Shown here: piece by piece, positions 1 to 64,000 of the stretch | How the letters are laid out: each line of letters opens with the position of its first letter | How positions within the stretch are numbered: the stretch's first letter is position 1 | Assembly: GCA_028704635.1 (NCBI GenBank) | Contig: JAQWFB010000002.1 | Span: forward strand, 693 to 64,692 | Direction: 5' to 3' | DNA: 64,000 nt | DNA from: Candidatus Shapirobacteria bacterium | GTDB taxonomy: Bacteria; Patescibacteriota; Microgenomatia; UBA12405 | Translations under genes and position numbers: made by a program | Notes under the pieces: generated by a model | What the model saw: the letters and a program-made list of their open reading frames with translations, nothing else | Databases searched by the model: none | What the model was told of the DNA's origin: nothing

Positions 1-155
1 CTAGTCTGACCAGACCAACAGGTATCAAAATCTGTCGCTTTACTTCTATTCTCCTGACTCTGTTGAACCAATTTTGTCGTTATTGGAAGCGCAATCGCTA
101 TCACCAACATTGCCACCATAACTACTATTGAAGCTATCCCTTTTTGTTTATTCAT
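1..155 (-). CDS. Partial CDS (N-terminal part only; gene runs off window start). N-terminus MNKQKGIASIVVMVAMLVIAIALPI suggests a signal-anchor/exported protein
   Basis: ATG at 153-155 (minus strand), open to position 1. Hydrophobic N-terminal helix. Confidence 0.35.
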   Translation of the reverse strand, partial: MNKQKGIASIVVMVAMLVIAIALPITTKLVQQSQENRSKATDFDTCWSGQT

Positions 156-257
156 TTTTTATAAAAACATTTGATAGAAAAGTAAACCACTTTTAAAAAA
201 CTCTGTCAACCGATCATTTATTAAATAAACTTAAAATTAACTGAATTTCTTAAATCC

Positions 258-1304
258 CTAAAAAATTCTTCTAATATCCCCAATTGTAATCAACAAAATT
301 AAACCTAATAGAACCATCATCCCGATATTATTTACAACAATTTCAAATTTTTGATTTGCTTTTTTTCTAAAAATCATTTCATATAACACAAACACAATTC
401 TGCCACCATCCAACGCTGGAAATGGTAAAACATTCACCACTGCTAAATTAACTGAAACAATTCCAAAAAAATGAATCACTGCTAATAATCCCTGATTATT
501 CTTAATCGAACTAGTTGCCTCATACATTCCCACTGGACCACTAACATCTTTTGGCACATGACCAGTCACCAAACCCCATACCATTTCTCCAACTCCATTA
601 ATAATTATTTTCCCCCAATAAAAAGCCTCTTTAAATCCTGCCCCAATTCCTTCATAAAATCGATACCAAGGTACCTTCACCATTTCTGTGTTTGAAATCG
701 CAATTCCAACACTTCCCTCTCCTTCCGGTGGATTTTCTCTAACTTCTACATCAAAATCTTTTTCTACTTGAGAAACTTGATAAACTTTCAACTTAACAAA
801 CTGTCCTTTATATTTTGCCACTTCTGTTGTTAATTCACTCGGTGTTTTAATTTCTTTATCAGCTACTTTCAAAATCACATCATTTTCTTTTAATCCCGCT
901 TTTTCCGCTGGCGAATCTTTTGAGATCCCAATAATTGCCACTTTGTTTGTTTCTTTTGGTACTCCCAAAATTGCATAAACCACACTAAAAATCACCACCG
1001 CCAAAACTAAATTCATTAGCACTCCACCCAAAACAATTAATAGTTTTTGCCAAGGATTTTTATTATTAAAAGCATCTTTTCCTTTTCCATCACCATCCTC
1101 ACCATACAACCTACAAAAACCTCCAATCATCAACCAATTTATACTATATATAGTATCTCCGAATTTTTTTCCAATAATTCTTGGCGGCAATCCTAATCCA
1201 AATTCCTCCACTTTTACACCAGTTTTTCTGGCCGCAATAAAATGCCCCCACTCATGAACCAAAACCAATACCGACAACGCCAAGATAAAAAATATTAAAT
1301 CCAT
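258..1304 (-). CDS. rseP: RIP zinc metalloprotease RseP (site-2 protease, M50, with PDZ domain)
   Basis: HEWGHF zinc motif near N-terminus, PDZ-like central region, C-terminal LDGG motif. Downstream of frr as in many bacteria. Confidence 0.85.
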   Translation of the reverse strand: MDLIFFILALSVLVLVHEWGHFIAARKTGVKVEEFGLGLPPRIIGKKFGDTIYSINWLMIGGFCRLYGEDGDGKGKDAFNNKNPWQKLLIVLGGVLMNLVLAVVIFSVVYAILGVPKETNKVAIIGISKDSPAEKAGLKENDVILKVADKEIKTPSELTTEVAKYKGQFVKLKVYQVSQVEKDFDVEVRENPPEGEGSVGIAISNTEMVKVPWYRFYEGIGAGFKEAFYWGKIIINGVGEMVWGLVTGHVPKDVSGPVGMYEATSSIKNNQGLLAVIHFFGIVSVNLAVVNVLPFPALDGGRIVFVLYEMIFRKKANQKFEIVVNNIGMMVLLGLILLITIGDIRRIF

Positions 1305-1324
1305 TTTTACATTTTAACAAAACA

Positions 1325-1876
1325 TTATCCTCTAATCTCAAGCTCTTTTTTCTTAGCCACTTCTTCCAATTTTCCAATATACAAATCTGTCGTCTTTTGT
1401 AATTCAGTTTCATTTTTTCTAAATTCATCTTCAGAAACAGTTTTTTCCTGCTTAGCTTTCTGTAAATCAGATCTAAAATCAGCTCGAGCATCACGAATCA
1501 TTACTCTTGCCCCCTCTAATTTTCTTCCTAAAAGTTTTACATAATCCTCTCTTTGCTCCACTGTCAACATTGGCAAATTCATTCTAATTATTTGACCATC
1601 AATTGATGGCATCATTCCAATATTTGCCGCTTCAATTCCATTGTTTATTTCTCGAATCAAAGTCTGATCCCATGGTTCAAAAGTTAAACTTCGAACATCA
1701 GGAACTCCAATTGATCCTAATTCAATTAATCTCATTTTTTGTCCACCATAAACCGTCACCACCACATTCTCAATTAATCCCGGTGTCGCCCTCCCCGTTC
1801 TAATCGATGCAATATCATTTACAAACAAAGCAGTAATTTTATCCATTCGGGTTTTTACATCAGTGAAATTTATCAT
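1325..1876 (-). CDS. frr: Ribosome recycling factor
   Basis: 183 aa. Typical RRF sequence (VYGGQKMRLIELGSI...REDYVKLL...). Confidence 0.9.
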   Translation of the reverse strand: MINFTDVKTRMDKITALFVNDIASIRTGRATPGLIENVVVTVYGGQKMRLIELGSIGVPDVRSLTFEPWDQTLIREINNGIEAANIGMMPSIDGQIIRMNLPMLTVEQREDYVKLLGRKLEGARVMIRDARADFRSDLQKAKQEKTVSEDEFRKNETELQKTTDLYIGKLEEVAKKKELEIRG

Positions 1877-1894
1877 ACCCTGATTATACCAAAC

Positions 1895-1922
1895 AAAACC
1901 TCCCCTTCTTCAAGGGGAGGTG
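1895..1922 (-). terminator. Intrinsic terminator after tsf (cctcccc-loop-ggggagg), followed on the minus strand by an extended -10 (tgGTATAAT) for frr
   Basis: Perfect 7-bp GC stem plus T-run on minus strand. TGnTATAAT at about 1880-1890 (minus). Confidence 0.55.
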
Positions 1923-1952
1923 GATTTCGATGTAATCGAAAGACAGAGGGGT

Positions 1953-2411
1953 TTAAATCTCAAATCTTGCGAATCTATTGATTTTCATATTTTCGCCAAA
2001 TTTAGCAATTAAAGCCTTAACCATCTCATCAATGGTTTTACTTGAATCTTTAATAAATTCTTGTTTAAGTAATTCTTCTACTGTTTCTGGATTCATAGCT
2101 GCTACTTGTAAACAAAGATCTCTGGTCAAAGCCAAAAAATCCTCATTCTTAGCCACAAAATCAGTTTCACATAAAAGCTCCACCATGACTCCAATTTTGC
2201 CGGTTGAATGGGTATAAGTTGCTACTCTTCCCTGATTAGTTTCTCTTTCGGTTTTAGATTCCGCCTTTTTAAAACCTTTTTCTTTTAAAATTTCCTTGGC
2301 TCTTTTTTCATCGCCTTCAGCTTCTTCTAAAGCTGCTTTGATTTCCATAATCCCCAAGCCCATCTCAGCTCGAAGTTTTTTAACTAATTCAATTATATTT
2401 TTTTGATCCAT
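1953..2411 (-). CDS. tsf: Elongation factor Ts (short form)
   Basis: N-terminal UBA-like LVKKLRAEMGLGIMEIKAAL. Typical EF-Ts core. Confidence 0.85.
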   Translation of the reverse strand: MDQKNIIELVKKLRAEMGLGIMEIKAALEEAEGDEKRAKEILKEKGFKKAESKTERETNQGRVATYTHSTGKIGVMVELLCETDFVAKNEDFLALTRDLCLQVAAMNPETVEELLKQEFIKDSSKTIDEMVKALIAKFGENMKINRFARFEI

Positions 2412-2426
2412 AATTTTATTTTTAAA

Positions 2427-3341
2427 TTATTTAACTCCTGCTGCTTTAATTGCTTTTCCAATTTCTTCAACAATTAAAGTCACACTTTTAACACTATCGT
2501 CGTTTGCTGGAACAGCAAAATCAATTTTAAATGGATTAGCATCACTATCAACAATGCCCACTACTTTAACGTTTCTAAGTTTTGCTTCTTTAATAGCTGT
2601 TTTTTCAAAACCAGCATCAACCACAAATAAAATATCAAAAAATTTATCAACCCCAACTAAACCACCAACAATTTTTTCTAGTCTGGCAATTTCTTTATTC
2701 ATTTGTGACAACTCCTTTTTAGTAGCATCAACAAATTTACCTTTTTCTAAACCTTCCCTAAGATCAGTCAATTTTTTAACATTCTTTTTAATTTGATCCC
2801 AATTAGAAATAGTCCCACCTAACCATCTGTCAGTTACATAAGGCACACCAGCTTCCATTGCTACTCTTCGAACCACTTCGCGAGCTTGTCGTTTAGTTCC
2901 CACTAAAACTATTTGTTTACCATTTCTTTTACTGTTGTAAATAAAATTACAAGCTTTTTCTAAAGATTCCAAAGTTTTAACCAAATCAAAAACTTGAACT
3001 CCATCTTTTTGAGTATAAACATTCTCTAATGCTTTTGGATGAGTTTTAGAAATTTTGTGTCCTAAATGACTTCCAGCCGCTAATAAATCTTTAAGTCCAA
3101 TAGTTAAATTGTATTTCTTATCTTCCTTGGCCACCATAGCTTTAGTGTCGACGATCTCATTGATTTCACTCTTTTTCTTATCCAAGGCAATTTTTTCCAA
3201 AGCCACTTTTTCATTCATCTTTTTGATGTTTTCAGAAGTGATATTGCTTTGAGTTTTTGTCTTAACTACCAAAGCTTTTTTAACCAAAGATTTTCCGCTT
3301 CGGTTGACGGTTTTTGTGATTACTTTCTTTTTTTCTGTCAT
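2427..3341 (-). CDS. rpsB: 30S ribosomal protein S2 with about 70-aa Lys-rich N-terminal extension
   Basis: S2 core LLAAGSHLGH...WLGGTISNW. rpsB-tsf gene order. Confidence 0.9.
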   Translation of the reverse strand: MTEKKKVITKTVNRSGKSLVKKALVVKTKTQSNITSENIKKMNEKVALEKIALDKKKSEINEIVDTKAMVAKEDKKYNLTIGLKDLLAAGSHLGHKISKTHPKALENVYTQKDGVQVFDLVKTLESLEKACNFIYNSKRNGKQIVLVGTKRQAREVVRRVAMEAGVPYVTDRWLGGTISNWDQIKKNVKKLTDLREGLEKGKFVDATKKELSQMNKEIARLEKIVGGLVGVDKFFDILFVVDAGFEKTAIKEAKLRNVKVVGIVDSDANPFKIDFAVPANDDSVKSVTLIVEEIGKAIKAAGVK

Positions 3342-3445
3342 TTTTTTCCTTATTTTTTGATTTTTAACACAGGGAATAATTTTACCCAGGATAAATACAT
3401 GTTAAAAATTTAAGAATTATTAACTCAAGGATTATATCACAAAAT

Positions 3446-3619
3446 CTAACCTCTTCTAACCTTAGACTCTCTTATTCTCTCTTGTAATATCTGAAATTTC
3501 ATTACTTCTTCAACTGAACCTTCCCCTGTTTCTAATTTTCCACGCAATTCTTCAAGATTTTTACTTCTCTTAGAGAGTATTATTTCCTCTCTTTTAATAC
3601 TATTAATATTTTCTTTCAT
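3446..3619 (-). CDS. Small hypothetical protein (57 aa, charged/coiled-coil-like), not in ORF track
   Basis: ATG..TAG open frame in an otherwise gene-free 1-kb gap. No homology recognised. Confidence 0.2.
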   Translation of the reverse strand: MKENINSIKREEIILSKRSKNLEELRGKLETGEGSVEEVMKFQILQERIRESKVRRG

Positions 3620-3659
3620 AGTGAATATTTATAAAAAAACAACCCGAAAATACTAAAAC

Positions 3660-3716
3660 TTTTAAAAACAACAAAATGGAAAAGGGTGGAGAAAGATTCT
3701 CCTCTCCACCCTTTTC
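3660..3716. terminator. Palindromic GC-rich hairpin (aagggtggagag...ctctccaccctt) flanked by T-runs on both strands
   Basis: About 12-bp inverted repeat seen directly. Confidence 0.4.
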
Positions 3717-3887
3717 CGGCACTATTTCTGCTTTGATTTTTTATTGCCACTTTTTTTCTTATTCCCATTCTTAGAACGAGTTAATCTTTTTTCATCCCTA
3801 CTTGAAAAACCCTCTTGTCCTTTTTTACCTTCTAATCTTGCAGCCTGACTTCTTGTCAACATATTAATCAACACACTCCTCTTGTTT

Positions 3888-4049
3888 TTATTTTTTCTTC
3901 TTATTTCTTTTATTGCCAAAACCACTGTGACTGTCTAAATCCCATTGAAGTTTTTCAATCTGAGCGATTGTTCTGGGATCATGCCTTCCTGATTCACATA
4001 ATTGCTTTAATTCCTTTTTTTTTGCCGATGCATTTCCACTCACAACCAT
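3888..4049 (-). CDS. Small hypothetical protein (53 aa) with strong SD (aagaggag) 6 nt upstream
   Basis: ATG at 4047-4049 (minus), RBS 4054-4061 (minus). Overlaps the annotated 3722..3925 ORF, which starts at GTG and has no RBS. Confidence 0.3.
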   Translation of the reverse strand: MVVSGNASAKKKELKQLCESGRHDPRTIAQIEKLQWDLDSHSGFGNKRNKKKK

Positions 4050-4345
4050 ACACTCCTCTTATTTTTTATCCTTCTAATCTAACTGTTTCGCTTGATATTT
4101 ACACACCACCAAACTTTCTGTTTTCTTTTTTTTGCCTTTTTTCTTCGGAGTAGTTTTTGTTGTTATTTTTTTACCCATGCCAAAACATCCCTTTCTTCCA
4201 CAGACTTCCTCAAATTATAGTATTTTCGGATTATCAAAGTACTTTAAAAATTTAAACCAAAATAGCCACTACTTTAGCCAAATTTTCAGAAATTATAACA
4301 CATCTTTCACTAATTGCCTTTTCTGTTTTATAATAAGAGTACTTT

Positions 4346-6511
4346 ATGTCCGAAACGGCAACTCTTTCTATTTTTGAAGTTCGTTTGCCTCAAAACAATG
4401 AATATACTTTTGAGTCGATGTCTGCTTTGTTGTCAAATTTCACTCAAGTTTCCAATCTTTCTTTTTTTGAAAAATTAATTGGCAAAAGAAAAACTATCGT
4501 TTCTCTAGAAATTGTCCTAAAAGACGGCCAAATTCATTTTTATATCGTCGCTCTTTCCGACAATAGTGAATTTCTTCGTTCTCAAATTTTAGCCCAATAT
4601 TCCACTGCCGTTTTAAAAGATACTAAAGATTATTTAACTGAACTTAATCCTCAATTACCTATCAGCTTCACTCAACTCGGTCTTGGTCGACCATCAAACT
4701 ACCCCACTAAAACTGCCAAAGATTTTAAAGATACCGATCCTCTTACCTCTGTTTTAGCTCCTCTTTCTCGATCCAACAATCCTCAAGATTTTTTTCTTTT
4801 TCAAATCCTTTTAAGTGGTGCTCCTAAAAATTGGCAAAGTGGTGTTGTTAGCACCATCCAAAATGGAATTTTAGTCGACAAAGAAAGAAATATTCGCACT
4901 GCCCACCCAGACAAAGCCATCTTCGAACAAAAAATTCAATTTCCTGGCCTTTTAACCCAAATCAATCTCTTCAGTAACAATCCCGGTCTCACCGCTTCTG
5001 TTTCCTCGTCTTTTGGCGCTTACACCAATCCTCGTGGTAATTTTATTAAAAGTTTCAGTCCTGGTTATTTTACTAAAAAGAAACTTCAAGAATCAATTTC
5101 TACTCGTGAATTTAATACTAAATTAAAAAGCCAAATTTTTAATACCGAAGAATTGGCCGCCATTTGGCATTTCCCTAATCAAAATACCAAACTTCCCAAC
5201 ATTGCTTGGGGTAAAAAACTTTATTCTGATCCACCCGAGAATCTTCCGATTGCTGACAATCTCACTCCCGAGGAAAAAAATGAAATTACTTTTTTTGCCA
5301 AAACCGAATTTAGAAATAAAGATTCTATTTTTGGTATCAAAGAAGGCGAAGACCGTCGTCGCCACACCTACATCATCGGTAAATCTGGTACTGGTAAAAC
5401 TACTTTAATTTCTAATATGGCCATCGACGACATCCGCAAAGGTCGAGGTGTTGCTGTTATCGATCCACACGGTGACTTATGTAACACCATTCTTGATTAT
5501 ATTCCTTCCAATCGTATCAACGATTGTTGTTATTTTAATCCCGCCGATCCAGAATATGCCTATCCTCTCAACGTTTTAGAAGCCAAAAACGAATCCCAAA
5601 AAGAATTAATTGCTTCTGGTGTTCTTTCTATCTTTAAAAAACTTTATGGCAATGTCTCCTGGGGACCACGTCTCGAACATATTTTACGAAATGCTGTTTT
5701 AACTCTAGTTAACACTCCAGGTTCTGATATGACTCATATCGTCGAAATTTTAACCAATAAAAATTTTCGTGAACGAGCTGTCGCCGGTTTAACTAATCAA
5801 ACTCTCAAAAATTTCTGGAACAACGAATTTGGTCGCATGGATCCCAAATTTCAGAACGAAGCTGTCTCACCAATTTTAAACAAAGTTGGTCAGTTTATTT
5901 CTTCCACTAAAATCCGAAACACCGTCGCCCATGCTAAATCTAAAATAAATATCCAAGAGATTATGGATCAAAAGAAAATTTTAATTGCCGATTTATCAAC
6001 CGGCCGTCTTGGTGAAGACAATTCTGCTCTTCTTGGTGCCATGTTAATCACTCAAATTCAATTGTCGGCTATGAATCGTGTTTTTCAAGCTGCCGAAGAA
6101 CGTTCTGATTTCTATTTATATGTTGATGAATTTCAAAATTTTGCCACCGAAGCTTTTATTAAAATTCTTTCCGAAGCCCGTAAGTTTAAATTAAATTTAA
6201 TTATCGCCAATCAATATATGTCCCAACTCGATCGCACTATTCAAGATGCCATTCTCGGCAATGTTGGTTCCATTATGTCTTTTGTTGTTGGTAATCAAGA
6301 TGCTTTTATCCTCGCTAAAGAATTTGGTCCTCAATTTCCACCAGAAGATCTAATTAAAATCGGTAAATATCAAATTGTTTGTAAACTTTCCATCGATTCC
6401 GAAACTACCAGGCCTTTTTATGCAAACACCCTTTCTCCCCTTTCCTGTAAAAACCAACAACGAGACAAACTCATCGCCGCCTCCCAACAACGCTGGGGTA
6501 AGAAACTATAA
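4346..6511 (+). CDS. TraD/VirD4/TrwB-family (type IV coupling-protein-like) P-loop ATPase, no N-terminal TM segments
   Basis: Walker A IIGKSGTGKTTL followed by VIDPHGDL. Walker B LYVDEFQNF. FtsK/HerA/TraG-superfamily architecture. Confidence 0.55.
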   Translation: MSETATLSIFEVRLPQNNEYTFESMSALLSNFTQVSNLSFFEKLIGKRKTIVSLEIVLKDGQIHFYIVALSDNSEFLRSQILAQYSTAVLKDTKDYLTELNPQLPISFTQLGLGRPSNYPTKTAKDFKDTDPLTSVLAPLSRSNNPQDFFLFQILLSGAPKNWQSGVVSTIQNGILVDKERNIRTAHPDKAIFEQKIQFPGLLTQINLFSNNPGLTASVSSSFGAYTNPRGNFIKSFSPGYFTKKKLQESISTREFNTKLKSQIFNTEELAAIWHFPNQNTKLPNIAWGKKLYSDPPENLPIADNLTPEEKNEITFFAKTEFRNKDSIFGIKEGEDRRRHTYIIGKSGTGKTTLISNMAIDDIRKGRGVAVIDPHGDLCNTILDYIPSNRINDCCYFNPADPEYAYPLNVLEAKNESQKELIASGVLSIFKKLYGNVSWGPRLEHILRNAVLTLVNTPGSDMTHIVEILTNKNFRERAVAGLTNQTLKNFWNNEFGRMDPKFQNEAVSPILNKVGQFISSTKIRNTVAHAKSKINIQEIMDQKKILIADLSTGRLGEDNSALLGAMLITQIQLSAMNRVFQAAEERSDFYLYVDEFQNFATEAFIKILSEARKFKLNLIIANQYMSQLDRTIQDAILGNVGSIMSFVVGNQDAFILAKEFGPQFPPEDLIKIGKYQIVCKLSIDSETTRPFYANTLSPLSCKNQQRDKLIAASQQRWGKKL

Positions 6512-6512
6512 A

Positions 6513-8507
6513 CTAAGGCTTTTTCCATCCTGCCCATTTACAAGTCGGATATTTTGAGCAACCATAAAACTTTCGTCCAGTTTTAGTTTTGCGAACTACC
6601 CCCTCAGCCCCACACTCCGGACACTTAAATCCTGCATCCTCTTGATATTGTTTTGTATATTTACAATCAGGAAAACGATCACAAGAAATAAATTTTCCAA
6701 ATCTTCCCAATCTAATTACTAAATTTCCGTCTTTACACTCTGGACATTTTTCTCCTGTTTTTTCCGTTTCCACTTTAACCCTTTCACTTTTGTTCTCTGC
6801 TAATTTTAATTCTTTTTCAAATTTTTTCCAAAAATCTTTCATCATTTTTTTCCAATCTTCTTTTCCCAATGACACCTTATCTAAAGTTTCTTCCATTTCC
6901 GCTGTAAAAGGTAGAGATAAAATATTTTCAAAATTTTTCACCAAAAATTCGTTGGTCGCCTGTCCTAAAACTGTCGGTCTAAATTTACCCTCTTCTCTTT
7001 CAATATATTGTCTTAATAAAATAGTTGAAATAATTGGAGCATAAGTTGATGGTCTGCCAATCCCTTGTTTTTCTAAACTGGACACCAAACTGGCATCACT
7101 GTATCGCGGCATTGGATTAGTTTCCGACTCCACCGACCATGACTTTTTGCCCTCAATTTTTTCATTTTCTTTTAATTCTGGCAACACCTGATCTTCATGT
7201 TTATCACCAGTAATTTTTAAAAATCCATCGAACAACATTCTTACTCCTTTAGACTCAAAAATCCCATTGCCATTGGAAAATAAAATAGTCGTATTTTTCA
7301 TTATTGCTGCCGCCGCTTGGGTTGCCACCGCCCTTTTCCAGATCATTTCATACAATTTATTTTCCCTAACATCACCATCATCAATAGTCGGTCTTGATAC
7401 ATTTGTTGGTCTAATTGCCTCATGTGCCTCTTGAGCATTTTTGGCCGTATTTTTATACAATCTAATTTTTGGTACCACATAATTTTGACCAAATTCTTTT
7501 TCAATATATTTTCTAAATTCACCAATTGCCTTCTCAGATAAATAGACCGAATCGGTTCGATGATAAGTAATTAACCCTTTTTCATAAAGTTTTTGAGCCA
7601 CACTCATTGTTTGTTTACCCGACCAACCCATTTTTCTAGATGCCGCCTGTTGTAATTTTGAAGTGGTAAATGCTGGCAATGGTAATCGAGAAACTTCTCT
7701 CTCTAAAACTTTTGTAATTAAAAATACTTTTTCTAAATTTTTTATATATCCATCAGCATCATTCTGTGTCTTAAAACAAGAACTGGTAAAAGAATATTCA
7801 CCATCAAACAATTTTATTTTGTCTGTTTTATAAATATTTTTTCCATCAACTTTAATCAATTCTGCATTAAATTTTTGACCACCTTTTTTTAATTCACTGT
7901 AGATTGAAAAATATTTTTCTTTTTTAAAAGCTTCGATTTCTTTTTCTCTTTCGCAAATCAATCTTACTGCCACCGACTGAACTCTTCCTGCTGACAATCC
8001 TCTTCTCACTTTTTTCCATAAAATTGGTGACAAACTATAACCCACCACTCGATCTAACACTCTTCTGCCTTGTTGAGCATTCACCAAATCCATATCAATT
8101 TCTCGCGATTTTTTTAAAGCTTCTTCAATTGCCTCTTTTGTAATTTCATGGAAAGTTACTCTAGATATTAATTTTTTATCAACTGGTTTTTTTGCATTTA
8201 AAAGAATCCATTTCACATGCCAAGAAATTGCTTCTCCTTCACGATCAGGATCAGACGCTAAAAGAATCTGTTTTGCAGATTTTGAAGCCTTTACTAACTC
8301 ATCAACCACTTTTTTCTTTTTATTATCAATCACATATTCCACTTCAAAATTTTTAAAATCCACTGCCATTTTATTTGTCGGCAAATCTCGAATATGTCCC
8401 ACAGTTGCTAATACTTTATAATCATTACCTAAATATTTCCCTATAGTTCTGGCTTTTGTTGGTGATTCTACAATTAATAGTTTTTTCATTTTATCTCTCA
8501 TTCTCAT
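6513..8507 (-). CDS. topA: DNA topoisomerase I with two C-terminal C4 zinc ribbons
   Basis: Toprim N-terminus LLIVESPTKARTIGKYLG. Catalytic Tyr region. C-terminal CPECKDG...CDRFPDC and CPECG...CSKYPTC. Confidence 0.9.
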   Translation of the reverse strand: MRMRDKMKKLLIVESPTKARTIGKYLGNDYKVLATVGHIRDLPTNKMAVDFKNFEVEYVIDNKKKKVVDELVKASKSAKQILLASDPDREGEAISWHVKWILLNAKKPVDKKLISRVTFHEITKEAIEEALKKSREIDMDLVNAQQGRRVLDRVVGYSLSPILWKKVRRGLSAGRVQSVAVRLICEREKEIEAFKKEKYFSIYSELKKGGQKFNAELIKVDGKNIYKTDKIKLFDGEYSFTSSCFKTQNDADGYIKNLEKVFLITKVLEREVSRLPLPAFTTSKLQQAASRKMGWSGKQTMSVAQKLYEKGLITYHRTDSVYLSEKAIGEFRKYIEKEFGQNYVVPKIRLYKNTAKNAQEAHEAIRPTNVSRPTIDDGDVRENKLYEMIWKRAVATQAAAAIMKNTTILFSNGNGIFESKGVRMLFDGFLKITGDKHEDQVLPELKENEKIEGKKSWSVESETNPMPRYSDASLVSSLEKQGIGRPSTYAPIISTILLRQYIEREEGKFRPTVLGQATNEFLVKNFENILSLPFTAEMEETLDKVSLGKEDWKKMMKDFWKKFEKELKLAENKSERVKVETEKTGEKCPECKDGNLVIRLGRFGKFISCDRFPDCKYTKQYQEDAGFKCPECGAEGVVRKTKTGRKFYGCSKYPTCKWAGWKKP

Positions 8508-8532
8508 CTATAGTACCATCTCTGTCAAGCCA

Positions 8533-8844
8533 TCAATGTTTTCTTAATTTTAAAGGTACTATTTTAATTGGCAATATTTTTCCATCTAAATTCATTCTTT
8601 TTCTAGTAACCATATTTGGTCTCAAAATCAATTTGCAATCATCATTTTCACCTTGGATTTCTTCCAATACTCTCTTACCAACATTAAGCTTATAATCACT
8701 CTTGTAACCTTCAGAACCACCATCATCAATCGACACCATCTCTCCATTCGATTTTTTCAAAGAAACCAAACTACCCCGACAAACTTTTTTTATTTGACGT
8801 TTTTCATTCCATTCTCTTAAAGATCCTAAACATTTTTCAACCAT
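8533..8844 (-). CDS. Hypothetical protein (103 aa), co-directional and 25 nt upstream of topA
   Basis: ORF only. Tight spacing with topA suggests co-transcription. Confidence 0.4.
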   Translation of the reverse strand: MVEKCLGSLREWNEKRQIKKVCRGSLVSLKKSNGEMVSIDDGGSEGYKSDYKLNVGKRVLEEIQGENDDCKLILRPNMVTRKRMNLDGKILPIKIVPLKLRKH

Positions 8845-8904
8845 CTTTTTATTTAATTACTAACCTATTTTAGGGATTATTGTAACATACCCCAAAATTT
8901 TAAT

Positions 8905-10542
8905 TTATTCCGACACCATTGGCTTTTCTGATTTTCTTGGTACCACCGTATTTGACTCATCAAACCATTCCTTCAAAATATCTCCTACAATTGGTGCTGC
9001 CACATCCGACCCTTCACCACCTCTCTCTACTAAAACAGTAATTGAAATTTGTGGATCGTCCACTGGGGCAAAAGCTGTCAACCATGCTTGAGTATCTTTA
9101 CTCCCATCGCCCACTTCGGCTGTCCCGGTTTTACAGGCAATTTCAGTTTTAAAATTAAATAAAGGCCAAGCAGTTCCACCTGGTTTACAAGCTGCTTTCA
9201 TTCCTTCAATCACTGTTTTTACATTTTCTTTTTTAATTTTTAAATCTTCACATTCCACTTTTGAATCTTTTAAAATACTCATTTTACATTTTTTGCCTCC
9301 ATTAGCAATCACGTTTGTCATTTGATTTACTTGCAATGGTGTCACACTCAAATCTCCCTGACCAATTGATAAATGAATTGTATTTCCTAAAAACCAGTTT
9401 TCTCCCTTAACTTCTTTTTTCCATTTTTCATCTGGCACAATTCCTTCCAATTCTCCTGCCAGTTCTACTCCAGTTTTACTTCCATATCCATATTTTTTTG
9501 CCCAAGTATCGATTCTTTCCAAACCTAATCTTTCTCCTAAAGTATAAAAAAAGATATCATTTGATCTTTTAAGCGCTTTCACCACATCCACCATTCCATC
9601 AGTAATTCCACTCCAAGTTTTATAAGAATAATCGCCTACTTTAAAAACACCCGTATCTTCAATTTGAGTATCTTTATTTATTACTCCGCTCTCCAATCCA
9701 GCCGTCGCCATCACTATTTTAAACACTGACCCTGGGCTAAATCTTCCCGCAATTGCCCTATTCATTAACGGCAAATTTTTATTATCACCCAAATATTCTC
9801 CTATTTTACCTTGATTAACATCATAAGAAAAAACATTTGCATCAAAAGATGGACTTGAAACTATAGTAATTATTTTTCCTGTTTTCGGTTCGCTCATTAT
9901 TACCACTGCTTTTTTACCTCCAAGCATTTTATAAATTTTATCTTGCCAATAAGCATCTATTGATAGATTTAAATCAGGCGACACCATTGGTTCTTGTCTT
10001 CCCAATTCCCTAACATATTTTCCCTTAGCATCAACTTCAATTAATCTTCTTCCATCAGTTCCTCTAATTTGACAATCTAAAAAAGATTCTATTCCACTCC
10101 TTCCAACAACTTCATCATTATCCAATTTTATTCCACATTTATTTTCAATTTGATCATTTTCATTAACTTTACCCACATAACCAGTTATTAAAGACATCGA
10201 TTCACCATAAGGATAGTACCTTTTTAACTCATAAGCCAAATTTTCTTCCTCAAATTTATATCCTTGAAAATCACCTAAACTTTCATAAATTTTATTATTT
10301 CCGTCCATTTTAAAGTACTGATAAAGACTTTTTGCCACCAATCTTCCTTTTCTGTCTAAAATTGTTGTTCTTGCTGCCGGAATTTTTTTCTCCATCAATT
10401 TATTTTCCATTGCTAAATCTTTATAATAAGCACCTTTAATTACATCTAATTTAAAAATAGACACCAAAATAATTCCAAAACTCAGTATTAATCCAAATCT
10501 CAAAATCCAATATTTCCAAGAACCATCATCTATTTGATTCAT
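8905..10542 (-). CDS. mrdA: Penicillin-binding protein 2 / FtsI-type transpeptidase
   Basis: N-terminal TM. SxxK (SPGSVFK) and KTGTA motifs. Overlaps mreB stop. Confidence 0.8.
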   Translation of the reverse strand: MNQIDDGSWKYWILRFGLILSFGIILVSIFKLDVIKGAYYKDLAMENKLMEKKIPAARTTILDRKGRLVAKSLYQYFKMDGNNKIYESLGDFQGYKFEEENLAYELKRYYPYGESMSLITGYVGKVNENDQIENKCGIKLDNDEVVGRSGIESFLDCQIRGTDGRRLIEVDAKGKYVRELGRQEPMVSPDLNLSIDAYWQDKIYKMLGGKKAVVIMSEPKTGKIITIVSSPSFDANVFSYDVNQGKIGEYLGDNKNLPLMNRAIAGRFSPGSVFKIVMATAGLESGVINKDTQIEDTGVFKVGDYSYKTWSGITDGMVDVVKALKRSNDIFFYTLGERLGLERIDTWAKKYGYGSKTGVELAGELEGIVPDEKWKKEVKGENWFLGNTIHLSIGQGDLSVTPLQVNQMTNVIANGGKKCKMSILKDSKVECEDLKIKKENVKTVIEGMKAACKPGGTAWPLFNFKTEIACKTGTAEVGDGSKDTQAWLTAFAPVDDPQISITVLVERGGEGSDVAAPIVGDILKEWFDESNTVVPRKSEKPMVSE

Positions 10543-11651
10543 TCTTTCAATCCCGACACCAATTTAACTTGTTTAAGCATTTCTCTATTTTGAATCAATT
10601 CGCCACATCCCCTAACCACCATTATTCCCGGTTCTTCTAAAACTTTAGTAAATATTTTTGTTTCACTTTCAATCAACCCTGCTAGGCCTTTTATTTTCCC
10701 TCCATTTCCCACTAACACAATTCCTCTTTTTAAAATATCCTCCATTAACTCTGGTGGTGTTTCATCTAAAACTACTGACACTAATTTAACAATTTTAGCC
10801 AATTCCATCGTCATTGCCTCTTTAACTTCCATTTCTGTCAATTTAATTGTTTTTGGTAAACCAGTTTCCAAATCCCGACCTCTCACTAATGCTGTTTTTT
10901 TATCGCCATCCTTATTTGAAAAATTTCCAATTTCCATTTTAATTCTTTCTGCACTATTTTGGCCAATCAAAATTCCATATTTCATTTTCACATAATTAAC
11001 AATACTATTATCCAAATCATCTCCGGCTGTCTTAATTCCTCGACCCACCACTACTCCCCCCATTGAAACCACACTTACTTCAGTTTTCCCCCCACCCACA
11101 TCCACAATCACTAACCCAGAACAACTATCTACCGGCAAACCAATTCCAATCGCCGCCAAAACCACTTCCTCTAAAAGAATTACATCCTTAGCCCCAGCAT
11201 TTAAAAAAATTGATTTTACTGCCCTTTTTTGTACCTGATTAATTGAACTTGGCACCCCCACAATTACCCTCGGCTTAAAAACTTTAGGATATTTCGATGG
11301 AATTTCGTAAACCAATTTCAAATAATAAGAGATTAAGCTTTCCAATGCCTCAAAATCTGAAATCACCCCATTTTTAATCGGACTCACCACTTCAATTTGT
11401 TTTGGTTCTCGATTTAACATCTCTTTTGCTTTAAATCCAAAAGCAATTGGACCGCTTTGTTTTGTTCTTGGCGCCGACAAACCAGTCCATCTTTTCTTTT
11501 TTTGTCTAGCAATCATTGTTGGTTCATCCACAATCACTCCTCTATCTTTTAAATAAATCAAAGTATTACTACTTCCCAAATCCACTCCAATTTCCCAACT
11601 AAAATTAGCCACAATTTTATTAAATTTTTCTTTGATCCCAAATAACTTCAT
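10539..11651 (-). CDS. mreB: Rod shape-determining protein MreB
   Basis: Actin-fold motifs IGVDLGSSNT, DVGGGKTE. Confidence 0.9.
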   Translation of the reverse strand: MKLFGIKEKFNKIVANFSWEIGVDLGSSNTLIYLKDRGVIVDEPTMIARQKKKRWTGLSAPRTKQSGPIAFGFKAKEMLNREPKQIEVVSPIKNGVISDFEALESLISYYLKLVYEIPSKYPKVFKPRVIVGVPSSINQVQKRAVKSIFLNAGAKDVILLEEVVLAAIGIGLPVDSCSGLVIVDVGGGKTEVSVVSMGGVVVGRGIKTAGDDLDNSIVNYVKMKYGILIGQNSAERIKMEIGNFSNKDGDKKTALVRGRDLETGLPKTIKLTEMEVKEAMTMELAKIVKLVSVVLDETPPELMEDILKRGIVLVGNGGKIKGLAGLIESETKIFTKVLEEPGIMVVRGCGELIQNREMLKQVKLVSGLKE

Positions 11652-11669
11652 CTGTTAAAATTATACTCT

Positions 11670-13688
11670 ATGAAGTCCCTTACTAAGCCAATCCATTTTT
11701 TGTTTTTGGCTCTTGTTTTTTTTACTCCTTTTATTTTCACCCAATCAAATTCTGAGCTTTTTGAATTACCAAAAATGTATTTCGTTTATCTTTTAACCAC
11801 TTTAATAACTACCTTTCATTTAATTAATGTTATCCAAAAAAAAGCTCCTTTTCGCAAAAAAACCTTTTTAGATATTCCCATTCTTCTCTTTTTTATTTCC
11901 CAAGTAATTTCCACTTATTATTCCATTGACCCCCATACTTCTTTTTTCGGTTACTACTCTCGTCTTAATGGCGGTCTTTTATCATTGATTTGTTATCTTC
12001 TTCTCTATTTTATTTTATCCGTTTATATTGACTCAGATTTTAAAAATAAAATTATTAATTTTTCCCTACTTTCGGCATTTTTAGTTTCAATTTATGCCAT
12101 TGCCGAACATTTTGGTATTGATAAAAATTTATGGGTTCAAGACGTCCAATCACGAGTTTTTTCCACTCTTGGTCAACCAAATTGGCTCGCCGCTTATCTT
12201 TGTATTTTTATTCCCTTTTCTATTTTCAAATTTTTTGAATCAATTAAAATTGATTTTGATAAATCCAACAAATTGTACGGGCGAATCATGATTCGCCCCT
12301 ACCTATATTTAATATTAACTTTAATATTTTACATTTCTCTTCTTTTTACTAAATCCAAATCCGGTATCATCGCCTGCCTCATTTCTCTGGCTATTTATTT
12401 TGCAGTTTCTTTTTTTAAAAACAAACCCTTCAGGAAATTATTAATTCTTAATTATTCATTATTAATTATTCTTTCACTTTTAATCACCAATCCCATTAAA
12501 GATAGTTTTATTTCTTTTATAAAAACCAGACATATCGTACCTATAGTCGTAGAAGATAAAATTCCATCATCAAAAATCTTAATAACTTCTAGTGGTGATA
12601 TCCGCAAAATTGTTTGGACGGGAGCCATTGATCTTTGGAAAAAATTCCCCATTTTTGGCACCGGAGTTGAAACTTTCGCCTATTCCTATTACTGGACCCG
12701 CCCAGTCGAACACAACCTCACTTCTGAATGGGATTATCTCTACAACAAAGCCCACAATGAATATATTAATTATCTCGCCACCACCGGCACAGTCGGCTTT
12801 ACTACCTATTGCTTTTTCATCATCTCCGTTTTATTTTTCTCATTAAAGTCTCCCTTGTCAAAGGGAAATTTAGAGGGATTGAATTTAGTCGTCCTGGCCA
12901 GCTTTTCCAGCATATTAATAACTAATTTTGCCGGTTTTTCAGTTGTTACCACTTCGCTCTTCTTCTTTCTTCTCCCCACCCTTTTAAATCCAGATCAGGA
13001 AATTAAAGTAGAGACGTTGCATACAACGTCTCTACGTAAATTTTTAGTTATCCCAATAATTATCATCAGTTTATTCCTAATTAAAAAAACAATTTTCTTT
13101 TACATCGCCGACATCGCCTACAATCAATCCGAAAAATACGATTCTCAAAATGATTATCAAACTGCTCTTTCTTTCGCTCAAACTAGCCATCAACTAAATC
13201 CAAGCGAACCGCTCTACATTGACAAATTAGCCACTATTTACTCAAAAATTGCTCTAAACACCGGCAAACAAGAATATATCGACCAAGCCATCGATTATTC
13301 CGATCTAACCATAAAAATCTCCCCTGCCAACATTAATTTTTGGAAACAACGCGCCCAAGATTATCTTTACCTCTCCGGCATTGATACTAAATATTTCTCT
13401 GTTTCTATCACCGCTCTAACCAACGCCGCCAGTCTCGCTCCCACTGATCCTAAAATTTTCTATTCCCTTGGCCAATTTTTAGAAACAGCCAGTCTTACAG
13501 ACCAAGCCATTCCTTATTACCAAAAAGCCATTGAATTAAAATCAAATTATGATTATGCCTATTTCGCTCTCGGCAAAATTTATCTTTCCAAAAAAGAAAA
13601 AGCGTTAGCCAAAGAAAATCTCCAAAAAACCATTGATTATTCCTATCCCACCAACACTGAAGCAGAAAAATTACTGAAAAGTCTTTAA
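11670..13688 (+). CDS. O-antigen ligase (Wzy_C) family polytopic membrane protein fused to C-terminal TPR repeats. Contains three in-frame short repeat insertions
   Basis: Multiple TM helices, NEYINYLATTG-type Wzy_C loop. C-terminal TPR-like (AIPYYQKAIELKSNYDYAYFALGKIY). Confidence 0.75.
   Translation: MKSLTKPIHFLFLALVFFTPFIFTQSNSELFELPKMYFVYLLTTLITTFHLINVIQKKAPFRKKTFLDIPILLFFISQVISTYYSIDPHTSFFGYYSRLNGGLLSLICYLLLYFILSVYIDSDFKNKIINFSLLSAFLVSIYAIAEHFGIDKNLWVQDVQSRVFSTLGQPNWLAAYLCIFIPFSIFKFFESIKIDFDKSNKLYGRIMIRPYLYLILTLIFYISLLFTKSKSGIIACLISLAIYFAVSFFKNKPFRKLLILNYSLLIILSLLITNPIKDSFISFIKTRHIVPIVVEDKIPSSKILITSSGDIRKIVWTGAIDLWKKFPIFGTGVETFAYSYYWTRPVEHNLTSEWDYLYNKAHNEYINYLATTGTVGFTTYCFFIISVLFFSLKSPLSKGNLEGLNLVVLASFSSILITNFAGFSVVTTSLFFFLLPTLLNPDQEIKVETLHTTSLRKFLVIPIIIISLFLIKKTIFFYIADIAYNQSEKYDSQNDYQTALSFAQTSHQLNPSEPLYIDKLATIYSKIALNTGKQEYIDQAIDYSDLTIKISPANINFWKQRAQDYLYLSGIDTKYFSVSITALTNAASLAPTDPKIFYSLGQFLETASLTDQAIPYYQKAIELKSNYDYAYFALGKIYLSKKEKALAKENLQKTIDYSYPTNTEAEKLLKSL
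12275..12303 (-). repeat. REP-like GC-rich palindrome copy (ggtaggggcgaatcatgattcgcccgtac), inserted in-frame in the ligase gene (encodes YGRIMIRPY)
   Basis: Identical core to 59094-59117 and near-identical to 59011-59035 and 23783-23808. Confidence 0.8.
12847..12880 (+). repeat. Short repeat agtctcccttgtcaaaggga..agagggatt, in-frame inside ligase gene. Second copy at 48531-48589
   Basis: 20/20 identical core plus shared agagggatt tail seen directly. Confidence 0.7.
13008..13035 (+). repeat. Palindrome gtagagacgttg-cata-caacgtctctac in-frame inside ligase gene (encodes KVETLHTTSLR). Related copy at 37540-37569
   Basis: 12-bp perfect inverted arms. Shares 11-nt arm with 37540 copy. Confidence 0.75.
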
Positions 13689-14234
13689 ATTTTGTTCTAA
13701 CATTTTTCCTTTAACTTCTTTAAAAAGTTTTCCGCCGTCTTTTTTTACATGATCAATAAAAACTATACCATCTAAATGATCTGACTCATGTTGCCACACA
13801 ATTGCCTCAAACCCACTCAAACTTTTATATTTTCTTTTTAAGTTCTGCTTTGCAGGATCGATCTCATCCCAACTTACATCAATTTCTAAAAATCTTTTTA
13901 CCGTTCCAAAATATTTTGGAAAAGATAAGCATCCTTCCAAAAAATCTTCCTCCTTTTTATTTTCACCCACAATTTTTGGATAAACTTTTCCACCATAACT
14001 TTTTTCAACTTTTGGATTAATAAAAATTGAAGGCTCTCCATTAGACAGTTCTTTACTTCCAAAAAATCTTTTATTCACTCCAATTTGAGGCGCCGCCAAA
14101 CCTGCTGCATTTTCTCCATTTTTCAGTATTTTTTTTAAATCATTCATTTCTTCCAACAACCTTTTGTCTATATTTTCGACATCTTTTGTTTTTTGTCTCA
14201 ATATCTCTGCCGGATAAATCACAATTTTTCTCAT
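13671..14234 (-). CDS. def: Peptide deformylase
   Basis: GLAAPQIG, EGCLSFP, HESDHLDG motifs. Confidence 0.85.
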   Translation of the reverse strand: MRKIVIYPAEILRQKTKDVENIDKRLLEEMNDLKKILKNGENAAGLAAPQIGVNKRFFGSKELSNGEPSIFINPKVEKSYGGKVYPKIVGENKKEEDFLEGCLSFPKYFGTVKRFLEIDVSWDEIDPAKQNLKRKYKSLSGFEAIVWQHESDHLDGIVFIDHVKKDGGKLFKEVKGKMLEQNLKTFQ

Positions 14235-14288
14235 ACGCTATTTTATCAAATTAACTTTATAAACTTGACGAACTTGATAAACTTACTC

Positions 14289-15167
14289 ATGGTTAATCTC
14301 ATTTTCTTCGGCTCATCAGAATATTCTCTTATTATTCTTAAAAAAATTCTTGAAATTAAAGACTTTAATTTATTGGCCATCGTCACTAAACCAGACAAGG
14401 CTGCCGGTCGAAATCAAGAAATAACTGCCAATCCTGTGGCCGATTTCGCTCGCCAAAATAATTTAGATCTTCTTCAACCTCAAGATTTTGATCAAGAATT
14501 TATTAACAAATTTAAAGAATTAAAACCAGATCTTGTTATCGTCGTCGCCTATGGCCCCCCCTATTTCAATCAAGAAATGATTGACACTCCCCAATTTAAA
14601 GTTGTAAATATTCATCCATCTCCATTACCAAAATATCGCGGTGCCACCCCCGGCCCTTGGCAAATTATCAATGGTGAAACTAAAACAGCTGTTTCTTTTT
14701 TTCAAATCGATGCTCTTCCTGATCATGGCCCCATCATTTCTCAAATTCCTTTTGACATCAGTCCTATCGAAACCGCCACCAGCTTTTATCAAAAAGCTTT
14801 TAACCTCGCCGCCAATAATCTAGAGACAGTTATTAAAAAATATATCTACGATCTACAATCTACAACCCACTCTCTAATCCCGCAGGATCACACCCAAAAA
14901 ACCTATTTCCCAAAATTTACCAAAGACAGTGCTCAAATTGATTGGTCTTGGGATATTTCTAAAATTGAACGTTTTATCAGAGCTCTCAACCCTTGGCCAA
15001 TTGCCTGGACTTTTGTCACTAATCAACAATCTCAAAAAATCAAAATGAAAATACTATCCGCCTCAACCACTAATCAACAATTAATTCCCAACACTGTCCA
15101 AATCGAAGGTAAAAAAATCGTCAACTGGTCCGAAATTTGCAAATATTACACTATAAATAAAAACTAA
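14289..15167 (+). CDS. fmt: Methionyl-tRNA formyltransferase (start moved to internal ATG 14289 to avoid overlap with def)
   Basis: Formyl-transferase N-domain IFFGSS...VNIHPSPLPKYRGATP. def-fmt pairing. Confidence 0.85.
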   Translation: MVNLIFFGSSEYSLIILKKILEIKDFNLLAIVTKPDKAAGRNQEITANPVADFARQNNLDLLQPQDFDQEFINKFKELKPDLVIVVAYGPPYFNQEMIDTPQFKVVNIHPSPLPKYRGATPGPWQIINGETKTAVSFFQIDALPDHGPIISQIPFDISPIETATSFYQKAFNLAANNLETVIKKYIYDLQSTTHSLIPQDHTQKTYFPKFTKDSAQIDWSWDISKIERFIRALNPWPIAWTFVTNQQSQKIKMKILSASTTNQQLIPNTVQIEGKKIVNWSEICKYYTINKN

Positions 15168-15267
15168 TTATTAAGAATAAATTAAAAAAATTTTGCCTAT
15201 AAATAGGACTTTCCTTTTTTGACATTTTTTTTAAATCCTTTTTAATTAAATTAAGGAGGTAAAAAAT

Positions 15268-15375
15268 ATGCCAGTCAAAAAACCAGCTAAAAAAGTCGCC
15301 AAAAAAGCTGTCAAAAAGCCAGCTAAAAAAGTGGTCGCCAAGAAAAAAGTGGCTAAAAAAGCCAAGAAGAAATAA
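15268..15375 (+). CDS. Tiny Lys/Ala/Pro-rich basic protein (35 aa, MPVKKPAKKVAKK...), histone-H1/Hc1-like. Not in ORF track
   Basis: Canonical SD aaggaggt 7 nt upstream. Followed by terminator. Paralog at 59936-60031. Confidence 0.5.
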   Translation: MPVKKPAKKVAKKAVKKPAKKVVAKKKVAKKAKKK

Positions 15376-15392
15376 GTGAAAATTTCTAACTA

Positions 15393-15424
15393 AAAACGGT
15401 GCTTATTTAAGTGCCGTTTTTTGT
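15393..15424. terminator. Bidirectional intrinsic terminator between convergent small gene and rpmB (overlaps rpmB 3' end)
   Basis: aaaacgg..ccgtttt stem with T-runs on both strands. Confidence 0.5.
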
Positions 15425-15609
15425 TCTTTAGTTTCTTTTTTGAGTCTTTTCAAACACTTGGTACAAAAACTACCGCTGATTTTATCTTCACCCACCGTCA
15501 AAGTAACCTTTTGGATATTAGCCATAAAAGTTCTTGGTGTTCTATTTTGGGCATGAGATCGGTTTTGACCAATCTTGGTTCCCTTTTTACATAAACTGCA
15601 TGTTCTCAT
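15403..15609 (-). CDS. rpmB: 50S ribosomal protein L28 (start at MRTCSLC)
   Basis: L28 signature CxxC...NRSHAQNRTPRTF. Confidence 0.8.
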   Translation of the reverse strand: MRTCSLCKKGTKIGQNRSHAQNRTPRTFMANIQKVTLTVGEDKISGSFCTKCLKRLKKETKEQKTALK

Positions 15610-15647
15610 AGTAAGGTATAATATCAAAACAAACTATTTTTTGAAAT

Positions 15648-16250
15648 ATGATAAATTTTCTTTCCTTTTTAGTCTTAATTATTAGTATTACTATTCATGA
15701 ATTTTGCCATGCCCTAGCTGCTGATCGTCTTGGTGATCCTACCCCTCGTTCTCTTGGTCGATTAACACTTAACCCCCTCGCTCATGCCGACCCTATTGGT
15801 ACTATTTTTCTACCTTTATTAAGTGTTTTTACTGGATTTCCTACCATTGGTTGGGCTAAACCAGTTGTTATTGATCCTTATAATTTCAAGAATCCCAAAA
15901 AAGATGAAATAATAGTTTCTGTCGCTGGCCCTGCTGGAAATATTTTGCTCGCACTTTTTGCTTCCCTTCTTCTAAAATTTTTAGGGGTTCAAAGTGTTTT
16001 GCTTTACCTCTTAGTCTTAATAAATATTTCTTTAGCCGTTTTTAATCTTTTACCAATTCCACCTCTCGATGGTTCCAAAATTTTTCTGAATTTACTTCCC
16101 GAAGAAAAATCCGTTCAATGGCAAGAGGCCTTTGACCGTTACGGATTCATTCTTTTAATTGTTTTAGTCTTTCTTCCTGTTGGTGGTAGCTCAATTTTTC
16201 AAATAATTTTGTCGCCAATTATCGCTTTTGCTTTAAAGTTACTTACTTAA
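15648..16250 (+). CDS. Small M50-family (site-2 protease-like) membrane metallopeptidase
   Basis: HEFCHALAA zinc motif in TM1, LDGS motif, 200 aa. Confidence 0.7.
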   Translation: MINFLSFLVLIISITIHEFCHALAADRLGDPTPRSLGRLTLNPLAHADPIGTIFLPLLSVFTGFPTIGWAKPVVIDPYNFKNPKKDEIIVSVAGPAGNILLALFASLLLKFLGVQSVLLYLLVLINISLAVFNLLPIPPLDGSKIFLNLLPEEKSVQWQEAFDRYGFILLIVLVFLPVGGSSIFQIILSPIIAFALKLLT

Positions 16251-16466
16251 TCTTTTATTTAAATCTTCCACCATTTTTTCTATTTGGTCATCAGTCATTC
16301 CATGCACCAATGCTCCCTGTTCCAAAGTTTCCATTGATGCCGCCATACAACCAACACAATGAAATCCATATTCTTCAGTTAATACTGAGGCCAAATCTGA
16401 ATTTTGCTCCACTAAATCTAAAATTAAAATATCTTTGGTAATTTTTACTTTTTGTTTCATAGCCAA
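16239..16466 (-). CDS. DUF1858 / hybrid-cluster-protein-associated redox disulfide domain protein
   Basis: 75 aa with CVGC motif (YGFHCVGCMAASMETLEQGA). Confidence 0.6.
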   Translation of the reverse strand: MAMKQKVKITKDILILDLVEQNSDLASVLTEEYGFHCVGCMAASMETLEQGALVHGMTDDQIEKMVEDLNKRLSK

Positions 16467-16652
16467 GATTATATCAAAAATGTTAAAATTAACTGTCCTA
16501 CCAAAAGCAGTACTTTAAGAAGGTGTTTTTTCTAACTAACCATCTTAAATGGGAAGCGTTGTTTTTAGGGTTTGCGCCCTAAAATAGTTTTCCACCACGT
16601 ATTTTTAGCGTGGAAAAGCCATTATTAAAGAAAACTTTTGGTGGGGCTTTCT

Positions 16653-17801
16653 TTATTCCAAATCTTTTTTCACTCTTTCTAAAATTATTTTAAGACTTTT
16701 TTCATTGTTCAGAGCTTCTTCTTTAATTGTTTCTTTAAATTTTTTTTCAAAATATTTTGGATCATCCAAATATTGATTCAGAAATTTAACCAATTCGTCA
16801 CTTTTTTCTTTTATCCAACCCAATTTCTTCTTTTTAATCAAATCAATATTTCCATCTTCCTGACCTCCAATATGAGTAATTGCCACAAATGGTTTCTGGC
16901 AAGCCACACTATCAAACAAAAAATTAGGACCGGCTTTTCCAAAAACAATATCTGATGCTCCCAAGACTTCAACCATATTATCAATCCATCCCATATTCTT
17001 GATAATAACCACATTATCTCTTCTCAGTTTAGTCAAAATTTTACTATATTTTTCCACCAAATTATAAGAAAATTTATCCACCCCAGTGTTAATTACAAAA
17101 GTTACCTTACTTTTAAGAAAAATCAAAGCTGGTAATAATTTTGGCAAAGCACTTGTTCCTAAACTTCCCCCACCAACAAAAATCACTGGCCTATCATTTT
17201 TAATCCCCAATTTTTTTCTAATTTCTTTTTTATCAATTTTTTTATACATTTCCGGTCTCACCCACCAACCAGTTTTCAAAATTTCATTTTTCTTAATATC
17301 ATATTTCAAAGCCAATTTTTCTCCAATCTCATCATAAACTATATTTAAATCACAACCTTTAACAAACGAAATTGGATTAATTGTCCACGGATCAGCCACT
17401 ATTGTCCACAATTTAAACTGTTTATTTTCTTCTTTTCTCCAATCAGCCAAACTATGAGAATGGAAAAAATAAGCTGAAATTATTAAATCTGGATTTATTT
17501 TATTAACTTCCTTTTTTAATCTCGGCAAATTGAAAATTGTACTTTTTCGCATTAGATCCCTGGCAAATTTAATATCAAAAACTTTCGCTGCCCATCGATT
17601 AGACACTGGTAGATATCGATAGGCAAAAGTATACAAATCATCAGCCACTCCTATTTCTGCCTTAACTTCGGCATAAAAAACTTCAAAATCATTATCTTTT
17701 TCATACCCCTTAAGAAAATTAAAAATTGCCTTAGCTATCGATCTATGTCCCCATGGCATATGATCAGTTAATACTAAAATCTTTTTCTTTTGCATGTTCA
17801 T
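16653..17801 (-). CDS. Glycosyltransferase, MGDG-synthase/UgtP-like (GT28-type N-domain plus GT-B C-domain)
   Basis: KILVLTDHMPWGHRSIAKAI N-terminus. GGGSLGTSALP nucleotide-sugar loop. Confidence 0.65.
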   Translation of the reverse strand: MNMQKKKILVLTDHMPWGHRSIAKAIFNFLKGYEKDNDFEVFYAEVKAEIGVADDLYTFAYRYLPVSNRWAAKVFDIKFARDLMRKSTIFNLPRLKKEVNKINPDLIISAYFFHSHSLADWRKEENKQFKLWTIVADPWTINPISFVKGCDLNIVYDEIGEKLALKYDIKKNEILKTGWWVRPEMYKKIDKKEIRKKLGIKNDRPVIFVGGGSLGTSALPKLLPALIFLKSKVTFVINTGVDKFSYNLVEKYSKILTKLRRDNVVIIKNMGWIDNMVEVLGASDIVFGKAGPNFLFDSVACQKPFVAITHIGGQEDGNIDLIKKKKLGWIKEKSDELVKFLNQYLDDPKYFEKKFKETIKEEALNNEKSLKIILERVKKDLE

Positions 17802-17804
17802 ATT

Positions 17805-18227
17805 TTACCTTAATTTTTTTCTTTTACCTCTACCATTACCTTTATTCAAACCTTTATAATTTGAAGTCAAACTATGGCAATTCGGACATAAAAGCCTTAA
17901 ATTAGTAATTTCGTTATTTTTAAAATTACCATCAAGATGATCGACTTCTAATGGTGTTTTACCTGTGGTTTTATTTATTTCTCCCCAACCACAAAGAACA
18001 CATTTATTATTAAATAATTTAAACAAATATTGTCTGGCCCATGGTCTTAATAAACCATTTGTATTTATAGGATTATCTTTTCCGCTCAACCACTTTTTAA
18101 CCTCTTCTTTTGTTTGAAAATCTTTTTGACAAATCACTGAACAATATATCTTAAAACTCGAATAACAAGGAAAAAATTCCTTCTCACAATTTTTACACTT
18201 CACCTTATTCTTACTTCTGTGTAACAT
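17805..18227 (-). CDS. HNH endonuclease
   Basis: N-terminal zinc ribbon CKNCEK. HNH core EVDHLDGN...NLRLLCPNCH. Confidence 0.75.
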   Translation of the reverse strand: MLHRSKNKVKCKNCEKEFFPCYSSFKIYCSVICQKDFQTKEEVKKWLSGKDNPINTNGLLRPWARQYLFKLFNNKCVLCGWGEINKTTGKTPLEVDHLDGNFKNNEITNLRLLCPNCHSLTSNYKGLNKGNGRGKRKKLR

Positions 18228-18269
18228 ACAAAAAAATCAAATATAATTGTTATAATATATCACTTATTA

Positions 18270-18342
18270 GCCTGAGTAGCTCAGTCGGTAGAGCAACTCT
18301 CTTGTAAAGAGTAGGTCGTGAGTTCGAATCCCACCTCAGGCT
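18270..18342 (+). tRNA. tRNA-Thr (anticodon TGT)
   Basis: Cloverleaf folded by hand: acceptor GCCTGAG, anticodon loop CTTGTAA, T-loop TTCGAAT. Confidence 0.85.
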
Positions 18343-18377
18343 CATTTTTTATTAATATTTTGGTAAAATATCAGCAC

Positions 18378-18450
18378 GCCCGGATAGCTCAGTTGGTAGA
18401 GCATCCCCTTGGTAAGGGGAAGGTCATGAATTCGAGTTTCATTCCGGGCT
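18378..18450 (+). tRNA. tRNA-Thr (anticodon GGT)
   Basis: Acceptor GCCCGGA/TCCGGGC, anticodon loop TTGGTAA. Confidence 0.85.
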
Positions 18451-18548
18451 CAATACAGTTATAAAGTTTGTCAAGTTTTTAAAGTTGTAAAGTTGTTTTA
18501 AATTTTAGCTTGATGAACTTGATAAACTTTTGACTTTATAAACTCAAT

Positions 18549-18632
18549 TGGAGGGGTGCTCCGAATGGTAAGGAACTTGTTTTGAAAACAAGCGTCAGCA
18601 ATGACATGCAGGTTCGACTCCTGTCCCCTCCG
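18549..18632 (+). tRNA. tRNA-Ser (anticodon TGA), long variable arm
   Basis: Acceptor GGAGGGG/CCCCTCC, anticodon loop TTTGAAA, 17-nt variable arm, T-loop TTCGACT. Confidence 0.8.
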
Positions 18633-18771
18633 CATTTAGCCTGTCTTTCCATGTAATTTATGTGGTATAACTACAAATCCCTAACTTTCCCTCGTATTTT
18701 TACGAAAACCAACATTTTTCATTTTTACAGCCTGTAATAACGAATTTTATTATCCTAAAACATAAAGTATA

Positions 18772-19926
18772 ATGAATGTGATGGCATATTATTTTTGGTT
18801 TCTTTTTGTATTTATATTCTACACAGCTTTTATTTTGGCGATTTATAGTGTAAATTATTTTTTTAAATTATTAAAAATTCAATCCATAATTATAAAATCA
18901 CCTGCAAAATTTTGGTATCGCACTACTGTTATTTTTATTTTTTTAGCCTCTTGTTATTGGTTTCCTTTAGGTCCAACAATTATTTTGGTCATATGGTATC
19001 TCCTTAGAAGAGAATATAAATTTAATAAATTAATTACATCTTTAAATGATCTGAGTAATGAATTAGATAAAAGGTCTAAGTGGTTAGAGAAATTAAAAAA
19101 GAGACTTAAAGTAAATCCTAAACCTGATCTATTAGAAAGGTATAATGGTTGGCCTTTAGGTATTTATAAACTTGGTTTAGATAATAATATTGCGGTATCC
19201 ATTTCTGATTTAGATGGTGAGCTTGTAGATTTTGGGCTTGATAGAATAGAAAAGAAAATTTCTTTCTTAAAAAAAGAGATAATTCCCTTTAAAAATAGAG
19301 AGGATGTCAAAAAAATGATCGGGGCTCTTGAAGAAGATATAAACGAAATAAAAAACAAATCACCTGTTGCCAATAATTTTTATTTTAGTATAAACGAAGC
19401 AAAAAAAACAATAGATCGTATTATTTCCACAACAGGAGAAATAAATGAATACATGATAAAAAAGGAAGAATTTTATGCAAGAAAAGAAGCTGAAACAAGA
19501 AGGAAAGAAAACACTTTTCTTTTGGCTAATGCTTATAAACAAAGACTAACTTCTAATTTTAAACAGAATTTATCAACAGTTGATAAATTAACAGAATTAA
19601 CACCTATTGAATTTGAAAAATGGGTTAAAAAAAATATATTTGAAACAAATGGATGGAATGTTGAAGAAACTCGAAAAACTGGAGATGGTGGAATAGATTT
19701 AGTTCTCAAAAAAGATGATGAATATTCAATTGTTCAATGTAAAAGGTTTAAAAAAACTGTTGGTGAACCAGCATTAAGAGATTTTTATGGAACGATGGTT
19801 AGCGAAGGTGTTAGTAGAGGTTATTTTGTTACTACGGGATTATTTTCTCTTTCGGCATTAAAATTTGCCGAAGATAAACCTATAGAATTAATAGATAGGA
19901 GAATTTTGGCTCAAAAATATTTATAA
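18772..19926 (+). CDS. Membrane-anchored protein with C-terminal Mrr_cat restriction-endonuclease-fold domain
   Basis: Two N-terminal TM helices, coiled coil. C-terminal GDGGIDLVL...IVQCKRF...motif typical of Mrr-N/PF04471. Confidence 0.65.
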   Translation: MNVMAYYFWFLFVFIFYTAFILAIYSVNYFFKLLKIQSIIIKSPAKFWYRTTVIFIFLASCYWFPLGPTIILVIWYLLRREYKFNKLITSLNDLSNELDKRSKWLEKLKKRLKVNPKPDLLERYNGWPLGIYKLGLDNNIAVSISDLDGELVDFGLDRIEKKISFLKKEIIPFKNREDVKKMIGALEEDINEIKNKSPVANNFYFSINEAKKTIDRIISTTGEINEYMIKKEEFYARKEAETRRKENTFLLANAYKQRLTSNFKQNLSTVDKLTELTPIEFEKWVKKNIFETNGWNVEETRKTGDGGIDLVLKKDDEYSIVQCKRFKKTVGEPALRDFYGTMVSEGVSRGYFVTTGLFSLSALKFAEDKPIELIDRRILAQKYL

Positions 19927-20022
19927 CTACAAGTATTTATACTTTAATGATTAATTGCATTAAAACAGATTTTATATTTTATATATATTATTTAATTTTA
20001 AAATAAGAGGAAGTGTTTAATT

Positions 20023-20235
20023 ATGGGTACAAGTGATAATTGTAATTTAATTGAAATAAAATTATTTTCTCAAAAGGAAGTTGCAGATTTTTGTGGAGTT
20101 AATTTAAGTGTAATACAAGAAATGGTTAGAAATAAAAAGTTTGAGATGTTGGCAAAAAATGAGAAAGATATTTTAGGTGATAAAGAAGATATAAAAATGG
20201 TTGTTAAAAAATATAATTCTATACACAAAGCCTAA
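20023..20235 (+). CDS. Small hypothetical protein, possible HTH (KEVADFCGVNLSVIQEMV)
   Basis: ORF with SD-like aagaggaag upstream. Weak HTH-like segment. Confidence 0.35.
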   Translation: MGTSDNCNLIEIKLFSQKEVADFCGVNLSVIQEMVRNKKFEMLAKNEKDILGDKEDIKMVVKKYNSIHKA

Positions 20236-20396
20236 CAAATAGTATTATTTAACTTGTTTAATCTTTATTACCTTGGTAATAATTAATACTGGAATTGTAT
20301 AAAGAGTAAAAACACTTATCAATTTTGATATTTCATTATTAATGAATTTACCCACTGACAAAAAACTTCATTTAATAAATAAGTTATAATTTCCCC

Positions 20397-21539
20397 ATGG
20401 ACTATTCTCAAGCTTCACTCGAAAAACACAAACTTACCAAAGGTAAAATTGCCATCGCCAGCAAATTTGGCGAGGTCAAAACTAAAGATGATTTAAGCAT
20501 CGCCTACACTCCTGGCGTCGCCGCCGTTTCCACTCTTTTGGCCCAACATCCAGAATTAGCCTCCGAATATTCCATTAAATCCAACACTGTCGCTGTCGTT
20601 TCGGATGGCTCGGCTGTTCTCGGCCTTGGCAATATCGGCCCTTTTGGTGCCCTACCAGTTATGGAAGGCAAAGCTTTACTTTTCAAAGAATTTGCCAATG
20701 TCGATGCTTTTCCCATTGTTTTAGAAACCCAAGACCCTGATGAAATTATCAACATCGTCAAAAATATCGCTCCCGGTTTTGGTGGTATTAATTTAGAAGA
20801 TTTTGCCGCCCCTAAGTGTTTCTACATTGAAAATAAATTAAAAGAAATTTTAAATATCCCTGTCATGCACGATGATCAACATGGCACTGCCATTGTTGTT
20901 TTAGCCGCTCTAATTAACGCTCTAAAATTGACCAACCAAACCAAAGACGATACTAAAATTGTCATTTGTGGCGCTGGTGCTGCTGGCACCGCTATTGCTA
21001 AACTATTAAGTCTTTATGGTTTTAAAGATTTAATAATTGTCGATTCTAAGGGAATAATTAGCAAAGACCGTCTCGATTTGAATGACGCCAAAAAAGAATT
21101 TTTAACTTTCACTAATCCTCAGAATTTAAATGGTGATTTAAGCCAAGCCATGATCGGCCGACATGTTTTCATTGGTGTCAGCGGACCAAATATTGCCACC
21201 GGCGACATGGTAAAAACCATGGGTGAAAAACCAATTATTTTTACCATGGCCAATCCTGTCCCAGAAATAGATCCTACTGCTGCCAAAGAAGCTGGTGCTT
21301 TTATTATTGGTACCGGTCGCAGTGATCAACCAAATCAAATCAATAATGTCCTCGCCTTTCCTGGTGTTTTCAGAGGTGCTTTAGATAATAAAGTCAGCAA
21401 AATAACCGATCAAATGAAACTAGCTGCCGCTCAGGCCTTAGCCGATTATGTTAAAGAAACTGAATTAACCGTTGATTTTATTTTGCCCAGCCCTCTCAAT
21501 AAAGGCGTCGTCAATGTTATCGCCTCAGCCATTAAATAA
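20397..21539 (+). CDS. NAD(P)-dependent malic enzyme (short, about 380 aa form)
   Basis: AYTPGVA, GxGxxG (CGAGAAG), malic enzyme N- and NAD-domains. Confidence 0.85.
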   Translation: MDYSQASLEKHKLTKGKIAIASKFGEVKTKDDLSIAYTPGVAAVSTLLAQHPELASEYSIKSNTVAVVSDGSAVLGLGNIGPFGALPVMEGKALLFKEFANVDAFPIVLETQDPDEIINIVKNIAPGFGGINLEDFAAPKCFYIENKLKEILNIPVMHDDQHGTAIVVLAALINALKLTNQTKDDTKIVICGAGAAGTAIAKLLSLYGFKDLIIVDSKGIISKDRLDLNDAKKEFLTFTNPQNLNGDLSQAMIGRHVFIGVSGPNIATGDMVKTMGEKPIIFTMANPVPEIDPTAAKEAGAFIIGTGRSDQPNQINNVLAFPGVFRGALDNKVSKITDQMKLAAAQALADYVKETELTVDFILPSPLNKGVVNVIASAIK

Positions 21540-22049
21540 TGGTTCTCTTGTTTCTTTAATAAATTTCCATTCTTGATTCGAAAATCTTAACCCTAAAATA
21601 TTAGCCAATTGTTGATATCTACCCAAAGCCGCATCGGTACCAGAATCATATAAACCAACAATTTTTTCAAAATGAGGCATTGAGATTCTTTCAAATTCTG
21701 ATTGTGGATCAAAAACTATCTTCTTCACTTGATCACCAAATAATCTAACCCACAAAAAACCAGTCGAAACCTGATAACTAACCGAACTTTTAGAACCCTG
21801 AAGTTGAACTATACTTAACTCTTCCGTTACAGTTTCCATACTTAAAACAGCACCTTCTTTTCCTTTATATCTCAAAAGCAAACTCGAATCACCATTAGTT
21901 GGTGTTTTAAGAATTTCTCTTTCATTTCCACAAAAAACAACCAAATCAATTCTTTTTGGATCCAATATTAATTTATTATTAGGTCGCAAAAATTTTTCAT
22001 AATAATCAGGTGGCAAATTTGTATTTACAATTTCTTTTATTGATTCCAT
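21525..22049 (-). CDS. Hypothetical protein (174 aa)
   Basis: ORF only. Confidence 0.45.
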   Translation of the reverse strand: MESIKEIVNTNLPPDYYEKFLRPNNKLILDPKRIDLVVFCGNEREILKTPTNGDSSLLLRYKGKEGAVLSMETVTEELSIVQLQGSKSSVSYQVSTGFLWVRLFGDQVKKIVFDPQSEFERISMPHFEKIVGLYDSGTDAALGRYQQLANILGLRFSNQEWKFIKETREPLFNG

Positions 22050-22155
22050 AAAAAATAATTTTAATCAAACGATTTTATCATAAGGTAATATTTTTAAATC
22101 TGCCCCTTTAGTTTTATGTGTTAGAATATTATTCTTAAACAACCCCTTTTTAATT

Positions 22156-22761
22156 ATGCCAAAAGAAAATTTCATCAAAAAAATATTTAAAAGAATCCAG
22201 AAATGGTACGTCACTCTTCCTGATAAAAAAAGATATTTTGAATTACTCACTGCCGTCCTTTCTATTCCCATGATTCTGACCGTTATTTTGGTCAATATGA
22301 ACACAATCAACAAAAATAAAGAATCGTCAATTCCAACTCCTACTCCAGCTCCTATTCAAATAGTAGTTGAAAATCCTGCCTCTGGTTCTGGTAACATAAA
22401 TCCACCCAAAATAAATATTACACCAACCCCCACTCCTACTAAAATTGAATGTAAAAAAGATATTGGCGAAATTGAAATTTTATCACCTCAAGAAGGTGAA
22501 ATTATCACCTCTGATAATGTTTGTATCAATATTTCTACTGATAGCAAATATTGCCCTGTTACTTGGTCTTACAAACTAGATAATGGTAATTGGTCTGATT
22601 ACAACAATAATGATATTTGTCTTTACAATTTAACCGCTGGCAAAAAAGACCTTCAAATTAAAATTAAAAGTACAGTTGTCGATAAAACCATAACCCTCGA
22701 ACGAAATTTCACCTACCAAAATTCCACCACCACTCCCACCACCACTCCCACCAATAACTAA
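22156..22761 (+). CDS. Membrane-anchored hypothetical protein with Pro/Thr-rich linker and Cys-containing ectodomain
   Basis: N-terminal TM (LLTAVLSIPMILTVILV), PTPTPAP linker, C-terminal TTTPTTTPTNN. Confidence 0.5.
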   Translation: MPKENFIKKIFKRIQKWYVTLPDKKRYFELLTAVLSIPMILTVILVNMNTINKNKESSIPTPTPAPIQIVVENPASGSGNINPPKINITPTPTPTKIECKKDIGEIEILSPQEGEIITSDNVCINISTDSKYCPVTWSYKLDNGNWSDYNNNDICLYNLTAGKKDLQIKIKSTVVDKTITLERNFTYQNSTTTPTTTPTNN

Positions 22762-22778
22762 TTTGCTAAACTTGATCA

Positions 22779-23138
22779 GTGTTTAAAACTAAACGAAAAA
22801 TTTTAATTGTTTTTATAATTCTCTTAATAATTTTAATTGCCTCTATTTTTTGTTTCATTTTTTTGAAAAAAGATAAAACAAATTCAGTTAGTGCCGATTC
22901 CACCACTACTATAATTACCCCTTCACCCATAACCGAAATAACTTGGCAAGAAGCCGTCAATCTAATTCAAAATTGTCAAATTAAAACAGTTTTTCAAAAA
23001 AATAATTTAGAAGTCACCCTAACCGATAAAAATCAACAAGTTTTTAAAACCATCGAACCCAAAAAAGACGACGTTTTTATTCAAACCAACCATCTTCGTT
23101 CCGATTGCAACGATATCATTCAAACCATCACTGAATAA
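22779..23138 (+). CDS. Membrane-anchored hypothetical protein
   Basis: N-terminal TM helix. ORF adjacent to and co-directional with previous. Confidence 0.45.
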   Translation: MFKTKRKILIVFIILLIILIASIFCFIFLKKDKTNSVSADSTTTIITPSPITEITWQEAVNLIQNCQIKTVFQKNNLEVTLTDKNQQVFKTIEPKKDDVFIQTNHLRSDCNDIIQTITE

Positions 23139-23230
23139 AACCTTTCAGGTCTATTTAAGAAAATGATAAAATAATAATAGATAACGATGAACATGCTAGT
23201 TTTAAGTTATAAGTTAAATAGGAGATCTAA

Positions 23231-23536
23231 ATGAATATTCAGATCAAAGGTGTTAACTTAATTATTTCCCTAAAGATCCGCAAGATGATCAACGACAAAT
23301 TTGTCGACAAGCTTGATAAGCTTCTTCCCCAATTTAACAACGAGCTAAAAACCGCCTTTCTTCGCATTGAAAAAGATAAAAGATACAAAGATTACACTGT
23401 CCAGTTCGACATGACTCTTCCCGGCCAAAAAAATAGTTTTCATGCTGAAACTAAACATCATGAACTAGAGGCTGCCACAGTTGATTTACGTGAAGCCATT
23501 GAAAAACAAATTAAAAAATATAAACACGCCGATTAA
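23231..23536 (+). CDS. hpf: Ribosome hibernation promoting factor (RaiA/HPF, short form)
   Basis: 101 aa S30AE-family sequence (ITVRHMELT-like core, HAETKHHELEAA). Confidence 0.75.
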   Translation: MNIQIKGVNLIISLKIRKMINDKFVDKLDKLLPQFNNELKTAFLRIEKDKRYKDYTVQFDMTLPGQKNSFHAETKHHELEAATVDLREAIEKQIKKYKHAD

Positions 23537-23586
23537 ATCCACACCTTATACTTGATAAACTTGATAAACTTGATAAACTATCTGTC

Positions 23587-23772
23587 ATGTCTGCAACAAA
23601 ATCTAAAAAAACACCACGAATTTTAATCGCCCTCGTCTGTTCAGTCTGTGGCGCTCAAAATTATTTAACTGAAAAAAATAAAACCAATACTCCTGATAAA
23701 CTAAAATTTACCAAATACTGTCGTTGGTGTAGAAAGAAAACTGAACACAAAGAATCAGCAAAATTAAAATAA
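23587..23772 (+). CDS. rpmG: 50S ribosomal protein L33
   Basis: CSVCGAQNY...CRWCRKKTEHKE zinc-ribbon L33 pattern. Confidence 0.8.
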   Translation: MSATKSKKTPRILIALVCSVCGAQNYLTEKNKTNTPDKLKFTKYCRWCRKKTEHKESAKLK

Positions 23773-23782
23773 AATATAAATT

Positions 23783-23808
23783 TGTAGGGGCGGACCATGT
23801 GTCCGCCC
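23783..23808 (+). repeat. REP-family variant palindrome tgtaggggcggaccatgtgtccgccc plus T-run, acting as rpmG terminator
   Basis: Shares tgtaggggcg...catg...cgccc frame with copies at 12275, 59011, 59094. Confidence 0.65.
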
Positions 23809-23818
23809 TTTTTTGTAT

Positions 23819-24736
23819 ATGAAACAACAGATTCAGTCAGCCCTAGAAAACATCTACATTTCTCCCTTGGAATTATGTAATTTGAATTGTCGCGCCTGCT
23901 ACACCAATAAAACTAAAAATATTCTTTCTAATCAACAAATTCTCGACTTCGTCGAAAAATATAATAGATTTTTAAAAAAAGATTTCAAAGATACAATTTT
24001 TTATGATATCGAACGTGGTGACACATTCGCCGAGCATAAAAAATTTGTATCGAGAAATCTAAAATTAAAATCTATTCTTTTTTGTGGTGGCGAAGTCTTC
24101 ACTCTCCCTGATTTCCCCGATTTAATCAACACTTTGATCCAAAAAGACATATTTATCACCATTATTACTAACGGCACCATCGACTGTATCAATAAAATCA
24201 ATGATCCAAAAAATTGTCAGCTCTTAGTTTCACTCGACGGTCCCAAAGAAATTCACGACCGAAATCGTGGTCCTGGTAATTTTGATAAAACAATAAAATT
24301 TATTCAACACGCCCAACAACTTGGTTTCCCAATCGAAATTATGTTTCTCATTACCAAAGATTCCTATCCTTACAAAGGTTTTTTTAATGTTTTTGGTCTG
24401 CCAAAAACCTATTTAACTGATCGAAAAATGTCATTGTCAAAAAATCAACTTTTAGATATCAAAAAAAATTATCAAACCTTCCCAAATAAAAATTTTGGCT
24501 GCTCTCAACTCTCGCTTCAATCCTCCGGCATCATCACCGGCTGTTGTGAATCTTCCCTACGATTAGGCACAATTAATGATGATCCTGCAACTTATGTCGC
24601 CAATTTTATAAAATCTTTGTCCAAATGTTCCATTTGTCAAAAATGTAACGGTTGTTGCGACCCCAATTATCTTTGTGGTTACAAAACCGAATTAAATCTC
24701 AAAAATTGCCAAGATGTTGTACAATCATTCAAATGA
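23819..24736 (+). CDS. Radical SAM enzyme with C-terminal SPASM/twitch-like Cys cluster (start at MKQQ)
   Basis: CNLNCRACY (CxxxCxxC) at residues about 22-30. GGE SAM motif. C-terminal CSICQKCNGCCDPNYLC cluster. Stop overlaps next start (ATGA). Confidence 0.75.
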   Translation: MKQQIQSALENIYISPLELCNLNCRACYTNKTKNILSNQQILDFVEKYNRFLKKDFKDTIFYDIERGDTFAEHKKFVSRNLKLKSILFCGGEVFTLPDFPDLINTLIQKDIFITIITNGTIDCINKINDPKNCQLLVSLDGPKEIHDRNRGPGNFDKTIKFIQHAQQLGFPIEIMFLITKDSYPYKGFFNVFGLPKTYLTDRKMSLSKNQLLDIKKNYQTFPNKNFGCSQLSLQSSGIITGCCESSLRLGTINDDPATYVANFIKSLSKCSICQKCNGCCDPNYLCGYKTELNLKNCQDVVQSFK

Positions 24737-25743
24737 ATTTTCAAACCCAATTTATTAAAGAATGGACAGTTCAAGCTTTGCGAAATTATTTTATTGATAA
24801 TAATTTTCATGAGGTCGAAACTCCAACTCTTCTTGCCAAAATCCCCATCGAACCAAATCTCTACGCTTTAAAAACTCATTGGTCCCAAAAAGATTTTGAT
24901 TTTTATTTACCCACCTCACCCGAGTCTTCACTCAAAAAATTAATTTCTCAAGGCATTGGTAATTGTTTTGCCATCAGTAAAGTTTTTCGAGATTTAGAAG
25001 ATATCGGCCCCACTCACAACCTCGAATTTGCCATGTTGGAATGGTATGAAATGGACAAAAATTATCGCAACATCGCCGAAACCACCCAAAAATTAGTCTT
25101 AGAAATTTACCACAGTATCCTTAAAAAACAAAACAAAAGCATTACTAATTTACTCACCTACCAAAATCAAACCATCAACCTTTCCACTCCTTGGTATTTT
25201 TTCACTCTTCAAGAATTATTTCAAAAATTTGCCAACATCGATTTGTCCAAAAATTTAACGACCAACGAAATTATTGCCACCGCCAAATCAAAAGGTTACA
25301 ACACTGATGGTATTACCACCTGGGAACCGCTCTACACTCAAATTTTTATCAATGAAATTGAATCTAAATTACCTCAAGACAAACCAGTCTTTATTTTAGA
25401 TTATCCCACTCAACTTTCTCCTCTTTGCCTCCCCTGTCCCAATAATCCAGGTTTCAGTCAACGATTTGAATTTTATATCGGTGGCATGGAAATCGGCAAC
25501 GCTTATTCTGAATTAAACGATTCAAAAATTTTAACAGACAATTTTGAAACTGAAACCAAATTTAGACGAGATAATAATTTACCAATTCATCCCTACGATC
25601 AAGAATTTATCGATGCCTGCGGTCAACTTCCTACCTGTGCCGGCATCGGTTTAGGTGTCGATCGTCTGGCTATGCTTTTCGCCGACACTACTCAAATTGA
25701 AGATGTCATTTATTTCCCCACTTCAAAATTTATTGAAAATTAA
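24733..25743 (+). CDS. EpmA/GenX/PoxA-like class II lysyl-tRNA-synthetase paralog lacking anticodon-binding domain (start at MNFQ, ATGA-coupled to rSAM)
   Basis: Class II motifs LEFAMLEWYE, RFEFYIGGMEIGNAYSELND, GIGLGVDRLAMLF closely matching E. coli EpmA. 336 aa. Confidence 0.7.
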   Translation: MNFQTQFIKEWTVQALRNYFIDNNFHEVETPTLLAKIPIEPNLYALKTHWSQKDFDFYLPTSPESSLKKLISQGIGNCFAISKVFRDLEDIGPTHNLEFAMLEWYEMDKNYRNIAETTQKLVLEIYHSILKKQNKSITNLLTYQNQTINLSTPWYFFTLQELFQKFANIDLSKNLTTNEIIATAKSKGYNTDGITTWEPLYTQIFINEIESKLPQDKPVFILDYPTQLSPLCLPCPNNPGFSQRFEFYIGGMEIGNAYSELNDSKILTDNFETETKFRRDNNLPIHPYDQEFIDACGQLPTCAGIGLGVDRLAMLFADTTQIEDVIYFPTSKFIEN

Positions 25744-25924
25744 TATTTATTCAGTACAATATAACTAATATGAGTCGATCAACCACCAGAAAAGTAGCCA
25801 CCGACAATCGATCAACCATCGTCAAAGGCTTCGTTAAACCAGAAATACCAAATTTCCCCGGCAATAAATCCACTTCTGGCTTTAAACCAGGAGCTAGATT
25901 TCAAACCATCAACCGCGGCCGTCG

Positions 25925-26269
25925 TTAATCTTTGATTTTTTCTTCAATCAATTTATCAATCCAATACATTTTTTGGACTCCATTTTCCAGTCTAAAATAG
26001 TGGAAAATATAAGGCACTAATAAAATCAATAAAAGAAAATCAATTGTAATTAAAATTACAAACTGATAAACCAAACTGAACATTATCGATACCATAAATA
26101 AAATTCCAAAAGTTAAAGTCACTAATAAATGAATCAACCGTTCATGTTGCATAAATTTTATTGTTTCCCTATGATTTTCCAATACCTCATTCCAATTCTG
26201 ATTCTTCCCGTCCTTTATTTTTCTATTAATTTCCTTTAAATATTGATTCAAAAAATCAATCATAATCAA
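25925..26269 (-). CDS. Hypothetical membrane protein (114 aa)
   Basis: Two predicted TM helices. 4-nt overlap with upstream HAD gene. Confidence 0.45.
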   Translation of the reverse strand: MIMIDFLNQYLKEINRKIKDGKNQNWNEVLENHRETIKFMQHERLIHLLVTLTFGILFMVSIMFSLVYQFVILITIDFLLLILLVPYIFHYFRLENGVQKMYWIDKLIEEKIKD

Positions 26270-26934
26270 ATTTTACACTCTTTCACTTTTTTGGCTACTA
26301 TCTCCCAATTTTCACACGGAATCACATTAATATCTTTTCTTTCCGTCTCTGTCTGATCATACAAATAAATCACTCCTTTATATTTTTTACCAAAATATTT
26401 CGTTAAACCAGGATTATCATCAACAATTCCCACCACTTGCGGATATAAATACTCCAAAACCTTCGCTTTCCACTTATTGCCCATCTTTCGTTCAATATTT
26501 TTTGGCCTAGTAACAATTTGAGCTTCCGGAAAATCATGTTTTTTCAACCAAAACTTTGTTTCATTAAAAGCCACTGATGATCTAACCGTGATATAAGCCA
26601 CAATTGGAATTATTTTATTTATCTCTTGGATAATTTTATTTGAATTTTCAATCAATGGTAAATCTCGAAAAGAATCAGCCGATTTGTTGAATTCATCGAC
26701 AACTTTTTTAGCTTCATTATTCTGCCAATAAGGAATATTATCTGTATGCCTATACTTTCTCGCAATCTCTTTAACTGTTAAATTTTCAGGATTACCCATT
26801 TTCTCAATTAATTTTTCAATCAAAAAACCAATCGTAAAGGATAAAGTTTCATCAATATCCAACGCCAAACCTTTAACTCCCGACAACTTTAATTTTCTTT
26901 TTAAAGAAATTATTTCTTTATTTTTAATTCTCAT
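26266..26934 (-). CDS. HAD-superfamily hydrolase, 5'(3')-deoxyribonucleotidase-like
   Basis: DIDETL (DxDxT) motif I, GIVDDNP motif. Adjacent to dCMP deaminase. Confidence 0.55.
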   Translation of the reverse strand: MRIKNKEIISLKRKLKLSGVKGLALDIDETLSFTIGFLIEKLIEKMGNPENLTVKEIARKYRHTDNIPYWQNNEAKKVVDEFNKSADSFRDLPLIENSNKIIQEINKIIPIVAYITVRSSVAFNETKFWLKKHDFPEAQIVTRPKNIERKMGNKWKAKVLEYLYPQVVGIVDDNPGLTKYFGKKYKGVIYLYDQTETERKDINVIPCENWEIVAKKVKECKI

Positions 26935-26937
26935 TTT

Positions 26938-27435
26938 TTAATCCAAAAAATCTATCTTACCACCCGGCCTATCGACTTTAATCAATTCCACTTCTGCCTC
27001 TTTTAATAAATCTCTTACCCCACCAACATCAGCATAATCCACATAAGTGACCAATCGTTTAATACCTGCATTAATCAACATTTTAGTACAAATAATACAT
27101 GGCGAATGAGTACAATACATTGTCGCTCCTTGTATATCTTGGCCATATTTAGCCGCCTGAATAATAGCATTCTGTTCTCCATGAATCGCCCTACAAATCT
27201 CCACTCTTTCCCCAGAGGGAATTCCTAGTTGGTTTCTTAAGCAACCAAGCTCTAAACAATCTTTAGTTCCAGCCGGCGCCCCATTATAACCAGTGGTCAA
27301 AATTCTTCGATCCTTCACAATTATCGCTCCAACATGGTGTCTTAAACAAGTTGACCTTTCCGACACCAACGCCGCTATTTTAATAAAATATTCATCCCAA
27401 CTTGGTCTTTTATTTTTTATTTCTTTTTTTGTCAT
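26938..27435 (-). CDS. dCMP deaminase (ComEB-type)
   Basis: HGEQNAI zinc motif and CTHSPCIIC. Confidence 0.8.
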
Positions 27436-27437
27436 TT

Positions 27438-27995
27438 TTAAATTTGAATAATTTTTAAAATTTCTTCTAATTTAGAATTTAACTCTTCAACTGTTCCAAT
27501 ATTTTCAATCTTAAAATCAGCCATTTCAATACATTTACTTAAATTCTGTTTATTTGGATCATCAGAAACCATTTCTCTTTCTTCATCGGCCAAAAATTTT
27601 TCAAAACCAATATTATCAGTAGCACTCGATCTTCCTAAAATTCTCTGATATCTAACCTTTGGGTCAGCATCAATTGCCAATAAGCTAAAATTTCCTTTTT
27701 TTCTTAAAGATTCTATTTCCCCCATTGTTCTTAAACTTTCAAGTACACAATTTTCTCCCGATTCTAAGGCTCTTTTAAACAACTCATCTGCCACAAAACT
27801 TGGACTATTTTTTTCTCGCAATTCATTTGCCACTGCCACCATATTATCTCGGTTATTTTCTAAACCTCTTCTTTCAATTTCCTCCATCAAAAAAGCTCTT
27901 GCCGAAAAATGTTTAAAATTTTTTCTGTCCACCAAATATTCCACCACAGTACCTTTACCTGCTCCAATTGTTCCCGTAATTCCAATTATCACCAT
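27438..27995 (-). CDS. P-loop nucleoside/nucleotide kinase (dNMP-kinase or dephospho-CoA-kinase-like)
   Basis: [13 protein letters not shown] Walker A at N-terminus. In operon with dCMP deaminase and HAD nucleotidase. Confidence 0.5.
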
Positions 27996-28033
27996 TTACC
28001 AATTTATCATTAAATTAATATCAAAACAATTAA

Positions 28034-28354
28034 TTACTTCTTACTAAGTTGTCTTAGTAAATTTTCCGCTTCCACTGTTCCCCTATTCCCTTCTTTTATA
28101 CCTTTTTCCTCAAAAAGTTCATCTGGAATTAAAAGCACCTCTCTAGGATCAATTCCAAATCTATCTCCTATTGGAATAATTCCCATTTTATCTAAAACTT
28201 CAAGATTTGGTGAATTACAAGTGTAATGAATCACCACCTTTTTATCAGTTTCCGAAGTACCTTCCGGCCGCCCATTAGAACCTATTCTAAAACCCGTTTC
28301 TCTCTGAATTGATTCATTTCCTCTTTCACCACTCATTAATATAAATTCTAGCAA
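28034..28354 (-). CDS. Hypothetical protein (106 aa)
   Basis: ORF only. Confidence 0.4.
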   Translation of the reverse strand: MLEFILMSGERGNESIQRETGFRIGSNGRPEGTSETDKKVVIHYTCNSPNLEVLDKMGIIPIGDRFGIDPREVLLIPDELFEEKGIKEGNRGTVEAENLLRQLSKK

Positions 28355-28395
28355 CCAAAATTAAAAATAACAATTTATGTTAAAATATCCCTCAA

Positions 28396-29046
28396 ATGCC
28401 AAGAAATTCAGAAACAATTCCTTTCACTCCTAAAGAAATAATAATTGAAAAAAAGCCAACTTTCTCATTAGATCTCGCTGTTCAGCACTGGTCCTGTTGT
28501 TGGGGAGGAAGAGTCAATTTTTCCAAACAACATACCGAAACACCTCAAGAAATCATTGAACATTTTAATAAAAAAAATCCTTGGATTGGTGAATTTCTCA
28601 AAAACAATAAACCTGATCAACCAATTGCCATTTCCACTGTAAATGAATCTCCAAATGGGTGGCACAGAAATTTAATTGGAGATTTCTTTATTGATCTTAC
28701 ATGCATACAAGACCAATCTACTCTTCATTCTAATCTAAGTACTTTTGTTTCATTAGACGGTATTCAAGTTTTACCCATTAAGTCTGAAAAACGAGAAAGA
28801 GTCACAATTCAAGATGATTTGTTTACTCATAAAATTTCTCAAAAACCAAATTCAACTTTAAGATTTGCCTATTATCAAAACAAAGCAGGCTTCATTGACA
28901 ATATTAGTTTTCAAGAAAATGGAGGTTTAATTGCTGCTCATCTCTATTTAACCGATCCAAACGTTATTGATTTTGATCTAAAAACAGCTGTTCCGATTCA
29001 CACTGAAATAATCAACTACCAAAATCTTCATCTACCCGAGTATTAA
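28396..29046 (+). CDS. Hypothetical protein (216 aa)
   Basis: ORF only. Confidence 0.45.
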   Translation: MPRNSETIPFTPKEIIIEKKPTFSLDLAVQHWSCCWGGRVNFSKQHTETPQEIIEHFNKKNPWIGEFLKNNKPDQPIAISTVNESPNGWHRNLIGDFFIDLTCIQDQSTLHSNLSTFVSLDGIQVLPIKSEKRERVTIQDDLFTHKISQKPNSTLRFAYYQNKAGFIDNISFQENGGLIAAHLYLTDPNVIDFDLKTAVPIHTEIINYQNLHLPEY

Positions 29047-29060
29047 TATTAAAATTTGTG

Positions 29061-29131
29061 CAGGTCCGCCAGGAGTCGAACCTGGAAAAGCAGTTTTGGA
29101 GACTGCTGTGATACCATTTCACCACAGACCT
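29061..29131 (-). tRNA. tRNA-Trp (anticodon CCA)
   Basis: Hand-folded: acceptor AGGTCTG/CGGACCT (one G-U), anticodon loop CTCCAAA, T-arm CCAGG-TTCGACT-CCTGG. Confidence 0.75.
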
Positions 29132-29143
29132 AAGAACGAAAAG

Positions 29144-29216
29144 TGGACCCAAGGGGACTCGAACCCCTGACCTTCCCCATGCCATGGGGACGCGCTACCA
29201 ACTACGCTATGGGCCC
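29144..29216 (-). tRNA. tRNA-Ala (anticodon GGC) with G3-U70
   Basis: Acceptor GGGCCCA/TGGGTCC giving G3:U70 identity pair. Anticodon loop ATGGCAT. T-loop TTCGAGT. Confidence 0.75.
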
Positions 29217-29299
29217 TCAAAGGTTCTCTATTTTACCAAAAACTATAAGCCAACGCCACTGGTTTTCTAACTTTTCTTTTGTGTTACCATTAGTCTAAT

Positions 29300-30184
29300 A
29301 TGACTAATATTTCAAAGGCCGTCATTGCTGCCGCTGGCCGAGGCACTCGTTTTCTTCCTGTCGTTAAATCTTATCCCAAAGAATTGGTTCCAATTCTAGA
29401 TAAACCAAATATTCAATATCTTGTCGAAGAAGCTATTGGTGCTGGTATTACTGATATCGCCATTATCCATAGATTAGGCGAAAGTTCAATCGAAAAATAT
29501 TTCTCCCCCGATCAAGACCTAGAAGATTATTTGATCAGTAGAAATAAAACTGAATATTTAGACAGTTTAAAAAATATTTGGCAAAAAGCTAAACTAACTT
29601 TCATCCCTCAATCAGCTGACCTTCCCTATGGCAACGGCTCCCCTATTTTAGCCGCAAAAGATTTTATTGGTTCCGATAATTTTGTTTACATGTTTGGTGA
29701 CGATCTCATCGTTGAAGAAACTTATGGCCAATATTTAACCAAAATGATCACTTCTCTTGAAGAATACAATTCCGACGCTGTCGTTTCTACTCAAGAAATG
29801 CCAACTGAAGAAATGAAACGTTACGGTGCTGTTGTTCCTCACACCAACCCTACCGTTCCCCACCAAATCAGTGCTTTGCTCGAAAAAACTGACCCACCTC
29901 CATCTAATTTTGCTGTTGTTGGTCGTTATGTTATCTCTAATAAAATTTTAGATGTTATTAAAACCCAAGGCACCACCAAAGACAATGAACTTTGGCTGGC
30001 CGATGCGTTAAACACTATGGCTCAAAATGGCGTCGTCGTCGATGAACCAATCACTAATGGTGTTTGGATGACCACTGGTGATCCTCTTCGCTGGCTCGAA
30101 GCCAACATCGCCGTCGCTATCAAAGATCCCAGACTTAAAGACGATTTAAAAGAATTTTTAACAAATTTAGATGTCAATAAATAA
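29300..30184 (+). CDS. galU: UTP--glucose-1-phosphate uridylyltransferase (GalU-type), copy 1
   Basis: AVIAAAGRGTRFLPVVKSYPKELVPILDKPNIQYLVEE matches GalU signature. Confidence 0.8.
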   Translation: MTNISKAVIAAAGRGTRFLPVVKSYPKELVPILDKPNIQYLVEEAIGAGITDIAIIHRLGESSIEKYFSPDQDLEDYLISRNKTEYLDSLKNIWQKAKLTFIPQSADLPYGNGSPILAAKDFIGSDNFVYMFGDDLIVEETYGQYLTKMITSLEEYNSDAVVSTQEMPTEEMKRYGAVVPHTNPTVPHQISALLEKTDPPPSNFAVVGRYVISNKILDVIKTQGTTKDNELWLADALNTMAQNGVVVDEPITNGVWMTTGDPLRWLEANIAVAIKDPRLKDDLKEFLTNLDVNK

Positions 30185-31046
30185 AGCTGTTATCGCCGCT
30201 GCTGGTCGAGGTACTCGTTTTTTGCCTGTAGTTAAGGCTTACCCAAAAGAATTAGTTCCAGTTCTTTCTAAACCAAATATTCAATATTTAGTTGAAGAAG
30301 CCATTGGTGCTGGTATTACCAACATTGCCATTGTTATTCACTTCGGCGAAAAAAAGATTCAAAATTACTTTTCCAAAGATGCCAATTTAGAAAAATATTT
30401 AATTGAAAACAATAAAACTGAATATCTCGACAGTCTAAAAAATATTTGGCAAAAAGCTAAAATAACTTTTATTGAACAGCCTTTAGACTTACCTTATGGC
30501 ACTGGTTCCCCTGTTTTAGCCGCCAAAGAATTCATCGGTAATGATGATTTTGCCTATTTTTATGGTGATGATTTTATTCTTGAACCAACTCCTGGTCAAT
30601 TATTATCGAAAATGATTTCTAAATACGACCAATACCAAGCCTCCGCTATTCTGGCCGTTCAAAAAGTTCCCATGGAAGAAATTTATCGCTTTGGTAGTAT
30701 TAAATATATTAACGACCCTGTCTATCCGGATCGCATGTCCGAGATTATGGAAAAACTCCCAGCCGATCAAGCCCCATCCAATTCAGTCAATATCGGCCGC
30801 TTCATTGCTTCAAATAAAATTTTAGAAAATATCGATATTAAAAAACTCTCTAGGGACAACGAATTATGGTTCACCGACGCTCTAACTAAATTAGCTCAAT
30901 CAGGAATTGTTCTTACTCAAGCCACTCAAGATGAACAATGGCTCACCACTGGCGATCCCCTTCGCTGGCTTAAAGCCAATATCAGTACTGCTCTTCAAAA
31001 CCCTCAATACAAAAAAGATATTTCTGAGTTCATAAAAACACTATAA
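30171..31046 (+). CDS. galU: UTP--glucose-1-phosphate uridylyltransferase paralog, copy 2 (about 60% identical to copy 1)
   Basis: Same signature (AVIAAAGRGTRFLPVVKAYPKELVPVLSKPNIQYLVEE). Overlaps copy 1 by 14 nt. Confidence 0.8.
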   Translation: MSINKAVIAAAGRGTRFLPVVKAYPKELVPVLSKPNIQYLVEEAIGAGITNIAIVIHFGEKKIQNYFSKDANLEKYLIENNKTEYLDSLKNIWQKAKITFIEQPLDLPYGTGSPVLAAKEFIGNDDFAYFYGDDFILEPTPGQLLSKMISKYDQYQASAILAVQKVPMEEIYRFGSIKYINDPVYPDRMSEIMEKLPADQAPSNSVNIGRFIASNKILENIDIKKLSRDNELWFTDALTKLAQSGIVLTQATQDEQWLTTGDPLRWLKANISTALQNPQYKKDISEFIKTL

Positions 31047-31212
31047 AGAACCTTTTTTCAGGAAACACCTTCAATATAAAGCTTTAATTCAAACTGACTA
31101 CACACTCGATAAGTATTTTTATACAAACCAAAAACTCCTATAACTAATCTATTACTGATACTTAAATGAATAAAATACCTTATTTGTGCCTAATTTTAAA
31201 ACAACCTACTAC

Positions 31213-31241
31213 TTGACATAGACCTATAATAACATTATAAT
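31213..31241 (+). promoter_or_regulatory. Consensus sigma70-type promoter TTGACA-N17-TATAAT
   Basis: TTGACA 31213-31218, TATAAT 31236-31241, exactly 17-nt spacer. Confidence 0.5.
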
Positions 31242-31247
31242 ACCTAT

Positions 31248-31474
31248 AGAATTAATAAAATAATTCGCACTTTTATAAAAAGCCAAATTGTTCAAAGGAG
31301 AGATTTGGAGTGTGGCTCCTCTAGAGTTTCGCACCCCGTTTCTCCTTTGAACAATTTAAATTCAAAGGAGAGATTCAGAGTGCGCCTGTCCTGATTTATT
31401 AGGAATTCCTCGTCTCACCCCGTTTCTCCTTTGAATTTAAAATAGAAAAGCCCCGCAGATGCGGGGCTTTTTTG
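31248..31474 (+). ncRNA. Candidate structured ncRNA / tandem cis-regulatory element: two related hairpin modules (P1 caaaggagaga...tttctcctttgaa) followed by intrinsic terminator
   Basis: Module A 31289-31357, module B about 31362-31435. Shared gagtg..gc..c(a)ccccg internal motif. Promoter and terminator bracket it. No coding potential. Confidence 0.35.
31445..31474 (+). terminator. Intrinsic terminator aaagccccgcagatgcggggctttttt
   Basis: 8-bp GC stem, 6 T. Confidence 0.75.
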
Positions 31475-31485
31475 ATGTATTCCAA

Positions 31486-31519
31486 ACTTGACATTATCCT
31501 ATAACAATGACATACTATA
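31486..31519 (+). promoter_or_regulatory. Promoter with conserved spacer motif aacTTGACAttatcctataacaatga, copy 1 (upstream of 31655 gene)
   Basis: 29/31-nt identity with 32571-32601 including -35 and entire spacer. Confidence 0.45.
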
Positions 31520-31654
31520 TCACTTTTTAGTAAAGCACTAAAAAAGTTTTCGTTCTTTAATAATCCGTAAAAAACTTAAAATCAAAAACAATTCAGAGAA
31601 ATCTGTTTAAATAAAATCGTCAAATAAGTATAAAAAATGAAAGGGTGAGTTAGA

Positions 31655-32467
31655 ATGACAAATAAAAAAAGTTTAATGTTATTGGTTTTTTTGTTCTTTT
31701 CGATGTTGATGTTAACACCTCCAGCTTCTGCTCAAATTATTGAGAATGGCAACAGTTATTACTATCAACAATCAAACAACTACAACAGTCAATTTTGGCA
31801 AAAGGAGTACGAATCATATTTCTACCCTGGTTTAGGGCACAAAGAATATGAAGTCCTATACCAAAACGGCTACCGAACAAACACAACCCGATATACCGGT
31901 TTGTATGTCTTTTTACCAAACGAATCCGTGATGAATCAATATGGTGTAACCACTATTATTGAATACAAATCCGGATATGACTCTTATTTCACTCCAAATA
32001 AAGGACATAAACAGTACATTGAAAAATGGGTAAATGGCACCAAAACAAATGATATCCCTGTCTATACCGGTAACTATATTATCTTACCGAATGAGACAAT
32101 TGATTCAATTTACAGAGAACCCTGTAGTAACAACTCTGATCTTTATTTAAACACCACAAACATTCCATTAACTAAAGGATTGAGCGGCTGTAATATCTAC
32201 TACCTAGAAACTGGTAATAAGACTACTACTATACACGCAGAAGTTCCATATGGTTACTCTCTAATTGTCGCCGGAGTAACAGTTGATAATACTAATGGTG
32301 GAGTCTACAAAACATTTTCTACAGGTAATAGAACAGTAAAAATTAAAAACGGATTCGCCATAATTATCAGCAACGACGACCTTTACAACGAATTCCAAGC
32401 CAGAGTCAAAATCGCCAGAAACAATAACTGGAAATGTTCACACATTACATGGCCAAACCAATATTAA
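31655..32467 (+). CDS. Secreted hypothetical protein with signal peptide and two internal Tyr/Asn-rich repeats
   Basis: Signal peptide ending PPASAQ. Internal repeat YFYPGLGHKEYEVLYQNGYRTNT.. / YFTPNKGHKQYIEKWVNGTKTND.. Confidence 0.6.
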   Translation: MTNKKSLMLLVFLFFSMLMLTPPASAQIIENGNSYYYQQSNNYNSQFWQKEYESYFYPGLGHKEYEVLYQNGYRTNTTRYTGLYVFLPNESVMNQYGVTTIIEYKSGYDSYFTPNKGHKQYIEKWVNGTKTNDIPVYTGNYIILPNETIDSIYREPCSNNSDLYLNTTNIPLTKGLSGCNIYYLETGNKTTTIHAEVPYGYSLIVAGVTVDNTNGGVYKTFSTGNRTVKIKNGFAIIISNDDLYNEFQARVKIARNNNWKCSHITWPNQY

Positions 32468-32487
32468 AATTTAAGTTTTGCACGGAC

Positions 32488-32546
32488 CGGGCCCTATAAG
32501 TTATTTTTTGAATCATCATTGATTCACAAATTTAACTTACAGGGCC
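32488..32546 (+). terminator. Long inverted repeat (gggccctataagtta ... taacttacagggcc) after secreted-protein gene
   Basis: About 14-bp arms with about 30-nt loop. No strong T-run. Confidence 0.35.
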
Positions 32547-32570
32547 TTTATCATTTTAATTAATATAATA

Positions 32571-32601
32571 ACTTGACTTTATCCTATAACAATGATAAAA
32601 T
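32571..32601 (+). promoter_or_regulatory. Promoter with conserved spacer motif aacTTGACTttatcctataacaatgaTAAAAT, copy 2 (upstream of 32805 gene)
   Basis: TTGACT-N17-TAAAAT. Spacer identical to copy 1. Confidence 0.45.
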
Positions 32602-32804
32602 CCGGCACTTATCAATAAAGCATTGATTAAGTATGTTCTTTAAAAATCAGTATCCAAAATTCCTTTTAAAATTTGTTTTAAGTCCATTCTAATGGGCAAC
32701 ATTTTGTCTATCATCACATCGATGATAAGCAGAATGTTACCCATTAGAGCGGGATAACAACGTTGCAAACGTAAACAAAACAAAATTAAGAGGAGGAATT
32801 AAGA

Positions 32805-33560
32805 ATGAGCGAAACAAATGAACCTTTAGCAGAGGAAAACCAGGTAAAACCCAAAAAGTGGTGGAAAATTATTGGCATTGTAACATTAATCGCAATAATT
32901 GCATTAATGCTATGGCAAAGCCAACCCTGGTCAAAAGAATCTAAAGAAACAACTATTAATGGCGACTTACACGTCACCGGCAATCTCGTCGTCGACAAAA
33001 ACGTCGAAGTCAAAGACACAATTACCGCAAAAAAAGTTGTGGCTCTTGAAGAAATTAAAACACCAATCATCAAAGCAGATGTTGGAGAAATTTCCCATGT
33101 TAAGGCAAATGTAGTGGATTCTATTATAGTAAATGCCGAAACAATCAATGCCAACACGGCCAATATTCAGGTTGTAAATGCTGGAAAAGTTAATACTGGA
33201 AGTAATATTTCTAGTGTTACTGTTCAACCAGTACAACCAGTCGAGAAGCCAGTTGAACAAACAGGTTCAGGCAGTGAAAACTCTTTTACTTCCGGTGATC
33301 CCCAATGGAACACAGGTGTAGGAGTTACCAAAACTGTCACTCTAAATGTGAGTCCTGGTAAAACCGCTGTTGTTGGTGGCTACACCGTTAATGGCGTTAA
33401 AGGATCATTAAAGATCTACCAGCCTGGAACTTACCAATTGACAATTTGTGACGGATTTATCCGTGACAATGTCGATCCTGCCAACAGCCAGTCAACCTAT
33501 CAAATGAAAAAAGATGAGGCTGCTCGATTAGGACAAGACATTTCCAACGCCCAAAACTAA
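32805..33560 (+). CDS. Membrane-anchored surface protein with beta-strand-rich repeat region (bactofilin/fibre-like), strong SD
   Basis: N-terminal TM WWKIIGIVTLIAIIALMLW. V/N/T-rich alternating repeats. RBS aagaggagg. Confidence 0.55.
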   Translation: MSETNEPLAEENQVKPKKWWKIIGIVTLIAIIALMLWQSQPWSKESKETTINGDLHVTGNLVVDKNVEVKDTITAKKVVALEEIKTPIIKADVGEISHVKANVVDSIIVNAETINANTANIQVVNAGKVNTGSNISSVTVQPVQPVEKPVEQTGSGSENSFTSGDPQWNTGVGVTKTVTLNVSPGKTAVVGGYTVNGVKGSLKIYQPGTYQLTICDGFIRDNVDPANSQSTYQMKKDEAARLGQDISNAQN

Positions 33561-33707
33561 TCCCGCTCTAAAAAGGCTTGGATACTGATCAAAACTAAGA
33601 TGGAGAATAATCTCTATTTAATTGACAACTGTCAACTAAATATATTATTCTCCATCCCCAAGTCTACTGATAAATCTCAGTACTGATGAGTCCCAAAAGG
33701 ACGAAAC

Positions 33708-34586
33708 TTGAAACTTATGAAAAATACCAATCCCCTAGTCACCATCTACATGCCAGTTTTCAATGCTATCCCTTATCTTAGTCAAGCCATTGAAAGTATT
33801 TTAAATCAAAGTTATTCCAATTTTGAATTTATTATTGTTGACGACGCCTCCACCGACAATTCTTGGAAAGTCATTAAATCCTACGCCAAAAAAGATTCTC
33901 GTATTATTGCTATTAAAAATCATATTAATTTAGGCGTTAGTTTAACTTCAAATATTGCTATTTCCAAAGCCAAAGGTAAATTTTTAGCTCGTATGGATGC
34001 TGACGATATTTCTTTTACTGATCGCATTGAAAAACAAGTCGATTTTTTAATCAAAAATTCTAAAACCATTGCAGTTGGTGGTCAATGTGTGGTTATCGAT
34101 GAAAACAACAATATTATCGGTAATAAAAATTTCCCCACCCAACATCAAAAATTAAAGGATATGATTTTTTGGGCTGTTCCTATGCAACAACCATCAATCA
34201 TGATTAATTTAGATAAATTACCTAAAAATTTTGTTTGGTATTCTCCAAATCAATCTTCCGCTGAAGAAATTAATTTAATGTTCCGTTTTATGATTTATGG
34301 CCAAATCTCCAACACTGAAGATAATTTACTTTTTTATCGTCATTTAAACAACAGTCTCTCTCACAAAAATCCAAAAGCTACTTTTAAATTAACCATCAAA
34401 AGTCGTTTAAATGCTTTATCTCTCGGATTCAAGCCTAGTATTAAAGCTATCATTTTAAATCTAATGCAATTAATTGTCATCGCCCTAATTCCCAATAATT
34501 TAATTTACGATATTTGGTATTTCATTCGCGGTATTAAAAAATCAACCGGTGCTACAGTTGGGACTTTTGCCGAAACTCAAGTATAA
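33708..34586 (+). CDS. Family-2 glycosyltransferase (CsbB/GtrB-like)
   Basis: VTIYMPVFNAIPYL...FEFIIVDDASTDNS, DAD motif (RMDADDIS). Confidence 0.8.
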   Translation: MKLMKNTNPLVTIYMPVFNAIPYLSQAIESILNQSYSNFEFIIVDDASTDNSWKVIKSYAKKDSRIIAIKNHINLGVSLTSNIAISKAKGKFLARMDADDISFTDRIEKQVDFLIKNSKTIAVGGQCVVIDENNNIIGNKNFPTQHQKLKDMIFWAVPMQQPSIMINLDKLPKNFVWYSPNQSSAEEINLMFRFMIYGQISNTEDNLLFYRHLNNSLSHKNPKATFKLTIKSRLNALSLGFKPSIKAIILNLMQLIVIALIPNNLIYDIWYFIRGIKKSTGATVGTFAETQV

Positions 34587-34594
34587 TTTTAGTA

Positions 34595-37228
34595 ATGGCT
34601 TTCATTGCTAAATTAAAACCTCATCTAGATAAAATAATTCTTGGACTGGTTTTAGTAATTTTATTCTATAAAAACTTCTCTTCAAACACTTGGTTAATTG
34701 GTTGGGATAATTTAGTTCCAGAATTAAATATTTGGTTAAATATAAAAAGATCTTTTTTGGCAGTTTGGCAGGAATATCAAGGTCTCGGTCTAGTCGGCGG
34801 CATGGGCCACGCCACTGAAATTATCCGACAACTAATTCTTCTCCCGTTTATTCTAATCCTTCCCCACAATCTAATCCGTTATTTTTGGCAATTTTTAATG
34901 CTGACTCTAGGTGTTTTTAGTCTTAATTTTGGTCTCAAAAAATTTTTTCATTTATCCAAAACTTCCAGTCTACTAGGCTCTCTTTTTTATCTTCTAAATT
35001 TCGGCACCATTCAATATTTTTGGGTTCCTTTTGAGCCATTTTCTACTTTTTGGGGATTTTTTCCAGCTCTCTTTTTTGTCCTTTTTAATTATCTTAAAAT
35101 TCCCAATCGCAAAAATTTAATTTACTTCACTCTAATAAATTTTCTAGCCATTCCCAGTTTTTATGTTCAAACCATTTTTATTGTTTACATCCTTTGTCTT
35201 TCTCTAATTCTTCTATCCCATTTCATTATTAATTTTAAAAAAATATCTTTCAAATTTTACTGCACTATTCTTTTAATAATTTTCTTTTTAAATTCTTTTT
35301 GGTTTTTACCTTCTATTTATTTTTTAAAAAATGATTCTTTTAATACCACTCAAGGCTATGGCAATATAATGTCCAATCAAGAAACTTTTGATCGCAATCA
35401 AAACCACGGCACGATCACTGATTTTCTTTTACTAAAAAATTATTATTACGATTTTCCTAAAGGTGAAAACAACACCCTCATGTCTCCTTGGGTCTCTCAT
35501 TTTTCCAATCAATACAATCTCATTTGTGGTTATTTTGTTTCTCTTTTTATTATCATCGGCATAATCAGTCTTTTTACTAAATTTAAACAAAAACCATCAC
35601 TCAAACTTTCTCTTTTGTTAATATTTTTTCTTTGTTCTATTGCCCTTTTATCTGCCACCCCTGTTTTTTCTCAAATAAATTACCTCATTCGCCAACTACC
35701 GATTGTCAATCAAATTTTCCGTTCCCCTTGGACTAAGTTTTTAGTTCCCACTGCTTTTATTTTTTCAGTTCTTCTGTCCATTGGTCTCGAAAACTCTTTT
35801 AAATTTTTAACCAGAATAAAATATTCTCCTAGATTTTCTAAAACCATTCTCACTTTTATTTTTTTATTCTGTCTTTTTGACTTCAGTTTTCCCGTTTTTC
35901 AAGGCCAATTTTTTTATTCAAAAATGAAAAATTCACTCCCCGCTGAATATTCTGAATTGTTTTTCTTTTTTAAAGAAATTCCCTCTACTGCCAGAATTAT
36001 GAATCTTCCTCAAGGATCTTTTTGGGGCTGGACTAGTTACCGCTGGGGTTCTGTCGGTTCCGGTTTTCTTTGGTACGGACTAAATCAACCTATTCTCGAC
36101 AGAGCTTTTGATGTTTGGAATCTAAAAAACGAAAATTATTACTGGGAATTAACCACGGCACTTCAACAAAAAAATCCTCTTGCTATAAAAAGTATTATTG
36201 ATAAATACTCCATTGAATATGTCGTTTTTGACGATAATGTTTATTTTCCTGATGAAAAAATCTATGGTAAATTAGTTTCACCCAGCTTAGATCTTCTTCG
36301 TCAAATAGACGGTTTAACTTTAATTAAAACTGTTGACTCAATTTATATTTTTCAATATCAACATCCCACTCAAATTTATTCTACTAATTCCATTAACAAC
36401 ACTCCGCAAATCGCCCACTTTGATCCCAATTTTCAACCTCAATATATTCCTTCATCCACCACTGCTATCTACCCTTCTGAAAATAGTTCGATTCAAAATT
36501 CTCAAATAAATCAAATTAATGACAATAATCAAACTTATTTTCATTTTCAAAATAAACAATCACATAATTATCTAACCTTTAATTTCCCAAATTTGGTATT
36601 CGATCAAGATTATTTATTAAAAATAGAATCTAGAAATTTAAATGGTCAAACCCCAATTATTTCTACCTTTGATAATTATCTTCATTTTTATTTTTCCAAA
36701 AACCAACTTAAAACATCAACCGATTGGCAAATCACTTGGATTCTAATTCCCAAAATGGAAAATTCTCCTTTCGATACTGGACTTACTGTTATGATTGATA
36801 ATCCCAGTTTTAATCAAACACTTTCGATAAATGACATTAAAAATCCTGAAATTTATCCTTATCAAAATAATATTTCTATTATTGAAAATTACCAATCCCC
36901 TCAAAATAAATATTTTGAATCAAAATCAAATATTTTTTATTATCATCTCAAATTAGATCAAGCCCAAGATAATTATTTAGTCTTACCCCAATCTTTCCAC
37001 CAAGGTTGGATTGCTTTTTATTTTAATGGTCTCAACCCAGTTTTTCTAAAAAATCACACCTTGATAAATGAATGGGGCAATGGCTGGGAAATTCCCAAAA
37101 ACTACAATCTATCATCTACGATCTATTTCCTATTCTGGCCCCAAATTCTCGAATTTCTAGGATTTATTCTCCTTATCCCTACTTTTATTTTTGTTTTCAA
37201 AAAACCCAAAAAACCACTTTTGTTATAA
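34595..37228 (+). CDS. Large polytopic membrane protein, YfhO/GtrC-like putative GT-C glycosyltransferase
   Basis: About 12 or more TM helices in N-terminal 450 aa, large C-terminal extracytoplasmic domain, terminal TM. Directly downstream of GT2 as in csbB-yfhO pairs. Confidence 0.5.
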   Translation: MAFIAKLKPHLDKIILGLVLVILFYKNFSSNTWLIGWDNLVPELNIWLNIKRSFLAVWQEYQGLGLVGGMGHATEIIRQLILLPFILILPHNLIRYFWQFLMLTLGVFSLNFGLKKFFHLSKTSSLLGSLFYLLNFGTIQYFWVPFEPFSTFWGFFPALFFVLFNYLKIPNRKNLIYFTLINFLAIPSFYVQTIFIVYILCLSLILLSHFIINFKKISFKFYCTILLIIFFLNSFWFLPSIYFLKNDSFNTTQGYGNIMSNQETFDRNQNHGTITDFLLLKNYYYDFPKGENNTLMSPWVSHFSNQYNLICGYFVSLFIIIGIISLFTKFKQKPSLKLSLLLIFFLCSIALLSATPVFSQINYLIRQLPIVNQIFRSPWTKFLVPTAFIFSVLLSIGLENSFKFLTRIKYSPRFSKTILTFIFLFCLFDFSFPVFQGQFFYSKMKNSLPAEYSELFFFFKEIPSTARIMNLPQGSFWGWTSYRWGSVGSGFLWYGLNQPILDRAFDVWNLKNENYYWELTTALQQKNPLAIKSIIDKYSIEYVVFDDNVYFPDEKIYGKLVSPSLDLLRQIDGLTLIKTVDSIYIFQYQHPTQIYSTNSINNTPQIAHFDPNFQPQYIPSSTTAIYPSENSSIQNSQINQINDNNQTYFHFQNKQSHNYLTFNFPNLVFDQDYLLKIESRNLNGQTPIISTFDNYLHFYFSKNQLKTSTDWQITWILIPKMENSPFDTGLTVMIDNPSFNQTLSINDIKNPEIYPYQNNISIIENYQSPQNKYFESKSNIFYYHLKLDQAQDNYLVLPQSFHQGWIAFYFNGLNPVFLKNHTLINEWGNGWEIPKNYNLSSTIYFLFWPQILEFLGFILLIPTFIFVFKKPKKPLLL

Positions 37229-37235
37229 TTAAATT

Positions 37236-37487
37236 ATGAACAATTTAAATCCCTTAGCATTTCCACAATTTTATATTCCTTTTTTACTTTGGAGCATTTT
37301 CTGGAAAGGTTTTGCTTTGTGGAAGTCTGCGGGCAAAAAACAGCTCATCTGGTTTATCCTTTTAATGATTCTAAACACTGGTGGTCTTTTTGAAATTGCC
37401 TACATCTTTTTTCTTAACCAATGGGATCTCGACAACGGCAAAACTCTCAAGTTCTTAGAAAAAAAGTTTAAAGAAATCAAAAAATAG
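37236..37487 (+). CDS. Small two-TM membrane protein (DUF5652-like)
   Basis: 83 aa, WKGFALWKSAGKKQLIWFILLMILNTGGLFEIAYIFF. Confidence 0.45.
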   Translation: MNNLNPLAFPQFYIPFLLWSIFWKGFALWKSAGKKQLIWFILLMILNTGGLFEIAYIFFLNQWDLDNGKTLKFLEKKFKEIKK

Positions 37488-37502
37488 TTTTATTCTTATT
37501 GT

Positions 37503-37531
37503 AAAGGTCAGGCATACCTGACCTTTTTTTG
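37503..37531 (+). terminator. Intrinsic terminator aggtcaggcatacctgacc-T7
   Basis: 8-bp stem and 7 T. Confidence 0.7.
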
Positions 37532-37539
37532 TTTAATCA

Positions 37540-37569
37540 TGTAGAGACGTTCTGCAGAACGTCTCTACA
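37540..37569. repeat. Perfect palindrome tgtagagacgttc-tgca-gaacgtctctaca. Same family as 13008-13035
   Basis: 13-bp perfect arms. Shared gtagagacgtt core. Confidence 0.75.
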
Positions 37570-37578
37570 TTTCAAAAA

Positions 37579-38736
37579 CTAAATATTTTTTATTATCCCA
37601 GCAATTTTATTTCCTAATTCTTCAAACTCTTTCTCTTTCCATCCTCGAGTCGTCATTGCCGGTGTTCCAATTCTAATTCCCGATGGTCTAAATGGACTAC
37701 CTTTTTCATGTGGCACAGTATTCGCATTAACCACAATTCCCTCTTCTTCTAATTTTACTGCTGCCTCTTTTCCTTTTTCAAAACCCACCTCCACCACCAT
37801 TAAATGATTCTCTGTTCCAAAAACTTTTAGACCATTTTTTCTTAAAGTTTCTGCCAATATTTTGGCATTTTTAATTATTTGGCTGGCATAATCTTTAAAA
37901 TCTTGAGTATCAGCCTCTCCAAAAGCTACTGCCAAAGCTGCAATCTGGTTTTCATGCGGACCACCCTGCATCCCTGGAAACACTGCTTTGTCAATTTTTT
38001 TAGCTAAATCAGAATCTTTTTCTAATCCTTTTTTAGTTACTCCAATTACTGCTCCTCGTGGACCCCTTAAACTTTTATGAGTTGTCGAAGTGACTATATG
38101 AACATATTCATTTGGACTTGGATGAACACCGCCAACCACTAAACCCACAATATGAGAAATATCTGCCACCAACCAAGCACCTACACTGTCAGCAATTTCT
38201 CCAAATTTCTTAAAATCCAAAATATATGGATAAGCTGTTGTTCCTGCAAATATCATTTTTGGTTTTTCCTCTAAAACCAGCTTTTGTAATTTATCATAAT
38301 CAATTCGACCATCTTCCTCAACATCATATTGAACACTTTCAAAAAATTTTCCTGAAAAAGAAACTTTTGGATGACCATGAGTTAAATGTCCACCAGCTGA
38401 AAGTTTTAATCCACAAATTTTATCTCCTTGTTCTAAAAGTGCCATTTGAACTGCACTATTAGCTGGACTTCCCGAATATGGTTGCACATTTAAATGTTCC
38501 ACCCCCAAAACCTTTTTTCCTCTCTCAATAGCTAAATTTTCAATTTGATCGACAAACTCATTACCTTGATAATATCTCTTTCCTGGATAACCTTCAGCAT
38601 ATTTATTTGTTAAACAACTTCCCAAAGCCATTCTAACTTCATCCGAAGCAAAATTTTCGCTTGGAATTAAATGAATTAAATTTTGTTGCCTTTCTTCTTC
38701 TTTTTTAATTAAATCTCTAATTTGTTTATCTATCAT
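37579..38736 (-). CDS. glyA: Serine hydroxymethyltransferase
   Basis: LIPSENF, PLP-lysine region TTHKSLRGPRG. Confidence 0.9.
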   Translation of the reverse strand: MIDKQIRDLIKKEEERQQNLIHLIPSENFASDEVRMALGSCLTNKYAEGYPGKRYYQGNEFVDQIENLAIERGKKVLGVEHLNVQPYSGSPANSAVQMALLEQGDKICGLKLSAGGHLTHGHPKVSFSGKFFESVQYDVEEDGRIDYDKLQKLVLEEKPKMIFAGTTAYPYILDFKKFGEIADSVGAWLVADISHIVGLVVGGVHPSPNEYVHIVTSTTHKSLRGPRGAVIGVTKKGLEKDSDLAKKIDKAVFPGMQGGPHENQIAALAVAFGEADTQDFKDYASQIIKNAKILAETLRKNGLKVFGTENHLMVVEVGFEKGKEAAVKLEEEGIVVNANTVPHEKGSPFRPSGIRIGTPAMTTRGWKEKEFEELGNKIAGIIKNI

Positions 38737-38802
38737 AAAAATAATTTTAAAAATTAATAACTCAAAACCGGGGCAAAAAATTATCTATATCATAATTCCA
38801 TT

Positions 38803-39762
38803 TTACAACAATTTACTTTGCTCCTCCCATTTAAAAAGTTCTCCTAGCGATTTCTCTTTATGAATTCGATCAATAATCTTACTTAAAAGTGGTGCCAAAG
38901 AAATTATTTTCATTTTCTTTATTCTATTTTCTTTAGAAATTGGAATTGTATCTAAAAAAATAACCTCCGATGCACAACAATTCTCCAAATTCTGCTTTGC
39001 AGAACCATTTAATAAAGCATGTGTCGCACAAATAATCACTTTTTTAGCCCCATATTTTTTAACCACCTCCGCTGCCGCGCAAATTGATCCACCAGTATCT
39101 ACCATGTCATCAATTATAATTGCCGTTTTCCCTTTTACATCACCCACCACATGAGCCACCTCGCATTTATTGTGTTCTCTTCTGATTTTATCAATAATTG
39201 CAATCGGTGCATTTAATAAATCAGCCATTTTATTAGCTCTCTTTACCCCCCCAACATCTGGCGATACTATTACCATATCTTTATGTTTTTTCTCCACTAA
39301 GTATTTTGTTATTAATGGATAACCCACAAAATGATCAACTGGAATATCATAAAAACCCTGAATTTGATCAGCATGTAAATCCACTGTCACCAACCTATTT
39401 ACCCCCGCCTTGGTAATTAAATCAGCCACTAATTTTGCTGTTATTGGTTCGTGTGATTGCGTTCTTCTATCTTGCCTTGAATAACACATCTGTGGACAAA
39501 TTAAATTAATTCTCCCTGCTGATGATCTCTTTAAAGCATCAACTAAAATCAAAAGCTCCATCAAACAATCATTAACCGGATTTGTCATCGTTTGAATAAT
39601 AAAAATATCATCACCTCGTACCCTCTTGCCCAATCTCACATAAATTTCTCCATTGGCAAATTTTTTAATCGTTATCGGTGTTAATGGTATTTCTAATTTT
39701 TTTGATATTTTCTGAGCCAAATCTGGATGCGACGTCCCAGCTATTAACTGAATTCCATTCAT
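38803..39762 (-). CDS. prs: Ribose-phosphate pyrophosphokinase
   Basis: Typical Prs N-terminus and PRPP-binding loop DDMVDTGGS. Confidence 0.9.
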   Translation of the reverse strand: MNGIQLIAGTSHPDLAQKISKKLEIPLTPITIKKFANGEIYVRLGKRVRGDDIFIIQTMTNPVNDCLMELLILVDALKRSSAGRINLICPQMCYSRQDRRTQSHEPITAKLVADLITKAGVNRLVTVDLHADQIQGFYDIPVDHFVGYPLITKYLVEKKHKDMVIVSPDVGGVKRANKMADLLNAPIAIIDKIRREHNKCEVAHVVGDVKGKTAIIIDDMVDTGGSICAAAEVVKKYGAKKVIICATHALLNGSAKQNLENCCASEVIFLDTIPISKENRIKKMKIISLAPLLSKIIDRIHKEKSLGELFKWEEQSKLL

Positions 39763-40445
39763 AAAAATCTCCTTTTATTAATTTCTTCAAAAATAATATT
39801 ATGTATTTCCTCTTTTGGTAATAATTTTCCATCCCGACAACAATCTATCAACACCCACAAATCGGGCTCTTTGTCAGCCATTTTTTTATATTCTTTTGCT
39901 GATTCCATTTGATGATTAAAATCTTCCTCTGCTGCATCCATCGCCTGCCCTTTAGTGTAATTTCTTTCTATTTTTTTTAAAATATTTTCCCTGCAAATTG
40001 GCGGATCCACCAACAAAACCAAAACCAAATCAGGTTTTTTAATTCCCATTTGGTTATACCCAGCTTCCCATAGCCAATTAGCATAAATTTCTCTATCATT
40101 TTCTGGTCTTTTAGCAATTTGATGAACATTCGAAGTAAAATATCGATTAGAAATTACTATCATCCCTTTTTCTAGTGCTGGCTCAATTATTTTTTTACTT
40201 CCATCAGCTTCATCAAGAATATAAGGCAACACTGTTAAGTAAGAACTTATTTCCATCGGATTTCCAAATTCTTTCGACAACATTCTTCCCACATGTTTTC
40301 CCCAAAAACTCGTTTCATAATGAGGATAATCATCCACTACTACTTCTCTATTTTCTTTTTTTAATCTTTCGACCAACAACTCCGTTTGTGTTCCTTTACC
40401 TGCTCCATCAATCCCTTCAATTACAATAAATTTGCCTTTATTCAT
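39759..40445 (-). CDS. tmk: Thymidylate kinase family protein
   Basis: IVIEGIDGAGKGTQ P-loop. Between thyX and prs. Confidence 0.7.
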   Translation of the reverse strand: MNKGKFIVIEGIDGAGKGTQTELLVERLKKENREVVVDDYPHYETSFWGKHVGRMLSKEFGNPMEISSYLTVLPYILDEADGSKKIIEPALEKGMIVISNRYFTSNVHQIAKRPENDREIYANWLWEAGYNQMGIKKPDLVLVLLVDPPICRENILKKIERNYTKGQAMDAAEEDFNHQMESAKEYKKMADKEPDLWVLIDCCRDGKLLPKEEIHNIIFEEINKRRFL

Positions 40446-41157
40446 TTTCCTTTAATTTTGATCCTTTAATCGTTTTCCATAAACCACAAGAAAGTTTTCC
40501 TTGATCACAAAGTTTTTCTGACACACACGGTGCTCCAGCATTTTCAAAAATATTTGGTGCCACTTCTTTAACTAAGTCCAGCATTTGTTTAGCAATTTCT
40601 CTTATTTCCCATTGCGCTCTAATGCAAGATCTCACACTAAAAAAATGTAATAATTCTCTTGCATTCATACTCATTACCATTTTTATTTGAACTGATTGTG
40701 GTTGACAAAACCTTGCATCCTCAGCCTTAATTCCAGCATCCGTCAATTCGTTATAAAGTTCTTGAGAATTATCTAAATGTTTTAAATATTTTTCATAAAG
40801 TTTTTTATCTTTTAAAGCTCTTATCATTGGTGGTACCCTATAAGCTGCATCACCCCTTTTTACATATCTTCCCGACTGAATCGAGAAAGAAGCAATTCTA
40901 TGTCGAATCAAATGAATTTCAGTCACTCGACTTACTCCATCAATTGAAAAAGTAAAAGTTGCATGTTCCAAAGTCGAAGTGTGGCCCGATTCAATTACTT
41001 GCTTAATCAATCTATTTTTAACTTCTTCTGTTGTTTTTTCTTTAAGCTCCTCAGCTCCCACTGCACTATAACACTGTCTAATTGCCGCCACCACATTTTG
41101 TTCCGGATCAGCCGTATGGCTTAACAATTTAACCTTCAATTGATCTTCCTTGGCCAT
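40438..41157 (-). CDS. thyX: FAD-dependent thymidylate synthase ThyX
   Basis: ThyX motif RHRIASFSIQSGRY (RHRxxxxxxxSxRY). Confidence 0.85.
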   Translation of the reverse strand: MAKEDQLKVKLLSHTADPEQNVVAAIRQCYSAVGAEELKEKTTEEVKNRLIKQVIESGHTSTLEHATFTFSIDGVSRVTEIHLIRHRIASFSIQSGRYVKRGDAAYRVPPMIRALKDKKLYEKYLKHLDNSQELYNELTDAGIKAEDARFCQPQSVQIKMVMSMNARELLHFFSVRSCIRAQWEIREIAKQMLDLVKEVAPNIFENAGAPCVSEKLCDQGKLSCGLWKTIKGSKLKENE

Positions 41158-41243
41158 TCTTTATTAAAATTTTTTAAAAAATATAATCTAAGACAGATTA
41201 AACCCGCTTCCCCTTTAAATCAATTAAACAATCTATATCAAAA

Positions 41244-41972
41244 TTATTTAAATTCAAAAGTTACGGTTAATGTCTTGGAAATAGTTGAAGTTCCAGGACT
41301 TAATTCCGCTCCACCCATACCAGAAGATAAAGCTTTATAAATTGGAGAATAATTACCACTACTACCTTCAACCACATTAATTACTTTACCCAATTTTCTT
41401 CCACTCAAACTAACAATTAATTCCGCTCTTTCTTTTGCATCAGCCATAGCACTTTCATATAAAGTTTTTTCCGTATCGGTAGTGTTTTCAATCCTAAAAC
41501 TTGGACCATAAATATTATTGGCTCCACTTTTATTCAATAAATCCATTAAAGCATTCGCTTTTGACATATCTCTTAAAGTAATTTCAACCGTACTATTTAC
41601 TACCCATTGATTCTTTTTTGATTTATCTGTCTCTTGTTGTTCATAAACATTAACACTCTGTGTCTGAATATCTCCTTCAGCAATTCCAAAATCTTTAACT
41701 GACGATACCAATTCTTTAACCTTTTTATTAACCTCATCAACAGCCTCTTCCTTTTTTTCTTTAATTACATTTACTCCCGCACTAAAACTAGCCACTTCAT
41801 TTACTTGTTTAGTTTCTGATTCCCCTGTTACCACTACTGTTTCTTCCTGAAATTTTATCTTTCCCCAATTAATATTTTTCCAAGGCAATGCAAACGCCGC
41901 AATTATAATCAAAATCAAAACTACCACACCTTTATTCTCTGTATGTTTTTTCATAAATAATTTTAACATCAA
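41244..41972 (-). CDS. SIMPL/DUF541-like exported protein
   Basis: N-terminal TM/signal, two-domain beta-rich periplasmic protein ending TLTVTFEFK. Confidence 0.5.
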   Translation of the reverse strand: MMLKLFMKKHTENKGVVVLILIIIAAFALPWKNINWGKIKFQEETVVVTGESETKQVNEVASFSAGVNVIKEKKEEAVDEVNKKVKELVSSVKDFGIAEGDIQTQSVNVYEQQETDKSKKNQWVVNSTVEITLRDMSKANALMDLLNKSGANNIYGPSFRIENTTDTEKTLYESAMADAKERAELIVSLSGRKLGKVINVVEGSSGNYSPIYKALSSGMGGAELSPGTSTISKTLTVTFEFK

Positions 41973-42066
41973 AAAATATTGATTAAAAAATCAGATTAAC
42001 TATGCTAGAATGTTTTTGAATTAAGAAAATCTTAATTCAAAAAGCACATTGAAAGGAAGAATAACC

Positions 42067-42432
42067 ATGAGAATAATTATTGTAGAGCATAATAACAATT
42101 GTGTCAGCCAAAAAGTGGAAAAAATTGGATCATCAATCAACAGAATAAAACCCCTTATTAAACAAGAAGTTAAAATCTTTTTTTCAAAAAATGATCTCGA
42201 TTCAAAAAAAATCGCCCAAAAAATTACCAGTTTAATTAAAATTAAAGAAATTAAACCAGTCACAATCTCTCTGTCCAACAGTAACCTTATCGAAACGATT
42301 AGAGCTGAAACCGACACCATTATAATTATCACCCGTGATTACAAAATTTCTCACTTTCTCCGACAAAATGGTTCTTTATTATCTGAATATGTTATAGGCG
42401 GATTAGGAAGTATAATAATTATCGATTTTTGA
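42067..42432 (+). CDS. Hypothetical protein (start at MRIIIV with SD aaaggaag). Preferred over overlapping antisense ORF
   Basis: RBS 8 nt upstream. Followed by terminator 42497-42531. Confidence 0.35.
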   Translation: MRIIIVEHNNNCVSQKVEKIGSSINRIKPLIKQEVKIFFSKNDLDSKKIAQKITSLIKIKEIKPVTISLSNSNLIETIRAETDTIIIITRDYKISHFLRQNGSLLSEYVIGGLGSIIIIDF

Positions 42433-42496
42433 TTCTAAATCAAAGCTTTTTAACAATCATTAATCAACATCACCAGGCTTTTTCAGCCTAAACTTT

Positions 42497-42531
42497 AAAC
42501 CTACATTAGGTAAAACTTTTGTAGGTTTTTT
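42497..42531 (+). terminator. Intrinsic terminator aaacctaca...tgtaggtttttt
   Basis: 8-bp stem, T-run. Confidence 0.6.
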
Positions 42532-42599
42532 CTTTTTCTTAATTAATTTTAAATATATCAAAATATATCAATTATTCCGCATAAATATATCCTTCTATA

Positions 42600-43472
42600 T
42601 CATTTACACAAAGGGCACTTATCACCAGAATAATAACAATCACATTTTTCACAATGTTTCAAACCATCAACATTTCCTAGTCCGTAAACCAACTCTCCAT
42701 TTATACCCACTGACACAATTATTCCCATTCTATTATTTTCACTTCCCCAAGAACTTCCATGCCCCCCTTCAGTATTAATTTCATTCCCCATTCTTGCCAT
42801 TAAGCTTTCAAATAAATAATTATCACCATCTGCTCTTTCCATGGCCATTCTTACATCTTTTTCCATTTTTATTTTATTTTCAGTATCCTTACCTTCCTCA
42901 ATAAAATCCCAAATTTCCATAAACTCAGGCATTATTTTTTTACATTCATATATCCAATCATCAATCTCTTCAATCCTAAATCCTATCGGTTGTTGCCTTA
43001 CGCTTTCCTTATTATTAATTGAACCTATAGATTTTCCATTATTTTTTAACAATCTCTTAGCCAATTCAAACGATTCATTTTCATCACAAAGCAAGGGAAC
43101 ATGTCTCCCATAAACCACCCATTCATTTTTTCCAAAAACAGGAAATTCTATATTCAATCTTCCCTCTTTGTAAACATTTCCACCATCATCAGGACTTATC
43201 CAAACAATCAAATTGTATCCCTTTTTACCTAAATCAAAAACATTAATTGTTGCTTCTTTTTCTGCTTCTGAATGTTTATTATATTCCCAATTATCTTTTT
43301 CTATTTTACTTTCTACATAAAGATCTGAAATATTTATTCTATTTCTTAAATCTAAATCATTAGCCCTCTCCTCCAAAAACGCTCCTGCAATTTCACTAAG
43401 AGAATTTTGATTAATATCGTAAAACTTTTTATTTTCTAAATTCATATACTTTTGCTCGAAAGTTTTGGTCAT
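42600..43472 (-). CDS. Hypothetical protein with C-terminal zinc ribbon (HCEKCDCYYSGDKCPLC), last gene of nrd operon
   Basis: 290 aa ORF. CxxC...CxxC terminus. Co-directional with nrdJ and ATR gene. Confidence 0.5.
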   Translation of the reverse strand: MTKTFEQKYMNLENKKFYDINQNSLSEIAGAFLEERANDLDLRNRINISDLYVESKIEKDNWEYNKHSEAEKEATINVFDLGKKGYNLIVWISPDDGGNVYKEGRLNIEFPVFGKNEWVVYGRHVPLLCDENESFELAKRLLKNNGKSIGSINNKESVRQQPIGFRIEEIDDWIYECKKIMPEFMEIWDFIEEGKDTENKIKMEKDVRMAMERADGDNYLFESLMARMGNEINTEGGHGSSWGSENNRMGIIVSVGINGELVYGLGNVDGLKHCEKCDCYYSGDKCPLCK

Positions 43473-43534
43473 CCGGCTCTACGGTTGCGGCACAGCCTAG
43501 GAATTACACCTAGTTCCCCATTAATAATTATTTT

Positions 43535-44035
43535 TTAATTAAACTTTGACCTCCACATCCAATTTAAAAAGGATGATAATTTATTAAAATATTTCAATAC
43601 ATTTTCATCAAATTTCTCTTTTTTCTTTTCTTCTCTATCCCATTTTAAAGTCACCACCCTCCTTTCCGCTTCTCGACAATCAGTTCGACAAATATTAATT
43701 CTCGATTCAACTTCATTTTCACCAGGTATTAAAAAATCGTTTAAATCCTTAACTCTTTTTTCATATTCTTCCGAATCACTTTCTATTTCTTCAATTCTTT
43801 TCTCTCCGTTTTTCCAATCTTTACCAACATAAAGACTACTCATAATTTCATTTAAATCTTTTTCTATTTGAAGAATTTTTTCATTTTCTTCTTTTTCCTC
43901 TATCACCACTCTAGTCCACCCCAACCGGGCCTGAAACTTATCAATCGCTCCAACTGCTTCCACAAAAGGAGAATCTTTACTCACACTTAAATTGCATTCT
44001 CCTGATGTAAAACCTTTATCTCCTCTTTCACTCAT
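43535..44035 (-). CDS. PduO-type ATP:cob(I)alamin adenosyltransferase (MMAB family)
   Basis: N-terminus RGDKGFTSG...VSKDSPFVEAVGAIDKFQARLG matches TGDKGxTSL..VxKDDxRVEAxGxxDELN signature. Confidence 0.6.
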   Translation of the reverse strand: MSERGDKGFTSGECNLSVSKDSPFVEAVGAIDKFQARLGWTRVVIEEKEENEKILQIEKDLNEIMSSLYVGKDWKNGEKRIEEIESDSEEYEKRVKDLNDFLIPGENEVESRINICRTDCREAERRVVTLKWDREEKKKEKFDENVLKYFNKLSSFLNWMWRSKFN

Positions 44036-44040
44036 ATTTT

Positions 44041-46545
44041 TTAACTACATTTACTATAACCACAAAACTCATTTGTACATTTAAAACAGCCCTCCTCAGC
44101 TCGAAGTGGACTACCGCAATCTGGACAAGAAAGTACTTTACTTTCCATAACAGCTCGTTCAACTCTAATATTTTCCAATGCTGTTGTATCGATTGAATTT
44201 TTTTCGCAGGCAAACATATCTAATTGTTCACCCCGTGAAATTTCCAAAAGCGATTTCCCAACTGCATCAAACATACTCAAAACTGTCCCATTTCCTAAAC
44301 CAATTTTTTGGCCACATGAAATTCCTACTAAATTATCAGCAATTTCATCTAAACCAGCCCCATATTTTAACGATAAAGAAGCCAATCGACCAATAGCCTC
44401 AGCCGCCCCAGCCATAAATCCACCACTCTTCCCCAAGGTCACGAATACCTCCACTGGACCATCACCCGCTTCATAAAAAATTGAAGTGTAGACACTCCCC
44501 AAATCACATTTCTTTTTTAATCTCACCCCACGAGCCATTACTGGTGTTTCTTTTTTCTTTGGTGGCAAAACTACAACCTTTTCTTCAGTTGTTTCTTTTT
44601 CTTTAACTTTTGACATTGGCTCAAATGACCTTGAACCACTCCTATAAATAGTAATACCCTTAGTTCCTAAAGCATAAGATTTTAAATAAGCCTCCCTAAC
44701 ATCATCAACCGTTGCTTCCTCTGGTAAATTAATTGTTTTTGAAACCGCATTATCAGTATATTTTTGAAAAGCCGCCTGAATTCTAATATGCCATTCTGGT
44801 TCAATTTCCAAGGCTGTAATAAAAACTGATTTCAAATCTTCAGGAATTTCTTCCACTCCTTTCAAAATTCCTCCATTTTTGACAATTTTTTCAATCAATT
44901 CTTCGGAATAAATTTCTCTCCTTTTTAATTCATCAACTAAAGTTGGATTAACACTGTAAAGAGTTTTTCCTTCAACTGTGTTTTTTTGATAACCCAAAGA
45001 AAATACTGGTTCAATTCCTGAACTGGTATCAGCCAACATACTAATCGTTCCAGTTGGAGCAATCGTCGTTAAAGCCATATTTCTTGGTTTGTAATCAGTA
45101 TTAGCAAAAACACTCACATCCCACAAAGGAAAAGTTCCTCTGGTTTTAGCCAATTCACAAGTTGCCTCCCTAGCCGATTCAGTTACAAACTTCATTATTT
45201 TTCCTGCCCATTCAATCCCTTCCTCCGAATCATATCTCACCCCCAATTTAAATAATGCATCAGCAAATCCCATCACCCCAACCCCAATTCTTCTAGTTTT
45301 ACTTACCATATCCCTAATTTTTTGAACTGGAAATTCATTTACTTCCACCACATTATCCAAAAAATGCACTCCAATTCTAATAGTTTCTTTTAAATCTTCC
45401 CAATTAATGTCGCCCTTTTTAAGGGAGATGTCAGCACCAGCTGACAGAGGGTTTTGTTTTACAAACTTTGCCAAATTAACACTCCCTAAATTACAAGCAT
45501 CATAAGGCAAAAGTGGTTGTTCTCCACAAGGATTAGTAGCTTCAATTCGACCAATAGTTGGGACTGGATTTGAAGTTGAGTCGTTCATTCTGTCTATAAA
45601 AACTAAGCCTGGATCACCAAATTGCCAAGCCAATCGTGTTACTAAATTAAATACTTTATAAGCATTCAATTTCATCGCCACCTCACCTGTTCTTGGGTTA
45701 ATTAATTCATACCCTTCCCCTTCTTGGCTGGCAATTGCCCAATCGTATAATTTTTTAACTCCAGCCTCAATATCTCTCAACCTTCTTTCGACATTTCGAT
45801 CTTCCTCCGCGTTTTTTATTTCCTCAATAACCTCTTCTGGAATCGAATCGTCAGTCACAAATTTTTTATCAATTTCAATTCTCTCCATAAACGCATTCGT
45901 CACCGCCAAGGAAATATTGAAATTAGTCAAACTCCATTCATCTAATTTAACCACTGCAAATCTCAACACATCAGGATGATCAATTGACAACATTCCCATA
46001 TTTGCTCCACGTCGCACTCCACCCTGTTTAATTTGAGCCGTCACATCATTATAAGCCTGCATAAAACTAACCGGTCCAACCGTAGTTCCACCACTCGTTT
46101 TAATATAATCACCACTTGGTCGTAATCGAGAAAATGAAAAACCCGTTCCACCACCACTTTTGTGAATCATAGCCATATTCGACATGGTTTCTAAAATTGA
46201 TTCCATCGAGTCATCAATTGGCAACACGAAACAAGCTGATAATTGTTGATGTGGTTTGCCTGCATTTATCAAGCAAGGCGTATTGGGTAAAAATTTTTGT
46301 TCCGCAAATAATTGATAAAAAGTCTTGGCTTGTTTTTCGATTCCTTCATCATTTATTCCAAAAAATCTATCCCCTTTAGCCACATTAGTCGCCACTCTCC
46401 AAAAAATATCTTTAACTGTCTCATATGGTTTACCGTCTTCACTTTTTCGTGAATACCTAGTTTCAGCAATATATTTGGCATTCGCTGAAAGCTTTGGCTC
46501 CATTAGTTCACCACCACTAATATTTTGTCTTGATGTATCTGTCAT
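44041..46545 (-). CDS. nrdJ: Adenosylcobalamin-dependent (class II) ribonucleotide reductase
   Basis: 834 aa. Class II RNR core (NPCGEQPL, thiyl-Cys region). C-terminal zinc ribbon CPDCGS...CFKC. Confidence 0.9.
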   Translation of the reverse strand: MTDTSRQNISGGELMEPKLSANAKYIAETRYSRKSEDGKPYETVKDIFWRVATNVAKGDRFFGINDEGIEKQAKTFYQLFAEQKFLPNTPCLINAGKPHQQLSACFVLPIDDSMESILETMSNMAMIHKSGGGTGFSFSRLRPSGDYIKTSGGTTVGPVSFMQAYNDVTAQIKQGGVRRGANMGMLSIDHPDVLRFAVVKLDEWSLTNFNISLAVTNAFMERIEIDKKFVTDDSIPEEVIEEIKNAEEDRNVERRLRDIEAGVKKLYDWAIASQEGEGYELINPRTGEVAMKLNAYKVFNLVTRLAWQFGDPGLVFIDRMNDSTSNPVPTIGRIEATNPCGEQPLLPYDACNLGSVNLAKFVKQNPLSAGADISLKKGDINWEDLKETIRIGVHFLDNVVEVNEFPVQKIRDMVSKTRRIGVGVMGFADALFKLGVRYDSEEGIEWAGKIMKFVTESAREATCELAKTRGTFPLWDVSVFANTDYKPRNMALTTIAPTGTISMLADTSSGIEPVFSLGYQKNTVEGKTLYSVNPTLVDELKRREIYSEELIEKIVKNGGILKGVEEIPEDLKSVFITALEIEPEWHIRIQAAFQKYTDNAVSKTINLPEEATVDDVREAYLKSYALGTKGITIYRSGSRSFEPMSKVKEKETTEEKVVVLPPKKKETPVMARGVRLKKKCDLGSVYTSIFYEAGDGPVEVFVTLGKSGGFMAGAAEAIGRLASLSLKYGAGLDEIADNLVGISCGQKIGLGNGTVLSMFDAVGKSLLEISRGEQLDMFACEKNSIDTTALENIRVERAVMESKVLSCPDCGSPLRAEEGCFKCTNEFCGYSKCS

Positions 46546-46548
46546 TTT

Positions 46549-46992
46549 TTATTTTTTAAAATTACTAATTAATTTTTGAAAATCACTAACTTCATTTATA
46601 TCTAAATAAACCGTGGCAAATCGAATATATGCCATCGGATCCAAATTTTTCAACTTTTCCAAAACCAAAACTCCTATTTCCTTTGAAGGTATTTCCACAC
46701 TCGGCCAATTCAACAATGTCATTTCAATTTCATCAATCAATTTATTTTTTTCCTCTTCGTTCATTTTCCAACAAGCTTTGTCTAAACATTTTTGTAATTT
46801 TTCTCTAGAAAAGTCTTCTCTTTTGCCTGATTTTTTAATCACCTTAAGATCAATACTCCCAACTCTTTCATAAGTCGTAAATCTTTTTTTGCACTTCAAA
46901 CATTCCCTTCTTCTTCTGGTTACTTTTCCTTCTTCGGCTTCTCTGCTTTCCAATACATTGGATTCATCAAAACCACAATATGGACACAACAT
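46549..46992 (-). CDS. nrdR: Transcriptional repressor NrdR
   Basis: MLCPYCGFDESNVLESR...CLKCKKRFTTYERV zinc ribbon plus ATP-cone. Confidence 0.9.
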   Translation of the reverse strand: MLCPYCGFDESNVLESREAEEGKVTRRRRECLKCKKRFTTYERVGSIDLKVIKKSGKREDFSREKLQKCLDKACWKMNEEEKNKLIDEIEMTLLNWPSVEIPSKEIGVLVLEKLKNLDPMAYIRFATVYLDINEVSDFQKLISNFKK

Positions 46993-47031
46993 TTTTTTTG
47001 TAATTTAATTTATAAATTTTTCTTTACAGAA

Positions 47032-47047
47032 ACACTATTTCTAGTGG
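47032..47047 (-). promoter_or_regulatory. Candidate NrdR box (acactatttctagtgg) upstream of nrdR-nrdJ operon
   Basis: 16-bp near-palindrome resembling NrdR-box consensus acaCwAtATaTwGtgt, 40 nt upstream of nrdR start. Confidence 0.35.
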
Positions 47048-47188
47048 CTGTCCACCATCATACCCACTACCACTGGACTCCGTCAATAGACTAAAATATA
47101 TCAAAACCCCAATTTGCAATTATTCCGCGGACAAAAATACTCTTTATTAAAAATTCAATTCAAGCTACCTAACTGTTATAATACACTC

Positions 47189-47461
47189 ATGCAAAAAATC
47201 ATTAATTTTTTAAAAGAGGTAGCTGTAATTTTTAAAAGCATCACTTGGTCTAAAAAAGACGCTTTAATTCAGATGACAATTGTGGTAATATCAATCTCAA
47301 TTGTAATCTCCCTAATTTTGGGAGGTTTTGATTATTTGTTTACTGAGTCGATTGGTCTTTTTGGTAATTCAAAAACTACCAAAAACACAACCGAACAATC
47401 GGTTACACCAACAATGAATCCGCTTCCGACAGTCGCTTCTACTTCGGAAACATTCAAATAA
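47189..47461 (+). CDS. secE: Preprotein translocase subunit SecE with about 35-aa C-terminal extension
   Basis: Single TM KDALIQMTIVVISISIVISLILGGFD. Position upstream of nusG. Confidence 0.7.
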   Translation: MQKIINFLKEVAVIFKSITWSKKDALIQMTIVVISISIVISLILGGFDYLFTESIGLFGNSKTTKNTTEQSVTPTMNPLPTVASTSETFK

Positions 47462-47465
47462 AAAT

Positions 47466-48062
47466 ATGCCAAAAACTTCTGCAAAAACTAACAAAAAAGA
47501 GTTTCTTTTCAAACTCTCATCTTTAGAACCAAGCTTTGATGCCGCTTGGTACGTTGTTAATACTTATTCTGGTCACGAATACAAAGCTATCGAAGCTCTA
47601 AAAACTAGAATTAAAACTATGGGGTTGGAAGATAAAATTTTTCAAGCCATTGTCCCAATTCAAAGTAAAATGGTCATTCGTCGCGGTCAAAAAATTAAAA
47701 CCCAGGAAAAAACTTTTCCCGGTTATGTTTTAATTCAAATGGTTTTAACCGACGATTCTTGGATTACCGTCCGCACTACTCAAGGTGTTACTGGATTTAT
47801 CGGCATCGAAAACACTCCATCTCCAATTTCCCAAAAAGAAGTTGATCAAATTCTTCAAACTACCGAAGAAGACAAACCAAAATATCAAGCTCCATTTGCT
47901 ATTGGGGACGTCGTCAAAATTACTAATGGTCCATTCGCTGATTTCATTGGTACTATCGAATCAATCGATCAAGAAAAAGGTAAGATTAGAGTTTTAATCT
48001 CTATTTTCGAACGCGAAACCCCAGTCGAACTCGACTTTTTACAGGTTAGTAAAGAACTCTAA
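47466..48062 (+). CDS. nusG: Transcription termination/antitermination factor NusG (N-terminal extension)
   Basis: NGN domain WYVVNTYSGHE. C-terminal KOW GDVVKITNGPFADFIG. Confidence 0.85.
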   Translation: MPKTSAKTNKKEFLFKLSSLEPSFDAAWYVVNTYSGHEYKAIEALKTRIKTMGLEDKIFQAIVPIQSKMVIRRGQKIKTQEKTFPGYVLIQMVLTDDSWITVRTTQGVTGFIGIENTPSPISQKEVDQILQTTEEDKPKYQAPFAIGDVVKITNGPFADFIGTIESIDQEKGKIRVLISIFERETPVELDFLQVSKEL

Positions 48063-48103
48063 CTTTATAACTTGACAAACTTTATAACTTTAAAAACTAA
48101 ATT

Positions 48104-48529
48104 ATGGCTAAAAAAATAAAAACAATTGTCAAATTAACTATTCCCGCTGGAAGCGCTAATCCAGCCCCTCCAGTCGGTACTGCTCTTGGTCCTCACGGTA
48201 TCAAGATTATGGATTTCTGTAACGAGTTCAATGAAAAAACCAAAGAAATGCGTGGCAGTCTTATCCCTTCTGTTATCACCATCTTCGAAGATCGTTCTTT
48301 TGAATTCATTATTAAAAAACCACCAGTTTCCGACATGATTAAAAAAATGACTGGCATTTCCAAAGGTGCTGTCACTCCTGGCCGCGAAAAAATTGCTAAA
48401 TTAACCATGGCCCAAGTCGAAGAAATCGCTAAAAATAAAATTGAAGATTTAAATACTAAAGATTTAGAAGCTGCTAAAAAATCAGTTATGGGCACTGCCA
48501 AATCCATGGGTGTCGAAATCATTCAATAA
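48104..48529 (+). CDS. rplK: 50S ribosomal protein L11
   Basis: [24 protein letters not shown] signature. Confidence 0.9.
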
Positions 48530-48530
48530 G

Positions 48531-48589
48531 AGTCTCCCTTGTCAAAGGGAGAAACATCGCGTTAGCGATGAGAGGGATTTAATCCAAAA
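48531..48589 (+). repeat. Structured element between rplK and rplA: second copy of the agtctcccttgtcaaaggga repeat carrying an extra hairpin (atcgcgttagcgat). Could double as L1 autoregulatory leader
   Basis: Identical 20-nt core with 12847-12866. Nested hairpins seen directly. Confidence 0.6.
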
Positions 48590-48613
48590 ATTATAAATTT
48601 AAAAAACAAAACT

Positions 48614-49357
48614 ATGAGCAAAACCACTCAAGAAAACAAGGCCAAAAAAGCCAAAGAACAAACCAAAGTGGAAGAGATTGTCAAAACTGACGATACTCAA
48701 AAGGCCGAAGAAGTTATTGAAACTTCAGAAACTCCACAAGAAGTCGCCGCAACCGTTAAAGTTGCTAAAAAGCGATCTAAAAAATATTCAGCCGCCAAGG
48801 CTAAGGTTGATGTTAATAAATATTATTCTCTCGCCGAAGCCGTCAAATTAGTTAAGGCTACTTCTCTTTCTAAATTTGAAGGTAAAGTTGAAGCTCATGT
48901 CACTATTTTTGATATTGGTAATATTGGTGAAATTAATTTCCCTCATCTCGAAACCGCCAGCAAAAAAGTGGTTATTTTAAATGACACTATTTTAGCTGAA
49001 ATTAAAGATGGTAAGATTGATTTTGATATTTTAATCGCCACCCCAGCTACCATGCCAAAATTATTGCCTTTAGCCAGAACTCTTGGTCCAAAAGGTTTAA
49101 TGCCTAATCCTAAAAATGGCACCTTAACCGACAAACCAGAAGAATCTCTTAAAAAACTTTCTGCCGCTAAAACCAATTTAAAAACTGAAAAGAAAGCTCC
49201 CGTTATTCATACTATTGTCGGTAAAATTTCGCAAAAAGACGAAGAAATTATTGACAATATTAAAGAACTCATCAAAGTCCTTAAGGTTAATAAAATTAAA
49301 AAATTAGTCCTTTGCGCCACCATGGGTCCATCAGTCAAGATCCTTATTGAAAAATAA
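48614..49357 (+). CDS. rplA: 50S ribosomal protein L1 with about 45-aa charged N-terminal extension
   Basis: YSLAEAVKLVK...KFEGKVEAHV, L1 fold regions. Confidence 0.85.
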   Translation: MSKTTQENKAKKAKEQTKVEEIVKTDDTQKAEEVIETSETPQEVAATVKVAKKRSKKYSAAKAKVDVNKYYSLAEAVKLVKATSLSKFEGKVEAHVTIFDIGNIGEINFPHLETASKKVVILNDTILAEIKDGKIDFDILIATPATMPKLLPLARTLGPKGLMPNPKNGTLTDKPEESLKKLSAAKTNLKTEKKAPVIHTIVGKISQKDEEIIDNIKELIKVLKVNKIKKLVLCATMGPSVKILIEK

Positions 49358-49422
49358 TATTTTTTCAAAAACACAAAACCCCTCCTAAAAACATTGGAGG
49401 GGTTTTTGGTAGAATCATACAA

Positions 49423-50097
49423 ATGACATTTTTAAATATTTTTTATTCTTTTATTCTTTACTCTTTTCTCGGCTGGATAATTGAAACTACATTTGTTTCT
49501 ATCAATCGAAAACAATTTGTTAATATGGGTTTTCTAGATGGACCTTTCAGTCCTATTTATGGCAGTGGCGCTTTGGCTGTTATTTTATTAGTCTTTCCTC
49601 TTCACCATAATTTTTTTCTCTTCTTTACCATGTCTATAATTGTTGCTTCGATTATAGAATATATCACCAGCCTTTTTTTTGAAAAATTTTTTAATATCAC
49701 TTGGTGGGATTATTCTAATAAACCTCTCAATATTCAAGGTCGAATTTGTCTTGAATATTCTTTTTATTGGGGAATTTTATCCGCTCTAGTCTTAACTTTT
49801 ATTCATCCTCGAATTATCCCCTTCGTTAATTTTCTTTCCGATTATATTGGTCTAATTGGTATTATTATTTTTGCGATCTATTTTGTAATCGACGCCACTG
49901 ATACTTTTAAAGACCTTCTTCGACTTAAAAAAACTATTTCTCAAAAAATCAGCCGCCGTATTATTTCTAATAAAAAAATCTATCGCCTTATCAATTCTTT
50001 TCCTGATTTCAAATCCAAAATCAATAATGATTTTGTCATTAAATTAAAAACAAAAATAAGATCAAATTACCACCGACCTGATAAAATACATAAGTGA
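49423..50097 (+). CDS. Polytopic membrane protein, putative ABC-transporter type IV (PF06541-like)
   Basis: FILYSFLGWIIETTF motif and 4-5 TM helices. Confidence 0.45.
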   Translation: MTFLNIFYSFILYSFLGWIIETTFVSINRKQFVNMGFLDGPFSPIYGSGALAVILLVFPLHHNFFLFFTMSIIVASIIEYITSLFFEKFFNITWWDYSNKPLNIQGRICLEYSFYWGILSALVLTFIHPRIIPFVNFLSDYIGLIGIIIFAIYFVIDATDTFKDLLRLKKTISQKISRRIISNKKIYRLINSFPDFKSKINNDFVIKLKTKIRSNYHRPDKIHK

Positions 50098-50795
50098 AAA
50101 AAAATATTAATACTAATTTAGTTTTTCTACACGGCTGGGGTGGTTGTTGGCAATCTTGGTTTCCAATTATCAAGGCTCTTGAAAAAGACTACACCATTTT
50201 TGCTCCAGACCTACCTGGACATGGTCAAGAAAAAATTGAAAAAGTTTTAACTCTTTCCGATTATTCCAATTTTGTCAAAAAATATTTAAAGGATAATCAC
50301 ATTAAAAACCCTATTCTTATTGGCCATTCTTTTGGTGGAGCTGTAATTTGTGACTTATTGATTAAAAATCCAGATTTATCTTCAAAAGTAATTCTCGTTG
50401 ATGCCGCCCCAATTCGACACACTCCATCTAATAAACAAAAAATAATTTCCTTTGTTAGTAAATCACTAAACAAAATTTCTTTTTTACGGGATATTGGTTA
50501 CCAAATCACTGGCCTAAAAAACAGTGATTATTACCAAATCAAAAACCCCCTACTCAAACAAACTTTTTCCACGGTCATTAGAGAAGATTTATCTGATAAA
50601 TTAAAGAATATTAAAGCTAAAACATTAATTATTTGGGGTGAAAACGATGCCGACACTCCCCTTACTGACGGTCTTAAGATTCAAAAACTGATTCCAAAAT
50701 CAACTATAAAAATTATCAAAAATGCCAGTCATTTTTCTTATCTCGATAATCAACCAAAATTTATCACCGAAATTAAAAATTTTATTGAATCATGA
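50094..50795 (+). CDS. Alpha/beta-fold hydrolase
   Basis: VFLHGWGG...GHSFGG nucleophile elbow. Confidence 0.7.
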   Translation: MKKNINTNLVFLHGWGGCWQSWFPIIKALEKDYTIFAPDLPGHGQEKIEKVLTLSDYSNFVKKYLKDNHIKNPILIGHSFGGAVICDLLIKNPDLSSKVILVDAAPIRHTPSNKQKIISFVSKSLNKISFLRDIGYQITGLKNSDYYQIKNPLLKQTFSTVIREDLSDKLKNIKAKTLIIWGENDADTPLTDGLKIQKLIPKSTIKIIKNASHFSYLDNQPKFITEIKNFIES

Positions 50796-51979
50796 AAATC
50801 AGAAATCTAATTTATCTTGCCCAACTCGAAGAATATCAGCCTGACCTAATTAAAAAATGGCTCAAAAATAATCCCGGCAAATCCGTCATTGAAATCAAAC
50901 ATCATTTAAAATTAACCTCAAAAACATGTCTAATTTATTTTTTAACTTCATTTTTTTCTCTTTTTTTAAACAATCAAAAAGCTCTATTTTTAACTCTAAA
51001 TTTATTATCACCATTTGATAAATTTTTTAAAAATATCTTAATCAAACTCGCCACTTTTAAATTCAAAATTTTTAACAAAAAAACAATTGTTATTGCCATT
51101 ACCGGATCTTGGGGTAAAACCACTACTAAAGAAGCTCTTTATGCTATTTTTAAAAACACTCCTCATGTTTTTTATACTCCCTCCAACCATAACACCATTC
51201 TTTCTATCGCCAAACAAGTTTTGTTTTTACCCACTTCAGCTAAAATTTTCATCTGTGAAATTGGTGCCTATCAACAAGATGATATTAAAAAAGTTTGTCA
51301 AATTATTAAACCCCAAATTGGCATTCTCACCGCTATCGGACCTATGCATTTAGAACGATTTGGTTCCCTAGAAAATATTTTAAAAACAAAAATGGAGTTA
51401 GCCGAAAGTTTACCTAAAAATGGAATTTTTTGGGCTCCTAAAAATCTGGTTTCGCAAATTCAAAAATTTTCTCTTCCCAAAAATACAAATTATTTTACTG
51501 ATTATTCTCAAATTTATTTTTCATTAGCTTTTAATTTTAATATTTCTCAAAAAGATGTTCAAAAAACCTTAGATTCTCTTCCTCCAGCCGAAAATCGTCA
51601 ACAAATAATTAAAAATGGACCCATTACTATTATCGACGACACTTATAATTCCAATCCAGCCGGATTTAAATTAGCTCTCGATAAGCTCCAAAAAATAAAA
51701 TCGGACCAAAAAATATTAATTACACCGGGAATGATTGAGTTAGGACCAATGCAATTTTCTGAAAACGCCAGACTGGCTAATATTGCTGGTAAAACTTGCG
51801 ATCACATTATTATTGTCGGCCAAACTAATAAAGAAGCCTGGATTTCAGGATTAAAAAATACATCCGCCAAAATCCACCTTATTCAAAATCTTTCTGAAAC
51901 AGAAACTCTTCTTCCTTCAATTTATCAAGGCACCACCGCTGTCTTATTTGAAAACGACCTTGGCGATCAATACTTCTAA
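50792..51979 (+). CDS. murF: Mur ligase family protein, MurF-like (lacks N-terminal domain)
   Basis: IAITGSWGKTTTKEAL P-loop, DDTYNSNP motif. Adjacent to ddl. Confidence 0.6.
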   Translation: MKIRNLIYLAQLEEYQPDLIKKWLKNNPGKSVIEIKHHLKLTSKTCLIYFLTSFFSLFLNNQKALFLTLNLLSPFDKFFKNILIKLATFKFKIFNKKTIVIAITGSWGKTTTKEALYAIFKNTPHVFYTPSNHNTILSIAKQVLFLPTSAKIFICEIGAYQQDDIKKVCQIIKPQIGILTAIGPMHLERFGSLENILKTKMELAESLPKNGIFWAPKNLVSQIQKFSLPKNTNYFTDYSQIYFSLAFNFNISQKDVQKTLDSLPPAENRQQIIKNGPITIIDDTYNSNPAGFKLALDKLQKIKSDQKILITPGMIELGPMQFSENARLANIAGKTCDHIIIVGQTNKEAWISGLKNTSAKIHLIQNLSETETLLPSIYQGTTAVLFENDLGDQYF

Positions 51980-53107
51980 TTAATTACCAAATTTAACCCC
52001 ACCCTTAGCCGATTTGAGTAATTTTGTCTCAAAACTTCTTTGTAATTTTGACATTTTATTAAATCTTTCGAATCCTAAATCAATTAATTTATTTAATAGC
52101 TGAACATAGTTATACCCAGACTTTTCCCATAAATAAAAAGAAACCCCACCTGGCATAGTATTAATTTCATTAATATAAATTTTCCCCTTTTTAATGTTTA
52201 CTAAAAAATCAATTCTCGATACTCCACTCGCTCCTATTACCCTAAACGCTCTCTTTGCATAATCTTGAATTTGATCTCGCAATTTATCCTTAATTGGTGC
52301 TGGAACTAATCTGGTCATCCCCGCCATTCCTTTAGTTTTACTACCTCCTAAATATTTTTCATCATAACTCAATATTTTATCTCCTTTTATTGGTTGTTCA
52401 CAAACAGACGCTTCTAAATTATCCACCCCCATTACAGCACAATTAATTTCATCAATTCCAATTAAAGCCTCTTCGATTAATATTTTTCTATCAAATTCCT
52501 CAGCCACTTGAATTGCCCATTCCAATTCATTTCTATTTTTAGCAAAATTAATTCCAATACTTGATCCTAAATTTGCCGGTTTAATACACATTGGATATCT
52601 AATTACTTTTTCTAGTCTTTTTATTATTATTTCTTTATTAGATTCATATTCCCAATTCATAAACCAATCATATTTCACCACTGGTATTCCTTCCTTTTCA
52701 AAAACTTCCTTTTGGATAACTTTATCCATTCCTACTGCCGACGCTGTCACTCCACAACCGACATAAGGTATTCCCATCATCTCTAATAATCCCTGTATTG
52801 TTCCATCTTCACCATAAGCACCGTGAAGTGCTGGAAAAATAATATCAAAATCTTTATTTATACCAGTTCCCACCGACATTTTATATTCAACCAAATCAGT
52901 TTTATTTTTTAAATCCAAATTGAAATACGATTCCAACTTATCCAAATCTTTGCCAATGTACCATTTTCCATTTTTATTAATGTATATTGGTGTTACTTCA
53001 TATTTTTCTTTATCCAAAGCCGCAAAAATTTCCATCGCCGTCACAATTGATACCTCATGCTCCACACTTCGACTTCCAAACAATACCCCTACTTTTATTT
53101 TCTTCAT
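51980..53107 (-). CDS. ddl: D-alanine--D-alanine ligase
   Basis: KVGVLFGSRSVEHEVS N-terminus, ATP-grasp motifs. Confidence 0.85.
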   Translation of the reverse strand: MKKIKVGVLFGSRSVEHEVSIVTAMEIFAALDKEKYEVTPIYINKNGKWYIGKDLDKLESYFNLDLKNKTDLVEYKMSVGTGINKDFDIIFPALHGAYGEDGTIQGLLEMMGIPYVGCGVTASAVGMDKVIQKEVFEKEGIPVVKYDWFMNWEYESNKEIIIKRLEKVIRYPMCIKPANLGSSIGINFAKNRNELEWAIQVAEEFDRKILIEEALIGIDEINCAVMGVDNLEASVCEQPIKGDKILSYDEKYLGGSKTKGMAGMTRLVPAPIKDKLRDQIQDYAKRAFRVIGASGVSRIDFLVNIKKGKIYINEINTMPGGVSFYLWEKSGYNYVQLLNKLIDLGFERFNKMSKLQRSFETKLLKSAKGGVKFGN

Positions 53108-53122
53108 AAAAAATTATACCAT

Positions 53123-53698
53123 TTAAGCTCTAAATTCCTTATCCTTTTTCATCTCGTGTTCAATCAAATTCCTCAAAAACACTGATCGTGGCTGCATTCT
53201 TTTTTGTGCCACCCAATCCAAATAATTCAAAATTCTTGGATTAACGAAAAAATTAAATCTCACATCAATTAAACTGTCTGCTTTTTTTAATGCTTCTTTT
53301 ATCACCTGCTCAACATTATCTTTATCATATTCCGAAATTATCAATTTTGGATCATTAATACCCTTAATAAAAACCGGCACATGTTCCTTTTTATGTAAAG
53401 CAATCACTGGTTTATTCATCTCCAAAGCATTACTAATCAAATAACCCATCGACATACTATGTCCCGAAACTTCCATTATCACAATATCTGCCTTTTTAAC
53501 TGAATCAATTGACTGGATATAATTTTCTCTTTTTATTTTCTGTGGCACCCCACTCATATCTCTCACACCCGTTTTCACCCATCTCATCACTTTATCACTA
53601 ACCATTTTCCCTTCAGCCAACAAACACGAATACATCCTCGAATACAATTTTGGATCAATATCTACCAATCTGGCAGATGCTACAAAATATAATTTCAT
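53123..53698 (-). CDS. Hypothetical protein (Rossmann-like N-domain, RHH-like C-terminus)
   Basis: ORF. No firm homology. Confidence 0.4.
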   Translation of the reverse strand: MKLYFVASARLVDIDPKLYSRMYSCLLAEGKMVSDKVMRWVKTGVRDMSGVPQKIKRENYIQSIDSVKKADIVIMEVSGHSMSMGYLISNALEMNKPVIALHKKEHVPVFIKGINDPKLIISEYDKDNVEQVIKEALKKADSLIDVRFNFFVNPRILNYLDWVAQKRMQPRSVFLRNLIEHEMKKDKEFRA

Positions 53699-53704
53699 AA
53701 ATCT

Positions 53705-54781
53705 CTACTTAATTATATCAAACTTTTCTTTAAAAAATCTTACATCTTGTTTAACCACTTTATCCCAATCTTGTTTTAAATTATGATCATTTTCCTCTCT
53801 AACATCCAAAATTACTTCTTTTCCCAACTCTTTTAATCTGTTTTGCAATTCTGATTGCCATTCCACTTTGCACCACACATCCGCCGTCCCCTGATGAATC
53901 AAAATCGGTGCCCCTACCCAATTATAAAAATTATCAATCGAATAAAGTTTACTGTCATATTCTTTTTCAAATTCATCAATTCGTGTTTTTACAATTTTCC
54001 CCGATTCACTATTTTCATCCATTGTGTCCAAGACACTGTTTGGAAAAGGATTAGTCATCGGCGCCCACAACACTGTTGGATAATTTCCTCCTGTAACTTC
54101 CAAAACCGAAATTGCAATCTGTCCACCATTACTGTGCGCCCAAATTCCAATTTTATTCGGATCCACAAAATCCAATTTTTTAACCGATTCAATTAAATCC
54201 AACACTCCCATTGGCTTCTCAAATCTCGCCTCTAAAATATCTTTTGATTCTCCATCGGACAAACCAAATCCTAAAAAATCTAAACTCACAGTTACAAAAC
54301 CATTTCTAGTCAATTCATCCGCCACTTTCCAACTACCAGAACCAATAAAATATCCCTCACTATCAGCAAAACCTCTAATCATAATAATCGCCGATGATTT
54401 TTTATTTTCATACTCTACTGGCAAATTCATCATTCCGCTTATCTTTTTTCCATTACTTTCAAAACTAATTGCTCTACTTTCAAAATCAAAAGTTTTTCCT
54501 TCCAAATCTCCTCTTTTTACTAATTCTTTTCTAGCTTCCATCACAGTTAAAACTTGACCTATCGTCTTAATTTCTGATGCTTTATTTATTCTTGTTTTTA
54601 AATTTTCAAAATTATATTGCGCCAAATAGCCAACATTTTTTTCTACCGCCGTCACTCCCACACCTGCACTCGCAGCAGAAATCATTTTTTTATCTTCTTT
54701 TGAAACCCACCATCCATCCGCCCAAGCCCAAAAACCCAAAGCTATTAATACAAAAAAAATAATAATAAATTTTTTTTTCAT
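53705..54781 (-). CDS. Exported alpha/beta hydrolase (S9/dienelactone-hydrolase-like)
   Basis: N-terminal TM. GIWAHSNGG nucleophile elbow. C-terminal His. Confidence 0.65.
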   Translation of the reverse strand: MKKKFIIIFFVLIALGFWAWADGWWVSKEDKKMISAASAGVGVTAVEKNVGYLAQYNFENLKTRINKASEIKTIGQVLTVMEARKELVKRGDLEGKTFDFESRAISFESNGKKISGMMNLPVEYENKKSSAIIMIRGFADSEGYFIGSGSWKVADELTRNGFVTVSLDFLGFGLSDGESKDILEARFEKPMGVLDLIESVKKLDFVDPNKIGIWAHSNGGQIAISVLEVTGGNYPTVLWAPMTNPFPNSVLDTMDENSESGKIVKTRIDEFEKEYDSKLYSIDNFYNWVGAPILIHQGTADVWCKVEWQSELQNRLKELGKEVILDVREENDHNLKQDWDKVVKQDVRFFKEKFDIIK

Positions 54782-54913
54782 CTTCTTATCCTTACATTAT
54801 AACCAACCAATATTTAAAATTGACAAACTCAAAAATCTGACTAAAATACCACTTATCTAAATAAAGTGGAATATTTGCATTTCACTTATGTACTTTTAAA
54901 ATCAAAATCAGTT

Positions 54914-54965
54914 GAGCAGGTGCTCGGCTTGGACATTAATTTGTGTCTAAACCGAGCACTTGCTC
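54914..54965 (+). promoter_or_regulatory. Long inverted repeat gagcaggtgctcgg...ccgagcacttgctc upstream of 54996 gene
   Basis: 14-bp arms (1 mismatch), 24-nt loop, GC-rich in AT-rich context. Confidence 0.35.
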
Positions 54966-54995
54966 GAAAAATAAAAAGAAAAAGGAGACTTTGAT

Positions 54996-55418
54996 ATGCA
55001 GACTATTTGCCACGAGAAAAAAAACCAAAAACCCAGCCAACGACTCATAAAAGAGGAATTGTTGTTATTGTCAGACGATCTTCAGAATTTTTTTAAGGAT
55101 AACAACAACAAAACGGGTACTATTTTCACTAGAATTTTCCAAAAATTGGAAAATATTGACCTCGTAACCAAGAGTATTGATTCCGAAATTCTTCTCTCAA
55201 TTTTAGTTATTTGCTGCAACAAAAAAAGCCAGATACCCGAAAAAATATGGCTCAAACTCGAAGCTGCAATCATCCGCAACATTCAAAATACCAAAAACCC
55301 AGCCTTTTTCAAAACCGCTAAAAACAGAACTTCTCTTTTTCAACAGTTCCATAACAGTAGTGAAATAATCTCTACTATTGCCGATTTTACAGAAAAAAAA
55401 TCCAAACAAGCAAACTGA
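54996..55418 (+). CDS. Hypothetical protein (140 aa)
   Basis: ORF with SD aaaggagac. Confidence 0.45.
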   Translation: MQTICHEKKNQKPSQRLIKEELLLLSDDLQNFFKDNNNKTGTIFTRIFQKLENIDLVTKSIDSEILLSILVICCNKKSQIPEKIWLKLEAAIIRNIQNTKNPAFFKTAKNRTSLFQQFHNSSEIISTIADFTEKKSKQAN

Positions 55419-55560
55419 TTTTGATTCCCAAGCCCGAAGCGTTTTTGAATTTTATATTCAATTACACCTCGGGCCTTTAATTGGCCTATAACTTGAAATT
55501 AGACCTATAACTTGATACAATCCCCTGTTCATTAAAAATCAATGAAAGAAGGTTTTGTAA

Positions 55561-56532
55561 GTGAAGAAAGATTTTTTGTTTGTCTCAGACATTCACGGCA
55601 GAAATGCCAAAATGGAAGTTGAACTATCGTTAATTGCTCAAAATAAACAGTCGAAACCAAAAATTGTTGTCTTTACTGGCGACATTGTCGGCACCTTTCT
55701 TTTGGATCAGCTTCAAAAGCTGTTCTATAATGGCGTCTACAACCACATTAAAAAACTATTATCAACAAATCCCAATCCCACCAATGAAGAAATTCTCTGG
55801 TTTCCGACAGAAAACGGGCTAACTCTTATCGATGGAGCTATTAACCTATGGAATTTTCTTGATAATTTAGATTATTCTGAAACTGATCCACCTAATATGG
55901 CCGATTACGTTCGAGAATTAGTCGAATATGTTCATTTTGGACATTTTGTCTCCAATCTTCCCAAAAAAATCTGTGATATTTTGAGGCAAGATATGGAAAA
56001 AAATGCCAAAATCTGGGCTGATATCATGACCCAATTTACCGACCAAGAAACTCTGGTTGTTGTTAATGCAGGTAATTGGGATGCCCGCCATCCGTTGGAT
56101 TTTTATCCAACAAAAGAATGCAAACCATTACCCGTCGAAGAAAGAGCTTTTTACTTTAAAGATTTTCTAAAATCATTAAATGAAAAAATCCTCTACTTTG
56201 ACAAAACAGACACAATCGAAACTGAAAACGAAATATTCGTTATCCTGCCATTTGACAGCGCCATCAATCTTGATCTTCCTAAACCTATCGCCACCGATAA
56301 AAAAATAGTTCTTATTTCACATGCCCAAGTTAACTGGCATGCCATTAAAGGTGATACACCAATGACAGCAGAGGGACAAAAAATTCAAGAGAATATGGAA
56401 AAAATTATTGCATTCTTGCATCCCGATTACGTCATCCATGGTCACCTTCACGATCCAGTTCCAGACTATTTATTCAACGGCATTCCCGTTAAATATTTAC
56501 CTCAGGGAACTTGTCGCTTCATTGATTTTTGA
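55561..56532 (+). CDS. Calcineurin-like metallophosphoesterase
   Basis: DIHG, GDIVG, GHLHD metal-binding motifs. Confidence 0.7.
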   Translation: MKKDFLFVSDIHGRNAKMEVELSLIAQNKQSKPKIVVFTGDIVGTFLLDQLQKLFYNGVYNHIKKLLSTNPNPTNEEILWFPTENGLTLIDGAINLWNFLDNLDYSETDPPNMADYVRELVEYVHFGHFVSNLPKKICDILRQDMEKNAKIWADIMTQFTDQETLVVVNAGNWDARHPLDFYPTKECKPLPVEERAFYFKDFLKSLNEKILYFDKTDTIETENEIFVILPFDSAINLDLPKPIATDKKIVLISHAQVNWHAIKGDTPMTAEGQKIQENMEKIIAFLHPDYVIHGHLHDPVPDYLFNGIPVKYLPQGTCRFIDF

Positions 56533-56537
56533 TTCAA

Positions 56538-56578
56538 ACCCCGGGTTGCGCCAAAACGCATAAACCCGGGGTCTTTTT
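56538..56578 (+). terminator. Intrinsic terminator aaccccgggtt...aacccggggtc-T6
   Basis: 9-bp GC stem, T-run. Confidence 0.7.
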
Positions 56579-56652
56579 TCGTGGTAAAATCCACCGTCCC
56601 TTTAAAATCTGTTAAACTAATTTAAATTAATAAAAGAAAGAAGGAGTTTCTT

Positions 56653-57615
56653 GTGAATAGTCAGGAAAAAATATTGGAAGTAATTAAAAAATTTCAATTT
56701 GAAATCGTCAAAACTGTTGTTTTCGGTATTAAAAATTCAACAGGTAATCTAAGCGATGTTTCTAGTCAAGGTAATGGTGATATTTCATACAAAATTGATT
56801 CGTTTGCTGAAAGTAAAATTGATGGTTTAGGTAAGAAAATAATTAGTCTCGGTTATTCTGTCGAAATCACTGCCGAGGGTATTGGTAAAAGGAAATATTT
56901 AGTTAGTAATAATTCCACCCCCGATTTTGCCATTATTATCGACCCTATCGACGGCACCAGAGGTATCATGTACGATTTTCGTAGTGCCTTTGTTCTTACG
57001 GGTGTCGCCCCATATCGACCAGAAGGTAATACTCTTAACGATATTGAAATTGCAGTCCAAACCGAAATTCCTACCTCCAAACAAGACCGTATTTCTATCC
57101 TTTGGGCCATCAAAAATTATGGTGCCTATCATCAAATTTTTGATCTAAAAACCAAAAAAATAACCAACGAACCTATTAAAACTTCTTCTGAAAAAAATCT
57201 TGATCACGGTTTTGCCGTTTTTGTGAATTTTTTTCCGGGAGTAAAAGAAAAAATTGGCCAAATTGCCGATCTAGTTTTTCAAAAAGTCCAAAAAAATAAA
57301 GAAAAAAAATATTCTGTTATTTTTGACGACCAATATATTTCCAATGCTGGTCAAATTTATCTCATGACCACTGGTAAATATCGTTTTGTTGCCGATATCC
57401 GTCCAATTTTTGGAGAATTATCTGGCCTTACCGCCCACCCTTATGATCTTTGCACTATTCTAATTGCCACCGAAGCCGGCGCGATTTTTACCAACCTCAA
57501 CGGTAAAAATATAGATTACCCTTTCGACACTGACACTAAATGCGGTTTTATTGCCTACGCCAACCAAGATTTGCAAAATCTAATTGAACCCATACTTCTA
57601 CCTTTATTAAAATAA
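56653..57615 (+). CDS. Inositol-monophosphatase/FBPase-family phosphatase
   Basis: IIDPIDGT motif, 320 aa. Confidence 0.6.
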   Translation: MNSQEKILEVIKKFQFEIVKTVVFGIKNSTGNLSDVSSQGNGDISYKIDSFAESKIDGLGKKIISLGYSVEITAEGIGKRKYLVSNNSTPDFAIIIDPIDGTRGIMYDFRSAFVLTGVAPYRPEGNTLNDIEIAVQTEIPTSKQDRISILWAIKNYGAYHQIFDLKTKKITNEPIKTSSEKNLDHGFAVFVNFFPGVKEKIGQIADLVFQKVQKNKEKKYSVIFDDQYISNAGQIYLMTTGKYRFVADIRPIFGELSGLTAHPYDLCTILIATEAGAIFTNLNGKNIDYPFDTDTKCGFIAYANQDLQNLIEPILLPLLK

Positions 57616-57805
57616 AATTTAACAGACCTTTGGCCTCGGCTATTGATATTTTTATCAAAACCGAGGCTTTTTTTATTAAAAAATGACAAATTTTAGTTAA
57701 ACGACAAATTTATCTTTTTATCTGTTATAATAACCCCATCAACCGAAGACAGCCGGCACTCAAATAAGTCCAGCCGAGGCAAAACAATTTATTTGTTTTA
57801 ATTGC

Positions 57806-57835
57806 GCCTCGATCTTCGAGGCCCTTTTTATTTAA
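57806..57835 (+). promoter_or_regulatory. rplJ leader hairpin (gcgcctcgatcttcgaggccc-T5), likely L10 autoregulatory/attenuator element
   Basis: GC-rich hairpin and T-run immediately upstream of rplJ start. Confidence 0.45.
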
Positions 57836-57849
57836 AAATACAAAACAAT

Positions 57850-58362
57850 ATGCCAACTACACAAAAAATCAACCAAGTTGAAGAAGTTGCTAAAAAAATT
57901 AGCGAAGCTAAGTCTGCTGCTTTGGTTCAGTATCAAGGCTTAAATGCTGCTGACACCACCGATCTTAGAGCTAGCATTAAAAATGTCGGCGGTTCAATTG
58001 AAGTTGTCAAAAATTCACTTATTACTCGAGCCCTCGAAAAATTAGGTATCAAATTACCAGAAGAGTTAACCGGTCCAACTGCCATTGCCTACTGTAATGA
58101 AGATGAAATTGCTCCTCTAAAAGAAATTGACAAAGTCAACAGTGCTAAAGATAAAACCAGTTTCAAATATGGCATCTACAATAAAAAACTTTTGTCTCTC
58201 GATGAATTAAAAACTTTTTTAAGTTTACCTTCAAAAAGCACTCTTATTTCTCAATTCGTTGGTGGCCTTGCCAACCCTCTTCAGAGATTAGCTTATGCTC
58301 TTCGTTTTAACCAAACTCAATTGGTTTTAACCCTTAAAGCCTTGTCTGAAAAACAAAAATAA
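57850..58362 (+). CDS. rplJ: 50S ribosomal protein L10 (start at MPTTQK)
   Basis: L10 sequence. Upstream in-frame extension would cover leader hairpin. Confidence 0.85.
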   Translation: MPTTQKINQVEEVAKKISEAKSAALVQYQGLNAADTTDLRASIKNVGGSIEVVKNSLITRALEKLGIKLPEELTGPTAIAYCNEDEIAPLKEIDKVNSAKDKTSFKYGIYNKKLLSLDELKTFLSLPSKSTLISQFVGGLANPLQRLAYALRFNQTQLVLTLKALSEKQK

Positions 58363-58398
58363 AAAAATTATTAATTATTAATTAAAAATTAAAAAAAT

Positions 58399-58797
58399 AT
58401 GTCAGAAGAAAAAAAAGTAAGCGCAAAAATTGAAAAAATAATCGATTCTGTTGCTGAATTAACCGTTATTGAGCTTTCCGAATTAGTTAAAGCTCTTGAA
58501 GAAAAATTTGATGTCAAAGCTGTTGCCGCTGCTGCTCCTGTAGCTGCTGCTGGTGCTGCCGCTGCTGCTCCTGTAGCTGAAGAGAAAAACGAATTTGATG
58601 TCGTTATCACTTCTGCTGGCGCTAACAAAATTGCCGTCATCAAAGCTGTTAGAGAATTTAAACCAGAACTTGGCCTTAAAGAAGCTAAAGACATGGTCGA
58701 TGCTTGTCCAGCCAACCTTGGTACTATGAAAAAAGATGCTGCTAATGATGCTAAAGCAAAATTAGAAGCCGCTGGTGCTCAAGTTGAATTAAAATAA
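58399..58797 (+). CDS. rplL: 50S ribosomal protein L7/L12
   Basis: Ala-rich hinge and C-terminal domain [11 protein letters not shown]...LKEAKDMV. Confidence 0.9.
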
Positions 58798-58819
58798 TTC
58801 TTTTATTTTAAAACATTTA

Positions 58820-58847
58820 AAATCCCCCTTTTTAGGGGGATTTTTTA
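58820..58847 (+). terminator. Intrinsic terminator atccccc-ttttt-aggggga-T6
   Basis: 7-bp stem, T-run. Confidence 0.75.
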
Positions 58848-59010
58848 TTGTAACTAATCGGATTATCTCTAATATATTTTCTGACCATTAAATATTCTTT
58901 TTCATTGCGAATAATTCGTTCGTAATAATTTCGTTGCCATAATTTAATTCCAATTTCTTTTGATGTGTTCATTTTAAAATACCCAATAATATTTGATAAT
59001 AATGACCTGT

Positions 59011-59035
59011 GTAGGGGCGATTCATGAATCGCCCC
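59011..59035 (+). repeat. REP-like palindrome gtaggggcgattcatgaatcgcccc (inside transposase remnant)
   Basis: Perfect 11-bp arms. Confidence 0.8.
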
Positions 59036-59093
59036 ATTTAAAACATCGACATCATTAATATTAATTTCATTATTTATTTTTTCATTCATTTTG

Positions 59094-59117
59094 GGCGAAT
59101 CATGATTCGCCCCTACA
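59094..59117 (-). repeat. REP-like palindrome gtaggggcgaatcatgattcgccc in inverted orientation to 59011 copy (REP doublet)
   Basis: Identical to 12275-12303 copy. Confidence 0.8.
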
Positions 59118-59382
59118 ATTTTAATGATCATATGCAAATGGTCTGGCATAATTTGATAACCATCGATTTTAACGTCAAAACGATTTATTAAATTTAATAA
59201 CCAAATTTTACATACCAACCATTTTTATTTAAATCCATTTTTCCATTTTCAATTTCCCCAAATATTTCATTTCGATTTTGCACACAAATCGTTACAAAAT
59301 AATATCCATTTTTTGAATAATCAAACCCATCCAATCTAATCGATATTCTGTGATATTTCACACATTAATGATATCAAAAAAT

Positions 59383-59862
59383 TTATAACTTTTCTAAAAA
59401 ATCACCCCAACCGATCTTCGTATAAGTTTCTTTACATTCCTTTTCTAAAACTCCACCCACCACTTCTGGTTCATCACTAAAAAAAGGCTTAATTTTAGAA
59501 AGCCCTTTATCTTGCAAAATATTCCATTTGCTTTTACCACCCATATTAGGCGATCTAACCCCAAAAACCACTTTTTTGAAATGCAATTCTCTCATCATAA
59601 AAGAACACATCGGACAAGGTTCACAGTTTGAATAAATTTCACAATCCTTTAAATCTTTACTTTTAAGTTTCTTTTGGGCTTTTCTCATTGCCATTATTTC
59701 TGCATGACTGGTAACATCACATTTTTTTTCATTAGCATTAGTCACCTTAACAATTATTTTTCCATTTTTAACAATCAAACTTCCAAAAGGTGCTTCGCCT
59801 TTTTTAACTGACTGTTCAGCCAATTCTATACATTTTTTGATATAAAACTCATTATTTTTCAT
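59383..59862 (-). CDS. tadA: tRNA-specific adenosine deaminase / CDA-fold nucleoside deaminase
   Basis: HAEIMAMRKA and CEPCPMCSFMM zinc motifs. Confidence 0.7.
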   Translation of the reverse strand: MKNNEFYIKKCIELAEQSVKKGEAPFGSLIVKNGKIIVKVTNANEKKCDVTSHAEIMAMRKAQKKLKSKDLKDCEIYSNCEPCPMCSFMMRELHFKKVVFGVRSPNMGGKSKWNILQDKGLSKIKPFFSDEPEVVGGVLEKECKETYTKIGWGDFLEKL

Positions 59863-59890
59863 TTAGTATATTTTACCTCCAACACCAACA

Positions 59891-59920
59891 AAAAGCCCTC
59901 CGAAATTTCAGAGGGCTTTT
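59891..59920 (-). terminator. Intrinsic terminator agccctc-cgaaatttca-gagggct (serves minus-strand small gene)
   Basis: 7-bp stem. T/A runs both sides. Confidence 0.55.
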
Positions 59921-59935
59921 AAGTTCTCAAATTTT

Positions 59936-60031
59936 TTATTTACAGCCGCAACCACAGCTAGGACCACAGCCACAACTACTCTTTTTAACAGCCTTTTTAA
60001 CGGGCTTCTTAACAGGTTTTTTTACGGGCAT
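59936..60031 (-). CDS. Tiny protein MPVKKPVKKPVKKAVKKSSCGCGPSCGCGCK (31 aa): Lys-rich N-terminus plus Cys-Gly tail. Paralog of 15268-15375
   Basis: First 6 codons nearly identical to the other MPVKKP gene. Followed by terminator. No clear SD. Confidence 0.4.
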   Translation of the reverse strand: MPVKKPVKKPVKKAVKKSSCGCGPSCGCGCK

Positions 60032-60108
60032 ATTTTTTTAAATTAATAATCTAATTTAATCTAACCACCAAAACTAACTCTCGTCAATAGTGTTATTTCT
60101 AACAAATA

Positions 60109-61164
60109 TTATACTAACTCGTTTCTATTTTCTGCCTTCAAAGTATCCACTACCTCTCCCACTCTCCCACTATTCTCTTTTTTCATAATTAATAAAGCAT
60201 CCCCAGTATCCACTACCACTAAATTTTCCACTCCTATTAAGGCTACATATTTCTTATCTTTTCTATAAACAAAATTTTGGTTACTATCCAATTCTAAAAC
60301 ATCCTCTGGTTGGTAGGTTCCTTTTTCCTTCATATAATTAGCCACCGATTCCCATGTTCCAAAATCAACCCAATTAAAGGGTAATTCTACTACTAACGCC
60401 TCACCATTTTTATAAACTAATTTAGTCACCTCTTCTATTCCTGCCTTTGGCATTTTGCCATATTCACTCACCACATCACCATTATTGGCAATCGCCACCA
60501 ATGGTTCATACCACTCTGGTTTATATTTTTGATACATCTTCAATAAATTATTTGGTGTCATCGAAGTATGATTAGCGTGCAACAATAATTTATCTGTTCC
60601 TAAATATTGTTTAATTTTTTCTTCTTCAGTTCTATCAATATAATCAGCCACTTCAAAAATTCTCACTCCACTTTCTTCACTTACCAAATTTCCCTTAACC
60701 AAATAATCCACCCCTCTTACAATCGACTGTGGCACAAATCCCCCGGTAATATATTTATCATTAATTCGACCCAATTTTTCCTGTTCCCCAATCATATCTA
60801 AAAACTTTTCATCCGGTTCTCTTAAAACATCCGCTTGAACCAAAATAAAAGGCTCATCTCCAAATCCTCTTTTAATTAATTGTGCCGCCGCAAAACCAGT
60901 TGCCGGACCTTGATTTCTCATTTCTGGTTCCACAAAAATATTTTCATCAATAATTTCTGGAATTAAATTTTTAGCGATTTTAGCCTGTACTTCATTAGTT
61001 TGTAAAAATATTTCCTCTGGGCCAAATTTCTTTCTTAAAGCCTCATAATTCAATTGAAATAAAGATTTACCATTAATCAGTGGTAAAAAGTGTTTAGGCA
61101 TCGCATTTCGACTCATTGGCCACATTTTTGAGCCAACACCACCACAAATAATTACAGTTTTCAT
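60109..61164 (-). CDS. Mannose-1-phosphate guanylyltransferase (sugar nucleotidyltransferase)
   Basis: VIICGGVGSKMWPMSRNAMPKHFLPL N-terminus. Confidence 0.75.
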   Translation of the reverse strand: MKTVIICGGVGSKMWPMSRNAMPKHFLPLINGKSLFQLNYEALRKKFGPEEIFLQTNEVQAKIAKNLIPEIIDENIFVEPEMRNQGPATGFAAAQLIKRGFGDEPFILVQADVLREPDEKFLDMIGEQEKLGRINDKYITGGFVPQSIVRGVDYLVKGNLVSEESGVRIFEVADYIDRTEEEKIKQYLGTDKLLLHANHTSMTPNNLLKMYQKYKPEWYEPLVAIANNGDVVSEYGKMPKAGIEEVTKLVYKNGEALVVELPFNWVDFGTWESVANYMKEKGTYQPEDVLELDSNQNFVYRKDKKYVALIGVENLVVVDTGDALLIMKKENSGRVGEVVDTLKAENRNELV

Positions 61165-61174
61165 ATTTTTTTAT

Positions 61175-62194
61175 TTAATTATTAACTCCTTCCATAAATT
61201 TTTTAATATTCTCTACTGTTGTTCCCACAATTCTTCCAATCGCCTCTTTAGTATTAAAGGCATTGTGTGGTGTAAAAATCACGTCATCTCTATCCCGAAG
61301 TAAGTGAAAACTCAAAACATCCTGCAATTCATCTTTAGTAATTTTTTTACTCATCACCACACTCACACTTTCCAACATACTTTCATCTTCTGTCACATCC
61401 AATGCTGCCCCAGCTAAAGTTTTATTATTCAATGCCCACACAATTGCCTCTGTTTCAATTACCGGCCCTCGTGATGTATTAACCAAATAACTTCCTTTTT
61501 TCATCAATTTAATATTTTTCTTATTAATCAAATGAAATGTTTCCGGAATTGATGGTACATGCAAGGTCACAATATCCGCTTCTTTCAAACAAGTTTCTAA
61601 ATCAACAATTTTACAACCAATTTTTTTTGCCACTTCAGGTGGTAATCTTTCGTCCACTCCTAAAACTTTCATTCCAAAGGCTCTGGCGATTCGCACTACA
61701 TTTTGCCCTATGTTTCCAACACCTATCACTCCTAATATTTTTCCATCCAAATCTACTCCTGTCAAACCCTCTGGGCTAAATTCTCCATTCTCCACCGATT
61801 GATGAGCTTCAACTATTTTTCTCGTAATTGCCAACATCAAAGCAAAAGTATATTCCGCTACTGTTTTTGACCCATAAACTGGCACATTCGCCACCACTAT
61901 TTTTCTTTTATTACACTCTCCAATATCCACATTGTCAATTCCTGTTGACCTAGCTGCAATCATTTTTAAATTTGGCAACTTACATAAAGATTCTTTGTCA
62001 AAAATAGAATAAATAAAAGGCGAAATAATGTCATATTTTGCCGCCAATTCTAAATTATCTTGAACTTCTCCTTCAAAAATTCCAATCCCAAAACTGTCCA
62101 ATTTTCCAATTTCTTTTTCAATTATCTCCCTCTCCCAACTCTTAACTCCAAAAAACGCAATTCGTAAGTCAGCCTTTGGTTGATTATATTCCAT
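61175..62194 (-). CDS. D-isomer-specific 2-hydroxyacid dehydrogenase (NAD-binding)
   Basis: GVIGVGNIGQNVVRIARAFGMKVLGVD Rossmann motif. Catalytic R/E/H region. Confidence 0.8.
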   Translation of the reverse strand: MEYNQPKADLRIAFFGVKSWEREIIEKEIGKLDSFGIGIFEGEVQDNLELAAKYDIISPFIYSIFDKESLCKLPNLKMIAARSTGIDNVDIGECNKRKIVVANVPVYGSKTVAEYTFALMLAITRKIVEAHQSVENGEFSPEGLTGVDLDGKILGVIGVGNIGQNVVRIARAFGMKVLGVDERLPPEVAKKIGCKIVDLETCLKEADIVTLHVPSIPETFHLINKKNIKLMKKGSYLVNTSRGPVIETEAIVWALNNKTLAGAALDVTEDESMLESVSVVMSKKITKDELQDVLSFHLLRDRDDVIFTPHNAFNTKEAIGRIVGTTVENIKKFMEGVNN

Positions 62195-62218
62195 ATACCA
62201 ATCATAACAAAATTCAAT

Positions 62219-62785
62219 CTATTTTTTAATGGCAACAACTCCTTGATGTACTTCCCTAATCGCATTTTTTACAAAATATTTCATTTTTCCACCATCAACA
62301 TTCATTTTAATTTCTGTCAACCCCTCTCCTTTTCTCTTATAATCTAAATTCCTAAAATCAGATACAAATTTACCTGACTTTTCCGTTATTAACTTTTTAT
62401 AAGCTTCAGCTGAAGATGAATTTCCTTCAGCGTGCAAAAAAATCACTTTTAAATCACTACCACTTAAACCAGTAATTTTCTCTCTAATAAAGCAATTCAT
62501 TATTTCTGAACCATTCGCATCACTATTCAAATTAGGATAGTGAGCTCCAATAAATTTCTCACCATCAGTGATAAAAAGACCTTCACACCCACCAAATTTA
62601 TTTGAACTTATCTCCATTCCTTCAACTAACTCAATCGAATTTTCAGTTCTGGTCAAATAATTAATTTCGACACTATTTGGATTTTTTTGAATTTCACTAA
62701 TGGGTAACTCACCAATTTCCATAACCAATTCTACATCAAAAAAATTAACTAAAATATTTTTGATTATTGACACACTAATATCCAA
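62219..62785 (-). CDS. Hypothetical protein (188 aa)
   Basis: ORF only. Confidence 0.45.
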   Translation of the reverse strand: MDISVSIIKNILVNFFDVELVMEIGELPISEIQKNPNSVEINYLTRTENSIELVEGMEISSNKFGGCEGLFITDGEKFIGAHYPNLNSDANGSEIMNCFIREKITGLSGSDLKVIFLHAEGNSSSAEAYKKLITEKSGKFVSDFRNLDYKRKGEGLTEIKMNVDGGKMKYFVKNAIREVHQGVVAIKK

Positions 62786-62838
62786 TATGTTTTACTGATA
62801 TTAATTAATCATTATTTCGATACAAAAGGACCCACCTA

Positions 62839-63099
62839 ATGGACTATCAAACAGAATCACAAGACCAACTTGTGAAACAAAATTCCGCCGCCCCAAAAAA
62901 AATAAATGGAGTCTCCATCGACAATCTTCCCGACCTCTTAACCGTCGCTGAAGTCGCCGATTTACTCCGCGTCAGTAAATTAACCATCAAGAGATGGGGA
63001 AAACGAGGTAAACTGCCAGCCATTCGTATCAATGCTCGTGGTGATCGCCGTTACCGAAAAGAAGCTGTCTTATGGTTACTTGGAATCCAAGCCGAATAA
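62839..63099 (+). CDS. Excisionase-family / MerR-like helix-turn-helix DNA-binding protein
   Basis: LLTVAEVADLLRVSKLTIKRWGKRGKLPAIRINARGDRRY is a classic Xis/AlpA-type HTH. Confidence 0.65.
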   Translation: MDYQTESQDQLVKQNSAAPKKINGVSIDNLPDLLTVAEVADLLRVSKLTIKRWGKRGKLPAIRINARGDRRYRKEAVLWLLGIQAE

Positions 63100-63151
63100 A
63101 AATTTAGTATTCCGTAGCCTTAGCGAAGGATACCCTGCCCAAAATAAAATC

Positions 63152-63577
63152 ATGAGTCACGAAATACCCAAAAATTATATTACTCCCGATGGAATATCTA
63201 TCGATCACAAATTTTTAGAAAATCGATTTAAACCAACCTCTGATTATCACCAATTACCAAGAGAATATGGCAGTCCTCTTGAGACTGAATTACTCACCGA
63301 TAATCTTATTTATAAAAACAATAAATATATTGCCCTTTCTCCAACTGATCCGGATCAATTACCAAGACTTCCGTTCGGAATTACCCCTATTATTCTTCAA
63401 ATTAAAGAAGTTGAAAATAATATTTCCTATCTTCCAGTAGAAGATGACGAAACGCTCATCGGTGTTTGTCGGGAATTATTTAAATATTTTGACAAAGTAG
63501 AAGAAGAATTATCAAGATTTGTTGAAAACATTAAAAAAATCGATTTTAATTTTAAACCCCGTAATTCTAAATTTTAA
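63152..63577 (+). CDS. Hypothetical protein (start at internal ATG to avoid 68-nt overlap with HTH gene)
   Basis: ORF downstream of HTH gene. Confidence 0.4.
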   Translation: MSHEIPKNYITPDGISIDHKFLENRFKPTSDYHQLPREYGSPLETELLTDNLIYKNNKYIALSPTDPDQLPRLPFGITPIILQIKEVENNISYLPVEDDETLIGVCRELFKYFDKVEEELSRFVENIKKIDFNFKPRNSKF

Positions 63578-63754
63578 TTAATCTTCCGCTCCACAAATTT
63601 CTTCCAAACTTGGGTACCCCTCCCCAACCCTGACCGCCTCTTTTCTTTTATCCTCAACTAATTTTGGTAAATTTTCTCTAAATCTTTGTGTTGCCTCATC
63701 AACACTTCTTTGCCTTATTATAGGCATAATATCAATTATTTTCTCTTTATTCAT
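63578..63754 (-). CDS. Small hypothetical protein (58 aa) whose ATG overlaps ruvB stop (ATGA)
   Basis: Translational-coupling overlap. No homology recognised. Confidence 0.3.
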   Translation of the reverse strand: MNKEKIIDIMPIIRQRSVDEATQRFRENLPKLVEDKRKEAVRVGEGYPSLEEICGAED

Positions 63755-64000
63755 GTCAACACTCTTCCTTTAGGTGTTCGTTTAATTAATCCTTTTTTCA
63801 TCAAAAAAGGTTCGTAAACTTCCGTAATTGTTCCCACGTCTTCGGTTAAAGCCGCTGCAATATTTTCCACTCCAACTGGCCCACCACCATATTGTTTTTG
63901 AATAATTTCCAAATATTTTCGATCCGCATCTGACAAACCATCTTCATCCACCCCCAACATTTTTAAAGCTTCCTCAACTTCATTCAAAGTAATCAATCCA
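63751..64000 (-). CDS. ruvB: Holliday junction helicase RuvB, C-terminal winged-helix domain only (gene continues beyond window end)
   Basis: ...LEIIQKQYGGGPVGVENIAAAL...KGLIKRTPKGRVLT matches RuvB C-terminus. Confidence 0.7.
   Translation of the reverse strand, partial: GLITLNEVEEALKMLGVDEDGLSDADRKYLEIIQKQYGGGPVGVENIAAALTEDVGTITEVYEPFLMKKGLIKRTPKGRVLT

Follow-up and report, generated by a model that had tools for sequence, protein, structure and literature searches.

Does the ORF-free interval between the tandem galU paralogs and the exported-protein genes of a Candidatus Shapirobacteria MAG hold an RNA gene, a cis-acting leader or a repetitive DNA element? The original prediction, drawn from a 64-kb stretch of this genome (hereafter the window), placed a consensus promoter, two related modules and a strong terminator in this interval and offered a small RNA (sRNA), a tandem riboswitch-like regulator and MITE-like repeats as explanations. 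Our analysis indicates that the locus is very probably a gene for a small non-coding RNA, not described before, in uncultivated Patescibacteria, for which gene architecture, structure, conservation, single-copy synteny and strand are established in silico. That a real structured sRNA gene is present we hold with high confidence; the whole of our preferred reading, in which an independently transcribed sRNA of ~226 nt represents a new family and uses its modules as partner-binding sites, we favor with slightly better than even confidence.

A transcription unit with its own promoter and terminator

The galU paralog at 30171-31046, whose stop codon ends at 31046, is present on NCBI contig JAQUJG010000011 (GCA_028681165.1), and homologues close to it carry the annotation Candidatus Shapirobacteria. 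On the other side of the interval lies an exported-protein gene (31655-32467). Between 31046 and 31655 there is no ORF of at least 40 aa and the ORFs of 20-36 aa in the sRNA region are not conserved, in agreement with the non-coding character first proposed. The interval and its downstream border contain the following features.

31099-31200, no strand assigned: upstream conserved region, ORF-free, with the blocks TACACAC..GATAAGTATTTTTATA, CCTATAACTAAT and TTATTTGTGCCTAATTT (alignment of 33 loci)
31213-31241, plus strand: sigma-70-type promoter, TTGACA (31213-31218), 17-nt spacer, TATAAT (31236-31241), 12/12 match
31248-31473, plus strand: predicted transcript of ~226 nt, with the 5' end placed 7 nt past the -10 box and the 3' end in the U-tract
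31249-31266, plus strand: 5' leader hairpin, GAAUUA-AUAAAA-UAAUUC, followed by the conserved single-stranded CGCACUUUUAUAAAAAG
31285-31357, plus strand: module 1, type M1, with outer stem 31285-31293 paired with 31349-31357 and invariant core 31297-31345 (GGAGAGAUUUGGAGUGUGGCUCCUCUAGAGUUUCGCACCCCGUUUCUCC)
31358-31438, plus strand: module 2, type M2, with helices P1 and P2 as in M1 and core 31367-31429
31446-31473, plus strand: intrinsic terminator, AAAA-GCCCCGC-AGAU-GCGGGGC-UUUUUU
31488-31516, plus strand: promoter of the downstream gene, 10/12 match with TG extension, outside the RNA and serving the exported-protein gene 31655-32467

The promoter at 31213-31241 is the sole 12/12 match within 30000-33000. 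Promoter-like sites as a class are not enriched in that region (13 found versus 12.1 expected), so the weight of the sRNA promoter rests on its conservation in relatives, where TTGAC(A)-N16-18-TAnAAT is present in all 35 loci with complete upstream sequence and the spacer nearly always carries a conserved CCTATAAT. The blocks farther upstream, at 31099-31200, are probably DNA-level regulatory sites, judging from their alignment; a second RNA or a small ORF in the conserved 170 nt upstream was considered and rejected, the structure z score being +0.9 and no ORF being conserved.

On the plus strand, 31248-31474 folds at -94 kcal/mol compared with -47 +/- 4 kcal/mol for shuffled sequences (z = -11.5). 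The leader hairpin changes in sequence among relatives while its fold is kept, either by paired replacements (GAGUUAAU..AUUAACUU, GAAUUAUU..AAUAAUUC) or with G.U pairs (GGAUUA/UAAUUC, GAAUUG/UAAUUC), and it is missing in the three loci with a short leader (L035, L042 and L044). An A/U-rich stretch leads from this hairpin to module 1, and an A-rich linker of 15-25 nt lies between the last module and the terminator. The strong terminator was correctly recognized: its core, GCCCCGC-AGAT-GCGGGGC-T6, occupies 31450-31473, and a GC hairpin followed by a T-run is found in 34 of the 36 loci with complete downstream sequence, with stems that are unrelated in sequence between loci (GCCGC, CCCCAC, GCCCC, UCUCGC, CGGCAAC). 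An sRNA gene should possess a promoter and an intrinsic terminator of its own, and in silico these two elements (35/35 and 34/36) are conserved as a unit. The 3' boundary of this unit is marked by the promoter at 31488-31516.

Two module types built on a common core

The two modules of the original prediction are both real. Their shared ends, TTCAAAGGAGAGATT and CCCCGTTTCTCCTTTGAA, occur exactly twice each in the window; for the shared-end 18-mer, 0.09 matches are expected by chance, and two were reached in none of 100 shuffles. Their stems are longer than described, however, with ~20 continuous bp in module 1 (AAATTGTTCAAAGGAGAGAT with GTTTCTCCTTTGAACAATTT). What had been taken for divergent middles with a covariation-like pattern proved instead to reflect two module types, M1 with a 49-nt core and M2 with a core of 63-64 nt, each conserved across genomes; the real covariation is between genomes.

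The M1 core reads GGAGAGAUUUGGAGUGUGGCUCCUCUAGAGUUUCGCACCCCGyUUCUCC in 56 of the 91 matches, the remainder comprising the lineage variant M1b and a small number of single substitutions. M2 occurs as seven distinct sequences, or eight if one that differs solely in the last flank base is counted. Its first core helix is, as in M1, a polypurine/polypyrimidine pairing of AAAGGAGAGA with UUUCUCCUUU, followed by a 2-nt bulge. The second helix pairs GAGUGYG with CG..CACCC and holds both an invariant mismatch, A27.C53, and a co-varying non-canonical pair at position 25/55, which is G-C in M1a, A.A in M1b and L046, and A.C, U.U or U.C in M2. In place of the apical part of M1, M2 carries an inner hairpin (31389-31404, UCCUGA-UUUA-UUAGGA) and an unpaired 7-mer, AUUCCUC in the window and mostly GCUCCUC elsewhere. 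The apical part displays a CUC-containing, CU-rich stretch, GCUCCUC in most copies, that is unpaired in both module types, whereas CACCCC and UUUCUCCUUU are paired. A role of the palindromic loop CUCUAGAG as a kissing-dimer site was discarded, the palindrome being broken in the variants CUCUAAAG, CUUUAGAG and CUCUAGGU.

The core alone is a very stable rod (~-24 kcal/mol). Around it, an outer stem of ~9 bp is free in sequence but keeps its pairing, and outer stems differ even within one RNA (e.g. UUGUUC/GAACAA versus AAAUUC/GAAUUU), which would enforce local folding of each module. The number of modules also varies: among complete loci, seven have one module and 20 have two, and L020 has three that flank an assembly gap, the same sequence in L064 showing two.

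Covariation, strand and selection

As expected of a structured RNA, compensatory changes are found in the outer stem and in the M2 inner hairpin. Among 29 distinct M1 sequences, every one of the nine outer-stem pairs is changed on both sides, and the covariation score of 0.230 compares with 0.084 in shuffles, the observed value being reached by 0 of 500; 91.6% of cells are paired versus 34-53% when the partners are slid. The 22 inner M1 pairs essentially never vary, and the core helices therefore give no covariation evidence either way. For M2, RNAalifold identified compensatory changes in nine pairs of the alignment, and the inner hairpin, with both-side changes in three pairs, covaries among its variants (UCCCGC/GCGGGA, UCCCGA/UCGGGA, UCCGCC/GGCGGA). 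The terminator stems and the 9 bp outside the M1 core covary freely.

The same data give the strand. A covariance model built from M1, following the search of related genomes that had been proposed with the original prediction and that yielded ~40 loci, scored 99.9 bits on the plus strand of module 1 and 34.5 bits on the minus strand, and the M1 core has four invariant G.U pairs versus one invariant A.C. This pairing asymmetry favors a plus-strand RNA.

Because the patterns used for retrieval fixed about 23 core positions (GGAGAG, GAGTG, CACCC, TTCTCC), invariance of the core is proven solely for the remaining positions and for the loci derived from synteny (L002, L003, L008 and L064, found via proteins), and it is with this limit that the M1 core is 98-100% identical to that of the window in most loci, compared with 70-77% for the adjacent galU DNA and 65-80% for the leader. 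Core identity is lower in the M1b lineage (88%, L025) and in L046 (94%).

One syntenic locus per genome in a restricted set of Patescibacteria

Pattern scans returned 14 stretches from species-representative genomes (185,579 searched) and 38 from metagenome contigs, and about 40 distinct loci were left once GC-rich chance matches had been removed. Loci with galU homologues at 92%, 88% and 78% identity have the same promoter, modules and terminator. The loci are labelled Shapirobacteria, Woesebacteria or Patescibacteria, apart from a few MAGs labelled Gammaproteobacteria, for which the label is probably wrong. As far as sampled, the family appears confined to Shapirobacteria, Woesebacteria and related Patescibacteria. 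The sRNA position is syntenic in most loci, and L042 and L044 have the sRNA at a genomic place other than the galU-paralog site. Conversely, the sRNA is absent from the syntenic site in L005, L006/7, L062, L063 and L065, whose galU is 64-81% identical; a search of L005, L006, L062, L063 and L065 for divergent copies, using the covariance model with filters off, gave only AT-rich hairpins of at most 27 bits. This patchy distribution indicates that the sRNA is not an essential housekeeping RNA.

The patchiness among close relatives, the variable gene content just downstream and the long near-perfect inverted repeats could also be the marks of a DNA-level or selfish element, that is, MITE-like inverted repeats, a recombination or attachment site, or an operator palindrome. 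We nevertheless consider such an element extremely improbable. The genome scan gave one sRNA locus per MAG, including one contig of 735 kb, neither the window nor ~300 kb of related loci contained a further module copy, and viral contigs and collections of phages and plasmids gave no match. The MITE-like repeats originally offered as an option are refuted, the modules being found at this locus only in the window and once per MAG in synteny. Likewise, the concern that the modules might be multicopy dispersed repeats without structural covariation does not agree with single-copy loci in which nine outer pairs covary. The arm spacing, 29 nt in M1 versus 43-44 nt in M2, would hardly suit a DNA-binding dimer, and the pairing asymmetry toward a plus-strand RNA and the conserved promoter and terminator that bracket the repeats are further points against a DNA element. 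Taken together, the promoter, 5' hairpin, modules and terminator, kept as a unit in ~40 loci with covarying stems and one locus per genome, bear out the sRNA option among the original three.

Neighboring genes and cis-acting or coding alternatives

The usual 3' neighbors across loci encode exported or zinc-ribbon proteins, in sets that vary, together with a family-2 glycosyltransferase and a large membrane protein; the downstream proteins carry a signal peptide or a zinc ribbon and have no Pfam matches, and the envelope genes downstream include one for an 877-aa membrane protein. In most loci the next gene is co-directional with the sRNA, and the RNA stays between galU paralogs on one side and envelope genes on the other; the copy in L042 adjoins genes that resemble, by eye, those for the dTDP-sugar enzymes RmlB and RmlC. 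This arrangement, together with near-invariant cores of the kind typical of aptamers, would suit a cis-acting leader whose modules are tandem sensors of a ligand or protein that govern terminator read-through into the cell-envelope genes.

Several observations make a leader of this kind very unlikely, including the tandem riboswitch-like regulator of the original prediction. No Rfam riboswitch or other aptamer matches the RNA, and perfect 20-bp stems make poor switches. The terminator stems are unrelated while the modules are invariant, so that by inspection no conserved anti-terminator pairing is evident, and the A-rich linker of 15-25 nt separates the terminator from the last module. In addition, the downstream gene has its own promoter right after the terminator, and this promoter and its 5' UTR are duplicated at 32570-32632, ahead of a paralog (32805-33560) that has no sRNA. 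Finally, L008 and L042 have a convergent gene after the sRNA.

Could the modules instead carry tiny ORFs, or constitute a guide-RNA or antitoxin array such as a TIGR-Tas stem-loop array or a type III, ToxI-like array? In M1, an SD (AAAGGAGAGA) is followed after 9 nt by GTG TGG CTC CTC TAG (MWLL), in which just two substitutions are seen, a synonymous CTC to CTT in L042 and, in L027, a replacement of the stop codon TAG by TAA, and the M2 module of the window contains GTG CGC CTG TCC TGA (MRLS). However, SD and start codon are locked in helices, the other M2 copies read through at least 19 codons so that no ORF is conserved, and many loci have no start codon for the 20-aa frame that spans M1. 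As for arrays, TIGR stem-loop arrays with variable palindromic stems and conserved motifs do exist in Patescibacteria (PMC12045711), but the module interior is invariant, with neither variable spacers nor a CCA/UG box pattern, and no Nop-domain protein (Tas), reverse transcriptase or ToxN-like protein is encoded among the eight neighboring proteins. A TIGR-Tas array was thus rejected, as was a type III toxin-antitoxin (ToxI-like) or retron msr-msd origin, no ToxN/AbiQ or reverse transcriptase family being detected nearby. Overall, we assign only a slight probability to a tiny-ORF carrier or an array.

Modes of action

In our preferred reading, a near-consensus sigma-70 promoter would drive a strongly expressed RNA in which a small 5' hairpin and an A/U-rich single strand precede one to three autonomous rod-like modules, with an intrinsic terminator at the end. 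Such an RNA would act in trans, each module offering a separate site at which a conserved macromolecular partner binds, and the whole would serve as a multivalent decoy or scaffold. What favors a decoy or scaffold is the pattern of conservation: both strands of two helices are fixed and a 2-nt bulge and mismatches are conserved, while the apex is exchangeable (a loop in M1, a branched structure in M2), the number of modules is variable and the outer clamps are free in sequence. Among known RNPs, conservation of this kind is the mark of sites bound by a protein or by the ribosome, and not of seeds. As the partner we envisage either an RNA-binding protein or the ribosome. No recognizable RNA-binding protein is encoded in the neighborhood, and no Pfam family was assigned to four of the eight neighbor proteins scanned. 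The ribosome is a possible partner because the core is a look-alike of a Shine-Dalgarno (SD)/anti-SD helix, being composed of SD-like (AAAGGAGAGA, GGAGUG) and anti-SD-like (GCUCCUC, CACCCC, UUUCUCCUUU) strings. RNase III cuts in the long outer stems might also free module hairpins of ~55-75 nt, which is plausible since stems of ~20 bp are substrates of this enzyme. As a mechanism, the partner-binding module is a tentative proposal to which we give rather less than an even chance.

The same strings could act by base pairing. The CU-rich GCUCCUC, and possibly the CACCCC strand, may be anti-SD seeds that occlude the ribosome-binding sites of the SD-led minority of mRNAs, in the manner of RsaE/RoxS, LhrC or the csRNAs, with the exported-protein genes as example targets and more modules meaning more seeds. 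A stand-alone gene with a strong promoter and terminator fits such an sRNA, and the CU-rich loop and C-rich strand suit a base-pairing RNA equally well; the stretch has an invariant CUC and is unpaired in the models, in the apical loop of M1 and in the 3' internal loop of M2. Strong SDs precede the adjacent exported-protein genes (GAAAGGGUGAG at 31655, AAGAGGAGGAAUU at 32805), with AGAGGAG pairing over 7 bp with the loop CUCCUCU as read from the sequence, and most long ORFs in the window have no SD.

On the other hand, a seed does not need invariance on both strands of two helices, two M2 variants have GCAACUC rather than GCUCCUC, and CACCCC and UUUCUCCUUU are buried in the stable rod. There is no target with extended complementarity within the window, where complements of the loop and core are limited to the RNA's own antisense and weak sites at chance level. 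In the relatives, the downstream genes differ between loci and all have generic SDs of the GAAAGGAG type, so that no cognate co-variation of sRNA and ribosome-binding site is demonstrable. Given SD- and anti-SD-like strings in the core and a window poor in SDs, the anti-SD role is the main rival explanation, possible but doubtful, and a reading as a ribosome mimic is conceivable.

That the invariant 49-nt core of our preferred sRNA is more than a regulatory hairpin, namely a new functional RNA fold of Patescibacteria, we regard as improbable, and two versions can be put forward. In the first, the core may mimic the SD/anti-SD duplex and the 16S 3' tail: CACCCCGUUUCU is alike at 10 of 12 positions to CACCUCCUUUCU, which we take to be the canonical tail and which may not be that of the host's 16S. 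The mimic would attach to 30S subunits, or else to a factor that processes the 16S 3' end or binds the SD. In the window, a -10-like box immediately precedes the ATG of many long ORFs, and most mRNAs in these organisms appear to be leaderless. In the second version, the core may be an aptamer or a self-cleaving motif, with GAG:CUC versus GAG:CCC pairing as a switch. M2 also contains CUCCUCGCUG, which resembles L3 of the HDV ribozyme; this likeness was discarded, since the helix order does not fit and no HDV-like Rfam model matches.

Significance

The locus very probably represents a real sRNA family that had not been described before, in Microgenomates-type Patescibacteria; Patescibacteria are uncultivated organisms with reduced genomes. 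We found no description of a small RNA in Patescibacteria in the literature, and a search for non-coding RNA in Patescibacteria, Microgenomates or CPR returned nothing relevant except TIGR-Tas. The family has clear gene boundaries, a usable covariance model and a core conserved above the level of the flanking protein genes, which together make it a concrete entry point to the post-transcriptional or RNP biology of these bacteria. The sRNA sits in a locus for cell-surface and glycosylation functions, and such genes are generally thought to be central to the episymbiotic lifestyle of Patescibacteria. Should the core indeed be a mimic of an SD/anti-SD helix, the family would also be informative about the organization of translation initiation in a lineage where many mRNAs, in the window at least, appear to lack an SD.

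Comparison with known RNA families

The Rfam/Infernal scan suggested with the original prediction was run with Rfam 15 on region 31100-31660, and no family reached its gathering threshold. At E values up to 10, the best matches were BTnc231 (45.5 versus a threshold of 80.4) and Leu_leader (36 versus 50), reflecting generic hairpins and a terminator. BTnc231 (RF04180), an sRNA of Bacteroides thetaiotaomicron known in the literature from transcriptome catalogues only, is alike in having two hairpins, a terminator and a similar size, and the second hairpin of its model likewise consists of SD-like and anti-SD-like strands. In BTnc231, however, the purine and pyrimidine strands come in the opposite order. 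The match is structural and generic rather than one of sequence homology.

Among Gram-positive sRNAs, RsaE/RoxS (RF01820), LhrC and the streptococcal csRNAs resemble the Shapirobacteria sRNA as small, terminator-ended RNAs with repeated pyrimidine-rich motifs complementary to ribosome-binding sites and with a variable copy number of motif or gene. They differ in phylum, and in the Shapirobacteria sRNA the whole helix is invariant rather than the seed alone and one in three CU-rich elements is unpaired. With 22.6 bits versus a gathering score of 79 for RF01820, the sRNA is not a member of the RsaE family.

TIGR arrays, which occur in Patescibacteria and are processed from a precursor, consist of stem-loops in tandem whose palindromic stems vary while the motifs inside are conserved; the Nop-domain Tas is encoded adjacent to them, and each unit has two variable spacers flanked by box C/D-like motifs (PMC12045711). 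In contrast, the interior of the sRNA modules is invariant, there are one to three units, and box C/D-like CCA/UG pairs are lacking.

The sRNA modules share a rod-like hairpin shape and long near-perfect stems with Correia/NEMIS, RUP and BOX elements. These MITE-type hairpins are rods of ~70-90 nt that become RNase III substrates when transcribed. Unlike them, the sRNA occupies a single syntenic locus per genome, has its own promoter and terminator, and combines a core under purifying selection with covarying stem ends.

Multivalent protein-binding sRNAs and conserved-helix RNPs are exemplified by the CsrB/RsmZ sponges, the Ro-binding stem of Y RNA and domain IV of SRP RNA. For the sRNA, a link to CsrA, Ro or Ffh is hypothetical. 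In CsrB/RsmZ, several GGA motifs lie in the loops of hairpins or in single strands, whereas in the Shapirobacteria sRNA it is inside helices: the GGA of AAAGGAGAG is within the invariant P1 helix, and a second GGA (UUGGAGUG) is lost in M1b and in M2 (CAGAGUG). The Rfam matches to rsmX (30.7 versus 56) and RsmY (19.3 versus 57) cover the terminator only. What these RNPs have in common with the Shapirobacteria sRNA is a stand-alone, strongly expressed RNA (here as predicted) with repeated or discrete modules, in which a sequence-conserved helix with a bulge and mismatches is combined with a variable number of modules and with covarying flanking stems.

Genes and control elements around the sRNA

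Duplicated features flanking the sRNA
29300-31046: two tandem galU-like NTP-transferase paralogs
31485-31547 and 32570-32632: duplicated promoter and 5′ UTR (repeat D7), preceding the paralogous exported-protein genes 31655-32467 and 32805-33560

The galU-like paralogs share 76% DNA identity across the 290-nt repeat D1 and overlap by 14 nt, an arrangement retained in most relatives. Downstream, both window copies of D7 have the layout AACTTGAC-N4-TATCCTATAACAATGA followed by a covarying hairpin with the loop AAAGC, and another 5′ UTR motif, GTTCTTTAAnAATCCGTAAAA, was found repeatedly ahead of the downstream genes of relatives. Directly following the sRNA, many relatives (related loci L011, L018, L020, L028, L030, L031, L038, L049 and L055) carry a gene that opens with a zinc-ribbon (CxxC...CxxC) instead of a signal peptide. 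The set of genes lying from the sRNA to the glycosyltransferase is hypervariable among the related loci.

Conservation also extends upstream of the sRNA promoter, where a stretch of ~170 nt (window 31099-31200 and related loci) has neither an ORF nor RNA structure. The motif CCTATAA occurs at about −120, within the promoter spacer, and directly 3′ of the terminator beside the next promoter. Its possible roles are a site for a transcription factor or a promoter element specific to the lineage.

Composition, translation starts and other elements of the window

The window has a GC content of ~33%. Its + strand shows a negative GC skew that is strong and uniform, at −0.1 to −0.5 per 2 kb everywhere but around 18-20 kb. 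Among ORFs of at least 150 aa, most lack a preceding Shine-Dalgarno sequence. In many cases a TATAAT-like box lies 5-20 nt upstream of the ATG, suggesting mRNAs that are leaderless or have very short leaders. The exported-protein genes adjoining the sRNA are among the few led by a Shine-Dalgarno sequence.

Other RNA genes and repeats
18270-18632 (+) and 29061-29216 (−): two clusters with five tRNA genes in all
43458-43535 (−): AdoCbl-II (cobalamin) riboswitch aptamer
745-802, 14242-14299, 18509-18544 and 23538-23582: CTTGATAAACTTGATAAACTT-like repeated motif (D2/D6)
12270-12302, 59015-59038 and 59093-59121; 13005-13035 and 37541-37571: GC-rich palindromes that recur in near-identical form (D15, I8, I17)
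58521-58579: short tandem repeats of 15-18 nt, TGCTGCCGCTGCTGCTCCTGTAGCTG (D14)

One copy of the CTTGATAAACTTGATAAACTT-like motif adjoins a tRNA cluster. The recurrent palindromes, with the sequences GGGCGAATCATGATTCGCCC and GTAGAGACGTT..AACGTCTCTAC, are probably shared terminator hairpins. The cobalamin aptamer, at 43.9 bits, exceeds the AdoCbl-II gathering score of 36.5.

What the first reader, a model, noticed from the sequence alone, without database searches (positions are those of the whole stretch)
42600..46992. nrdR-nrdJ operon extended by a PduO-type cobalamin adenosyltransferase and an unknown zinc-ribbon protein
Seen: on the minus strand, nrdR, class II RNR, a 166-aa ATR (GDKGFTSG...VSKDSPFVEAVGAIDKF) and a 290-aa protein ending HCEKCDCYYSGDKCPLC are co-directional with short spacers. 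Established: NrdJ needs adenosylcobalamin, and PduO-type ATRs make AdoCbl from cob(I)alamin. Inference: a self-contained cofactor-activation module for RNR in an organism likely to scavenge corrinoids. The 290-aa protein is a candidate novel partner, for example a cobalamin reductase, chaperone or RNR accessory factor. A 60-nt GC-rich segment (43473-43530) sits between the last two genes.
Basis: partly seen in the sequence, partly recalled or inferred. Interest (0 to 1): 0.55.

Follow-up and report, generated by a model that had tools for sequence, protein, structure and literature searches.

The report
B12 riboswitch gating unknown RNR-operon protein
The "GC-rich spacer" inside this ribonucleotide-reductase operon is a vitamin-B12-sensing riboswitch that switches off only the last gene, an uncharacterised protein family of tiny-genome (CPR) bacteria that carries such a riboswitch almost everywhere it occurs, which makes it a strong candidate for an unknown step in how these bacteria handle or do without B12.

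Summary
It is a class-II cobalamin riboswitch (Rfam RF01689, 43.9 bits against a cut-off of 36.5). Its regulatory hairpin ends 2 nt before X's true start codon (M10, so X is 281 aa, not 290).

A covariance model built here finds this element directly 5' of the X-family gene in 33 of 34 loci with upstream sequence. Covariation supports all four modelled helices. The layout nrdR-nrdJ-ATR-riboswitch-X recurs in 22 distinct loci, down to 22% protein identity. In other lineages riboswitch plus X stands alone, away from nrdJ.

X belongs to a family of at least 150 clusters. Every member that carries an organism name is from Patescibacteria. The family has no Pfam, NCBIfam or PDB match, although the AlphaFold model is confident (pLDDT 88). 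It is acidic and soluble, and an otherwise fixed position alternates between His and Cys.

Shown: X is a member of the B12 regulon, and the architecture is that of a translational OFF switch. Inferred (about 0.45): X scavenges or processes corrinoids for the ATR and NrdJ. The main rival is a B12-independent backup for deoxynucleotide supply.

The parts
47032..47086 (-). Promoter-like site of the operon (TTGACG-18-TATGAT, 47086-47057), followed by a palindrome CCACTAGAAATAGTGT (47047-47032) that resembles an NrdR box
   Evidence: Consensus scan, 10 of 12 matches. The same layout, with one CACTA-type box between -35 and -10 and a second palindromic box about 32 nt downstream, is present upstream of nrdR in L001, L003, L004, L006, L007 and L009. 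The NrdR-box consensus is recalled from memory, not tested with a tool.
46549..46992 (-). nrdR, transcriptional repressor of RNR genes (147 aa)
   Evidence: TIGR00244 at 154.9 bits against a cut-off of 124.65; PF22811 plus the ATP-cone PF03477
44041..46545 (-). nrdJ, adenosylcobalamin-dependent class II ribonucleotide reductase (834 aa) with a TSCPD domain and a Cys-rich C-terminus
   Evidence: TIGR02504 at 662 bits against a cut-off of 400; PF02867, PF00317, PF12637
43535..44035 (-). PduO-type corrinoid adenosyltransferase (166 aa)
   Evidence: PF01923, E 8.7e-34, covering 4-169 of 171 profile positions. TIGR00636 scores 98 bits, below its equivalog cut-off of 108. The N-terminal sequence RGDKGFTS is visible in the ORF.
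43443..43535 (-). Cobalamin riboswitch, comprising a class-II aptamer and a regulatory hairpin. P4 43513-43497; P5/L5 43494-43486 (L5 UGCCG 43492-43488); P6 43484-43473; P13 43463-43448 (L13 CGAGCA 43458-43453); start codon 43445-43443
   Evidence: Rfam RF01689 at 43.9 bits against a gathering score of 36.5. Own model R1 scores 93.6 bits, E 1e-26. Covariation on 29 sequences gives 93% paired against 72% in shuffles, with 12 of 15 pairs changed on both sides. Coordinates.
42600..43445 (-). X, an uncharacterised acidic soluble protein (281 aa from Met10) with a C-terminal four-Cys zinc ribbon and a Gly-rich loop GGHGSSW
   Evidence: No Pfam or NCBIfam hit. 56 close homologues and at least 150 clusters in the exhaustive search. 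AF2 pLDDT 88. No Foldseek match in PDB or BFVD. Conserved residues.
42475..42527 (-). Two stem-loops after the X stop codon (42527-42498 and 42489-42475), the likely 3' end of the operon
   Evidence: ViennaRNA fold at -18.7 kcal/mol. They were not picked up by the strict terminator scan because there is no clean U-tract, so this is tentative.

Best explanation
This is a two-layer regulated deoxynucleotide operon of a Microgenomates (CPR) bacterium. Transcription of nrdR-nrdJ-pduO-X starts at a promoter that carries NrdR-box-like palindromes. Within the mRNA, seven nucleotides after the ATR stop codon, sits a class-II cobalamin riboswitch. When cobalamin is bound, loop L5 (UGCCG) should dock onto loop L13 (CG[A]GCA) of a hairpin that ends 2 nt before the AUG. 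That would hide the ribosome-binding region, so X is not translated while NrdJ and the ATR still are. X is therefore made only when RNR is wanted and cobalamin is scarce. My preferred reading of X is a cytoplasmic corrinoid-handling protein. It would capture or process scarce incoming corrinoid, for example by removing the upper ligand or reducing the cobalt, and pass it to the PduO-type ATR, which makes AdoCbl for NrdJ. The His/Cys position on the Gly-rich loop is a candidate cobalt ligand or catalytic residue. Shown here: the genes, the riboswitch identity and its covariation, and the family-wide link between riboswitch and X. Inferred: the OFF direction of the switch, from its architecture and published class-II mechanisms. 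Hypothesis: the biochemical role of X.
For: The riboswitch scores above Rfam's curated threshold in the window (43.9 against 36.5), and the same holds upstream of distant X relatives under three clan models, RF01689, RF01482 and RF00174. The own covariance model finds one strong hit directly 5' of the X-family gene in 33 of 34 loci with upstream sequence, with only two weak stray hits in 393 kb. All four helices covary, and no shuffle out of 500 reaches the observed values. The P13 stem varies in a compensatory way while the loop CGAGCA stays fixed, and in L004 and L022 the AUG lies inside the stem. L5-L13 docking with unpaired nucleotides, and an RBS located in L13, is the published mechanism for this class (PMC5028336). 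Gene linkage is strong: nrdR-nrdJ-ATR-riboswitch-X occurs in 22 distinct loci, including relatives at only 22-26% identity. X is soluble and acidic, with median pI 4.85 and no membrane segment. It has many invariant polar residues and a His/Cys alternation at a fixed site. From general knowledge, most soluble proteins in OFF-type B12 regulons are salvage or processing enzymes, and an ATR needs its substrate freed of its upper ligand and reduced.
Against: There is no direct evidence that X binds or transforms a corrinoid. It has no DxHxxG motif, no similarity to CblC, BtuM, PduS or any B12-binding domain, and no fold match at all. The many invariant Glu and Arg residues look like an enzyme active site but do not indicate the substrate. 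Repression by B12 is equally what one expects of a B12-independent substitute. The outer closing helix (P1/P3) of the aptamer is weak in the nrdJ-linked versions, and ligand binding was not tested. One family member, L036, has no riboswitch.
Confidence: 0.45

Rival explanations
1. X is a B12-independent backup. When cobalamin is missing and NrdJ cannot work, X supplies or spares deoxynucleotides by another route, for example salvage of deoxynucleosides or deoxynucleotides taken from the host. This would parallel the way B12 riboswitches repress metE or the class I and class III RNRs in other bacteria.
For: The OFF-type riboswitch logic is exactly that used for B12-independent isozymes (general knowledge). 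X sits in a deoxynucleotide neighbourhood with nrdR and nrdJ upstream and, on the same strand downstream, SIMPL, thyX, tmk, prs and SHMT. dCTP deaminase or thymidine kinase appear nearby in related loci. Double gating by NrdR and by B12 fits a protein needed only when dNTPs are low and B12 is absent. The invariant Glu and Arg residues look enzymatic.
Against: At 281 aa with no RNR-like domain, X cannot itself be a reductase (hhalign against NrdJ gives probability 3%; no NrdD model match). It has no P-loop or any known kinase, nuclease or transferase signature. It is strongly acidic, which does not favour a DNA-binding nuclease. In many lineages X stands alone, away from nucleotide genes.
Confidence: 0.25
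2. X is a regulator or stress effector of the B12-starved state. It might be a protein that holds, protects or inhibits apo-NrdJ, or that modulates NrdR, acting through protein-protein contacts via its zinc ribbon and not on corrinoids or nucleotides.
For: The position after nrdJ and the ATR is conserved. Zinc ribbons often mediate macromolecular contacts. NrdJ here also ends in a Cys-rich ribbon.
Against: In at least six loci X is encoded far from nrdJ as a solo gene, five of them with the riboswitch. About a dozen invariant polar residues and a His/Cys site suggest catalysis or ligand binding rather than a scaffold. The acidic pI argues against nucleic-acid binding.
Confidence: 0.12
3. The riboswitch match is a decayed or chance element and X is constitutively translated, so the GC-rich spacer has no regulatory role.
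For: The MFE fold of the region is no better than shuffled sequence (z = 0.37). P1/P3 pairing is poor in the Rfam alignment. Several homologous elements score below Rfam's gathering score.
Against: The window element is above the gathering score. It is conserved at the same place in 33 of 34 loci across proteins only about 20% identical. Twelve of 15 pairs show compensatory changes, and the slid and shuffled controls collapse. The L5 and L13 loops are invariant and the hairpin always abuts the start codon.
Confidence: 0.03

Closest known systems
Class-II (AdoCbl-variant) cobalamin riboswitch, e.g. env8HyCbl (Rfam RF01689, clan CL00101)
   Same: It shares the conserved core (GGUG..AAUUCC, GCCGCAAC) and helices P4, P5 and P6. 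The short P6 lacks the peripheral extension. A P13 hairpin next to the start codon has a loop complementary to L5 with one unpaired A, which matches the published kissing-loop translational OFF mechanism.
   Different: It sits inside an operon, 7 nt after the previous gene's stop codon, rather than in a 5' leader. The outer P1/P3 helix is reduced to 2-3 possible pairs in the nrdJ-linked versions. It controls a gene of unknown function rather than a transporter or a biosynthetic gene. Ligand preference (AqCbl/MeCbl or AdoCbl) is untested.
B12-riboswitch repression of B12-independent RNRs or isozymes alongside an NrdR-controlled nrdJ (known from actinomycetes; recalled from memory)
   Same: The regulatory logic is the same: a B12-dependent reductase under NrdR, and a second gene turned off by cobalamin.
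   Different: Here the repressed gene is not an RNR, and it lies in the same transcript as nrdJ.
Eukaryotic CblC (MMACHC) to CblD to ATR (MMAB) cobalamin processing and trafficking pathway
   Same: It works like the role proposed here: a soluble protein of about 280 aa that strips or reduces incoming cobalamin and hands it to a PduO-type ATR.
   Different: No sequence or fold similarity was detected (no Pfam hit, no Foldseek hit). X has a zinc ribbon and a His/Cys loop that I do not recall in CblC. Membership was tested and not met.
PduO/PduS module of the propanediol-utilisation operon (ATR plus cobalamin reductase)
   Same: An ATR is encoded next to a partner that prepares its substrate, and the four Cys of X could in principle bind iron like a rubredoxin knuckle.
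   Different: No flavin or Fe-S domain is recognisable. Only generic zinc-ribbon matches were found. X is regulated by a riboswitch rather than by a pathway inducer.
BtuM (small B12 transporter with a cobalt-ligating Cys that decyanates CNCbl; recalled from memory)
   Same: It offers a precedent for a conserved Cys or His acting as a protein-derived axial ligand in a B12 acquisition protein under riboswitch control.
   Different: BtuM is an integral membrane protein, whereas X has no membrane segment and no sequence similarity to it.

Membership tests
Cobalamin riboswitch (Rfam clan CL00101, model RF01689 AdoCbl-II) | Score at or above the curated gathering threshold | tested here: met
   43.9 bits against 36.5, E 3e-7 over 64 kb on both strands
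Cobalamin riboswitch (Rfam clan CL00101, model RF01689 AdoCbl-II) | Core helices P4, P5 and P6 supported by compensatory changes in homologues | tested here: met
   Each helix has at least one pair changed on both sides; 92-99% of cells are paired; no shuffle out of 500 reaches the observed values; slid controls reach at most 58%. The alignment was fitted to the model, which favours the structure somewhat.
Cobalamin riboswitch (Rfam clan CL00101, model RF01689 AdoCbl-II) | Closing helix P1/P3 around the four-way junction | tested here: inconclusive
   Clear in the solo loci L023, L024 and L030-L034. Only 2-3 possible pairs remain in the window and other nrdJ-linked versions, and Rfam marks non-standard pairs there.
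Cobalamin riboswitch (Rfam clan CL00101, model RF01689 AdoCbl-II) | Regulatory P13 hairpin whose loop can kiss L5 and which holds the RBS or start codon | tested here: met
   The P13 stem covaries at all 5 pairs. The L13 loop CGAGCA and L5 UGCCG are invariant and complementary with one unpaired A. The hairpin ends 2-8 nt before the AUG or includes it. This agrees with PMC5028336. Actual docking was not tested.
Cobalamin riboswitch (Rfam clan CL00101, model RF01689 AdoCbl-II) | Binds a cobalamin and changes gene expression | not testable with these tools
   Needs in-line probing, ITC or reporter assays
NrdJ (class II, AdoCbl-dependent RNR) | Equivalog HMM above the trusted cut-off | tested here: met
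   TIGR02504 at 662.4 bits against 399.95
NrdR | Equivalog HMM above cut-off, with zinc ribbon plus ATP-cone architecture | tested here: met
   TIGR00244 at 154.9 bits against 124.65; PF22811 plus PF03477
PduO-type corrinoid adenosyltransferase | Pfam Cob_adeno_trans domain over its full length | tested here: met
   PF01923, E 8.7e-34, 117.5 bits against 24, covering 4-169 of 171 profile positions
PduO-type corrinoid adenosyltransferase | NCBIfam equivalog-domain model TIGR00636 above cut-off | tested here: not met
   98.1 bits against 108.45. It is a divergent, short (166 aa) member, so the fold family is secure but exact functional equivalence is not asserted.
Any described protein family, for X (Pfam, NCBIfam, PDB sequences, PDB and BFVD folds) | Significant sequence or structure match for the roughly 250-aa body | tested here: not met
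Zinc ribbon (C-terminal domain of X) | Two CxxC/CPxC knuckles conserved across the family | tested here: met
   C265, C277 and C280 are invariant and C268 is at least 90% conserved in 48 diverse members. PF13240, PF13248 and PF12773 give weak hits in 12-13 of 48 members. The identity of the bound metal is unknown.
NrdD (class III anaerobic RNR), the name NCBI gives to one 59-aa fragment of an X-family protein | Match to an NrdD model or a glycyl-radical domain | tested here: not met
   No NrdD family appears even at E <= 10, only generic ribbon families far below cut-off. The name on MBU1089104.1 looks like an annotation artefact.

The most novel reading that the evidence does not exclude
X founds a new, CPR-specific class of cytoplasmic cobalamin-trafficking or processing enzyme. 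It would be a non-homologous functional analogue of CblC/CblD, using a His or Cys on a flexible Gly-rich loop as cobalt ligand and a rubredoxin-like four-Cys knuckle. It would be produced only under B12 scarcity and would feed a minimal ATR-to-NrdJ pathway. That would explain how ultra-small symbiotic bacteria with no recognisable B12 salvage genes keep their only RNR running.
Probability: 0.3. Interest if true: 0.8.

Novelty: new variant of a known kind. Interest (0 to 1): 0.62.

Why it matters
From general knowledge, many CPR/Patescibacteria appear to depend on a B12-requiring class II RNR for DNA precursors, cannot make B12, and have few recognisable uptake or processing genes. A protein family that is tied to a cobalamin riboswitch almost everywhere it occurs, that is often built into the nrdJ-ATR operon, and that has no known fold is a concrete, testable candidate for the missing step, or alternatively for an unknown way of coping without B12. 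It also gives a clean natural example of a riboswitch placed inside an operon to gate a single cistron, and a set of compact class-II aptamers with a reduced closing helix.

Tried and rejected
1. Pfam and NCBIfam scans of X and of 58 relatives returned only C-terminal zinc-ribbon hits.
2. A PDB sequence-profile search gave nothing better than E 0.25.
3. Foldseek of the confident AF2 model against PDB and BFVD gave nothing with E <= 0.001. The top hits (TagF, PAS/LOV, LAGLIDADG) have TM-scores of 0.2 or less and were disregarded.
5. The NCBI name 'anaerobic ribonucleoside-triphosphate reductase' on a 59-aa fragment suggested a link to NrdD. I rejected it because no NrdD model matches, and hhalign of the X profile against NrdJ gives probability 3%.
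6. Thermodynamic folding of the spacer is uninformative (z = 0.37), so I relied on covariation instead.
A C-type subset, A5, worked.
8. The second AF2 model, of a C-type member, reached only pLDDT 67 and was not used for fold search.
9. Five literature searches were run. Four looked for this family or for B12 riboswitches in CPR bacteria and found nothing relevant. The fifth supplied the riboswitch mechanism paper.
10. Source names for 20 remote members yielded only 'Patescibacteria group bacterium' or nothing.
11. The 30 largest other ORFs of the window contain no btu-type transporter and no second B12 enzyme.

Full report
**Observation**

The minus strand of the window carries four tightly packed ORFs:
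- nrdR, 46549-46992.
- nrdJ, 44041-46545.
- A 166-aa ORF, 43535-44035.
- A 290-aa ORF, 42600-43472.

The spacers are 3, 5 and 62 nt. Family scans confirm the first three:
- NrdR: TIGR00244, 154.9 bits against a cut-off of 124.65.
- Class II AdoCbl-dependent RNR: TIGR02504, 662 bits against 400, with a TSCPD domain.
- A Cob_adeno_trans (PduO-type) adenosyltransferase: PF01923, E 8.7e-34. The stricter TIGR00636 model scores 98 bits, just below its cut-off of 108.

The fourth ORF has no Pfam or NCBIfam match. The window is 33% G+C, and its gene content is that of a Microgenomates/CPR chromosome: ribosomal proteins, MreB, PBP2, Mur ligase, Ddl and a type IV secretion coupling protein.

**What the spacer is**

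A scan of the whole window against Rfam at curated thresholds returns five tRNAs and one other hit. That hit is RF01689, the AdoCbl-II (class II cobalamin) riboswitch aptamer, at 43458-43535 on the minus strand, scoring 43.9 bits against a gathering score of 36.5 with E 3e-7.

The ATG that opens the 290-aa ORF (43472) lies inside the aptamer. Most close homologues of the protein are 278-286 aa and align from Met10. The RNA model I built ends exactly at the ATG at 43445-43443. The protein, which I call X, is therefore most likely 281 aa (42600-43445).

**Conservation of the RNA**

The core GUGCCGC[A/U]AC occurs upstream of every X-family gene I could examine. Rfam itself scores the homologous elements as follows:
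- Just below threshold in three close loci, at 32-36 bits.
- Above threshold upstream of distant relatives: L023 RF01482 at 54.6 bits against 50, and L024 RF01689 at 41.7 bits.
- Above threshold in 10 of the 12 metagenomic loci that have upstream sequence, under RF01689, RF01482 or RF00174.

A covariance model built from 13 simple versions (R1) finds one strong hit directly 5' of the gene in 31 of 32 loci, with only two weak strays in 393 kb. It also hits both loci fetched later, giving 33 of 34 overall. The single exception, L036, has a plain AT-rich spacer.

On the 29-sequence model alignment:
- 93% of cells form standard pairs, against 72% in shuffles.
- 12 of 15 pairs show changes on both sides.
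- No shuffle out of 500 reaches the observed values.
- Sliding the 3' partners drops pairing to 58% or less.

All four helices are supported. The alignment was fitted to the model, which favours the structure somewhat. On the other hand, a few complex loci are visibly misaligned in P13, which works against it.

**Expression platform**

A hairpin, P13, always abuts the start codon. In the window it is ACUUU-CGAGCA-AAAGU (43463-43448), ending 2 nt before the AUG. Its stem changes in a compensatory way across loci (CUUA/UAAG, CUUG/CAAG, UCC/GGA, AUUCA/UGAAU), whereas the loop CGAGCA is essentially invariant. In L004 and L022 the AUG is part of the stem.

Loop L5 (UGCCG, invariant) is complementary to L13 if the A is left unpaired. 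According to Polaski et al. 2016 (PMC5028336), in this riboswitch class cobalamin stabilises a kissing loop between L5 and L13. L13 carries the ribosome-binding site, and at least one unpaired nucleotide always interrupts the loop-loop helix. I therefore infer a translational OFF switch.

The aptamer begins 7 nt after the ATR stop codon, so in this operon it gates X alone. The outer P1/P3 helix is obvious in the solo loci but reduced to 2-3 possible pairs in the nrdJ-linked ones, and I leave that point open. MFE folding alone is uninformative.

**Operon boundaries**

Upstream of nrdR there is a promoter-like site (TTGACG-18-TATGAT) and a palindrome, CCACTAGAAATAGTGT. Six related loci share the layout of two CACTA-type boxes about 32 nt apart, overlapping the promoter. 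That matches my recollection of tandem NrdR boxes, but I did not test it with a model. Two stem-loops follow the X stop codon.

**The X family**

The close family has 56 members at 40-87% identity. Those that carry organism names are Shapirobacteria or Woesebacteria. Only 13 of 185,579 species-representative genomes encode it.

An exhaustive profile search finds at least 150 clusters at 50% identity with E <= 1e-3, and 65 with E <= 1e-10. Most are 270-350 aa and match over most of their length. None of the ten distant members tested has a Pfam domain. Every member that carries an organism name comes from Patescibacteria; most have no name.

Across about 20% identity, the features that survive are:
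- E25 and E62.
- W-I-S-P-P.
- Y-x-E-G-R.
- L-R-x-x-P.
- W179 and E213.
- A Gly-rich loop, G-x-[H/C]-G-x-S-N.
- A C-terminal CxxC...CPxC ribbon.

The loop position is His in the window protein and its nearer relatives and Cys in the most distant subfamily. The family is acidic (median pI 4.85 for the close group) and has no membrane segment.

**Genomic linkage**

The order nrdR-nrdJ-(optional small gene)-ATR-riboswitch-X is found in 22 distinct loci. These include:
- H-type relatives at 22-25% identity (L042, L043).
- C-type relatives at 24-26% identity (L026-L029).

In the window, thyX, tmk, prs and SHMT lie downstream on the same strand, and most related loci also have thyX, tmk and SHMT downstream. 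In other lineages (L023, L024, L030, L031, L033) riboswitch plus X stands alone, often followed by a tRNA gene and with no nrdJ within 4-8 kb.

The link between X and the riboswitch is thus family-wide, and the link between X and nrdJ/ATR is frequent and ancient but not obligatory.

**Interpretation**

What is shown is that X belongs to the cobalamin regulon of these bacteria. In the window it would be expressed only when the NrdR-controlled operon is on and cobalamin is low.

What X does is inferred. I favour a cytoplasmic corrinoid-handling role, at about 0.45: capture, upper-ligand removal or reduction ahead of the ATR. My reasons are these:
- From general knowledge, soluble members of OFF-type B12 regulons are mostly salvage or processing proteins.
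- X is wedged next to an ATR that needs a reduced substrate freed of its upper ligand.
- A His/Cys swap on a flexible loop is what one would expect of a cobalt ligand.
- The window holds no recognisable alternative for such steps.

The principal rival, at about 0.25, is a B12-independent backup for deoxynucleotide supply. It fits the same regulatory logic and the nucleotide-metabolism neighbourhood. X cannot itself be an RNR, though. A regulatory or holdase role (about 0.12) and a non-functional riboswitch (about 0.03) are less likely.

**Novelty**

The riboswitch is a new member of a known class, with an unusual intra-operon position and a reduced closing helix. The operon nrdR-nrdJ-pduO is ordinary. 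The protein it gates is an uncharacterised family without a detectable fold relative. Four literature searches aimed at finding it found no description of it. Overall I rate this as a new variant of a known kind of system, and as a good entry point to an open question: how CPR bacteria obtain and activate B12.

Noticed in passing
L001 15468-15521 (minus strand): A type III hammerhead ribozyme match just above Rfam's gathering score (49.2 bits against 48.5) in a Woesebacteria contig, between a glycosyltransferase gene and an unknown gene.
   Followed up: no
window 47032-47086 (minus); L001, L003, L004, L006, L007, L009 upstream of nrdR: A conserved promoter layout with two CACTA-type palindromic boxes about 32 nt apart overlapping -35/-10. 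It resembles tandem NrdR boxes, implying autoregulation of the operon. The consensus is recalled from memory.
   Followed up: partly
L003 7502-7912; L006 7485-7898: An optional 136-137 aa protein encoded between the ATR and the riboswitch. It has several CxxC pairs and a C-terminal membrane anchor and no family match. It could be another accessory of the module.
   Followed up: partly
L006 6330-7025; L043 6734-7390; L003 6784-7035: A class I SAM-dependent methyltransferase is inserted between nrdJ and the ATR in two distant lineages, and a DUF1653 protein occupies the same place in a third. Any relevance to corrinoids is unknown.
   Followed up: no
L009 8001-8978 (P0047); P0027-P0042: Public gene calls for several X homologues start too far upstream. 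In L009 the called GTG lies inside the riboswitch, and members with 20-60 extra N-terminal residues probably share the problem. The window's 290-aa ORF has the same defect.
   Followed up: partly
P0218 (MBU1089104.1), a fragment of the P0117-type protein: NCBI names a 59-aa C-terminal fragment of an X-family protein 'anaerobic ribonucleoside-triphosphate reductase, partial'. No NrdD model supports this, so it is probably zinc-ribbon cross-annotation.
   Followed up: yes
L007 9653-11284; L042 10742-12376: ThyX is called as an unusually long protein of 543-544 aa (normally about 240 aa) in two loci, suggesting a duplication or fusion.
   Followed up: no
window 18001-20000: This is the lowest G+C in the window (28.9%) and the only 2-kb block with positive GC skew. 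It holds three tRNA genes (18270-18632) followed by an Mrr-type restriction endonuclease (18772-19926), so it may be a small island or a strand-switch point.
   Followed up: no
window 42021-42432: Two overlapping ORFs on opposite strands (103 aa on the minus strand, hydrophobic; 127 aa on the plus strand) fill the stretch downstream of the X terminator-like hairpins. The minus-strand ORF has no Pfam match and the plus-strand ORF was not scanned. It is unclear whether either is a gene.
   Followed up: no
L023 9046-9117; L030, L031, L033, L036, L039: In the solo arrangement the X-family gene is followed within about 60-500 nt by a tRNA gene with an identical Rfam score in several loci, giving a conserved riboswitch-X-tRNA unit.
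   Followed up: no

Follow-up and report, generated by a model that had tools for sequence, protein, structure and literature searches.

It is established that E. coli TnpAREP binds GC-rich hairpins that carry a GTAG foot on their 5' side, and that it cuts next to them. According to the structure paper (4ER8), the active site of this enzyme comprises H59/H61, Y115, and N119. Four further residues of E. coli TnpAREP, W94, Q95, E100, and R104, contact the GTAG foot. A second described group, TnpA-Y1 subclass 2.4, is equivalent to RAYT group 4 of Bertels et al. 2017 (Quentin, Siguier, Chandler and Fichant 2018, BMC Genomics 19:475, PMC6006769). The hallmark of this subclass is the presence of in-frame REPs between the HUH motif and the Tyr; the corresponding beta3-alphaC insert is highly variable and the loop was modelled as peripheral and away from the active site (Quentin 2018, PMC6006769). 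The REPs of subclass 2.4 are long or of the 'double foot' type (a GT[AG]G on the 5' side and the complementary foot on the 3' side), with three G-C pairs closing the base of the stem. Its proteins share the motifs NH[IFV]H, WQ, and YIxNNP, have no tail domain, and measure 194 aa in the median (Table 1), with a median HuH-to-Y spacing of 88 aa (Quentin 2018, PMC6006769). Table S1 of the same study includes GTAGGGGCAATTCATGAATTGCCCCTAC (ABB27827.1) as a subclass 2.4 REP, and GTAGAGACGTTGCATGCAACGTCTCTAC (ACK69880.1) is also in the list (Quentin 2018, PMC6006769). Finally, intragenic REPs and Rickettsia palindromic elements are known to code for 10-30 extra residues (Di Nocera et al. 2013). The possibility that the locus reported here represents a new, undescribed architecture was considered and rejected, since the family-wide in-frame REP pattern, examined here in 81 genes, is already published (Quentin 2018, PMC6006769). 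The supplements of that study make no mention of the species of the loci examined here.

We analyzed a 64-kb stretch of DNA (the window) from a metagenome-assembled genome of Candidatus Shapirobacteria, whose proteins P0121 and P0241 show 100% identity to proteins of the window. Two overlapping minus-strand ORFs of the window encode one RAYT-like HUH/Tyr enzyme in two different frames. This locus is very probably a RAYT of TnpA-Y1 subclass 2.4 (Bertels group 4) that carries its own in-frame REPs, which are older than the damage, and whose frame has been split by one deleted T. The gene (58832-59361, minus strand) begins with a GTG codon and encodes 176 aa once frame-corrected. Its N-terminal ORF (59194-59361, minus; 55 aa) contains GYYFVTICVQNRNEIFGEIENGKMDLNKNGWYV and encodes MKYHRISIRLDGFDYSKNGYYFVTICVQNRNEIFGEIENGKMDLNKNGWYVKFGY, and its C-terminal ORF (58832-59218, minus; 128 aa) carries IMPDHLHMII, KLWQRNYYERII, and RKYIRDNP. 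A frameshift had been recognized in the sequence-only reading, and we could trace its cause to one missing T at positions 59217-59218 of the minus strand, where the window presents TT and the intact orthologues of loci L001 and L002 present TTT (AATGG-TTGG in the window versus AATGGTTTGG in both orthologues). This 1-nt deletion is the sole lesion in the gene. Using the frame-corrected protein as a query, we found P0001 (94% identical over its full length, 176 aa) and P0002 (74% identical, 191 aa), whose genes in L001 and L002, respectively, are uninterrupted, lie on long contigs, and occupy the same place as the window RAYT. Programmed frameshifting was also considered and dismissed: the site reads AAT GGT TGG, without a slippery heptamer, and the orthologues stay in a single frame.

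The window RAYT differs from its L001 orthologue by three synonymous and nine non-synonymous changes. Relative to L002, its dN/dS is 0.18, which is equal to the value of rplL in the same comparison, and the gene has therefore been under purifying selection until very recently. From the alignment, the deleted T would reflect either a recent inactivation or a consensus error, and we suggest that the annotation should call this gene a RAYT with a possible frameshift rather than an IS200 remnant. The dS of the RAYT between the window and L001 (0.03) is lower than that of its neighbours rplL (0.15) and the deaminase gene (0.09), and five of the nine amino-acid differences are found at the C-terminus, where L001 agrees with the divergent allele of L205 (described below). 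The low dS and the clustered C-terminal changes may result from recombination between alleles.

The assignment of the gene to the RAYT-type Y1 HUH enzymes, which had been proposed from the letters of the window, is upheld by profile searches, although the similarity is weak. Pfam PF01797 scored 30.5 bits on the frame-corrected protein (cut-off 23) and 23.9 bits on P0001, with an alignment near threshold that covers profile positions 4-59 only, i.e., the N-terminal half. The NCBIfam profile REP_Tyr_transpos (NF047646) scored 57.7 bits on the frame-corrected protein, and 58.9 bits when the doublet was collapsed to one REP, both under the cut-off of 80; the IS200/IS605 profile NF033573 reached 19.2 bits against a cut-off of 55. 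The HUH motif and the catalytic Tyr, with the RAYT-specific motifs, are present by alignment to 4ER8, for which the family profile was aligned to E. coli TnpAREP over WQ...YIxxNP. The HUH motif H75-L76-H77 of PDHLHMII (59132-59140, minus) aligned with H59/H61; it reads DHLH in the window and NHLH in P0001, relative to a family consensus of PNHxH. The motif WQRNYYERIIR (58907-58939, minus) provides W142, Q143, E148, and R152, the equivalents of W94, Q95, E100, and R104. Within the Y motif YIRDNP (58859-58876, minus), Y163 (58874-58876) is the predicted catalytic Tyr and N167 the putative metal ligand, because they aligned to Y115 and N119 of E. coli TnpAREP. The sequence-only reading had placed the catalytic Tyr in WQRNYY, which instead belongs to the motif through which the E. 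coli enzyme touches the GTAG foot (by its W, Q, E, and R); the candidate catalytic residue is Y163 of RKYIRDNP. Q143 is invariant and W142 nearly invariant in both alignments A1 and A3; no variation was seen at Y163 and N167, and P168 is fully conserved in A1 and almost fully in A3. H77 and Y163 are separated by 86 aa, and 13 residues follow Y163. We also observed that the window lineage presents two changes at conserved residues, R6I and D67G.

Both GC-rich palindromes of the gene are located within the second ORF, between the HUH motif and the next helix. REP 1 (59093-59117, minus) has its GTAG foot on the coding strand at 59116-59113, followed by the perfect palindrome GGGCGAATCATGATTCGCCC (59112-59093), and encodes VGANHDSP. 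REP 2 (59010-59035, plus) has its GTAG foot at 59011-59014 and the perfect palindrome GGGGCGATTCATGAATCGCCCC at 59014-59035, and the minus strand reads GAIHESPL. The AT-rich spacer between them (59036-59092, minus) encodes KMNEKINNEININDVDVLN; in L002 it has 27 additional nt. The two REPs are in inverted orientation, with one GTAG foot on each strand and both feet directed outward. Together with their flanks, the palindromes form 25-nt inverted arms (59010-59034 and 59093-59117; TGTAGGGGCGATTCATGAATCGCCC and its near-complement) that are 92% complementary and 58 nt apart. When read as direct repeats, the REP starts are 78 nt apart, which corresponds to 26 codons. Two perfect, inverted, GC-rich palindromes had already been recognized at positions that are right within a base or two, and an in-frame insertion between the HUH motif and the Tyr had been correctly reported, except that its length is 26 codons and not 27. 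The designation as a REP doublet was likewise justified, as the palindromes are GTAG-footed and another copy exists in the window (12275-12302).

The REP pattern matched three times in the window (~33% GC) and in none of 100 shuffles. Folding of the 122-nt doublet yielded z-scores of -6.1 (DNA) and -6.7 (RNA) relative to shuffles, and in the minimum-energy structure the two REPs pair with each other in a REPIN-like arrangement. The GTAG-footed sequence of REP type A is GGGCGAWTCATGAWTCGCCC. The P0001 gene possesses an identical 26-codon doublet; since this gene is intact, the REPs predate the damage. In the P0002 gene, REP 1 is intact and REP 2 carries two changes within the same architecture, and the REP 1 sequence is identical in the window, L001, and L002. 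Only one reading frame of the REP is stop-free, with a TAG in the second frame and a TGA in the third, and every surviving in-frame copy therefore reads VGA...SPL. A search of the hairpins against Rfam returned no family above noise, and we detected no footed hairpin flanking the RAYT in positions 58000-60400 besides the two internal ones.

The AlphaFold2 model of P0001 has a mean pLDDT of 79.5 with a confident core, and the part with a pLDDT below 50 coincides exactly with the REP-coded residues 86-117, between strand 75-82 and helix 121-137. The REP-coded stretch is thus predicted to be a disordered surface loop, which would explain why the protein tolerates the doublet. In the protein alignment, the segment that separates the HUH strand from the following helix contains one to several palindrome-coded peptides in nearly all homologues (VGANHDSP, VGAIHESPL, RAIRESPL, VGAHHDAP, and VGAGLVPAL). 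We then surveyed 80 family loci from genomes of many phyla and scored 81 family genes; a scan of genome contigs revealed no relative above 43% identity among the matches listed. Under strict criteria (perfect stems of 7 bp or more, immediately next to a GTAG or CTAC foot), a perfect footed hairpin was found in the HUH-WQR segment of 55 of the 81 genes, with both kinds in 35, and was missing in the other 26. The density of footed hairpins was 4.7 per kb in this segment vs 0.11 per kb in the flanks. The usual layout consists of a first hairpin abutting a 5' GTAG right after the HUH strand and a second abutting a 3' CTAC before the helix; alternatively, a single 'double-foot' palindrome GTAGGGGC...GCCCCTAC fills the loop site. 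In 23 of 47 genes, the P of PxHxH is followed after 10 or 13 codons by the start of the GTAG. The number of loop REPs ranges from zero to several across the family, and the sequence of internal stems varies among lineages while their pairing is kept. Internal REPs match the flank REPs in L065, L050, L044, and others. In L065 (9605-16443, a Deferrisomatales MAG), a RAYT of the same family is found amid 29 near-identical REPs (GGGCGACGCATGCGTCGCCC), one of which is inside the gene.

Outside the RAYT, the 64 kb contain only one dispersed copy of the doublet REP. This REP 1 copy (12275-12302, foot on the minus strand) is in frame in a gene of the O-antigen-ligase family and encodes YGRIMIRPY. Many orthologues of this gene are devoid of an insert at this site; others present at the same site different hairpins of the same 20-nt length (GGGCGCGGCGTGACGCGCCC in L203 and GGGCGCGCCACGGCGCGCCC in L204). 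Across the window and L203 and L204 (10583-10609), the hairpin interiors at this site read AATCATGATT, CGGCGTGACG, or CGCCACGGCG, all paired and GC-rich within AT-rich genomes, a pattern suggestive of a hairpin that is rapidly turned over or converted at its site. Concerted evolution of internal and dispersed REPs was also considered and is not supported: the L203 genome can be linked to the RAYT of L205 through a shared rplL protein, and GGGCGCGGCGTGACGCGCCC in L203 does not match GGGACAGGCATGCCTGTCCCC in the L205 RAYT. Beyond these genomes, more than 120 metagenome contigs, with GC contents between 34 and 68%, contain the exact 24-mer GTAGGGGCGAATCATGATTCGCCC. Of 81 sites among the matches listed, just 2 fall within RAYT genes, and many fall within long ORFs. 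The same 20-24-mer is also present away from RAYT genes, both between genes and in other reading frames. These palindromes are real, dispersed REPs. The 24-mer usually occurs once per contig in L083-L162, often in frame as VGANHDSP(L), including in ORFs of 1049 aa (L083) and 444 aa (L104), and this spread is unusually broad for a single REP sequence.

Two other kinds of REPs or REP-like hairpins were observed in the window. A second family, the double-foot REP type C (GTAGAGACGTT-N6-AACGTCTCTAC), is present at 13008-13035, in frame in the same O-antigen-ligase gene (VETLHTTSL), and at 37541-37568, between convergent genes. It is nearly identical to the subclass 2.4 REP of ACK69880.1 (Quentin 2018, PMC6006769), and GTAGAGACGTTGCATGCAACGTCTCTAC matches this second type; no RAYT matching REP type C was found in the 64-kb window. 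REP type B (GGGCGGACCATGTGTCCGCCC, 23784-23808) is a GTAG-footed hairpin with a T run located just past a stop codon; this third REP-like type thus occupies the position of a terminator.

The RAYT is convergent with rplL in the window, L001, and L002. There is one copy in 64 kb, and the gene is syntenic in these three genomes. A bidirectional terminator hairpin (58819-58844, both strands) is common to rplL and the RAYT and holds the last RAYT codons and the stop. Locus L205 (6414-7120) presents a divergent 165-aa RAYT allele at the same spot after rplL; one REP lies inside this allele (GTAG-GGGACAGGCATGCCTGTCCCC), and two further REPs of its type lie immediately upstream. The C-terminus of this allele resembles that of L001, and the L205 RAYT is possibly a mosaic. 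The RAYT is absent after rplL in L206 (6397-6627) and L207 (6400-6453), where the rplL terminator is different. The slot after rplL is thus polymorphic in Shapirobacteria, with a window-type RAYT, a divergent RAYT, or none. It had been proposed that the position of the RAYT directly after rplL marks a rearrangement point; this does not hold, since rpoB follows rplL in none of six related Shapirobacteria loci, including the two without a RAYT (L206 and L207), and the RAYT is therefore not a marker of the rplL-rpoB break. The separation of rplL and rpoB is a lineage trait that is independent of the RAYT. The deaminase gene lies 21 nt upstream of the RAYT, which is probably on a shared transcript with it; a promoter scan found sites no more numerous than in shuffles. 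Two further features of this region were noted. A ribosomal protein L10 leader-like RNA lies upstream of rplJ (57725-57839; RF00557, 43.4 bits for a gathering score of 44), and a 31-aa ORF rich in Lys and Cys-Gly (MPVKKPVKKPVKKAVKKSSCGCGPSCGCGCK; 59936-60031, minus) has counterparts in L001 (9331-9426) and L206 (6458-6553), where a gene of equal length is called at the corresponding position.

Several other explanations of the locus can be envisioned. The sequence-only reading had described a decaying transposase remnant that was invaded by its own REPs during decay at an rplL/rpoB rearrangement breakpoint. The RAYT is indeed out of frame, REPs are known to insert into genes, and the comparison with L001 (three synonymous and nine non-synonymous differences) is consistent with a few extra non-synonymous changes in the window lineage. 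This history is nevertheless very unlikely: a single nucleotide constitutes the only lesion, dN/dS remains at 0.18, the intact P0001 has the same doublet and P0002 the same architecture, the position of the REPs is family-wide and published, and rplL also lacks rpoB after it in L206 and L207, both without a RAYT. Overall, this earlier reading is correct about the anatomy of the locus and misread its history. It is also possible, although we hold it to be somewhat unlikely, that the frameshift arose from a mistake of assembly or consensus calling within a short run of Ts and that the gene is intact and functional in the organism. Such an error would agree with the loss of a single base from a homopolymer (TTT to TT) in the absence of other lesions, with the 94% identity of the remainder to an intact orthologue, and with the origin of the window from a metagenome-assembled genome; however, a 3-nt run is short for homopolymer errors, and the changes R6I and D67G at conserved residues of the window lineage fit relaxed constraint.

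The nature of the internal REPs can also be viewed differently. They might be functional, ancestral, and positionally fixed, acting as a linked master copy or as a hairpin that controls expression via the enzyme or RNases. The recurrent position of the GTAG, 10 or 13 codons past the P of PxHxH in 23/47 genes, is in line with this idea, as are the stems whose sequences vary by lineage with pairing kept, the identity of REP 1 in the window, L001, and L002 despite a dS of 0.6, and the near-identical REPs found in distant phyla over 34-68% GC. If true, a linked master copy or autoregulatory hairpin would travel with the gene on horizontal transfer, and this would explain the presence of nearly the same REP in Shapirobacteria, among the REPs listed for members of other phyla, and in metagenome contigs whose GC ranges from 34 to 68%. 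We regard a functional role as doubtful, however, because a perfect footed hairpin is missing from 26 of the 81 genes, the uninterrupted L002 gene has a degraded REP 2, the loop copy number varies from zero to several, and the genomic REP of L203 at the orthologous site is unlike the internal REP of its RAYT (L205). Moreover, palindromes can keep pairing by templated mutation without selection. Conversely, the palindromes could be a mere by-product of a conserved peptide motif, VGAxHxSP, and not DNA elements. This peptide does recur in many homologues, but such an origin is scarcely credible given that copies of the same 20-24-mer occur away from RAYT genes, where they are read in other frames or lie in intergenic DNA, that the peptides change in step with compensatory stem changes, and that the segment is predicted to be disordered.

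We favor the interpretation of a subclass 2.4 RAYT whose internal REPs predate a single-nucleotide deletion. The RAYT would be a single-copy, chromosomally fixed gene in Candidatus Shapirobacteria and, by homology, its product is predicted to be a single-strand DNA endonuclease (HUH/Tyr) recognizing GTAG-footed hairpins; this putative activity is suggested by the conservation of H75/H77, Y163, N167, and W142/Q143/E148/R152. As is typical of the subclass, REPs of the gene's own type are inserted in frame after strand beta3 (HUH) and before helix alphaC; they form an inverted doublet with feet outward and a 78-nt spacing, read as VGANHDSP...GAIHESPL. The internal doublet most likely persists through its position in a disordered, permissive loop, and its REPs would then be functionless passengers. 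The dispersion of the same REP elsewhere would fit a cognate RAYT-REP pair.

These results extend a published curiosity, RAYT genes with their own in-frame REPs, to a small-genome CPR lineage. The window RAYT is a further example of a known oddity and not a new type of element or mechanism. At a single locus, the Shapirobacteria genomes offer a clean natural series of an intact gene, a frameshifted one, a different allele in its place, and an empty slot, which could be used to ask whether REP families decay after the loss of their RAYT. They also provide a warning for annotation: VGAxHxSP-type peptides and short GC-rich palindromes in genes of AT-rich genomes are REP insertions.

Compared with known systems, the window RAYT shares the Y1 HUH fold and a Pfam PF01797 match with IS200/IS605 TnpA but, unlike these elements, it has YIRDNP in place of a Y---Q motif and no tnpB, subterminal hairpins bounding a mobile unit, or multiple identical copies, and it occupies a fixed chromosomal locus. 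E. coli TnpAREP (YafM; PDB 4ER8; subclass 2.2/RAYT group 2) also presents the HUH motif, the catalytic Tyr, the Asn metal ligand, the W/Q/E/R foot-contacting residues, and REPs with a 5' GTAG foot. In contrast to the window RAYT, its gene is flanked by REP clusters (BIMEs) with none inside, the protein has a C-terminal regulatory extension, and the REP stems are bulged whereas those of the window are perfect palindromes. Relative to the RAYT sensu Nunvar 2010, the inverted REP pair of the window is inside the ORF and not around it. As in intragenic REPs and Rickettsia palindromic elements, the window contains GTAG-tagged hairpins inserted in frame as single or dimer copies, and those at 12275-12302 and 13008-13035 are of the kind described by Di Nocera et al. 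2013, who did not report REPs inside RAYT genes themselves.

The closest resemblance is to subclass 2.4, with several differences. The host belongs to CPR (Candidatus Shapirobacteria), which is unnamed in the taxonomic summary of Quentin 2018, and the window RAYT, unlike most subclass 2.4 genes, has no flanking REPs within 1 kb, although its relatives in L065 and L205 have them. The protein is shorter (176 aa versus a median of 194 aa), its signatures deviate from those published (DHLH versus NH[IFV]H, and YIRDNP versus YIxNNP, with D and not N as the fourth residue), and the window copy is frameshifted, unlike the genes described. In agreement with subclass 2.4, the window RAYT presents HUH, WQ, and YIxxNP motifs, 86 aa between HuH and Y (88 in the published median), a C-terminus without extension, and a variable beta3-alphaC insert built of in-frame REPs between H77 and helix 121-137. 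Its REP is of the GTAG-footed/double-foot type with G-C pairs at the stem base, GTAG-GGGCG...CGCCC(-CTAC), and differs from the listed GTAGGGGCAATTCATGAATTGCCCCTAC by one compensatory pair; the gene would likewise occur in about one copy per genome, with a patchy distribution across phyla. Based on its motifs, spacing, and REPs, we file the window RAYT, with reservations, in TnpA-Y1 subclass 2.4.
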